Shown here: positions 1-34,350 of the stretch, piece by piece
Layout: every line of letters starts with the position of its first letter
Numbering within the stretch: the first letter of the stretch is position 1
Assembly (NCBI RefSeq): GCF_001194135.2
Contig: NC_068981.1
Span: 86,096,249-86,130,598, forward strand
Source of the DNA: Octopus bimaculoides
Taxonomy: Eukaryota
Direction: 5' to 3'
DNA length: 34,350 nt
Translations under genes and position numbers: made by a program
Notes under the pieces: generated by a model
The model's database searches: none
What the model was told of the DNA's origin: nothing
The model's input: the letters and a program-made list of their open reading frames with translations, nothing else

Positions 1-1435
1 GAATTCAATTGAATTTCATGGAGAGAAACAAGATAAATAATAGGGGGCAAAACTAAAGCGCGAAGGTATTATGAGATGTTTGAGGCCGTAAATAAATAAA
101 AAATCTCTATCTTATCTGCATCTTGGGTATTTCGTCGTAGTATGTCAGCGAGATAATTTAGAATGGGTTTCTCATTTATATATAGCCAGAACCTGAAGAC
201 CTTAAGGAAAAACTACGAAGGAGAGAGAGAGGATGGAGGGGTAGACAGAGGCATGGCGGGAGAAAAGATCATCATCATCATCATCATATATATATATAAA
301 GAGAGAGAGAGAGAGAAGAAAAGGAAAAGGAACATTTTATGGTACAACTCAGTATTTAATCTAGTAGGCAGAACTAAAATTGCTTGGATATAAAATATAG
401 CAAGATGTCAAGTAGAATCTGTGTTAAGATTTGTTATTTAGCTAGTAAGAATTTCAGTTGTTATATGAGAGGTTATAATGCTGTAAGGCTGAAAAAGAAA
501 GGCAAATGGCCAGCCAAAACCAATGATGCCACTATAAAACTCAAGAATTGTCTATTAAATAGTAACTGTTTGGCAAATCTGACATTTTACAATGCAAAAT
601 AGAAAAAACAGCAGAAATTAACCTTAAATATATAATGGACTCAAAAATTGATTTTTTTTAACACAAACATACATTTGTCAATCCTGATAAAAATGCACTC
701 TAGCTTTATTGAGAGTTATATCGTTCTTACATGGAGCAAGTTCTCTCAAATTCAGTACTACCTGGTTGATTGTAGATAAGGCACAACCATACAGGAATGG
801 TAGCTTCAAATCAAAATGTGCTGAAATATTTGTTTTAGTCAAAAATAAACTTTGTTTCAGGGAAGCAAAGATTTGAACAAAAGAACTGAATTCTTAGCAC
901 CTGTTATGCACAGAACTAAGTATCTTTTGTGTAAATATCAGCTTCCTTGACTTTCAACCTGGTTCAGGGAAACAAAAATAGTTTGAAGTGCAATTTCATA
1001 AAAAGACAGTTCTTAGAGTGACATCTCTTGTTCTCTTGTAAGAGGTTTTAAAGCAGAATGCAGTAATAATTTTTTTTAAAAAAAGACATTTGGAGTATTC
1101 CCATGAGAAATGAAATGAAAACTGAAATGATAAATGAGAGCTTGAAACAGCTATTTTTAAATGTATTGCTTGCATGATTTTTTTTTTTTTTAAGCATAAA
1201 GATGACCCTTTTCTTGATTGCTTTTGTTTAATATTTCAAATTATATTCAAACAACAGATAATTCAGTAAAATAACAGGTCCAGATTATCAGTTAAAAGAT
1301 TAAAAACATGAGACATGGAGTACTAGGAAAACTTTCAGTTATAATGTATTAAAGAATACTCTACACTTACATATATTGAGTTTTATAATTTATTACTTCT
1401 TAATTAATCAACACACACATACACACACAAATGCA

Positions 1436-1826
1436 GGTGTGGCTGTGTAGTTTAGAAGTTGCTACTCAACCAACAACCAAGTGATCCCAGGTTCAACATC
1501 ACTATGCAGCACCTTGAGTAAGTGTCTTCTCCTGTAACCCCAGGCTGACCAAAGCCTTATGATGTAAAATTGAAAGAAGCCTATTTTGCATTTATGTGTG
1601 TAGCTGGGGGTGTGGTTATGTATTTGTGTTTGTGTGTACTCTTGTCATGACATCATGCAATGGTTGTAAACGAGTATCACCATCATACAGGCAATGTTGT
1701 TTGTTTCCAGTCTCCTGTGAAAAATGTCTACCCGTGGGCAATATTCCTTTACCATAGAAAATCTGCCTCAACAAGTTCTGTCTGGAATTCCAAGCATAGA
1801 AAAGTGGACATTAAGTGATGAGGATG
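1436..1826 (+). mobile_element. SINE type B (tRNA-like head, RTE-like 3' tail), degenerate
   Basis: Head GGTGTGGCTGTGTAG, central CACCTTGAGTAAGTGTCTTCT motif and tail CAAGCATAGAAAAGTGGACATTAAGTGATG. Homologous to the copies at 19322 and 29121. Confidence 0.7.
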
Positions 1827-1827
1827 G

Positions 1828-1921
1828 ACCTCAGTGGAATTTAAACTCAGAACGTAAAGACAAACAAAATGCCACAGCATTTTGCCCAGCATGCTAACAA
1901 CTCTGCCAGCTTACCACCTTA
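1828..1921 (-). mobile_element. SINE type C, 5' fragment
   Basis: Reverse complement of the GCTGGCAGAGTTGTTAGC...TTCTGAGTTTAAATTCC head seen at 14107 and 14349. Confidence 0.65.
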
Positions 1922-1928
1922 ACCTGTA

Positions 1929-1968
<40 letters not shown>

Positions 1969-2267
1969 ATATACACACATATACACACACATATACATAC
2001 TTAACCAAGGGAGACAACTTCAGTAAGCATGGAGTTATCTTTCATTGAATGACAAAATATCTAAAAGTACAATATAGTATTTAGAATAAAAGGAATTTCA
2101 ATCTTAAAAGATATTAAATAAGTTAATAACAACATGTTTTATGTAAAAAAAAAATACATTAAAAACTTAATTAGAAATAAGCATGTGTTGAGAAAGAATA
2201 GGAGAAAAAATCCTTATACTTACTTCAGTCTTATTCAGACTCAAGTAGTGATGAAAGAACCATTAAA

Positions 2268-2432
2268 TACGTTCTGAGTTCAAATTCCACCGAGGTCGAC
2301 TTAGCCTTTCATCCTTTCGGGGTCGATAAAATAAGTACCAGTTACGCACTGGGGTCGATGTAATCGACTTAATCCCTTTGTCTGTCCTTGTTTGTCCCCT
2401 CTATGTTTAGCCCCTTGTGGGCAAAAAAAAAT
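2268..2432 (+). mobile_element. SINE type C, well-preserved 3' part
   Basis: ACGTTCTGAGTTCAAATTCCACCGAGGTCGAC...GGGGTCGATAAAATAAGTACCAG, with CpGs retained and an A-rich end. Confidence 0.75.
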
Positions 2433-2715
2433 AAGAAACTGTGAAAGTCTGTTGAAGGGAATGTTCTTGTTGGTGATAGACTTCATCTCTTGTCCAGTTC
2501 AACATCAGCAATTTGTCTTCTGGTGCATTTAGCAGAGTCCACTCTGTTGCAGGAGTTCAGGTCACATCTCTCATCTGAAGATAACTTCTTCCTTTTGTTT
2601 CATCAGCTTTGAAGACCTTGCAGAATTTAATGGGTTTCTTACTTTGAATAAGCAAACTTTCTATAAAATTTTTGTTAACTTATTCTAATTTCCTTTTTTT
2701 AGTTATGTAGGTAAA

Positions 2716-2871
2716 GGCATGGTTGTGTGGTCAAGAATCTCACTTTGCAACCACATCATTTCAGATTCAGTCCTACTGTGTGGCACTTTGCACAAGTGTC
2801 TTCTATTAGCCCTGAGTTGACCAATACCTTGTGAGAGAATTTGAAAGACAGAAACTGTGTAAAAGCCTATC

Positions 2872-2902
<31 letters not shown>

Positions 2903-2982
2903 TGTATGTATGTATGTATGTATGTATGTACGTATGTATGTATGCATGTAATTATGTACATACAGACACATACACGTGTGTG

Positions 2983-3023
<41 letters not shown>

Positions 3024-3232
3024 CTGTGTTTGTCCCCACCACACTGCATAACAACTGTGTTGATTTATTCACATCCTTGTAACTTAGAATTTTGACAAAA
3101 GAGGCTGACAAAATGAGTATCAAATGTAGAACTATGTCCTGTGGATGGTCTGCCTGTCTAGCTAAAACTCTTCATGGTGATGCTCCAGCCTGGTCATGGT
3201 CCAAAGTCTGAAACATGTAAAAGACAAAAGAC
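2716..3232 (+). mobile_element. SINE type A with internal (TATG)n/(TG)n
   Basis: Same head and body as the copy at 15353-15746. Tail GCTCCAGCCTGGTCATGG...CTGAAACATGTAAAAGA. Confidence 0.75.
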
Positions 3233-4527
3233 ATGTTTTAAAGTTATGTTCCAGTATCCCCCTCTGGACTCCTTAGCCTATATTTTTCCATATTTATCTA
3301 AGAACATTAAACAGAAATGTATTTCTTAGGAAATCAATTATATCAGCTTCAATTTAACTAGAAGAGCTTTACAATACCCAATATAATTAATATATATCAT
3401 GTTATACATCATTTAGAGAAAAATGTTTGCTAATCAAAGCAGAAATATTCCATAATAGCTTTGTTGTGCTAAACAATACACTGAATTAAGCCTTGTTTAA
3501 TGATCAATATTGGTTAATTAGTTACAGACTCAAGCTATTTATTACTATTTCTATTTTAGCAAGTCCTTAGTTATTAGTAAATGTCAGAAAACATATTTAA
3601 TCCTATCCATTTGACTTGAGACCACTGCAAATAGTTATCTCTTCAGTGTTAGAATATATACGCTTAACATCTTGCTTTCTTTCATATTGATCAATCTTCA
3701 ATATTTATTATGTTTGTCTATGCTTCTGTCTGAGTAGTAAATATAACAAAGCGGTTTTCTCAGTAATATTTTCTTAACATTTCTTTTGTATAGTGATATT
3801 TTTTAATCTTGTTTTAGATGAATAGAACCCAAACAACTCTGAGCAAGGCTAATTTTAGATTGTCTAAATGTGTAAATATCTATATACATACATACATACA
3901 TACATATGTACACACATACATATACTTATACACATGTATACACATATATATATTTGATTAATGAGAGAGATGGAAGATAGAAGATACAAGAATGTTTATT
4001 GATCACTACAATTATTTCAAGCCATCTAGCATCGATCCCTCACAGGTTGTTATACTGAACAACTGGTTTAGGAGTATCTGTTAGTGTAGATGTGTCTCTT
4101 CAGGGGATTACAAGATGTATCTCATAAAAATAATGTCTATTCCACAAATTTTTTTTCTTGATATGTATATAGAAAAGCAGCAAATTATGGGATACAACAC
4201 CATTATTATAGATGATCAATAAAAATCAGATGCAAAAAGAAACAAATGCAAAAATAAAGAAATACATAATTCAGCAAAAAAAGTATTAAATGTAACCATT
4301 AGCAGATATGAATGATAAATGCCTTTGCTTACATTGTATGGCACACATACACTCATTTGTACAAACTTACACAAAAATATAAGCATACACACATGCATGG
4401 TTTGGCACATATATGCTCACAGTGAATTAAATAAATACTTTGTGCTTATAAGAATGGGGAGGTTAGAATTAATTCATCCATACCGTAAAGTACATTATAT
4501 TTATTAATTGGTTAACAATTACTCAAA

Positions 4528-4979
4528 TTAATTCTCATTGCATTGTGTGAAAGTGCATTTATAAGCATGTAAGCATCTTGACAGTCTTTCGGAAACCCTA
4601 TTAATGATCTTCTCATTAGTCCGCAAAATAGATAAGGATTCCTTGGAGCAGAATCTACATCTCCTGGAAAGGATATTATACAGTTTTGCATGCTTTATTA
4701 TGGACCAAATTTGATCATTTTTATCTTCCTTAAGTTGCCACACAAAATCAACCAAAGATGTCGAATACCTCTCGTTGAGATTCTTGAATCTGGTGACACA
4801 ATTGCAAGAGCGATTCTTGAATGAATCAGCTGTTTTCCCAATGTAACGTATGATCCCCCACCCTTCTGTGTACGGTGCATTTATATACAAGATATATACT
4901 CATATATATATCCTTAATGATATATCCTTGAAGATATACAGAGGTTCATCGTTGGGCATTTTGTTTTTTCTCTGCATGA
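4528..4979 (-). mobile_element. Penelope-like retroelement remnant: Cys-rich linker + GIY-YIG endonuclease, frameshifted
   Basis: The minus strand reads SCREKTKCPTMNLCISSRIY (4979-4920), then VYKCTV, and after a frameshift YIGKTADSFKNR...YSTSLVDFVWQLK...WSII...RCRFCSKE...INRVSE...CLHAYK. This is the typical C-terminal PLE GIY-YIG architecture. Confidence 0.75.
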
Positions 4980-5304
4980 GTATATATTAGATTTAGTTGT
5001 ATATGTGGCAGTGCTGACTTCAATTTCCAATGCATGCTGGCTATATCACTATTATTGGTGCTATCATGATGTGACCACAGCAGGTATTTTTCATTCTTGT
5101 TGGTATTTCCTTTCTTGACATTTTGATGTCTATATTTGTTGTCTTTTCTATTTATTGAGCCAGAAGAAGTATGCTTGTCATAAAATATAGTTCCAGTAGG
5201 TGGGTTATTCATATGTGTGTGTGTGTACCTGCATGCATGCATGCATACACATGTTTATATATATGTATATACATGTATATATTTATGTGTGAACCTATAT
5301 GCAC

Positions 5305-5580
5305 AAAGGTGTATGGCCTAGTGGTTTGAATCTTTCACTTATGATTGTTAGATCATAGTTTCAAATCTCCAGACTGGTTAATATGTTGTGTTCTTGAATA
5401 AAACAGTTCATTTCACATTGTTCTGCAATCACTTCAATACTGTGTACCTGTACAGACAATGGTGAGTTGATGGAAGAAATGAGCTAATGTACAGCACACA
5501 TTTGATCACAATAAACTAATCAACTATTCAGGTTGTTCTGCACGAAGTGTTGGAACCATCATCTGTTGTTTATGACAGGA
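5305..5580 (+). mobile_element. Degenerate tRNA-headed SINE (a different type from A-D)
   Basis: A-box-like GGTGTATGGCCTAGTGGTT and B-box-like TTTCAAATCTCC, followed by GTTGTGTTCTTGAATAAAAC. Confidence 0.45.
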
Positions 5581-6198
5581 ATATTTGCTTGACTGTCGAC
5601 TGGTTCATTTCTGCTCTCTTGGGCTATAACCTTAGCATTTACTTTCAGCCCCTGGTTTGACTTATTTTTCCACCTTTCATTTTGTCTTTCAATCTATCTC
5701 TTCCTTGTTTCTACCTTTCAACTCTTCTTTCCATTATGTCTATCTTTCTATTTCTCTACTTTCCTTTTGAAATCCTATGTGACGTCATTTTCCATCAGTG
5801 TTACTTCTGCATACATTTCGTCATAATGCTGTCTCATAACCAAAAAGGCTTTTACATGCCTCTATATATTTATATATATATAACAACTACTTGTGTTGCT
5901 TTCCATTATGTCTTGTGTCATTGTTTCATTTGTTTATGCTTTCATCACCAACTTTTATGTACATTTATTTATCTTAACAGCATTTTGCTGTTGACACCAA
6001 AAAATGAACAATCTTATTGATAATGGCACAAAATTGCAAAGATCTTTGGTTGATAACTGATGGGAGATTATCATGTCTACGTCTTGTGTGTGTTTTGTCC
6101 ATGTGTTCTTTTGTTATTCATCAGCAATTTTTTACTTTTATATGCATGTGTGTGTATATCTATATATACATACATACATACATACATACATACATACA

Positions 6199-6584
6199 TT
6201 GTTGTTGTTGGCACTCCGTCGCTCACAACGTCGAGGGTTCCAGTTGATCCAATCAATGGAACAGCCTGCTCGTGAAATTAACGTGCGAGTGGCTGAGCAC
6301 TCCACAGACATGTGTACCCTTAACGTAGTTCGTGGGGAGATTCAGCGTGACACAGTGTGACAAGGCTGCCCTTTGAATTTCAGGCACAACAGAAACAGGA
6401 AGTAAGAGTGAGAGAAATTTGTGGTGGAAGAGTACAGCAGGGTTCGCCACCATCCCCTGCCGGAGCCTCGTGGAGCTTTAGGTGTTTTCGCTCAATAAAT
6501 ACTCACAACGCCCGGTCTGGGAATCGAAACCACGACCCTATGACCACGAGTTCGCTGCCCTAACCACTGGGCCATTGCGCCTCC
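6199..6584 (-). mobile_element. SINE type D (tRNA-derived head, (AAC)n tail), young copy
   Basis: Minus-strand head GGAGGCGCAATGGCCCAGTGGTTAGGGCAGCG...TTTCGATTCCC. Reverse-complement homologue of 11967-12348. Confidence 0.85.
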
Positions 6585-6733
6585 ACTACATACATACATA
6601 GATACATACATACATACATACATACATACATACATACATGATGATGGCCATCCACTCGTGACCGAGGAAGACCATTGCCGACCTTCAGGAACATTCTGCG
6701 CTCTAGGACTAACTTACATTTTGCATTTATGGC

Positions 6734-7282
6734 NNNNNNNNNNNNNNNNNNNNNNNNNNNNNNNNNNNNNNNNNNNNNNNNNNNNNNNNNNNNNNNNNNN
6801 NNNNNNNNNNNNNNNNNNNNNNNNNNNNNNNNNNNNNNNNNNNNNNNNNNNNNNNNNNNNNNNNNNNNNNNNNNNNNNNNNNNNNNNNNNNNNNNNNNNN
6901 NNNNNNNNNNNNNNNNNNNNNNNNNNNNNNNNNNNNNNNNNNNNNNNNNNNNNNNNNNNNNNNNNNNNNNNNNNNNNNNNNNNNNNNNNNNNNNNNNNNN
7001 NNNNNNNNNNNNNNNNNNNNNNNNNNNNNNNNNNNNNNNNNNNNNNNNNNNNNNNNNNNNNNNNNNNNNNNNNNNNNNNNNNNNNNNNNNNNNNNNNNNN
7101 NNNNNNNNNNNNNNNNNNNNNNNNNNNNNNNNNNNNNNNNNNNNNNNNNNNNNNNNNNNNNNNNNNNNNNNNNNNNNNNNNNNNNNNNNNNNNNNNNNNN
7201 NNNNNNNNNNNNNNNNNNNNNNNNNNNNNNNNNNNNNNNNNNNNNNNNNNNNNNNNNNNNNNNNNNNNNNNNNNNNNNNNNN
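6734..7282. other. Assembly gap (N run)
   Basis: 549 N. Confidence 1.
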
Positions 7283-8964
7283 ATCAATGGAACTGTAAAG
7301 ATATGTAAAACTTTCCAAAAATTTGGCACATAAATACATATGCATGCATCTAGACAGGAAAATATATACATAAAAACGCATCCATAAAACAAACATACAA
7401 ATCTGCGCATACACTAACACCAAATACTGCACACACACACACATATGCACAAATACCTAGATGATGTTGATAAAAGTTCCAATGAAGGAGCCTTGAATCT
7501 ATGTTAGAGTCCGGCTCTTTCTCTATGGACAAGAAATACAGAAATGAAACTGATTGATAACATACATATATGTTTGATAGGTTGGTTGATATGGCAATAA
7601 AGGCTAAGAGACAGGCTTGAGAAACTTGGGAGGAAAGGGGTCATAGAAGAGCAGCTAGACAAGTGCATTTGGCTAAAAGTGAAGCAGAAAGGAAGAGAGC
7701 TGCACTTGTCCTGCAACATGAGGATCAGTGACATAAAGTGTTTAGAATTCTGAGACAGTGTGTGAGATAGAGCTGAGACATCACTGGTGAGAAGTGTGTT
7801 TGGAATGATGTGTATTATGTATTCCAGTACTTCATATAAAAATCTGCTCAGAAAAATAACTATTTTATGTTTGATGTTTTAAATGATTCATGGAGTTGTT
7901 TAAAATAGCTACAATAGCAGCAAAATATTACTAACCATCTACTTTTTCATAAGTATATAGCCAGTTTATTCTGCATTTGATGTAGCATTTGAATGTAGCA
8001 TTTGAATCTTATACTTTGCCCCTGTAAAAAAAAAAAAAATAAGAAAGAAAAGATATTTTAACAGAGTTCTGATTCATTCCTGCAATGACTGGAAAATTTC
8101 CAGAAAGCTATTCATATTATCATGCTTGACTGCACATTATTAAGCTGTTTCAGTGGCAGTGTTCAGTAGAATTTGACTTTACTAGATAAAATTCCATGTA
8201 GAATTTAATTACACCCCTTACAGATCTGAGTTCAAATCCCACCAAGATCTACTTTACATTTTATCTTTCTAGGTTTATATTAACTGGTTCTTGTTGCTTA
8301 CTTGAATCTGTTAAATCTACACCTTTCTCCTAAAATTTGTGCCTTTCTCCTAGTATTAGAAATCATTATTATACCTTTTGTCTTTTCAAAGTCAATAAAA
8401 TGAGTACTAGTCAAGTACTGAGGAGGTCTTTGCAATCGACTTCTCCCCACCCCTAACAACTGCAGGCCTTTTACTAAAATTTGAAGTCATTATTATGCTA
8501 TCTTTTTATATTGATATATTTGTCAGGAATTCTGTTTGATCAACATATATAGTAAAATTCCTTAGTAACTCATATTTTGCTTCTCCCAGAGAGCTGCTGC
8601 CTTGGTTATATAAAAAACTGTAATGGGACTGATATTCTTATATAAACACTAGCATATACAAGATGACACTGCATCAATTTCATTAAGATTTTGTAAATAA
8701 TACTAATTTTACATCATTTTTTAGATAATCTTAGTTGATATTTTTGTTTTCCCACAAAAATACAGAAAGGTGCTGTATTTATCTCATTCTGTTAGGTTTG
8801 TAAAGTTGTCTTCAACTAAGGATTAACTGTTATTGGATGGATCTGATTCTTGTGAGATCCATTTCATCTCTTGTAAGATCTTTCATTAGGATCAACCTTG
8901 GAAGTTGATTCGAATGAAAGGATATATTAAGCCCTTAGCATCTAGATTACTCTGTCAAATGTCT

Positions 8965-9260
8965 GGTACTTATTCTATTGGTATGTTTTTTTTTGGTGGG
9001 GGAGGGGGCTAAACTGCTAAGTTATGGATATGTAAACAAACCAACATCAGTTGTCAAGCAGGGGTTTAGGATATACACAAACATAAACACACACATACAT
9101 ATGACAGGCCTCCACACAGTTTCCATCAACCAAATTCACTCACAAGGCATTAGTGAGCCTGAGGCTATAGAGGAAGTCATTTGCCTAAGGTGCCATGTTG
9201 TGGGACTGAACTTGAAACCATGTAGTTGTAGAGTGGACTTCTTAACCACACAGCTATGTC
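8965..9260 (-). mobile_element. SINE type A, degenerate
   Basis: Reverse complement of the type A head and body (CTTAACCACACAGCTATG; GGTACTTATTCTATTGG). Confidence 0.7.
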
Positions 9261-9349
9261 TATGTCTGTATAACTATAAGAAAACAAAAGAAATTTTTTT
9301 ATTTATTATTTATTTATCCTTCTTCCAAAATTCTTCCTGTGATATTTAA

Positions 9350-9720
9350 GAATATTTTAAGCTTATAGACAGAGCCAATTTGTAAACAATGAGGTACATT
9401 TCACAGAAGACAACTGACAGGAAATGACTTTTGAAGGTCCATTCTTTGCTCATGATGAATTCTATCCCACCTGTTGCTCTTGCACTTTCTGATTTTCCCA
9501 TTCTCATAATGCTTCCATCTGTCCATCTCACATTTATTTCTTTTATTCAATGTGTTTTGCAGAGCCCTAGCACATTGCATTCAACCTTTTTCTCCTCCAT
9601 TAGATGGGCCATTCCAGTTCTCTTTGCCAAAGACCTGCAATTGGGGGAAAATATGGCAGACTGTTATCTGATAGCTTTGTAGTCTATAGGTACTCAAGAT
9701 TCTTATCAACCTCTGGTTGC
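9350..9720 (-). mobile_element. RTE-like LINE apurinic endonuclease remnant
   Basis: The minus frame reads LAKRTGMAHLMEEKKVECNVLGLCKTH*IKEINVRWTDGSIMRMGKSESARATGGIEFIMSKEW. This resembles the APE N-terminal DVLGLxETR and GGVGFIV motifs and contains a stop codon. Confidence 0.6.
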
Positions 9721-10082
9721 TCAGATTTTGTTCTGTTGCCATAGAGCAGTCCATGACGTGCAGGATTCTGAGATTCATTCTTCATATTGTTGTTGCTTTC
9801 AAATGAAATCACCCTGATGGCTATGTGGGCAGGCCATGATTACCTCTTCAGATTATAACCTCTATTGAATAGACAGTCTCTACTTAAGGTATGTAGTTCC
9901 ATGCCTTTATAGCTTGGTTGGACCTGCTAAGGCATACACCCTGCTACCATAGTTACTGAATGACCATTGTCACTGTTGCACCACTATGAGATACTGAAGT
10001 CTCGTTTTGCAACATATATGTATATATATTTATTTATGTATATGTACACATGTGTGTATAAATATTTGCATTTACACGCACG

Positions 10083-10116
<34 letters not shown>

Positions 10117-10374
10117 TCTGTTTGTCTGTCTGTCTGCTGTTATACATATTGTCTACTCTTGAAACAAGCAATACTGCATTTCAGCTGCCGAAAATTTTAT
10201 CAAATCCGTTTTACCTAAATAAACCCATATCTTATTGTATACTAGTGTATGTCTTGAAAAGTACAGTTGTTGCTCTATGGAAAGAAACAGTGATATAAAA
10301 TATTTGCTGCTGCTATTGGTGGAATTATTCAGTTAATCTCCAAATGTGCAAATCCTTTGTTAGTTTTATTACTA

Positions 10375-10800
10375 CTTTGTTGTTGTTTAGCCTCAAGTCA
10401 ATCTTGATTGAGCAGACTTATGATCAAAAGCTTTATAGTTGTGATCATCCCTTCTTTGTCAGTCTTTGTCTTTTTATTATCATTTTTGTTTTATTGTTGT
10501 TGTTTAGCCTCGAGTCAGTCCTGATTGAGTAAACCTGTGACCAAAGGCTTTTAAATTGTGATCAGCCGTTCTTTTATTCAAACACAATGAATACTGAAGA
10601 CTACATTATCTAATTTATCCTTCTTTTTTTTTTTCTTTTTGGAGGATAGGATCTAGTTTGAGGGAGACTTAGATACTGTTTCTTGCATACTGAGTAAGAT
10701 ACATGATCCCCTTGTTTGTTTGTTTTTATTACTGTTATTGTTGTTCAGCTCCAATTCAGCTCTTATCAAACAGACCTGTGGTAAAAGTCTAATAATCATG
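10375..10800. repeat. Three dispersed direct copies of a ~80 bp unit starting (TTG)n
   Basis: TTGTTGTTGTTTAGCCTC.AGTCA.TC.TGATTGAG.A.AC.T.TGA.CAAA.GCTTT occurs at ~10375, ~10492 and ~10735. Confidence 0.65.
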
Positions 10801-11689
10801 ATACTTATTTAAAACCCTTTTCTCCACTCCTTTTGACTTTCAGCTATCTTTGCTTCTCTCCAGTAGAATCTCTGCTTTTCCCTTGCAGCTTCTTTTCAAA
10901 CTTTGCTACACCATGTCATATGTTTCCCCAAGGGAAGACCTTTCACTCCCAAGTCTTGTTAGTTTTTGAATTACCATTGATGCTTCTGTAATTTTACCTT
11001 TTTTCTAGCTATAGGTATCAGTCCTATGCAATCCAATTTTCACCTCTGGGAAGAAGTGGTCCATATTATCCTGGCCTCTATCCTTTGACCTGTCCAGCAT
11101 AGGAAGCACAACATGGAGCTTGCATTTTGCTGGTATAGCTCTCAGTTATTCTGTAAACTAGTACAGTATTTTGAAAGAAAAAAAATTCCTTTTCTTAGAA
11201 AATACAAAAAATGTAAGAGTAACATTTTAACATAAGCTTTAGGTTTCTTTATTTAATTTATTTTTTGTGCATTATTTATTTTTATGAAGCTGAAGTTGAG
11301 TCATAGTCTGGATGGCTTGGTTTTAGCAACAATTCTGATTGAATCAACATTTCTGGACAAACTAAACATTATCCAAAATACAGTGAATTCATGTGATATT
11401 TATGTTAGGCATAAATAAACTTTGGCAAGGCTGTCTATGGCTGGTAGTTATTAATAAATACTTAAGTTATTCTTGTCTGCTTAGGAATTTGATCTAAAAT
11501 CACATGTAGTGACTAACACAATTGCATTTTGATAATCAATATAGCCCTTAGCAACACTTAAAATCATAGATCAATAATGGAGCTCTTACACTGTTATTCA
11601 ACCTGCTAGAAATGGAAGGGATATCCCTCCTTATATTGCACTATGTTATATCTACTTGAGCTGAGATATTCATTATCATACCAGACAAA

Positions 11690-11840
11690 ATACTTGGTGA
11701 CAATTCTTCCAGCTCTATACATTCTGAGTTCAAATCCAGCTGAGATCAACTTTGCCTTTTACTCTTTTGGGGGTCAATGTAAGCAACTAATCCCCACTTC
11801 CTAAAATTGCTGGCCTTGTGCCACAAATTTGAAATAATTA
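11690..11840 (+). mobile_element. SINE type C fragment
   Basis: TTCTGAGTTCAAATCCAGCTGAGATCAACTTTGCCTTT...AAATTGCTGGCCTTGTGCCAC. Confidence 0.6.
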
Positions 11841-11966
11841 TTTTATTATAAAACTATGAACGATCAAGCATCAAAATCTTCCACATTGCATATATGACCT
11901 GAATCTCTACGTTCACTTGAGTTGCTAAGATGTCAGTTGTTGGCCAATTCTTTTAGGCTTTGTTGT

Positions 11967-12348
11967 GGAGGCGCAATAGCTCAGTGGTTAGGGCAGCAGA
12001 CTCGCGGTCATAGGATCGCGGTTTCGATTCCCATAACGGGCGTTGTGAGTGTTTATTGAGTGAAAACACCTAAAGCTCCATGAGGCTCCGGCAGCGGATT
12101 GTGGCGAACCCTGCTGTACTCTTTCACAACAACTTTCTCTCACTCTATCTTCCTGTTTCTGTTGTGCCTGTAATTCAAAGGGTCAGCCTTGTCACACTGT
12201 GTCACACTGAATATCCCTGAGAACTATGTTAAGAGTACACATGTCTGTGGAGTGCTCAGCCACTTGCACGTTAATTTCACAAGCAGGCTGTTCCGTCGAT
12301 CGGATCAACTGGAACCCTTGATGTCGTAAGCGACGGAATGCCAACAAA
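11967..12348 (+). mobile_element. SINE type D, young copy
   Basis: tRNA-like A and B boxes (TAGCTCAGTGG; GTTTCGATTCCC), then a ~300 bp body ending GCCAACAA. Inverted homologue of 6199-6584. Confidence 0.85.
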
Positions 12349-12483
12349 TAGGCTTTGTGGGTTACTTTTATCTTCTTTCACTTTGTCCTGTATTTTCCTG
12401 TTTCTTTTTTTCTTTTTTTATTATCTTTTTCCCATTTCGTTTTGGTGATATCTTAGGCTTTCTACCAACTCCAACTTCACTAC

Positions 12484-12518
12484 ATACACACACACACACA
12501 CACACACACATACATACA

Positions 12519-12551
<33 letters not shown>

Positions 12552-12554
12552 GTG

Positions 12555-12597
<43 letters not shown>
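12484..12597. repeat. Compound microsatellite (CA)n(TACA)n(TG)n
   Basis: Direct inspection. Confidence 0.9.
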
Positions 12598-12600
<3 letters not shown>

Positions 12601-12890
12601 GCAAAATGAGCTAAGAGGAATAACTCACAGTGACCAATAGCATGAATTTGGACAACAGTGACATAAAATTGTGCATTAAATACCATACAAGATAAACTAT
12701 TGTTTTGTTGAAACCATCTTTGCTTCAAGAGTAGGTAAACCAATGCCTAGCATTTATTGCAACCAGCTCCAAATGAGAAAGGTCTGTCAAGGAAAACACC
12801 CAATCTTGTGAAGTAACATGCCATGGACTATGGAGTTAAGCTTTGATAAATGTAGAGAGAGAGCAATATTGCCTGTATAACAGGTATTCT

Positions 12891-13249
12891 TCTATTTTCT
12901 TTTACTTCTTTAATTCTTTTGACTGCAACCATGCTGGAGCACCACCTTGAGGAGTTTTAGTTGAACAAATCGACCCCAGCCTCATTTGCTGAACTGCTAA
13001 GTCACAGGGACGTAAACACACCAACACCAGTTATCAAGTGGTGATGAGGGAACAAACACAGACAAAAAGACACACACACACACATATATATATATATACG
13101 TATATATATGGTGGGCTTCTTTCAGTTTCCGTCTACCAAATGTACTCACAAGGCCTTGGTCGGTCCGAGGCTATAGTAGAAGACACTTGCTCAAGGTGCC
13201 ATGCAGTGGGACTGAACCTGGAACCATGTGGTTGGGAAGCAACTTCTTA
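12891..13249 (-). mobile_element. SINE type A
   Basis: Reverse complement of the type A tail (GACTGCAACCATGCTGGAGCACC) and head. Confidence 0.8.
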
Positions 13250-13760
13250 GAAGACCTATGTATGAATAGGAGTAAGAATCCTGTAGAGGTGAATGGTTTC
13301 TACAGGCTGGTCACAAGTAGGTTTTATGTGCCCCATAGAAAGAAATCAAGGCTGTTGAAGCCAGATATTCAAATAAATGCAACAGAAAGATATCAAGAGA
13401 AAAGGAAAAGAGAGAGGAAGTGAGAGGGGGAAAGAGAGAGTATGGGAGATAGATGGGTAGGAGGGAAAGAGAGAGATAGGCAAAGAGAGAAATAGTAAGA
13501 GACAAAGTATCACACATGATGATGTTTACAAGCTTAGAGGAAAATTTAAAGACAATAAACATAAAGGTAGATCAAGCTCACTTACAAGGAAAATTTATCT
13601 GAAAGAAAAATCACAATTCTTTAGAAGTAGTTAATTAATTGATGCTAATTGTGGGCAGCAAATAGGTGGGGAAAATCAAAATAGCTGAGCAGCATGTTGA
13701 AGCTATGTTACTTGGATGAAGCCAAAAGTTCAAGTGGATGCAACAGAGAAAGAGATACTA

Positions 13761-13769
<9 letters not shown>

Positions 13770-13826
<57 letters not shown>
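13770..13826. repeat. (AG)n microsatellite
   Basis: Direct inspection. Confidence 0.95.
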
Positions 13827-13829
<3 letters not shown>

Positions 13830-14106
13830 AAGAAGGATCACAGAAGGTGATGGTTTTCAACTAAGAAGAAAAGTTTAAGATAATCAACATTGAAATAGAA
13901 AAGCACAACTTACTGAGAAAAATTTTAAAGCAAAATCAAGGTTAAGAAATAATTCACTCAACACCCACACACACACACACACAACTGAAATAAACAGAGT
14001 ATAGTAATGTAAATTGCATTATAAAGGGGCAACATAAATGCACCTTGAGTAAAAAGCACTGATTATCCCACTCAGATTAACAGTTAAGGTACTGTTTACA
14101 CTTCTG

Positions 14107-14488
14107 AAGGTGGCAAGTTGGCAGAATCATTAGCACATCGGACGAAATGCTTAGCAGTATTTTGTCTGTCTTTACGTTCTAAGTTCAAATTCTGCTGAGG
14201 TCAACTTTGTCTTTCAGCCTTTCGGGGTTGATAAATTAAGTACCAGTTGTGTACTGGGATTGATCTAATTGACTGGCCCCTTCCCCAAAAATTTCGGCCC
14301 TTGTACTTAGAGTAGAAAAAAAAAAAAAAAGAATATTTACACTTCTGAAAGGATGTGAGCTGGCAGAATCATTAGCACCCCAGGCAAAGTGCTTAGTGAC
14401 ACTTCACCCATCATTATGTTCTGAGTTCAAATTCCACCAGGGTCAACTTTGCCTTTCATCTTTTCAGAGTCGATAAAATAAGTGCAGG
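14107..14488 (+). mobile_element. Two tandem SINE type C copies (14107-14320, 14349-14488)
   Basis: Each copy has TGGCAGAATCATTAGCAC ... AGTTCAAATTC ... GTCAACTTTG.CTTTCA. Confidence 0.8.
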
Positions 14489-14496
14489 TAGAGTTA

Positions 14497-14621
14497 TAAC
14501 TTCTACTATAGTTTCAAGCCAATCAAAGCCTTGTGGGCGGATTTGGTAGATGGAAACTGAAAACAGCATGTCACGTGTGTGTGTGTGTGTATGTGTGTGT
14601 GAGTGTGTGTATGTGTGTGTG

Positions 14622-14654
<33 letters not shown>

Positions 14655-14990
14655 ATGCGTGTGTGTGTGTGTATGCGTGTGTCTGTGGTGTGTGTGTATG
14701 TGTGTGGTGTGTGGTGTGTGTGTGTATGTGTGTATGTGTGTATGTGGTGTGTGTGTTTGTGTGCATGTGTGTGTGTGTGTTTGTCCCCCACTACCACTTG
14801 ACAACCGGAGTTGATGTGTTTACATAATTATAGCTTAGTGGTTCGGCAAAAGAGACCAATAGAATAAGTACCAGGCTGAAAAATAAAATAGGTACTGTGG
14901 TCAATTCATTCAAATAAAAATTCTTGAAGGTGGTGCCCTAGCATGGCTGCAGTCTAATGACTGAAACAAGTAAAAGGTAAAAGATAAAAA
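14497..14990 (+). mobile_element. SINE type A (5'-truncated) with ~200 bp degenerate (TG)n
   Basis: Body and tail match 15353-15746. Expanded TG tract at 14574-14780. Confidence 0.8.
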
Positions 14991-15045
14991 ATATTATAGA
15001 CTTTCTTTTCTGTGTAAAATTCTTTACAGCTTGCACCTTATATAA

Positions 15046-15250
15046 TATTGGTTCTAAATCTTGGCACAGTGCCAGCAATTCTGGCAGTTGATCACATTGA
15101 CCCCAGTGCTCAACTGGTACTTAATTTTATTGACCCCAAAAGGTAGAAAGTCAAAGCCGACCTTGGCGATATTTGAATTCAGAGCTTAAAGATGGATAAA
15201 ATGCTGCTTAGCATTTTGCCTGGTGTGCTAACAACTCTGTCAGCTTGCTA
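15046..15250 (-). mobile_element. SINE type C
   Basis: Reverse complement of the copy at 14107-14320. Confidence 0.75.
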
Positions 15251-15352
15251 CATTGCACCTTGTGTAATATACAATGTTCTTTTTGCAGTTGATATATAAG
15301 TTTGTTGCAAAAATGGTGCTATCATGGCACATATGTAATGCTTTCAAGATTG

Positions 15353-15746
15353 CAGGAGTGGCTGTGTGGTAAGTAACTTGCTTACCAACCACATGGTTCC
15401 AGGTTCAGTCCCACTGCGTGGCACTTTGGGCAAGTGTCTTCTACTATAGCCTCGGGCTGACCAAAGCCTTGTGAGTGGATTTGGTAGACAGAAACTGAAA
15501 GAAGACCGTCGTATATATGTATATGTATATATATATATATGTGTGTGTTTGTCCCCCCAACATCGCTTGACAACCGATGCTGGTGTGTTTACGTCCCTGT
15601 AACTTAGCGGCTTGGCAAAAGAGACTGATAGAATAAATACTAGATCTACAAAGAATAAGTCCTGGGGTTGATTTGCTCGACTAAAGGCGGTGCTCCAGCA
15701 TGGCCGCAGTCGAATGACTGAAACAAGTAAAAGAGTAAAGAGAGTA
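15353..15746 (+). mobile_element. SINE type A, near-complete young copy
   Basis: Head GGAGTGGCTGTGTGGTAAG...GGTTCAGTCCC, central CACTTTGGGCAAGTGTCTTCTACTATAGCC, internal (AT)n, and tail GGTGCTCCAGCATGGCCGCAGTCGAATGACTGAAACAAGTAAAAGAGTAAAG. Confidence 0.9.
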
Positions 15747-15756
15747 TAGTTAATGT

Positions 15757-15979
15757 TTAACCTTTATGATACCAACCCACCTAATACTCCAGCTCTTGTT
15801 CCAAGATACAAACTTCCTAAATTAAATTAAAATCTTACATCAAAATTCATGTTCATTTATGTTTCAAACACCAGCTTAACAAATAGAAAGTTGCTTTACT
15901 AAATTCTTCATTATCTTGATTTATTTTTTTAAAATAAAGGCAGTGTATCTCATTAGAAACATTGTAACGAAAGAGTTAA
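15757..15979. mobile_element. Putative piggyBac-like MITE flanked by TTAA
   Basis: TTAA|CCTTTATGATACC at the left end and GTAACGAAAGAG|TTAA at the right end. The terminal inverted repeats are imperfect and there is no coding capacity. Confidence 0.5.
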
Positions 15980-15980
15980 C

Positions 15981-16200
15981 CTTTTACTCTTTACTCTTTT
16001 GCTTGTTTCAGTCATTTGACTGCGGCCATGCTGGAGCACCACCTTTAGTCGAGCAAATCGACCTCAGGACTTACACTTTGTAAGCCTAGTACTTATTCTA
16101 TCGGTCTCTTTTGTGGAACTGCTAACTTACGGGGACGTAAACACACCAGCATCAGTTGTCAAGCGATGTTGGGGGGACAAACACAGACACACAAACATAT

Positions 16201-16259
<59 letters not shown>
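15981..16259 (-). mobile_element. SINE type A, 3' half (the head would lie in the gap)
   Basis: About 90% identical by manual count to the reverse complement of 15545-15746. Runs into (AT)n and then the gap. Confidence 0.88.
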
Positions 16260-16673
16260 NNNNNNNNNNNNNNNNNNNNNNNNNNNNNNNNNNNNNNNNN
16301 NNNNNNNNNNNNNNNNNNNNNNNNNNNNNNNNNNNNNNNNNNNNNNNNNNNNNNNNNNNNNNNNNNNNNNNNNNNNNNNNNNNNNNNNNNNNNNNNNNNN
16401 NNNNNNNNNNNNNNNNNNNNNNNNNNNNNNNNNNNNNNNNNNNNNNNNNNNNNNNNNNNNNNNNNNNNNNNNNNNNNNNNNNNNNNNNNNNNNNNNNNNN
16501 NNNNNNNNNNNNNNNNNNNNNNNNNNNNNNNNNNNNNNNNNNNNNNNNNNNNNNNNNNNNNNNNNNNNNNNNNNNNNNNNNNNNNNNNNNNNNNNNNNNN
16601 NNNNNNNNNNNNNNNNNNNNNNNNNNNNNNNNNNNNNNNNNNNNNNNNNNNNNNNNNNNNNNNNNNNNNNNNN
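16260..16673. other. Assembly gap (N run)
   Basis: 414 N. Confidence 1.
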
Positions 16674-16759
16674 TTTATTTATTTATTTATTTATTTATTT
16701 ATTTGTTCGTTTCTTTATTTATGCATTTATTTATGTTTATTTCTAATCTTTTTTTTTAG

Positions 16760-17063
16760 AGTACAGCCAATGCCGGAATACGGATAGCTTATCTTGATGA
16801 GTCTGACCTCTGTCTAAGTGATTCCGACCAATCTCATAATGACAACGTATCCATACCTGAACCATACAGTGAAGTCATTCCAGAAGTGACATCCCCTGAT
16901 TACTCAGAAAGCAGTGTTCCAATTCGATACTATAAAACAAATCCACCAAAAGATCCTGAAGGATGGCAGAATCAGATAGATTATTTCTTCTCAGTGAGTT
17001 CATTGGCGCTAAACATCAGTTCGATCCTACACTTTGCATCATGTGCTGCTAAAAATGGTGGAG
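16760..17063 (+). CDS. SLC6/NSS-family transporter-like gene, coding exon A (N-terminal tail + TM1)
   Basis: Poly-T acceptor ttttttttAG at 16758-59 and donor G|GTTAGT at 17064. Open frame STANAGIRIAY...DPEGWQNQIDYFFSVSSLALNISSILHFASCAAKNGG(G), which aligns without gaps to the SLC6 RxxW...KNGGG segment. 304 nt, ends in phase 1. Confidence 0.88.
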
Positions 17064-17114
17064 GTTAGTTGAACATTTTCTATTCCTTTATTTTATTAAA
17101 GAAGTACCTTCCAT

Positions 17115-17162
17115 CATTGTCATCATCATCATCATCGTCGTCGTCGTCGTCGTCATCATCAC

Positions 17163-17193
<31 letters not shown>

Positions 17194-17812
17194 GTCATCA
17201 TCATCGTCATCATCGTCGTCGTTTTAACGTCTACATTGCTATGCATAAATCAAATGGAATTCACTGAGGCAGATTTTCTCCAACCAGATGCCTTTCCTTG
17301 CATCAAGCTGCTGCTGTTTCCAAGTGAGATGATATTTCTTCCTGGTCAGATATGCTTTCAGGAAAGATCTAGAAGTGAATGACACCATACAATGTCAAGG
17401 CACAGAGACACAAACACACAACACACCTGCACATACACATGTACATGCATCCCCTGCCCCACAAGCCTGTCGTATACATATATATATGTGTATGTGTGTG
17501 TGTATGTCTTTGAGTCTACGTTTATCCCCACCACCACCACCACCACTTGACAAACAGTGTTGGTGTGCTTACATTTCCCATAGCTTAGTGATTTGGCAAA
17601 AGAGCCCTACAGAATAAGTACACACACACACACACACACCATGTATATATGCATTAGGCTCCTTTCAGTTTCCATCTATTAATCTCCACTTATATGACCT
17701 TGGTCAATCCAGAGCTACAGTATGTCATTTGGCCAAGGTGTCGTGCAGTGGGACTGAACCCAAAACCATGTGATTGGAAAGCAAATTTCATAACCACATA
17801 GCCATGCCCGCA
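17115..17812 (-). mobile_element. SINE type B with (CAT)n tail, apparently interrupted by a plus-strand type A fragment (~17520-17620)
   Basis: (CAT/CGT)n at 17115-17222, reverse RTE-like tail at 17222-17400, and reverse head at 17655-17812. Confidence 0.6.
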
Positions 17813-18142
17813 CTTATCATATAAAATATAAAATATAAAATACGAACATTCATTCCAATATATTTTGGATTTTATCAGATCAAGAAAGCTCAATGGAATT
17901 TGATAATTATTTAGAAAACTAATCTTAAATTTGCAGGTGTTATTACATTAATTATATTTTGTTTGACACATGGATAATGATAAAAATTTGAATTCAGCTA
18001 CAATGAAATTTTGTATTGAACTACACCCTATGAACCTGGTTATCCCTTCAGAATCAACTCGTTGTTATCTCACCCAAGTCGGTTCTGATTAAACACACAT
18101 TGAATTACTAGGGGCAATGAGTGCTTTATAGATATTGTATGA

Positions 18143-18850
18143 CTGTGTGGTGAGGCTGTTGTGAAGCTGTTTGCTTCCCAATCACAACAGGGCACTGGAT
18201 GTCACCTTGGGCAAGTGTTTTCTACTATAACCCCCGACTGAGAAAAGCAAAAGCCTTTGCTGGATGGATAGGTGGATGTTGAAAGGAACCTGTCATGTGT
18301 ATGTGTGTGTGTGTGCGTGCATGCGTGTGTGTGTGTGTGTGTGTGTGTATGTGCATGCATGTAAGGTGTGTGTGTGTGTGTGCATACTTGCATGAAATAC
18401 ATATGTATGTGTGTGTGCATATTTGCATGTATTACATGTGTGTGTACATGTAACACATGTGTATGTGAGTATGCATGCAGGTGCTTGCATGTAATACATA
18501 TTTATGTATGTGTGTGTGTGTATGTGTGTGCCTGCTTGCATGTAATATATATGTTTATGTGTGCTTGCCTGTGATACATGTTTGTGTGTGTGTGCTTGTG
18601 TGTGCATGCTTGCATGTAATACTATGGTGGTGGTGGTGGTGGCGGTGGTGTTGGTGGTGGTGGTGGTAGTGGTGCTGATGATGGTCATGGAAGTGGTAAC
18701 GGTAGTGATGATGATGATGATGATGATGATGATGACGGTGACTATTATAGTGATGATGATGACGATGATGATGATGATGGCGATGACTATTACAGGAATG
18801 ATGATGGGGTGGTGATGGTGGTAGAAGTAGTGATGATGATGATGATCTGG
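18143..18850 (+). repeat. SINE head remnant followed by degenerate (TG/CATG)n and (GGT)n/(GAT)n low-complexity tracts
   Basis: CACCTTGGGCAAGTGTTTTCTACTAT at ~18203, followed by ~550 bp of simple repeats. Confidence 0.75.
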
Positions 18851-19321
18851 TTAAGGAGCACATTTGGCATTATAACATATGCATTATACTCTGTCATAAT
18901 GGGGGTACAGTGTATAAATTTGGAAACGTTAAGATTCTTTGCTCACCATTCAGTTTCTGATGTTTGTAGACTCTTGTGATGGCCACAGCAATTGGTGAAA
19001 ATGGTGAAGTGTAACAGTTTATATGCTTCTTCACTGATCTTTACTTACATCCACAGAATGTAGAATTAACACTGATATTTTTCTATCCTTTTACTGATTA
19101 TCTGGACTGAGTGAGAAAGAATGTGTTCTGTGAAGCTGTTATATTTGTGTTATGGGTGATTGGGATAATTTATTATTTAGCAGCAGGGCTGGGGGTTTTA
19201 TGGCAACATAAAACAGTGCTCCTCTTGTGTCTAGATGACCATTTATTTTGTATTTTCATTCAGACATTGCTGGTCTACAAATGTGGTTTGTGGGCTGTCT
19301 GTGACAATACAAAGAATACTA

Positions 19322-19960
19322 GCATGGCTGTGTGGTTAAGAAGCTTTCTTCCAAACCATGTGGTCTTAGGTTCAGTCTCACTTCATAGCACCTTAAGAAA
19401 GCACCTTCCACTATAGTCCCAGACCAACCAAAGCTTTATGAGCAGATCTGGCAGATGGAAACTGAAAGAAGCTTGTTTTGTGTGTGTGGGTGTGTGTATG
19501 TGTGTGTGCATGTGTATGTGCATGTGTACACATGAGAGAGAGAGTGTGTGTATGTATGCATGTATATGTGCATATATGTGTGTGTGTCTTATTTGTATGT
19601 GGATGTGTGGGTGTTATTTGTGTGTATATGTATATGTGCATACATGCATGAGTATACGTGCATGTGTGTGTGTGTGTGCATGTGTGTGTTTGCATCTGCC
19701 CTTGTCTAGACATCATGTGACTGTTGCATGGGAGCATCATTGTCATACAAGAGAGGTTGCTTGTTTCCAGATTTCCACAAAAACATGTCCAGCTATGGGA
19801 AAATATTACCTTCATCGGAAGCAGGAGAAAGCTGGCCACAGGAAGGGCATTCAGCCACAGAAAATTTGCTTCAACAAATTCCATCTGATCCATGCAAGCA
19901 TGGAAAAGTGAACATGACGATGACGATGATGACAATGGCGACAATGATGACAACGACGAT
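19322..19960 (+). mobile_element. SINE type B, complete, with internal TG-rich tract
   Basis: Head GCATGGCTGTGTGGTTAAG. Tail AGGAAGGGCATTCAGCC...CCATGCAAGCATGGAAAAGTGAACATGACGATG. Confidence 0.8.
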
Positions 19961-20044
19961 TTCTAATTTGTTTTGACTTATTGGTATTTGTATGATGTCT
20001 ATGATTAGTGTTTGTATGATGTCTTCTGGGATATGCCACAGGTG

Positions 20045-20205
20045 CAGGCATAGCTGTGTGGTAAGAAGCTTGCTTCCCAATCACATGGTTCCGGGTTCAG
20101 TCCCACTGCGTGTCACCCTGGGCAAGTGTTTTCTGCTATAGCCTTGGGCTGACCAAAGCCTTGTGAGTAGATCTGGTAGACAGAAACTGAAAAAAGCCTG
20201 TCATA

Positions 20206-20244
<39 letters not shown>

Positions 20245-20470
20245 ATGTCTTTGTGTCTGTGTTTGTCCCCCATCACCACTTGACAACCGGTGTTGGTCTG
20301 TTTATGCCCCTGTAATTTAATGATTTGGCAAAAGAGAACAATAGAGTACGTGTACTAAGCTTAAGAAATAAGTCCTGAGGTTTATTTGTTTGACTAAAAC
20401 CCTTCCAGGCAGAGCTCCAGCATGGCTGTAGTCAAATAACTGAAGCAAGGAAAAGATAAAAGAAAGAATA
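20045..20470 (+). mobile_element. SINE type A, complete
   Basis: Head, body and tail match 15353-15746. Confidence 0.85.
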
Positions 20471-20565
20471 TGAACTTGAAACATAGAATCCATGTATAGA
20501 AGGTTATGTTTTAAAAACACAGTGGGAACAGAAAATGCAGGAAATATTAGAGAATTAGGCACATG

Positions 20566-20995
20566 TGTGGCAGTGTGGTAAGAAGCTCGCTTCCCAACCA
20601 CATGGTTCTGGGTTCAATCTCACTGTGTGGCACCTTGGGCAAATGTCTTCTACTATAGCCTTGGGCCGACCAAAGCTTTGTGAGTGGATTTGGTAGACCG
20701 AAACTGAAAGAAGCCCATTGTGTGTATATATATATTTATATATACATATATGTATATGTTTATGTGTGTGTATCTTTGTGTCTGTGTTTGTCCCCCCACC
20801 ATTGCATGACAACTGATATTGGTGTGTTCATGTCCCTGTATCTTAGCAGTTCGGCAAAAGGGATGATAGAATAAGTACAATGCTTACAAAGAATAAGTCC
20901 TGGAGTCAATTTCTCTGACTAAAAAACCCTTTGAGGTGGTGCTCCAGCATAGCTGCAGTCAAATGACTGAAGCAAGTAAAAGAATAAAAGAATAA
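20566..20995 (+). mobile_element. SINE type A, complete
   Basis: Head, body and tail match 15353-15746. Confidence 0.85.
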
Positions 20996-21656
20996 ATAGT
21001 ACTATTAGAAAATACTTAAACCTGGCTATATGTTAAATATTGAGTTGAAAAGTATCTGGGGTAAAAACAGAATGATGGAGAACATCTGAGTTTATGAGAT
21101 AAATTTCAAAGATTAAAGTCTCAGGAAATAAGCTTAAGATATTTATATTTTATTGCCAGAGATTTCTGCCAAACTTTATCAAAGCCTACCTTATATAATT
21201 AATTAAAAAGGTTGATAACAGTTATTAACTAAAACTCATTGTGTTAAACATGAATTAAAATAACATGGTAGGTGGCTGCGGATGCTAATGAATGTTTTAA
21301 AGATGATAAAATGAAGACAACTCAAACAAGTTCAAATAAATAACAAAAATTAAATAATTAAATATATAAATAAATATTGAAGTATTAATTGATTTTAATC
21401 AAGAGATATATTGTTTTTGAATAAATATTGGTTAAATAAAAAATCTGATATAAAGTAGTCTTTCAGCATTAACACAAAAATAACCATCTTAGTCGTTAAT
21501 CATATGATGATAGGAAAGCTATTATTTATTTTTCTATGGACCAACTCAAAAGTATTTTCCTCTATTTCTGTTTGCCTTACACTTCGAAAATTTGATTATA
21601 TGAAGTATAATTACATAATCTCATTGCATGGCCCCTTGGACAAGTGTCTTCTACTA

Positions 21657-22002
21657 TGAGGGGGTACCCAATAGTAACTGGAAACGTTCTCTATGAGACA
21701 AGCCCATTGTAGTTCAGGCTTCTGCTGCTAGAAGTCGCTTAATGCAACCCTCAGGTATCAGTCTACCGACCACCATCATCATGTTAGGTCGTATTTTTGC
21801 GATGGCTGAAATGAAGGAACAGCATACTTCTGTGAAATTTTGTTTCCTGTTGGGAAAAACAGTGGTTGAAACGGTTGTTGTACTTCAAACAGTTTACAAG
21901 GACGCTGCCATGAGCAAAACACATGTTTACGAGTGGTTTTCATGCTTCAGGAATGGTCACTTGTCATTTGAAGACCAACTTCGTTCAGGGCAACTGTCAA
22001 CA
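21657..22002 (+). mobile_element. Mariner transposon 5' fragment (TIR + N-terminal HTH)
   Basis: TA followed by TGAGGGGGTACCCAATAGTAACTGG (mariner-type TIR). Encodes MAEMKEQHTSVKFCFLLGKT..ET...LQTVYKDAAMSKTHVYEWFSCFRNGHLSFEDQLRSGQLST. Confidence 0.85.
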
Positions 22003-22660
22003 AGAGATAAGGAAACCATGATGGTCCTCTGGAGGACACTTGTCCTAAGCCACTTTGGCTATTGCTTGCAGCTATGGTCACCAACTAGTGTCAAATTAAT
22101 TGCAGAATTTGAGGCAATCCAACGAAGTGACACAAACAAGATAGCCTCTATGCAGTATATAAGCTACTGGAAAAGACTCAAGAGAATAAGACTCTATTCC
22201 TTAGAGCATAGGCGAGAAAGATATGCCGTAATATACATCTGGAAGATCTTGAAGGGACTTGTCCCAAACTTTGGCATTGAGAGTTACACTAATACGAGAA
22301 CACGGCGCCACTGCATAATGCGAAGGACTCCAAATTTGCCATCAAGATATAGGACAAGTTACCGCAACAGCCTGGGTATCAGGGGACCATAGCTCTTTGG
22401 TATCCTCCCAAAGGACCTGAGAGACCTGCATGGGGTGAATATAGGTATTTTCAAAACAAAACTGGATCTCTTACTGTCAAATGTCCCAGATGAACCAACT
22501 TCACAGCAGGAAGTGCACATGAAGGTAGTGGCATCAAACACCCTCATGCACCCAGTGTCAATTTCTAAAAAGAATTAGTGAAGTAAACGTATGTAGCAAC
22601 ACCAAATGGTAGTGCCCCAGCATGGCCACAGCTCATGAGCTGAAACTAGATCAAATGAAG
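22003..22660 (+). mobile_element. CR1/L2-group LINE, 5'-truncated (post-RT C-terminus + 3' end)
   Basis: Encodes RDKETMMVLWRTLVLSHFGYCLQLWSP...EAIQR...SYWKRLKRIRLYSLEHRRERY..IYIWKILKGLVPN. The frame continues past a TAG at 22390. The 3' end reads GTGCCCCAGCATGGCCACAG...CTGAAACTAG. Confidence 0.8.
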
Positions 22661-22662
22661 TC

Positions 22663-22711
<49 letters not shown>

Positions 22712-22816
22712 CATGTATATATATATGGGAGAATATACAAATAATAACAACAGACGAGGACAGGTGGTGTAAATAACAAAAGTATATATTAGTATGACGC
22801 TCGGGAATACGGAAAG

Positions 22817-22853
22817 TCTTTGACGTTTCGAGCTACACTCTTCAACAGAAAGA
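22817..22853 (-). ncRNA. Minimal type I hammerhead ribozyme-like motif (variant core)
   Basis: The minus strand reads TCTTT-CTGTTGA-A-GAG tgtag CTC-GAAA-CG-TC-AAAGA: a 5 bp helix I, a 3 bp helix II and a palindromic ACGT helix III. The core has U at A6. Confidence 0.55.
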
Positions 22854-22941
22854 ATACGGAGACAAGGAGAAAAACACAGAGAAAAAAAATTGAATAGTGT
22901 TCAGTCAACGGTCAATCATAATAATGGCCGATCATAACAAT

Positions 22942-23931
22942 NNNNNNNNNNNNNNNNNNNNNNNNNNNNNNNNNNNNNNNNNNNNNNNNNNNNNNNNNNN
23001 NNNNNNNNNNNNNNNNNNNNNNNNNNNNNNNNNNNNNNNNNNNNNNNNNNNNNNNNNNNNNNNNNNNNNNNNNNNNNNNNNNNNNNNNNNNNNNNNNNNN
23101 NNNNNNNNNNNNNNNNNNNNNNNNNNNNNNNNNNNNNNNNNNNNNNNNNNNNNNNNNNNNNNNNNNNNNNNNNNNNNNNNNNNNNNNNNNNNNNNNNNNN
23201 NNNNNNNNNNNNNNNNNNNNNNNNNNNNNNNNNNNNNNNNNNNNNNNNNNNNNNNNNNNNNNNNNNNNNNNNNNNNNNNNNNNNNNNNNNNNNNNNNNNN
23301 NNNNNNNNNNNNNNNNNNNNNNNNNNNNNNNNNNNNNNNNNNNNNNNNNNNNNNNNNNNNNNNNNNNNNNNNNNNNNNNNNNNNNNNNNNNNNNNNNNNN
23401 NNNNNNNNNNNNNNNNNNNNNNNNNNNNNNNNNNNNNNNNNNNNNNNNNNNNNNNNNNNNNNNNNNNNNNNNNNNNNNNNNNNNNNNNNNNNNNNNNNNN
23501 NNNNNNNNNNNNNNNNNNNNNNNNNNNNNNNNNNNNNNNNNNNNNNNNNNNNNNNNNNNNNNNNNNNNNNNNNNNNNNNNNNNNNNNNNNNNNNNNNNNN
23601 NNNNNNNNNNNNNNNNNNNNNNNNNNNNNNNNNNNNNNNNNNNNNNNNNNNNNNNNNNNNNNNNNNNNNNNNNNNNNNNNNNNNNNNNNNNNNNNNNNNN
23701 NNNNNNNNNNNNNNNNNNNNNNNNNNNNNNNNNNNNNNNNNNNNNNNNNNNNNNNNNNNNNNNNNNNNNNNNNNNNNNNNNNNNNNNNNNNNNNNNNNNN
23801 NNNNNNNNNNNNNNNNNNNNNNNNNNNNNNNNNNNNNNNNNNNNNNNNNNNNNNNNNNNNNNNNNNNNNNNNNNNNNNNNNNNNNNNNNNNNNNNNNNNN
23901 NNNNNNNNNNNNNNNNNNNNNNNNNNNNNNN
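22942..23931. other. Assembly gap (N run)
   Basis: 990 N. Confidence 1.
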
Positions 23932-24170
23932 GATGGGTGGTAGGAGGGAGGGTGGGGGAGAGAGACAGGAGGAGGGGGTTAGATGAAGAGTGGAGGGGAG
24001 TTGAGCCCATGTGGCGCAAAGGAGCGAAGATAGAAGATTAATCCCTGTTGACGGCGCAAACGGGAGTCTGGATGGCCCCTGTGCATGGACAATCCAAACA
24101 CAGACAGGTGTTGCCGCAAGGAGTGGCCGGCAGAACGGAAGTGGCGTGACACCGGGGTGTCATTGCCGAC

Positions 24171-24405
24171 ATATGTATGTATGTATATATGTGTATATAT
24201 GTATATATATGTCTTAATAGCTTAATAGTTGTCAATGAGTGTCACTGTCATACAAGCAGTGTCATTCAATTCTAATATCCTGCGAAAATATGTCTGACTA
24301 AACAGAAGAAGTTGACAACAAGAAGGGCATCAGACCATAGAAAATATGCTTCAATAAACTACATCTGATCCATGCAAGCATGAAAAAGTAGGCATTAAAA
24401 TGATT
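24171..24405 (+). mobile_element. SINE type B, 3' half
   Basis: TGTCACTGTCATACAAGCAG...AAGAAGGGCATCAGACC...CCATGCAAGCATGAAAAAGTAGGCATTAAAATG. Confidence 0.7.
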
Positions 24406-24550
24406 GTGGTATGCAATCAACTTTTAAGTAACCAAGCTTGACCATTTTTGTATAAAAATTATATATTTAAAAGCATTTTTCCTTGTACTCTCCATATTTT
24501 TTATGTTTGGAAATTAGATGAATGTCATATTATTTTTCTTGTTATTTCAG

Positions 24551-24682
24551 GAGCATTCTGTGTTGCCTACCTAGTTCTGATGATGATATGTGGACTGCCC
24601 CTTGCATATCTAGAAACTTGTATAGGCCAATATGCTAAAGGAGGTCCGGTTATTGTTTGGAAGATCATGCCGATTGCTAAAG
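24551..24682 (+). CDS. SLC6-like gene, coding exon B (TM2, IL1)
   Basis: Acceptor gttatttcAG and donor AAG|GTTACT. Encodes (G)AFCVAYLVLMMICGLPLAYLETCIGQYAKGGPVIVWKIMPIAK(G), matching the SLC6 GAFLIPY...GxPLxxxExxxGQ...W...P..KG pattern. 132 nt, phase 1-1. Confidence 0.93.
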
Positions 24683-24909
24683 GTTACTTCATTAACTTTT
24701 TCTCATTTCATATGTTTTATATACCTTTAGCTAAAATGAAAATATTTATTCTACAGTTTTTGTCACAAATTTTTGTTTCAGAGAGAAATATATACTGTTA
24801 TTATTCACTGGTTTAGTTGGTCATATTGATTCTGAATATTTATATATGATATTAAGTTATGATTTAATTACTGTTGTTGATCTTGACAATTCAAATGTAA
24901 TATTGGAGG

Positions 24910-25305
24910 AAGAGGTAAGTTGATAACATCAACTCCAGTGTTCAACTGATACTATTTTATTGGCCCTGAAAGGATGAAAAGTAACATCAACCTTGGCAGA
25001 ATTTGAACTCAGAACATAAGGAGGAATGAAATGCCACTGAGCATTTTGCCTGGCATGCTAATGAATCTACAAGCATGCCACTTTACAATTCATATGAATA
25101 TTGATTTCAAATTTTGGCACAAAACCAGCAAGTTCAGAGGAAAGAACATGTCAATTACATCGACCCCAGTGCTCAACTAGTACTTATTTTATTGACTCCA
25201 GAAGGATGAAAGGCAAAATCAACCCCAGTGGCATTTAAACCCAGAATATAGAGACATGCCACTAAGCATTTTGCTCAGCATGTTAACAATTCTGCCAGCT
25301 TGTCA
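24910..25305 (-). mobile_element. Two tandem SINE type C copies
   Basis: Each copy has the reverse complement of TGGCAGAATTGTTAAC... and GAGTTCAAATTCTGCCAAGG. Confidence 0.7.
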
Positions 25306-25879
25306 TCTTGTAATATTAAATGACATTTTATTATTTAACATATTACATTAATTCTGATGGGTCTTTTCCATGATTTGAGATTCACTTATAATACCAACTG
25401 CTCAATACTTTAATTGGTTCTTTATTTTGGAAATTTATCGTGTAGTATTGATTAAAATAGGTTTCACTAACCACACCAAGTTTACCAGCTATGAAGGGGA
25501 CTTGGTATAGCCATTAAAACATTGGATAGAATGCTTGATGCTATTTGAATCAACTCTCTTCACCCTGAGTTCAAATCACAATGAGATCGGCTTTGCCTTC
25601 AATCCTTTTGTGGTCAATAAAAGAGTATCAATCCTGAACCGTAAGAACACCAAACAGATGCTTCTTGCAGCATTTGTTCCAGCTCTTTGTGTTTTGAGTT
25701 GAAATCTTACCATAGCCTTATGTATGGGTGGTTGGCTTTATCTGTTTCTTGGTGCTTTGAGTGCCCTTCATGGTGTTGATTCTGTTGTAAGCATTTGGGC
25801 CAGATCTCTGGTTTGAGGATACTGTCTTTTCTCCTCCTCACCCATTTTTGAGACCCTGTAAATGGTCATAGGCACTTCC

Positions 25880-26165
25880 CACCGTTTCACTAAACTTTTT
25901 ATCCTTATTTGTTTCTGAGGCACTGCCTTGAAGACTTTAGTTAAACAAATTGACCCCAGTACTTATATTTTTAAATCTGGTACTTATTCTGTTGGTGTCT
26001 TTTGCTGAGCCACCAAGTTATGGGGTCTTAAACAAACCAACACTGACAGGGTGGGGGACAAACATACTCACAAAGGCATACACTTGCCCAAGGTACCACA
26101 CACTGAGACTGAATCCATAACCACATAGCTGCAAAGTGAGCTTCTAAACCATACAGCCATGCCTA
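25880..26165 (-). mobile_element. SINE type A, internally deleted
   Basis: Reverse body GGTACTTATTCT...GGGGACAAAC joined to reverse head CTTGCCCAAGGTACC...CAGCCATGCC. Confidence 0.65.
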
Positions 26166-26267
26166 AAAAACTCTTACCTTCTTGCAGTAAAGCATTTTGT
26201 AAGTTCTTAAAGGACTGATTAAGGTAACAGAATAGCAAATCAAATAAGCTAATTGTTTGAGAACATC

Positions 26268-26545
26268 ATCATCATTACCATTATCATTTAACATTCGTTT
26301 TCCATGCTGGCATGGGTTGGACAGCTTGATAGGAATTGGTAAGGCCAGGGGCTGCACCAAGTTCCATAGTCTGTTCTAGCTTGGTTTCTATGGCTGGATG
26401 CCCTTCCTAACATCAACTACTTTACAGAATGTACTGGGTGCTTTTTATGAGGCAGCATCACCAGTGCTTTTTATGTGACACCAGTGCTTTTTTATGTGGC
26501 ACCAGCAACCACACCAATGATTCTTATGTGGCACCTTGGTTTTAA
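26268..26545 (-). mobile_element. RTE LINE 3' end fragment
   Basis: (CAT)n, TTTAACATTCGTTTTCCATGCTGGCATGGGTTGG, and short TGCTTTTTATGTG repeats, as at 30722-31160. Confidence 0.75.
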
Positions 26546-27379
26546 GATCTCAGTTTTTTAAGATCTCAAGTACAACTAATATTCAATCAAAACGTTAGTT
26601 ACAAAATCAGTATTTCAAATTGCTCAAAGTTGATATTATTCAGTTTTTATTGCTATCAAAATTAATACGACGTTTTTAAATATTGTGATAACTATTTAAG
26701 GATATCATAAACTAAAAAATATAAGACACCCACTCACCACTAAAATACAGATAAATGCTAATTTTAAAATATATGGGTTTATAAGAAAAGTCTGATAACA
26801 GCTGCTTACATGTATCCTTATTAATGAGGGGTTCGAATTAGGAAGAATTATAACTGATATTGTGAAATCATAGTTTTCAAAGTATGGATATAAAAAACAA
26901 ACCAAAAATCATTATCATGAAAGTAAATAATATTTTATTTATATATTTTCTGTGTATTACTAATCTCAACTTACAAATTCTTGGAACCTAATGGGAACAT
27001 ATAGAAATGTCTTATTGTAATTTTTGGAAATCTATTTGAGAAATGAGACAAAGTTTTACCATTAGCATTATGAGCATTGTTTTTGATGCAGCTTTTTTCA
27101 AGCTAGTATGGGTTGGACAGGTCTATAACATACATTTATTTCTTTATGTAATGGTCCTGCATCATCTCATCCAATATTTTTATATTTCATCTAATGACTT
27201 GTTTTGTACCATTTGTTCAATAAGCAACTTTTTTTTATCAGATTAAAGTAATGTAGCTTTGTTTTAGTTTACAAATTTTTTTGTTTCAATTCAAAGATAC
27301 TTTGCATTTGATTCATGAGGGAGTTTTCAGTTATCAATCGCCTGATGTTTTACACTTTTGCCAATTTGCCACCCTTTGC

Positions 27380-27669
27380 AATAGCCTCAAGCCAATTGAT
27401 GTTTTGTGAGTGGATTTGGCAGATGAAAACTGAAAGAAACCCACTGTATGTATGTATGTATACATGTATGGTTGGGTTGGCTGGATGGGTGCATATAACT
27501 ATATATATATATATATATATGTGGCCTGTGTGTTTTCTGTACCTTGTTTATCATTTTGTCCATGCTTTTTTGCAACGTCATGTACCCAGATATGCATCTA
27601 TATATACATGTAGATGAAGGTATGTACATACATGTACATATATATGCATATACTCATATATTATTTGTA

Positions 27670-27746
<77 letters not shown>

Positions 27747-27978
27747 TTGCATCTCTTTGTCTTGACATCACATGATAGTAATAATGTGTCACTGTGCCAC
27801 ACAAGCAGTGTAATTCTTATCCAATTTTCCATGAAAACTTCTCCAGCCACAAGGAAATATTACTTTGCATGGAAAAAGGTGAGGGTTGGTGACAAGAAAA
27901 CCATCCAACCATAAAAAAATATGCCTTGAGAAATTCTGTCTGACCCATGCAAGTATGGAAAAGTGAAGATTAAAATAA
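27380..27978 (+). mobile_element. SINE type B (5'-eroded) with (TG)n
   Basis: Body and tail are homologous to 19322-19960. Confidence 0.7.
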
Positions 27979-28131
27979 CAAAGTCAATGATGTGTTTTAA
28001 TGTTTGTATTTGTTTATTTGAAATGTAAACATTGAATAAATATGTATTGCAAAAACGTAATCTAAAGGGTTTTTCTTTTTTTGTATCATTTGAAACTAAT
28101 TTAAACAAATTTCCTTTTTCTTAATTTATAG

Positions 28132-28269
28132 GTCTTAGCTGGGCAATGTTAGTGGTTACAATCCTTATTGCCATGTATTATAGTGTTATAATGTCTTGGA
28201 GCCTTTACTATGCTGGGATGTCCATTATACAACCTTTGCCATGGATATGTAGTAAAACATATACAAACA
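28132..28269 (+). CDS. SLC6-like gene, coding exon C (TM3, start of EL2)
   Basis: Acceptor ttaatttatAG and donor A|GTGAGT. Encodes (G)LSWAMLVVTILIAMYYSVIMSWSLYYAGMSIIQPLPWICSKTYTN, matching the SLC6 YYN.I..W.LYY and LPW.C motifs. 138 nt, phase 1-1. Confidence 0.93.
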
Positions 28270-29120
28270 GTGAGTACACTTTTTTTTTTCTGTTTTGTGC
28301 AAACTCAGTTTTGACATCAGTCAATGAAAGGATAAATTGCCCTTTCTATTTCATATGAAAGGATAGACTGAACTTTATATTTTTTTAAATGAAAAATTTC
28401 AGAGCAGTTAATGTAAATTTCTATTCTTGAATTTGACTGTTCTGTAAATCTAAATGTCAAATGCTCACTTCTCATTCAATTTTGCCGCCACCTCACCCTT
28501 GCCTCTTCTTTTCTTTTCTTTTTTATGTCTTTCTTTCCTTCTTCCTATCTCATTCAGTTTCCCTCCTACTTCTTGTTTATGTTTGAAGTTCACATTATCT
28601 TGCATTCCCCTTCAGTTGCAGCCAGTTTCTCAATCACAGGGGATATAAAAGTCTACTGTATTTCATTTATTTTTCTCCTGTTGTCTTTACTCTGAGAAAG
28701 AAGTCTGTCTGAAAGGTTGGACATACCACTCCCCACAGGAATTTCACTGTACTCCTTTTGTCACTTTTTCTAGATAATACAAGTATTGCCAATGCAGACT
28801 TACCACTAGTTTTCATGGATTCTGTTTCATCTGTTTTATATTTTCAATAAAGTTATACCAATAACTCTTGTAAACACCATTTAAAGTGTTGAAGTATAAA
28901 AAGGTTATTTCTAACTGAAATGCTAATGACCCTATTTCTCAATGGAATTATATTTCCTTTAAAATTATTTCAATATAGCATGTTCTTTTTCACTTTGTTT
29001 TGTTTTTTCTTTACAGAAAACATAATTAAAAAATTTATTATTTCCTGAATATTGAATCACAGCTCTCATTTGAAAGTTGTTGCATGCTTGCTGCATGAAA
29101 ATAATTACAATTATATTTTC

Positions 29121-29550
29121 GGGCAAGGCTGTGTGGTTTGGAAGTTTGCTTCCCAATCACTTGGGTCTGAATTCAGTCTCAACATGTGGCACACTGGGCA
29201 AGTGTTTTCTACTATACCCCCAAGCCAGCCAGAGCCTTATAAGTAGATCTGGTGAGCAGAAACTGAAAGAAGCCCATTGTATATGTATATATATATGTTT
29301 GTATGTGTGTGTGAGTATGTGAATTTTTGTGCCTTCTTGTCTCAATATTGTATGATTGTTGTAAATGAATGTCATTCATTTCCAATCAATATTCTGCATA
29401 AACATGTCAGGCCAAGGGGAAATATTAACTTGCTTGGAAACAGGTAAGGGTTGATGACAGGAAAGGCATCTGACCATAAAAAATCTACCTTAAAAACTCT
29501 GCCAGACCTATGCAAGCATGGGAAAGTGGACATTAAATAAATAATGATGA
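29121..29550 (+). mobile_element. SINE type B, complete
   Basis: Head GGCTGTGTGGTTTGG. Tail AGGAAAGGCATCTGACC...ATGCAAGCATGGGAAAGTGGACATTAAAT. Confidence 0.8.
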
Positions 29551-29636
29551 AAATGATTAAAAAGAACTACTTATTAATAATTTATGTCTTCGTTTTAAGA
29601 ATGCTGATCTATCACCATCTTTTTAATTAAATAATC

Positions 29637-29785
29637 ATTGTCATCATCATCATCATTTAACGTCCATTTTCCAAGCTGGCATGGGTTGTACATTTTGACA
29701 GGAGCTGACCAGCAGAAGGACTGTTCAGGCTCCATGTCTATTTTGGCAAAATTTCTACAGTTGATGCCCTTCTTAACTCTAACCC
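29637..29785 (-). mobile_element. RTE LINE 3' end fragment
   Basis: (CAT)n followed by TTTAACGTCCATTTTCCAAGCTGGCATGGGTTG. Confidence 0.7.
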
Positions 29786-29926
29786 TTCCTCACACTAACT
29801 ACAAGTTGTAAATCTTTTCTGATGTGTTTTACTATACATTGCAATTTCCCAAAATTTCTCTTTGCTCCATAAATATCTGATATTTTTGCTCAGTGTAACC
29901 TTTTAAAAATTACTCTTTTCTCACAG

Positions 29927-30086
29927 GCAACAATCCCCTTTGTGAATCCTCATTTCTTACGTCACATTCATATCAACATCACCAAGAACGGAATCAACAG
30001 CATGTTGGTTTGTTTCTTCATATAAATACAACAAACACAAGCCTTGCAACTGCCCTCTATAACTTACCTAGTGGCATCTATTTTCA
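29927..30086 (+). CDS. SLC6-like gene, coding exon D (extracellular loop 2)
   Basis: Acceptor tactcttttctcacAG and donor CA|GTAAGT. The phase fits both neighbouring exons (1 in, 2 out). Encodes (S)NNPLCESSFLTSHSYQHHQERNQQHVGLFLHINTTNTSLATALYNLPSGIYF(Q), with the second EL2 Cys and two N-glycosylation sequons (NTT, NTS). Confidence 0.85.
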
Positions 30087-30721
30087 GTAAGTCATTTGAT
30101 TGTCTTCATTTTTTTAATTTTTAACTGAGCTCTATTTATTCCAATCTAGAAGAATCATTCTGATTTCACTATGAAATAATTTGAATCAAATGATTGTAGA
30201 CAATTTTAGAAATACTCTCAAATACTCTCCATAGCCTTTTGAAAATAATTATTATCAAAGCTTGATATATCTTGACCAAAGAAGAATCATTTGGGGTTTA
30301 TTATTTACCTGGATGTCAACAGATAAGACAAGCTTTAGTTACATTGCATAGGTTAATAGTAACAAGATAGTGGTCACACACACAAATGGAAGTAAAAGAT
30401 AAAGTTCATGAGTTATATTTTTATATAAAGCGTCAGGGTTGTCACTTTTGTGGGAAGTTAGTATTAAGTTACAGATCTGCCATGAATAAATAAACCTATA
30501 ATCAAAAGCATTCTACCCATGACCGTCATGTCTTCTTAAGCATTATCTAATGTGTCCCCTTCCGTTTTTTTTCAAATTGTAGAGTTTATTTCAAGGGAGA
30601 TATTGTTGCTATTTCTAAAGGAATGTGTGATCTCATAGAGGCTCTCTCATAGTAGAGGTTTCTGACTCTGAATCAGCTGACTCAGCATAAATAGGACTGG
30701 ACAGCCAGGTGACAATTTGGT

Positions 30722-32095
30722 CATTCATCATCGTCATCATCATCATCATCATCATCATTAACGTCCGTTTTCCATGCTGGCATGGTTGGACGGTTTGACT
30801 AAGGTCTGGAAAGCCAGTGGCTGCACCAGGCTCCAATATGATCTGGCAATGTTTCTACAGTTGGATGCCCTTCTTAACACCAACCACTCCAAGAGTGTAG
30901 TGGGTGCTTTTTACATGTCACTGGCACAGGAGCCAGTCAGGCAGGCCTGGCATTGTTCATGTTTGGATAGTGCTTTTTACATACCACCAACAAGGGAGCC
31001 AGTCAGGGTACTGGCATCAGCTACATTCGGATGGTGCTTTTTACATGCCACTGGCACAGGAGCCAGTCAGGGGGTATTGGCATTGGTCACATTCGGATGG
31101 TGCTTTTTATGTGCCACCAGCTTGGGAGCCAGTCAGTGGGCACTGGCTACAGCTACGATATTGGTTTTAGTTGACTCAACAGGTCTTCTCAAGCATATCA
31201 TATTGCCCCATTCATCAGGGGTACTCTTAACTGGGCTAGACATGCATGGCTGCGATCTCCCTTTAGTTGCCGGGTCTTTTCAATCACAGTATATCTCCAA
31301 AGGTCTTGGTCTCCTGTCATTGCCTCTGTGAGGCCCAATGTTCGAAGGTCATGCTCCACCACCTCATCCCAGGTCTACCTATTCCACCGGTTCCTTCCAC
31401 AGTTAGGGAGTGACACTTCCTCACACAGCTGTCCTCATCCAAACATAAAACATGACCACACAGTGCAGTTGTCTCTCTTGCACACCACATTTGATGCTTC
31501 TTATGCCCAACTTTTCTCTCAGGGCGCTTACACTCAGTCATATATGCACACAGACATTACACATCCAGCAGATCATACTAGCTTCATTTCTTGCAAGCCT
31601 ACGCATGTCCTCAGCATTCTCAGAGTAATCACCCCTATTACAGACTTGGTCACCTAGGTAGCGGAAGATATTAACTACTTCTAGTTTCTCCCCCTGGCAT
31701 GTGATGAAATCTGTTTTCTGTACATTTTCAGTGTTTATTGCCCCTGTGCATCTGCCACATACAAAAACTATCTTCCTGGTTAACCTTCCTTTGATATTGC
31801 TGCACCTTTTATGTGTCCATAGCTTACACCGGGTACATGGTATGGAGTTTCTACCTACGCCCTTTCTACAGATCGAGTAGGGCCATCTACCTGAAGGGGT
31901 TAGTGATTTGACAGCCTTCCTACTTACTAAGACTTTGGTTTTTGCTAGGTTAACTCTAAGGCCTTTCAATTCTAGACCTTGCTTCCGCACCCTAAACTTA
32001 GTCTCTAGTTCTGGCAGTGATTCAGCTATTAGAGCAAGGTCATCAGCATAGAGGAGCTTCCAGGGGCAGCCTGTCTTGAATTACTTTGTTATTGC
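30722..32095 (-). mobile_element. RTE-clade LINE, 5'-truncated (RT C-terminus with YADD, PHD-like finger, 3' UTR, (ATG)n tail)
   Basis: CPWKLLYADDLALIAESL (YADD at 32050-32039), then GLRVNLAKTKVL, FRYLGD and GHVLCLDEDSCV...GRPGMRW. The frame has frameshifts and stops, and the 3' end is GGACGTTAATGATGATG. Confidence 0.88.
30899..31165. repeat. Four tandem ~65 bp units in the RTE 3' UTR
   Basis: GGTGCTTTTTACATGCCACTGGCACAGGAGCCAGTCAGGG...CTGGCAT repeated four times. Confidence 0.8.
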
Positions 32096-32515
32096 CTATT
32101 GAAGCCTCTAAATACACTTATCACATTGTGAGTGAGACTCTGATAACAAAGTTGTAAGAGGCAGACATGGTGAAAATATGAGAGTAGTCAGATCATTCGG
32201 GAGATGGCAGATGGATTTCTCAGTCATATAAGATGAAAAAAATAGTAATTTAAAGTATCTCTTTAATTCTTTTCCTTAATTTCAAATTCAAGTACCTAAT
32301 CCCACCAAACATTATAAAGAAATGATTATCTCCTTTATATTAACTGTCAATTCAGGAATACTACATGTCAGAAAACTTATATATATTGCAGTTTTACAAT
32401 ATATTTTGAATAAAAGTTATAAAATATAATCAAAGTAACTGAGGATGTGATTGAGATATGTCAAGAGGCTTAAACTTTAAGTTTTTATTTTAAGATGAGA
32501 AGATTAAAAAGAATA

Positions 32516-33725
32516 TTGGGTTGGCCAAAAAGTCTGTCCAGTTTTTGTCAACACTACATGTCAAGCACTCTAATAAGTCTGTCAATCTGTCCCTTGCACA
32601 TGTGCACTCATTAGATACTTGATACTTCAACGTAGTTCAATGTGAACTTGCAATGAGACAGGTTGCATATTGTGTGCTGAGGATCACCTTGAAAGTGGAA
32701 AACCAAAACAAACATTACTGACAACTCAAGCTTTTCTATTTAAAATAAAAAAAGCGTGGAAATCTGCAAGAAGATATGTGCTGTGTACAGAGAGAATGCC
32801 ACTACAGAACATGTGTGCCAGAAGTGGTTTTCAAGATTTTGATTGAGAAATTTTTTGATTCAAGAGCGCACCTTGCTCTGGTTGGCCAACTGAGATTAAC
32901 AGCAACACCAACCACCTTTATACAACTGAGATGATTGCAGATATTCCCCAAATATCAAAATCAAGTGTTGAAAACCATCTCCTTCAACTTGGCTACATCA
33001 GCAAGCTTGATTCTTGGGTCCCACATCTATTGGATGAGGCTAACCTCACCCAACAGATTTTCATCTGTGATTCATCGCAGAAACACAAACAAAATTACCA
33101 TTTTTTAAAGTGAATGATGATGAGGGATGAAAACAATGCAAAACATGAGCAATCATGAGAAAAGTGTGACAAACCACTACAAACAACCTCTAAAGCAGGA
33201 CTTCATCCAAAGAAAGTTATGCCTCCTATTTGGTGGGACTGGAAGGGTGTTGTCTTTTACGAGCTTCTTCCCACAGACAGGACCATCTATTTGAATGTGT
33301 ACTGTAACCAGCTGGACAAATTAAATGTAGTGATCCACCAGAAGTGTTCAGCACTTGCTAATCATAAAGTCATTGTCCTTCATCACAACAATGCCAGATC
33401 ACACACTTTTTTGTACACATGACAGAAGTTACTGAGGCTTGCCTGGGAAGTTTTGTCACACCCTACATATTCACCTTCAGATTTCCACCTCTTTCACTCT
33501 CTTCAAAATCCACCGAATGGATAGACTTTCAACTCTGAAGAGGATGTAAAAATTCATCTGAAAGAGTTTTTCCCCAGTAAAGACAGTAATAAATCTACCT
33601 CAAAGATGGCAGGAGATATTGGGATGAAATGGTAACTATATCATTGATTGAATAAATTGCTTTAAATTTAAAACTTGAGTCTTATTTTCACTTAAAAAAC
33701 TGAACAGACTTTTTGGCCAACCCAC
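32516..33725 (+). mobile_element. Full-length decayed mariner (Hsmar1/cecropia-like), ~1.21 kb
   Basis: TA-flanked TIRs TTGGGTTGGCCAAAAAGTCTGTCCAGTTTTT and AAAAAACTGAACAGACTTTTTGGCCAACCCAC. Remnant motifs WVPHLL, RDEK, HPKKVM..IWWDWKGV..YELLP, HNNARSH and HP.YSPSDFHLF are interrupted by stops and frameshifts. Confidence 0.92.
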
Positions 33726-33843
33726 TATGAACAAAACAAAGTTTATTTATTAATCAAAATAAAATAATCAGTTGTTTATTTATTAATTTCTTAATTAAAA
33801 ATTGATCTTGCTTATTTGGAATTAATATTTCTTTTGTTGTTAG

Positions 33844-33967
33844 GCAGACACTGCTACTCCAGTCAGAAAAATCTATCTCTGGAAACTGGCAACTTGTTCT
33901 CTGTCTCCTTGCTACTTGGTTACTAGTATTTTTAATACTTATTAAAGGAATACAGTCAATGGCTAAG
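33844..33967 (+). CDS. SLC6-like gene, coding exon E (end of EL2, TM4, start of TM5)
   Basis: Acceptor tttcttttgttgttAG and donor AAG|GTAAGC. Encodes (Q)QTLLLQSEKSISGNWQLVLCLLATWLLVFLILIKGIQSMAK, matching the SLC6 W.L..CLL..W...F..I.KG..S.GK pattern. 124 nt, phase 2-0. Confidence 0.92.
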
Positions 33968-34081
33968 GTAAGCACATTGGAAAATGTTGAAAACTAAAAT
34001 TTTCTCCATTTGTAATATTGTAAATGAGATAGCGATTGAAATTTAATATATATATATATGTATATATTATTATATATATGT

Positions 34082-34350
34082 ATCATCATCATCATCATCG
34101 TTTAACGTCCGCTTTCCATGCTAGCATGGGTTGGACGATTTGACTGAGGACTGGTGAAACCGGATGGCAACACCAGGCTCCAGTCTGATTTGGCAGAGTT
34201 TCTACAGCTGGATGCCCTTCCTAACGCCAACCACTCAGAGAGTGTAGTGGGTGCTTTTACGTGTCACCCGCACGAAAACGGCCACGCTCGAAATGGTGTC
34301 TTTTATGTGCCACCCGCACAAGCCAGTCCAGGGGCACTGGCAACGATCTC
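34082..34350 (-). mobile_element. RTE LINE 3' end, young copy (continues beyond the window)
   Basis: (CAT)n-CGTTTAACGTCCGCTTTCCATGCTAGCATGGGTTGGACG, with CpGs retained. Homologous to 30722-30900. Confidence 0.85.

Follow-up and report, generated by a model that had tools for sequence, protein, structure and literature searches.

A conserved octopod SLC6 paralogue with a rewritten TM1

Few secondary transporters are understood as well as the SLC6 proteins, in which a small set of TM1 residues is treated as near-invariant parts of the mechanism. In the numbering of LeuT, N27 gives a side-chain ligand to Na1, R30 closes the outer gate together with an Asp of TM10, and R5 pairs with an Asp of TM8 at the inner gate. 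Gly24 and Gly26 let TM1 unwind locally, and the carboxylate of the substrate binds to the backbone of the unwound stretch; an Asp in place of Gly24 is the hallmark of monoamine carriers. A stretch of 34,350 nt from the genome of Octopus bimaculoides (contig NC_068981.1, positions 86,096,249 to 86,130,598 of the forward strand; hereafter the window) contains part of an SLC6-like gene in which each of these TM1 residues is replaced. The locus raises the question of whether such a gene is still maintained by selection, which proteins are its nearest relatives, and what an SLC6 fold might do once these parts have been exchanged.

Gene structure and TM1 of the octopod paralogue

The gene is an SLC6 homologue, with a resemblance far beyond chance. 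The Pfam SNF profile (PF00209) matched the translation over profile positions 2–127 with a score of 117.6 bits (cut-off 27; E=8.5e-34), and a phmmer search of PDB sequences matched hDAT over TM1–TM3 with E=4.5e-29, the values for hDAT, NET and GlyT2 all lying at about 1e-28. Homology to hDAT, hNET, GlyT2 and LeuT extends over TM1–TM4, with TM1 aligned without gaps, and the intron positions match those of canonical SLC6 genes.

The window holds exons 2–6 of the gene, encoding the N-terminal tail and TM1–TM4 (Table 1), and the gene continues past the 3′ end. The original prediction of five exons totalling 858 nt, with open frames and GT-AG sites, was borne out by the joined translation: the exons add up as 304+132+138+160+124 nt to encode 286 aa with zero stops, and each has GT at its donor and a pyrimidine-rich tract ending in AG at its acceptor. 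Exon 2 ends in phase 1, within the final Gly codon of the motif NGGG. It contains no Met between 16760 and 17063, and the first exon of the Argonauta model described below (35 aa) has no counterpart within the window. Exon 6 yielded a weak Pfam SNF match of its own, at profile positions 176–204, its 20.7 bits falling short of the 27-bit gathering threshold.

Table 1. Features of the octopod SLC6 gene in the window. A slash marks an exon boundary; brackets enclose residues whose codons are divided by an intron.
Feature	Position	Length (nt)	Strand	Content	Splice sites or phase	Comparison
Exon 2	16760–17063	304	+	Cytoplasmic N-tail and TM1; Pfam SNF	Acceptor tttctaatctttttttttag/AG; donor GTGGAG/gttagt	Argonauta P0166 residues 36–137
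TM1 (LeuT positions 5–41)	16955–17063		+	PEGWQNQIDYFFSVSSLALNISSILHFASCAAKNGG(G)		Ungapped alignment to hDAT, codon table
Exon 3	24551–24682	132	+	TM2 and next loop, (G)AFCVAYLVLMMICGLPLAYLETCIGQYAKGGPVIVWKIMPIAK(G)		91% identity to Argonauta
Exon 4	28132–28269	138	+	TM3 and start of EL2, (G)LSWAMLVVTILIAMYYSVIMSWSLYYAGMSIIQPLPWICSKTYTN		86% identity to Argonauta
Exon 5	29927–30086	160	+	Variable EL2; second loop Cys (PLC), NTT/NTS glycosylation sequons		60% identity to Argonauta residues 228–280, without gaps
Exon 6	33844–33967	124	+	End of EL2 and TM4, ...GNWQLVLCLLATWLLVFLILIKGIQSMAK	Phase 0 end	88% identity to Argonauta

Exon 5 was called from a phase-constrained scan of AG..GT intervals that returned 71 candidates. 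The interval given in Table 1 was chosen for its TCA/gtaagt donor, the second loop Cys and two N-glycosylation sequons, and was independently confirmed by the Argonauta annotation. An early candidate for an EL2 exon, at about 28697–28748, was dropped in favour of this interval on the strength of the consensus donor, the Cys, the sequons and the Argonauta match.

The introns are 7.5, 3.4, 1.7 and 3.8 kb long and are filled with repeats, in keeping with the expectation that they would be riddled with transposable elements. We observed tRNA-like, SINE-like families in several copies, mariner fragments, microsatellites and three N gaps; a search of the literature for the SINE sequence gave no match.

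The TM1 segment starts at 16955, the first base of the CCT codon that places Pro at LeuT position R5, and ends at 17063, the last base of the exon (G/gttagt). The stretch that phmmer matched, without gaps, to TM1 of hDAT reads DPEGWQNQIDYFFSVSSLALNISSILHFASCAAKNGGGAFCVAY. In converting from hDAT to LeuT positions, we take hDAT N82 to be LeuT N27, D79 to be position 24 and W84 to be position 29. The substitutions listed in the original prediction (R5 to Pro, G20 to Ser, G24 to Asn, G26 to Ser, N27 to Ser, R30 to His and P32 to Ala, with W8 and A22 kept) were all seen in this alignment, and the GAFCVAY, YYS and MAK variants reported for later segments are all present in the window translation. 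TM1 carries two more departures, Trp29 (hDAT W84) to Leu and Y33 to Ser. Further differences from canonical SLC6 proteins are V23 to Leu, the TM2 Pro to Ala, YYN to YYS and SGK to MAK.

The extent of these departures was gauged against 71 canonical TM1–TM4 segments drawn from the best 150 of 5334 library matches. The originally listed substituted positions are 89–100% conserved in the 71 segments and the window departs at every one, so that the description of the gene as an atypical SLC6 stands; taking all departed columns together, the range is 86–100%. The octopod pair, meaning the window and its Argonauta orthologue, departs at approximately 14 of the 43 columns that are ≥85% conserved. The Na1 side-chain ligand (LeuT N27, hDAT N82; 97% Asn in its column) is a Ser in both octopods, encoded by TCG in the window, and the two gate Arg residues are replaced in both by H30 and P5 (columns 97% and 93% Arg, respectively). 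The Gly residues of the unwound segment have become N24 and S26 (T26 in Argonauta). Among the sequences examined, Asn24 was found in none outside the octopod pair, and position 32 is Ala in the pair only and Pro in every other sequence. Unlike a canonical SLC6 protein, the octopod gene product is therefore without the Na1 side-chain ligand and, in each of the two gate salt bridges, without the Arg partner.

Close relatives were scarce in general searches. The 5334 matches came from a HMMER search run exhaustively on 1.84 billion representative proteins, and nearly all of the best 150 carry the canonical GLGNVWRFP. No protein among the 5334 exceeded 45% identity to the window, and the Argonauta orthologue was also not listed. 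A word-indexed protein search with TM1–TM3 returned only an unrelated, 29%-identical fragment, and a metagenome scan with peptides of exon 2 gave no match.

An Argonauta orthologue and a mollusc lineage of probable relatives

An orthologue was retrieved from Argonauta hians (GCA_054771915.1), the assembly of which is described in PMC12682272, via a profile of the alignment of mollusc relatives introduced below. This predicted protein (P0166, 326 aa) is identical to the window protein at 241/286 positions (84.3%) with zero gaps, and in tblastn its segments fall on exactly the five window exons, with the same boundaries; the A. hians gene range is 110 kb. The TM1 of P0166 reads PEEWSNQIDYFFSVSSLALNLTSILHFASCAAKNGGG and has the same P5, S20, N24, S27, L29, H30 and A32, with Thr rather than Ser at position 26. 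Across positions 8–41 the octopod pair shows only two differences, both conservative, and the first 29 exon-encoded residues of the N-tail are identical. The P0166 model is marked partial: it stops after the fifth codon of the next exon, and 58 bp further on another SNF model, of 109 aa, begins. This break could be a real frameshift or lesion, or an artefact of annotation.

Selection was assessed at the protein level by comparing replacements between the window and P0166 in TM1–TM3 plus the TM4 core with those in the variable EL2. Change is concentrated in EL2 and conservative in the membrane core, with replacements at 16/170 core positions versus 21/51 in EL2 (Fisher p = 9e-7). As a neutral model, the window coding sequence was mutated to the same amino-acid divergence in 1000 simulations. 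The observed replacements have a mean BLOSUM62 score of +0.58, versus −0.50 ± 0.25 under neutrality; none of the simulations reached +0.58, none had as few core changes as observed (0/1000), and only 6% were still free of stops. Because such loop-biased, conservative replacements were never reproduced in the neutral simulations, the rewritten TM1 is being conserved and not decaying. Stops, frameshifts and broken splice sites are likewise absent from the 858 nt, and a neutral substitution pattern is rejected. Judged by this pattern, the octopod gene is under purifying selection, with recent death in one lineage as a caveat. The original prediction of a maintained SLC6 gene thus gained twice, from an A. 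hians orthologue that keeps the TM1 changes and from a replacement pattern that rejects neutral decay.

The few library matches that combined a non-canonical TM1 with the best scores against the window were all molluscan. We use d1, a name coined here, for these uncharacterised mollusc SLC6 domains. The members are LOTGIDRAFT_92276 of Lottia gigantea, which at 45% has the highest identity of any non-cephalopod sequence; KAK3594646 of Potamilus streckersoni; the N-terminal halves of XP_060064335 of Ylistrum balloti, XP_059161224 of Physella acuta and VDH94761 of Mytilus galloprovincialis; the Lymnaea models P0167/P0234; and partial models from Lymnaea, Plakobranchus, Biomphalaria and Bulinus. 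Their identity to the octopod gene ranges from 33 to 45%.

The d1 domains resemble the octopod gene in departing from the canonical state at R5, V23, G26, Trp29, R30, Y33 and the TM2 Pro, and, in bivalves only, at N27; SGK is altered in both. Two derived states, Trp to Leu and Pro to Ala, are identical. Elsewhere the replacement differs or overlaps: position 29 is Leu or Val in d1 and Leu in the octopods, and position 30 is Lys or Gln in d1 and His in the octopods. The octopod TM1 is the more derived of the two, since N24, A32 and S20 occur in the octopods only, whereas NGGG is kept in the octopod gene and reads HGGG in most d1 members. A further link is the signature GQYxxGG(P/V), present as GQYxxGGP in exon 3. 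Among all proteins fetched, the looser motif GQ[YF]xxxG[PV] had 99 matches, and within these the stricter form was confined to the octopod pair, d1 (including Lottia) and one Haliotis protein. The octopod gene shows these derived states of d1: loss of R5, Trp29 to Leu or Val, replacement of R30, loss of the TM2 Pro, and GQYxxGG.

The first neighbour-joining (NJ) tree placed the octopod pair with the bivalve d1 domains, and with Lottia added its sister group consisted of d1 members only in 413/500 bootstraps. Strict monophyly of the octopod pair plus d1 was recovered in 226–238/500 NJ bootstraps (45–48%), the value for all eight sequences with Lottia included being 226; a long-branch sequence from Caenorhabditis bovis intrudes in these trees, and long-branch attraction is possible. 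HMMs built for d1, canonical, DAT and d2 sequences (d2 being defined below) did not separate the classes for the window, because d1 members are as distant from each other as they are from canonical proteins. Taking the shared states and the trees together, we think it likely, with moderate support, that the octopod gene belongs to the d1 lineage. On these comparisons the rewriting of TM1 is not unique to the octopod gene, several of the losses being common to the mollusc-wide d1.

Full-length d1 proteins allow a view of the segments that lie beyond the window and show that d1 is degenerate along its whole length. The gate Phe of TM6 is absent in every member seen. The ligands that in LeuT are T254, N286, T354/S355 and D404, in TM6, TM7, TM8 and TM10, are replaced to varying degrees: among them, the Asn of TM7 and the Na2 ligands of TM8 are lost in some members, and the TM10 Asp is missing from three full-length members and present in Lottia. 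Single ion-site residues are kept in places, namely N27 in the d1 domains of Physella, Lymnaea and Lottia, and the TM8 Asp in that of Mytilus. Within gastropods d1 is nevertheless strongly conserved, its TM6 exon being 97% identical between Physella and Lymnaea. We found no description of a mollusc SLC6 orphan clade like d1 in the searchable literature, and d1 members are held in databases as uncharacterised or misnamed predictions.

The d1–d2 arrangement and a possible accessory function

A second SLC6 domain, GlyT-like and more canonical, lies downstream of d1 on the same strand in four species (Ylistrum, Mytilus, Physella and Lymnaea); we coin the name d2 for it. According to domain coordinates, one predicted protein spans d1 and d2 in Ylistrum, Physella and Mytilus. 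In Lymnaea, the arrangement is distributed over three consecutive SNF genes on the + strand: one encodes the first half of d1, the next its second half together with the start of d2, and the last d2. In gene models of all four species d1 and d2 are joined by a linker of the form WGPG..EP..P(D/E)YVICxPDx(F/Y)(R/K)P..LAx(L/I)TANLYxPN, which is kept from bivalves to gastropods. The final d1 exon of Lymnaea has a consensus donor, ATGCAG/gtaagc, in phase 0, and the next coding exon, which has in-frame stops upstream, begins after a cag acceptor of matching phase; read-through at the d1 donor would yield a d1 that stands alone and is longer by 23 aa. Splice phase and linker in Lymnaea favour a single 24-TM polypeptide, a fusion that rests on gene models. 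The Lymnaea genes also bear on the original expectation of typical SLC6 intron phases: the phase-1 intron in NGGG has its counterpart in d2 of Lymnaea, and the phase-0 intron after GK apparently has one in Lymnaea d1.

The octopod sequence keeps much of what defines and packs the fold, including W8, A22, F31, NGGGAF, GQ, the TM3 Tyr-Tyr pair, the EL2 disulphide Cys pair, the sequons and the TM4 W..LCL motif. Because these motifs are kept, the product is probably a folded, glycosylated membrane protein. A canonical Na+/Cl−-coupled cycle is unlikely, as N27, R30, R5, Gly24 and Gly26 are all stably replaced; Ser27, His30 and Asn24 might still bind ions or protons.

Our data are consistent with a model in which the octopod protein would retain a LeuT-type fold without the Na+/Cl−-coupled cycle, and would serve as an accessory module in the assembly, trafficking or regulation of a canonical SLC6 partner, such a partner being tethered to d1 in gene models of other molluscs. 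Together with the d1–d2 linkage in those molluscs, the TM1 losses and the kept fold motifs make this the best-supported reading: an SLC6 module, degenerate but selectively maintained, that would not transport and would act alongside a canonical partner. We regard it as evenly poised between true and false. The original prediction had offered four functional options (Na+ independence, a new substrate, a channel or sensor, and a non-transporting partner subunit), of which the last gains indirect support from the d1–d2 arrangement in other molluscs.

A stronger form of the model would make the octopod gene the N-terminal half of a natural 24-TM tandem like those in the bivalve and gastropod gene models, in which a conserved cytoplasmic linker would covalently tether the degenerate domain to a working GlyT-like domain and the former would control assembly, trafficking or gating. 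If this were true, the product would be an obligate heterodimer of pseudo-transporter and transporter, a type that is undescribed in SLC6; the searchable literature yielded no description of a natural tandem SLC6 protein. We consider the tandem possible but doubtful for the octopods. A profile of d1 C-terminal halves found no cephalopod TM5–TM12 fragment. Should the d1–d2 linkage of bivalves and gastropods be real, it would present a directly testable case of a pseudo-transporter that regulates a transporter.

Alternative explanations and known parallels

The main rival to an accessory module is a working transporter with new energetics or a new substrate, such as a Na+-independent uniporter, a carrier coupled to H+ or K+, or one that moves a solute other than an amino acid, in which N24, S26, S27 and H30 would form a new site. 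That TM1 is itself under purifying selection, with two conservative differences in positions 8–41, speaks for this explanation, as do the retained TM3 substrate-site Tyr, TM2 Tyr, W8, A22 and NGGGAF and the single ion-site residues of some d1 members; other LeuT-fold families, moreover, operate without Na+. However, we know of no Na+-independent SLC6 protein, the Arg has gone from both gate salt bridges, the full-length d1 relatives seen are without the TM6 gate Phe and keep the TM10 Asp in Lottia only, and variation of the ion-site residues across d1 argues against one conserved new site. We therefore judge a new-coupling transporter to be rather unlikely. The fold could also have been recruited, with neither transport nor a transporter partner, as a leak channel or as a transceptor, meaning a sensor or a scaffold for signalling. 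Loss of R5 in monoamine transporters favours inward-open, leaky states, and the 29 identical N-tail residues of the two octopods would suit a binding surface. SNF-12 of Caenorhabditis elegans offers a precedent for a signalling role of an SLC6 protein (PMC4681281). Nothing in the window suggests signalling partners, and the conserved d1–d2 linkage elsewhere in molluscs suggests a role related to a transporter, so that this explanation seems improbable.

Other explanations concern the origin and state of the gene rather than its function. An octopod-only offshoot of the monoamine (dopamine) transporter clade, resembling d1 through convergent relaxation and long-branch attraction, would agree with DAT and NET as the best PDB matches, with an Asn24 that is one G-to-A transition away from the monoamine-type Asp, and with the bootstrap below 50% for strict monophyly with d1. 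Yet the lead of DAT and NET over GlyT2 is negligible (4.5e-29 versus 4e-28), a DAT-type HMM scored 147 bits on the window against 185 bits for a non-DAT HMM, the defining Asp24 is missing, and the GQYxxGG signature with the identical derived states ties the octopod gene to d1. The octopod gene also falls outside the VDL-type sequences in NJ trees and has Asn, not Asp, at position 24. A monoamine origin is accordingly unlikely and, because these tests for a monoamine transporter failed, the name 'dopamine transporter-like' given to the Argonauta orthologue is unsupported. The copy in this genome might alternatively be a recently dead or unexpressed pseudogene, its constraint predating its death. 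Consistent with this, searches of 5.8 billion clustered sequences and of the representative library brought up no own-species protein of the gene, whether annotated or derived from transcripts, the first coding exon is absent from the window, and the Argonauta model breaks in the next exon. We nevertheless hold recent death to be more improbable still than a sensor or channel: the 858 nt are without stops or frameshifts, all ten splice signals are intact, neutral runs stay open in only 6% of cases and never give the conservative, loop-biased pattern, and long introns filled with transposable elements, together with assembly gaps, suffice to explain a missed annotation. Lastly, A-to-I RNA editing could restore canonical residues in the mRNA and make the protein more ordinary than the genome. 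Coleoids recode many transcripts, and the codons at positions 24 (AAC), 26 (AGT), 28 (ATC) and 30 (CAC), within 17012–17032 of the window, are each one A-to-G change from Asp, Gly, Val and Arg, respectively. The same codon pattern is explained by G-to-A transitions, the commonest type of mutation, and P5, S20, S27, L29 and A32 are beyond restoration by editing, which leaves this explanation very improbable indeed.

Parallels to a degenerate transporter homologue that is retained for another purpose exist in other protein families. Yeast Ssy1 and Snf3/Rgt2 are non-transporting homologues of transporters that act as sensors or partners, and degenerate halves are known from other tandem transporters. 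Like the octopod gene, Ssy1 and Snf3/Rgt2 have kept a fold, lost catalytic residues and been maintained by selection, but they belong to different protein families; within SLC6, the searched literature yielded no natural example of a non-transporting sensor or partner homologue. SNF-12 of C. elegans, for which no substrate is known, works together with STA-2 in the immunity of the epidermis (PMC4681281). It can be likened to the octopod gene by analogy only, as an invertebrate SLC6 protein whose known role is not neurotransmitter uptake.

The octopod gene is real, conserved and mechanistically provocative, and degenerate SLC6 paralogues in invertebrates are not unprecedented. With conservation in two octopod lineages and relatives throughout the molluscs, it represents a natural experiment on a LeuT fold without Na+ coupling. 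The database names carried by such sequences, including 'dopamine transporter-like', 'glycine transporter 2-like' and 'serotonin transporter', are unreliable for the inference of cell types or neurotransmitters in cephalopod atlases. In the same searches, degenerate SLC6 paralogues were also encountered in nematodes and other invertebrates.

Tandem SLC6 domains in molluscs and the Argonauta gene model

In the gene models of bivalves and gastropods, two SLC6 domains occur in natural tandem, a degenerate domain (d1) being followed by a GlyT-like domain (d2), as at the Lymnaea stagnalis locus listed in the table. The two are connected by a conserved linker, PDYVICxPDxF(R/K)P..LTANLYxPN, and at the Lymnaea d1/d2 junction the phase-0 splice sites match. 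No description of a tandem d1-d2 SLC6 architecture was found in the literature searched.

The gene of the Argonauta hians orthologue, P0166, spans approximately 110 kb of assembly GCA_054771915.1. Its model is flagged as partial and stops five codons inside the next exon, and 58 bp downstream a second same-strand model (109 aa), matching the Pfam SLC6 profile SNF, begins. Either one gene was annotated in two pieces here, or the reading frame is genuinely shifted.

Codon composition and recurrence of degenerate TM1 sequences

Within TM1 of the window gene (17012-17032), the codons for N24, S26, I28 and H30 (LeuT numbering) are AAC, AGT, ATC and CAC, and a single A-to-G change turns them into codons for Asp, Gly, Val and Arg, respectively. 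G-to-A transitions account for this pattern. With these codons, A-to-I editing of the mRNA could also bring TM1 part of the way back to a canonical, monoamine-like sequence.

Partly degenerate TM1s were also noted among the search matches P0104, P0006, P0139 and P0001 (ENA). In the nematode Caenorhabditis bovis (P0104), two tandem copies have GIGNIITFP and GIGNIVSFP, and in the snail Gigantopelta aegis (P0006) the first of two copies has DFTTLWRFP; GLGNVLSFP and GLGSVWRFP (P0139, P0001) are further degenerate forms. Judged from these sequences, loss of gate or Na1 residues is therefore recurrent across invertebrate SLC6 paralogues.

Repeats, gaps and a metagenome contig

Of three assembly gaps, the second stops 86 bp short of the start of the TM1 exon, and so the sequence immediately 5′ of that exon's acceptor is absent. 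A tRNA-like SINE of roughly 220 nt with a GGTTCAGTCCCACTG box is present in at least 10 copies in the window, in both orientations; the copies terminate in TA/TG microsatellites and fill the introns and the upstream region.

P0001 is an SLC6 fragment on a 2.5 kb ENA metagenome contig, and includes an unspliced stretch (..FYEPEAIVEIVSISPKM..) similar to ORFs across the SINE-like repeats of the window (for example, 8978-9349 and 13038-13250). This resemblance suggests that the ‘metagenome’ contig may come from a cephalopod and encode another SLC6 paralogue, one in which N27 is replaced by Ser.

Coordinates of features (window positions unless a locus is named)
Feature	Position	Strand	Remarks
d1-d2 tandem	L001:1-28115 (Lymnaea stagnalis CAXITT010000087.1)		proteins P0002, P0004, P0005, P0155, P0234
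N runs (assembly gaps)	6734-7282, 16260-16673, 22942-23931		
SINE copies	15348-15570, 19315-19537, 20040-20262, 20557-20779, 29116-29338		inverted copies near 13052-13245
Mos1-type HTH_48 ORF	21742-22392	+	decayed, fused with unrelated sequence
Mariner Transposase_1 fragment	32646-33632	+	decayed, stop-interrupted
PHD-finger-like ORF	31541-31990	-	counted among decayed transposon pieces
(CAT/CGT)n trinucleotide array	17112-17217		directly 3′ of TM1 exon donor
Inverted (CAT/CGT)n copy	18670-18803		same intron, 1.5 kb downstream of first array
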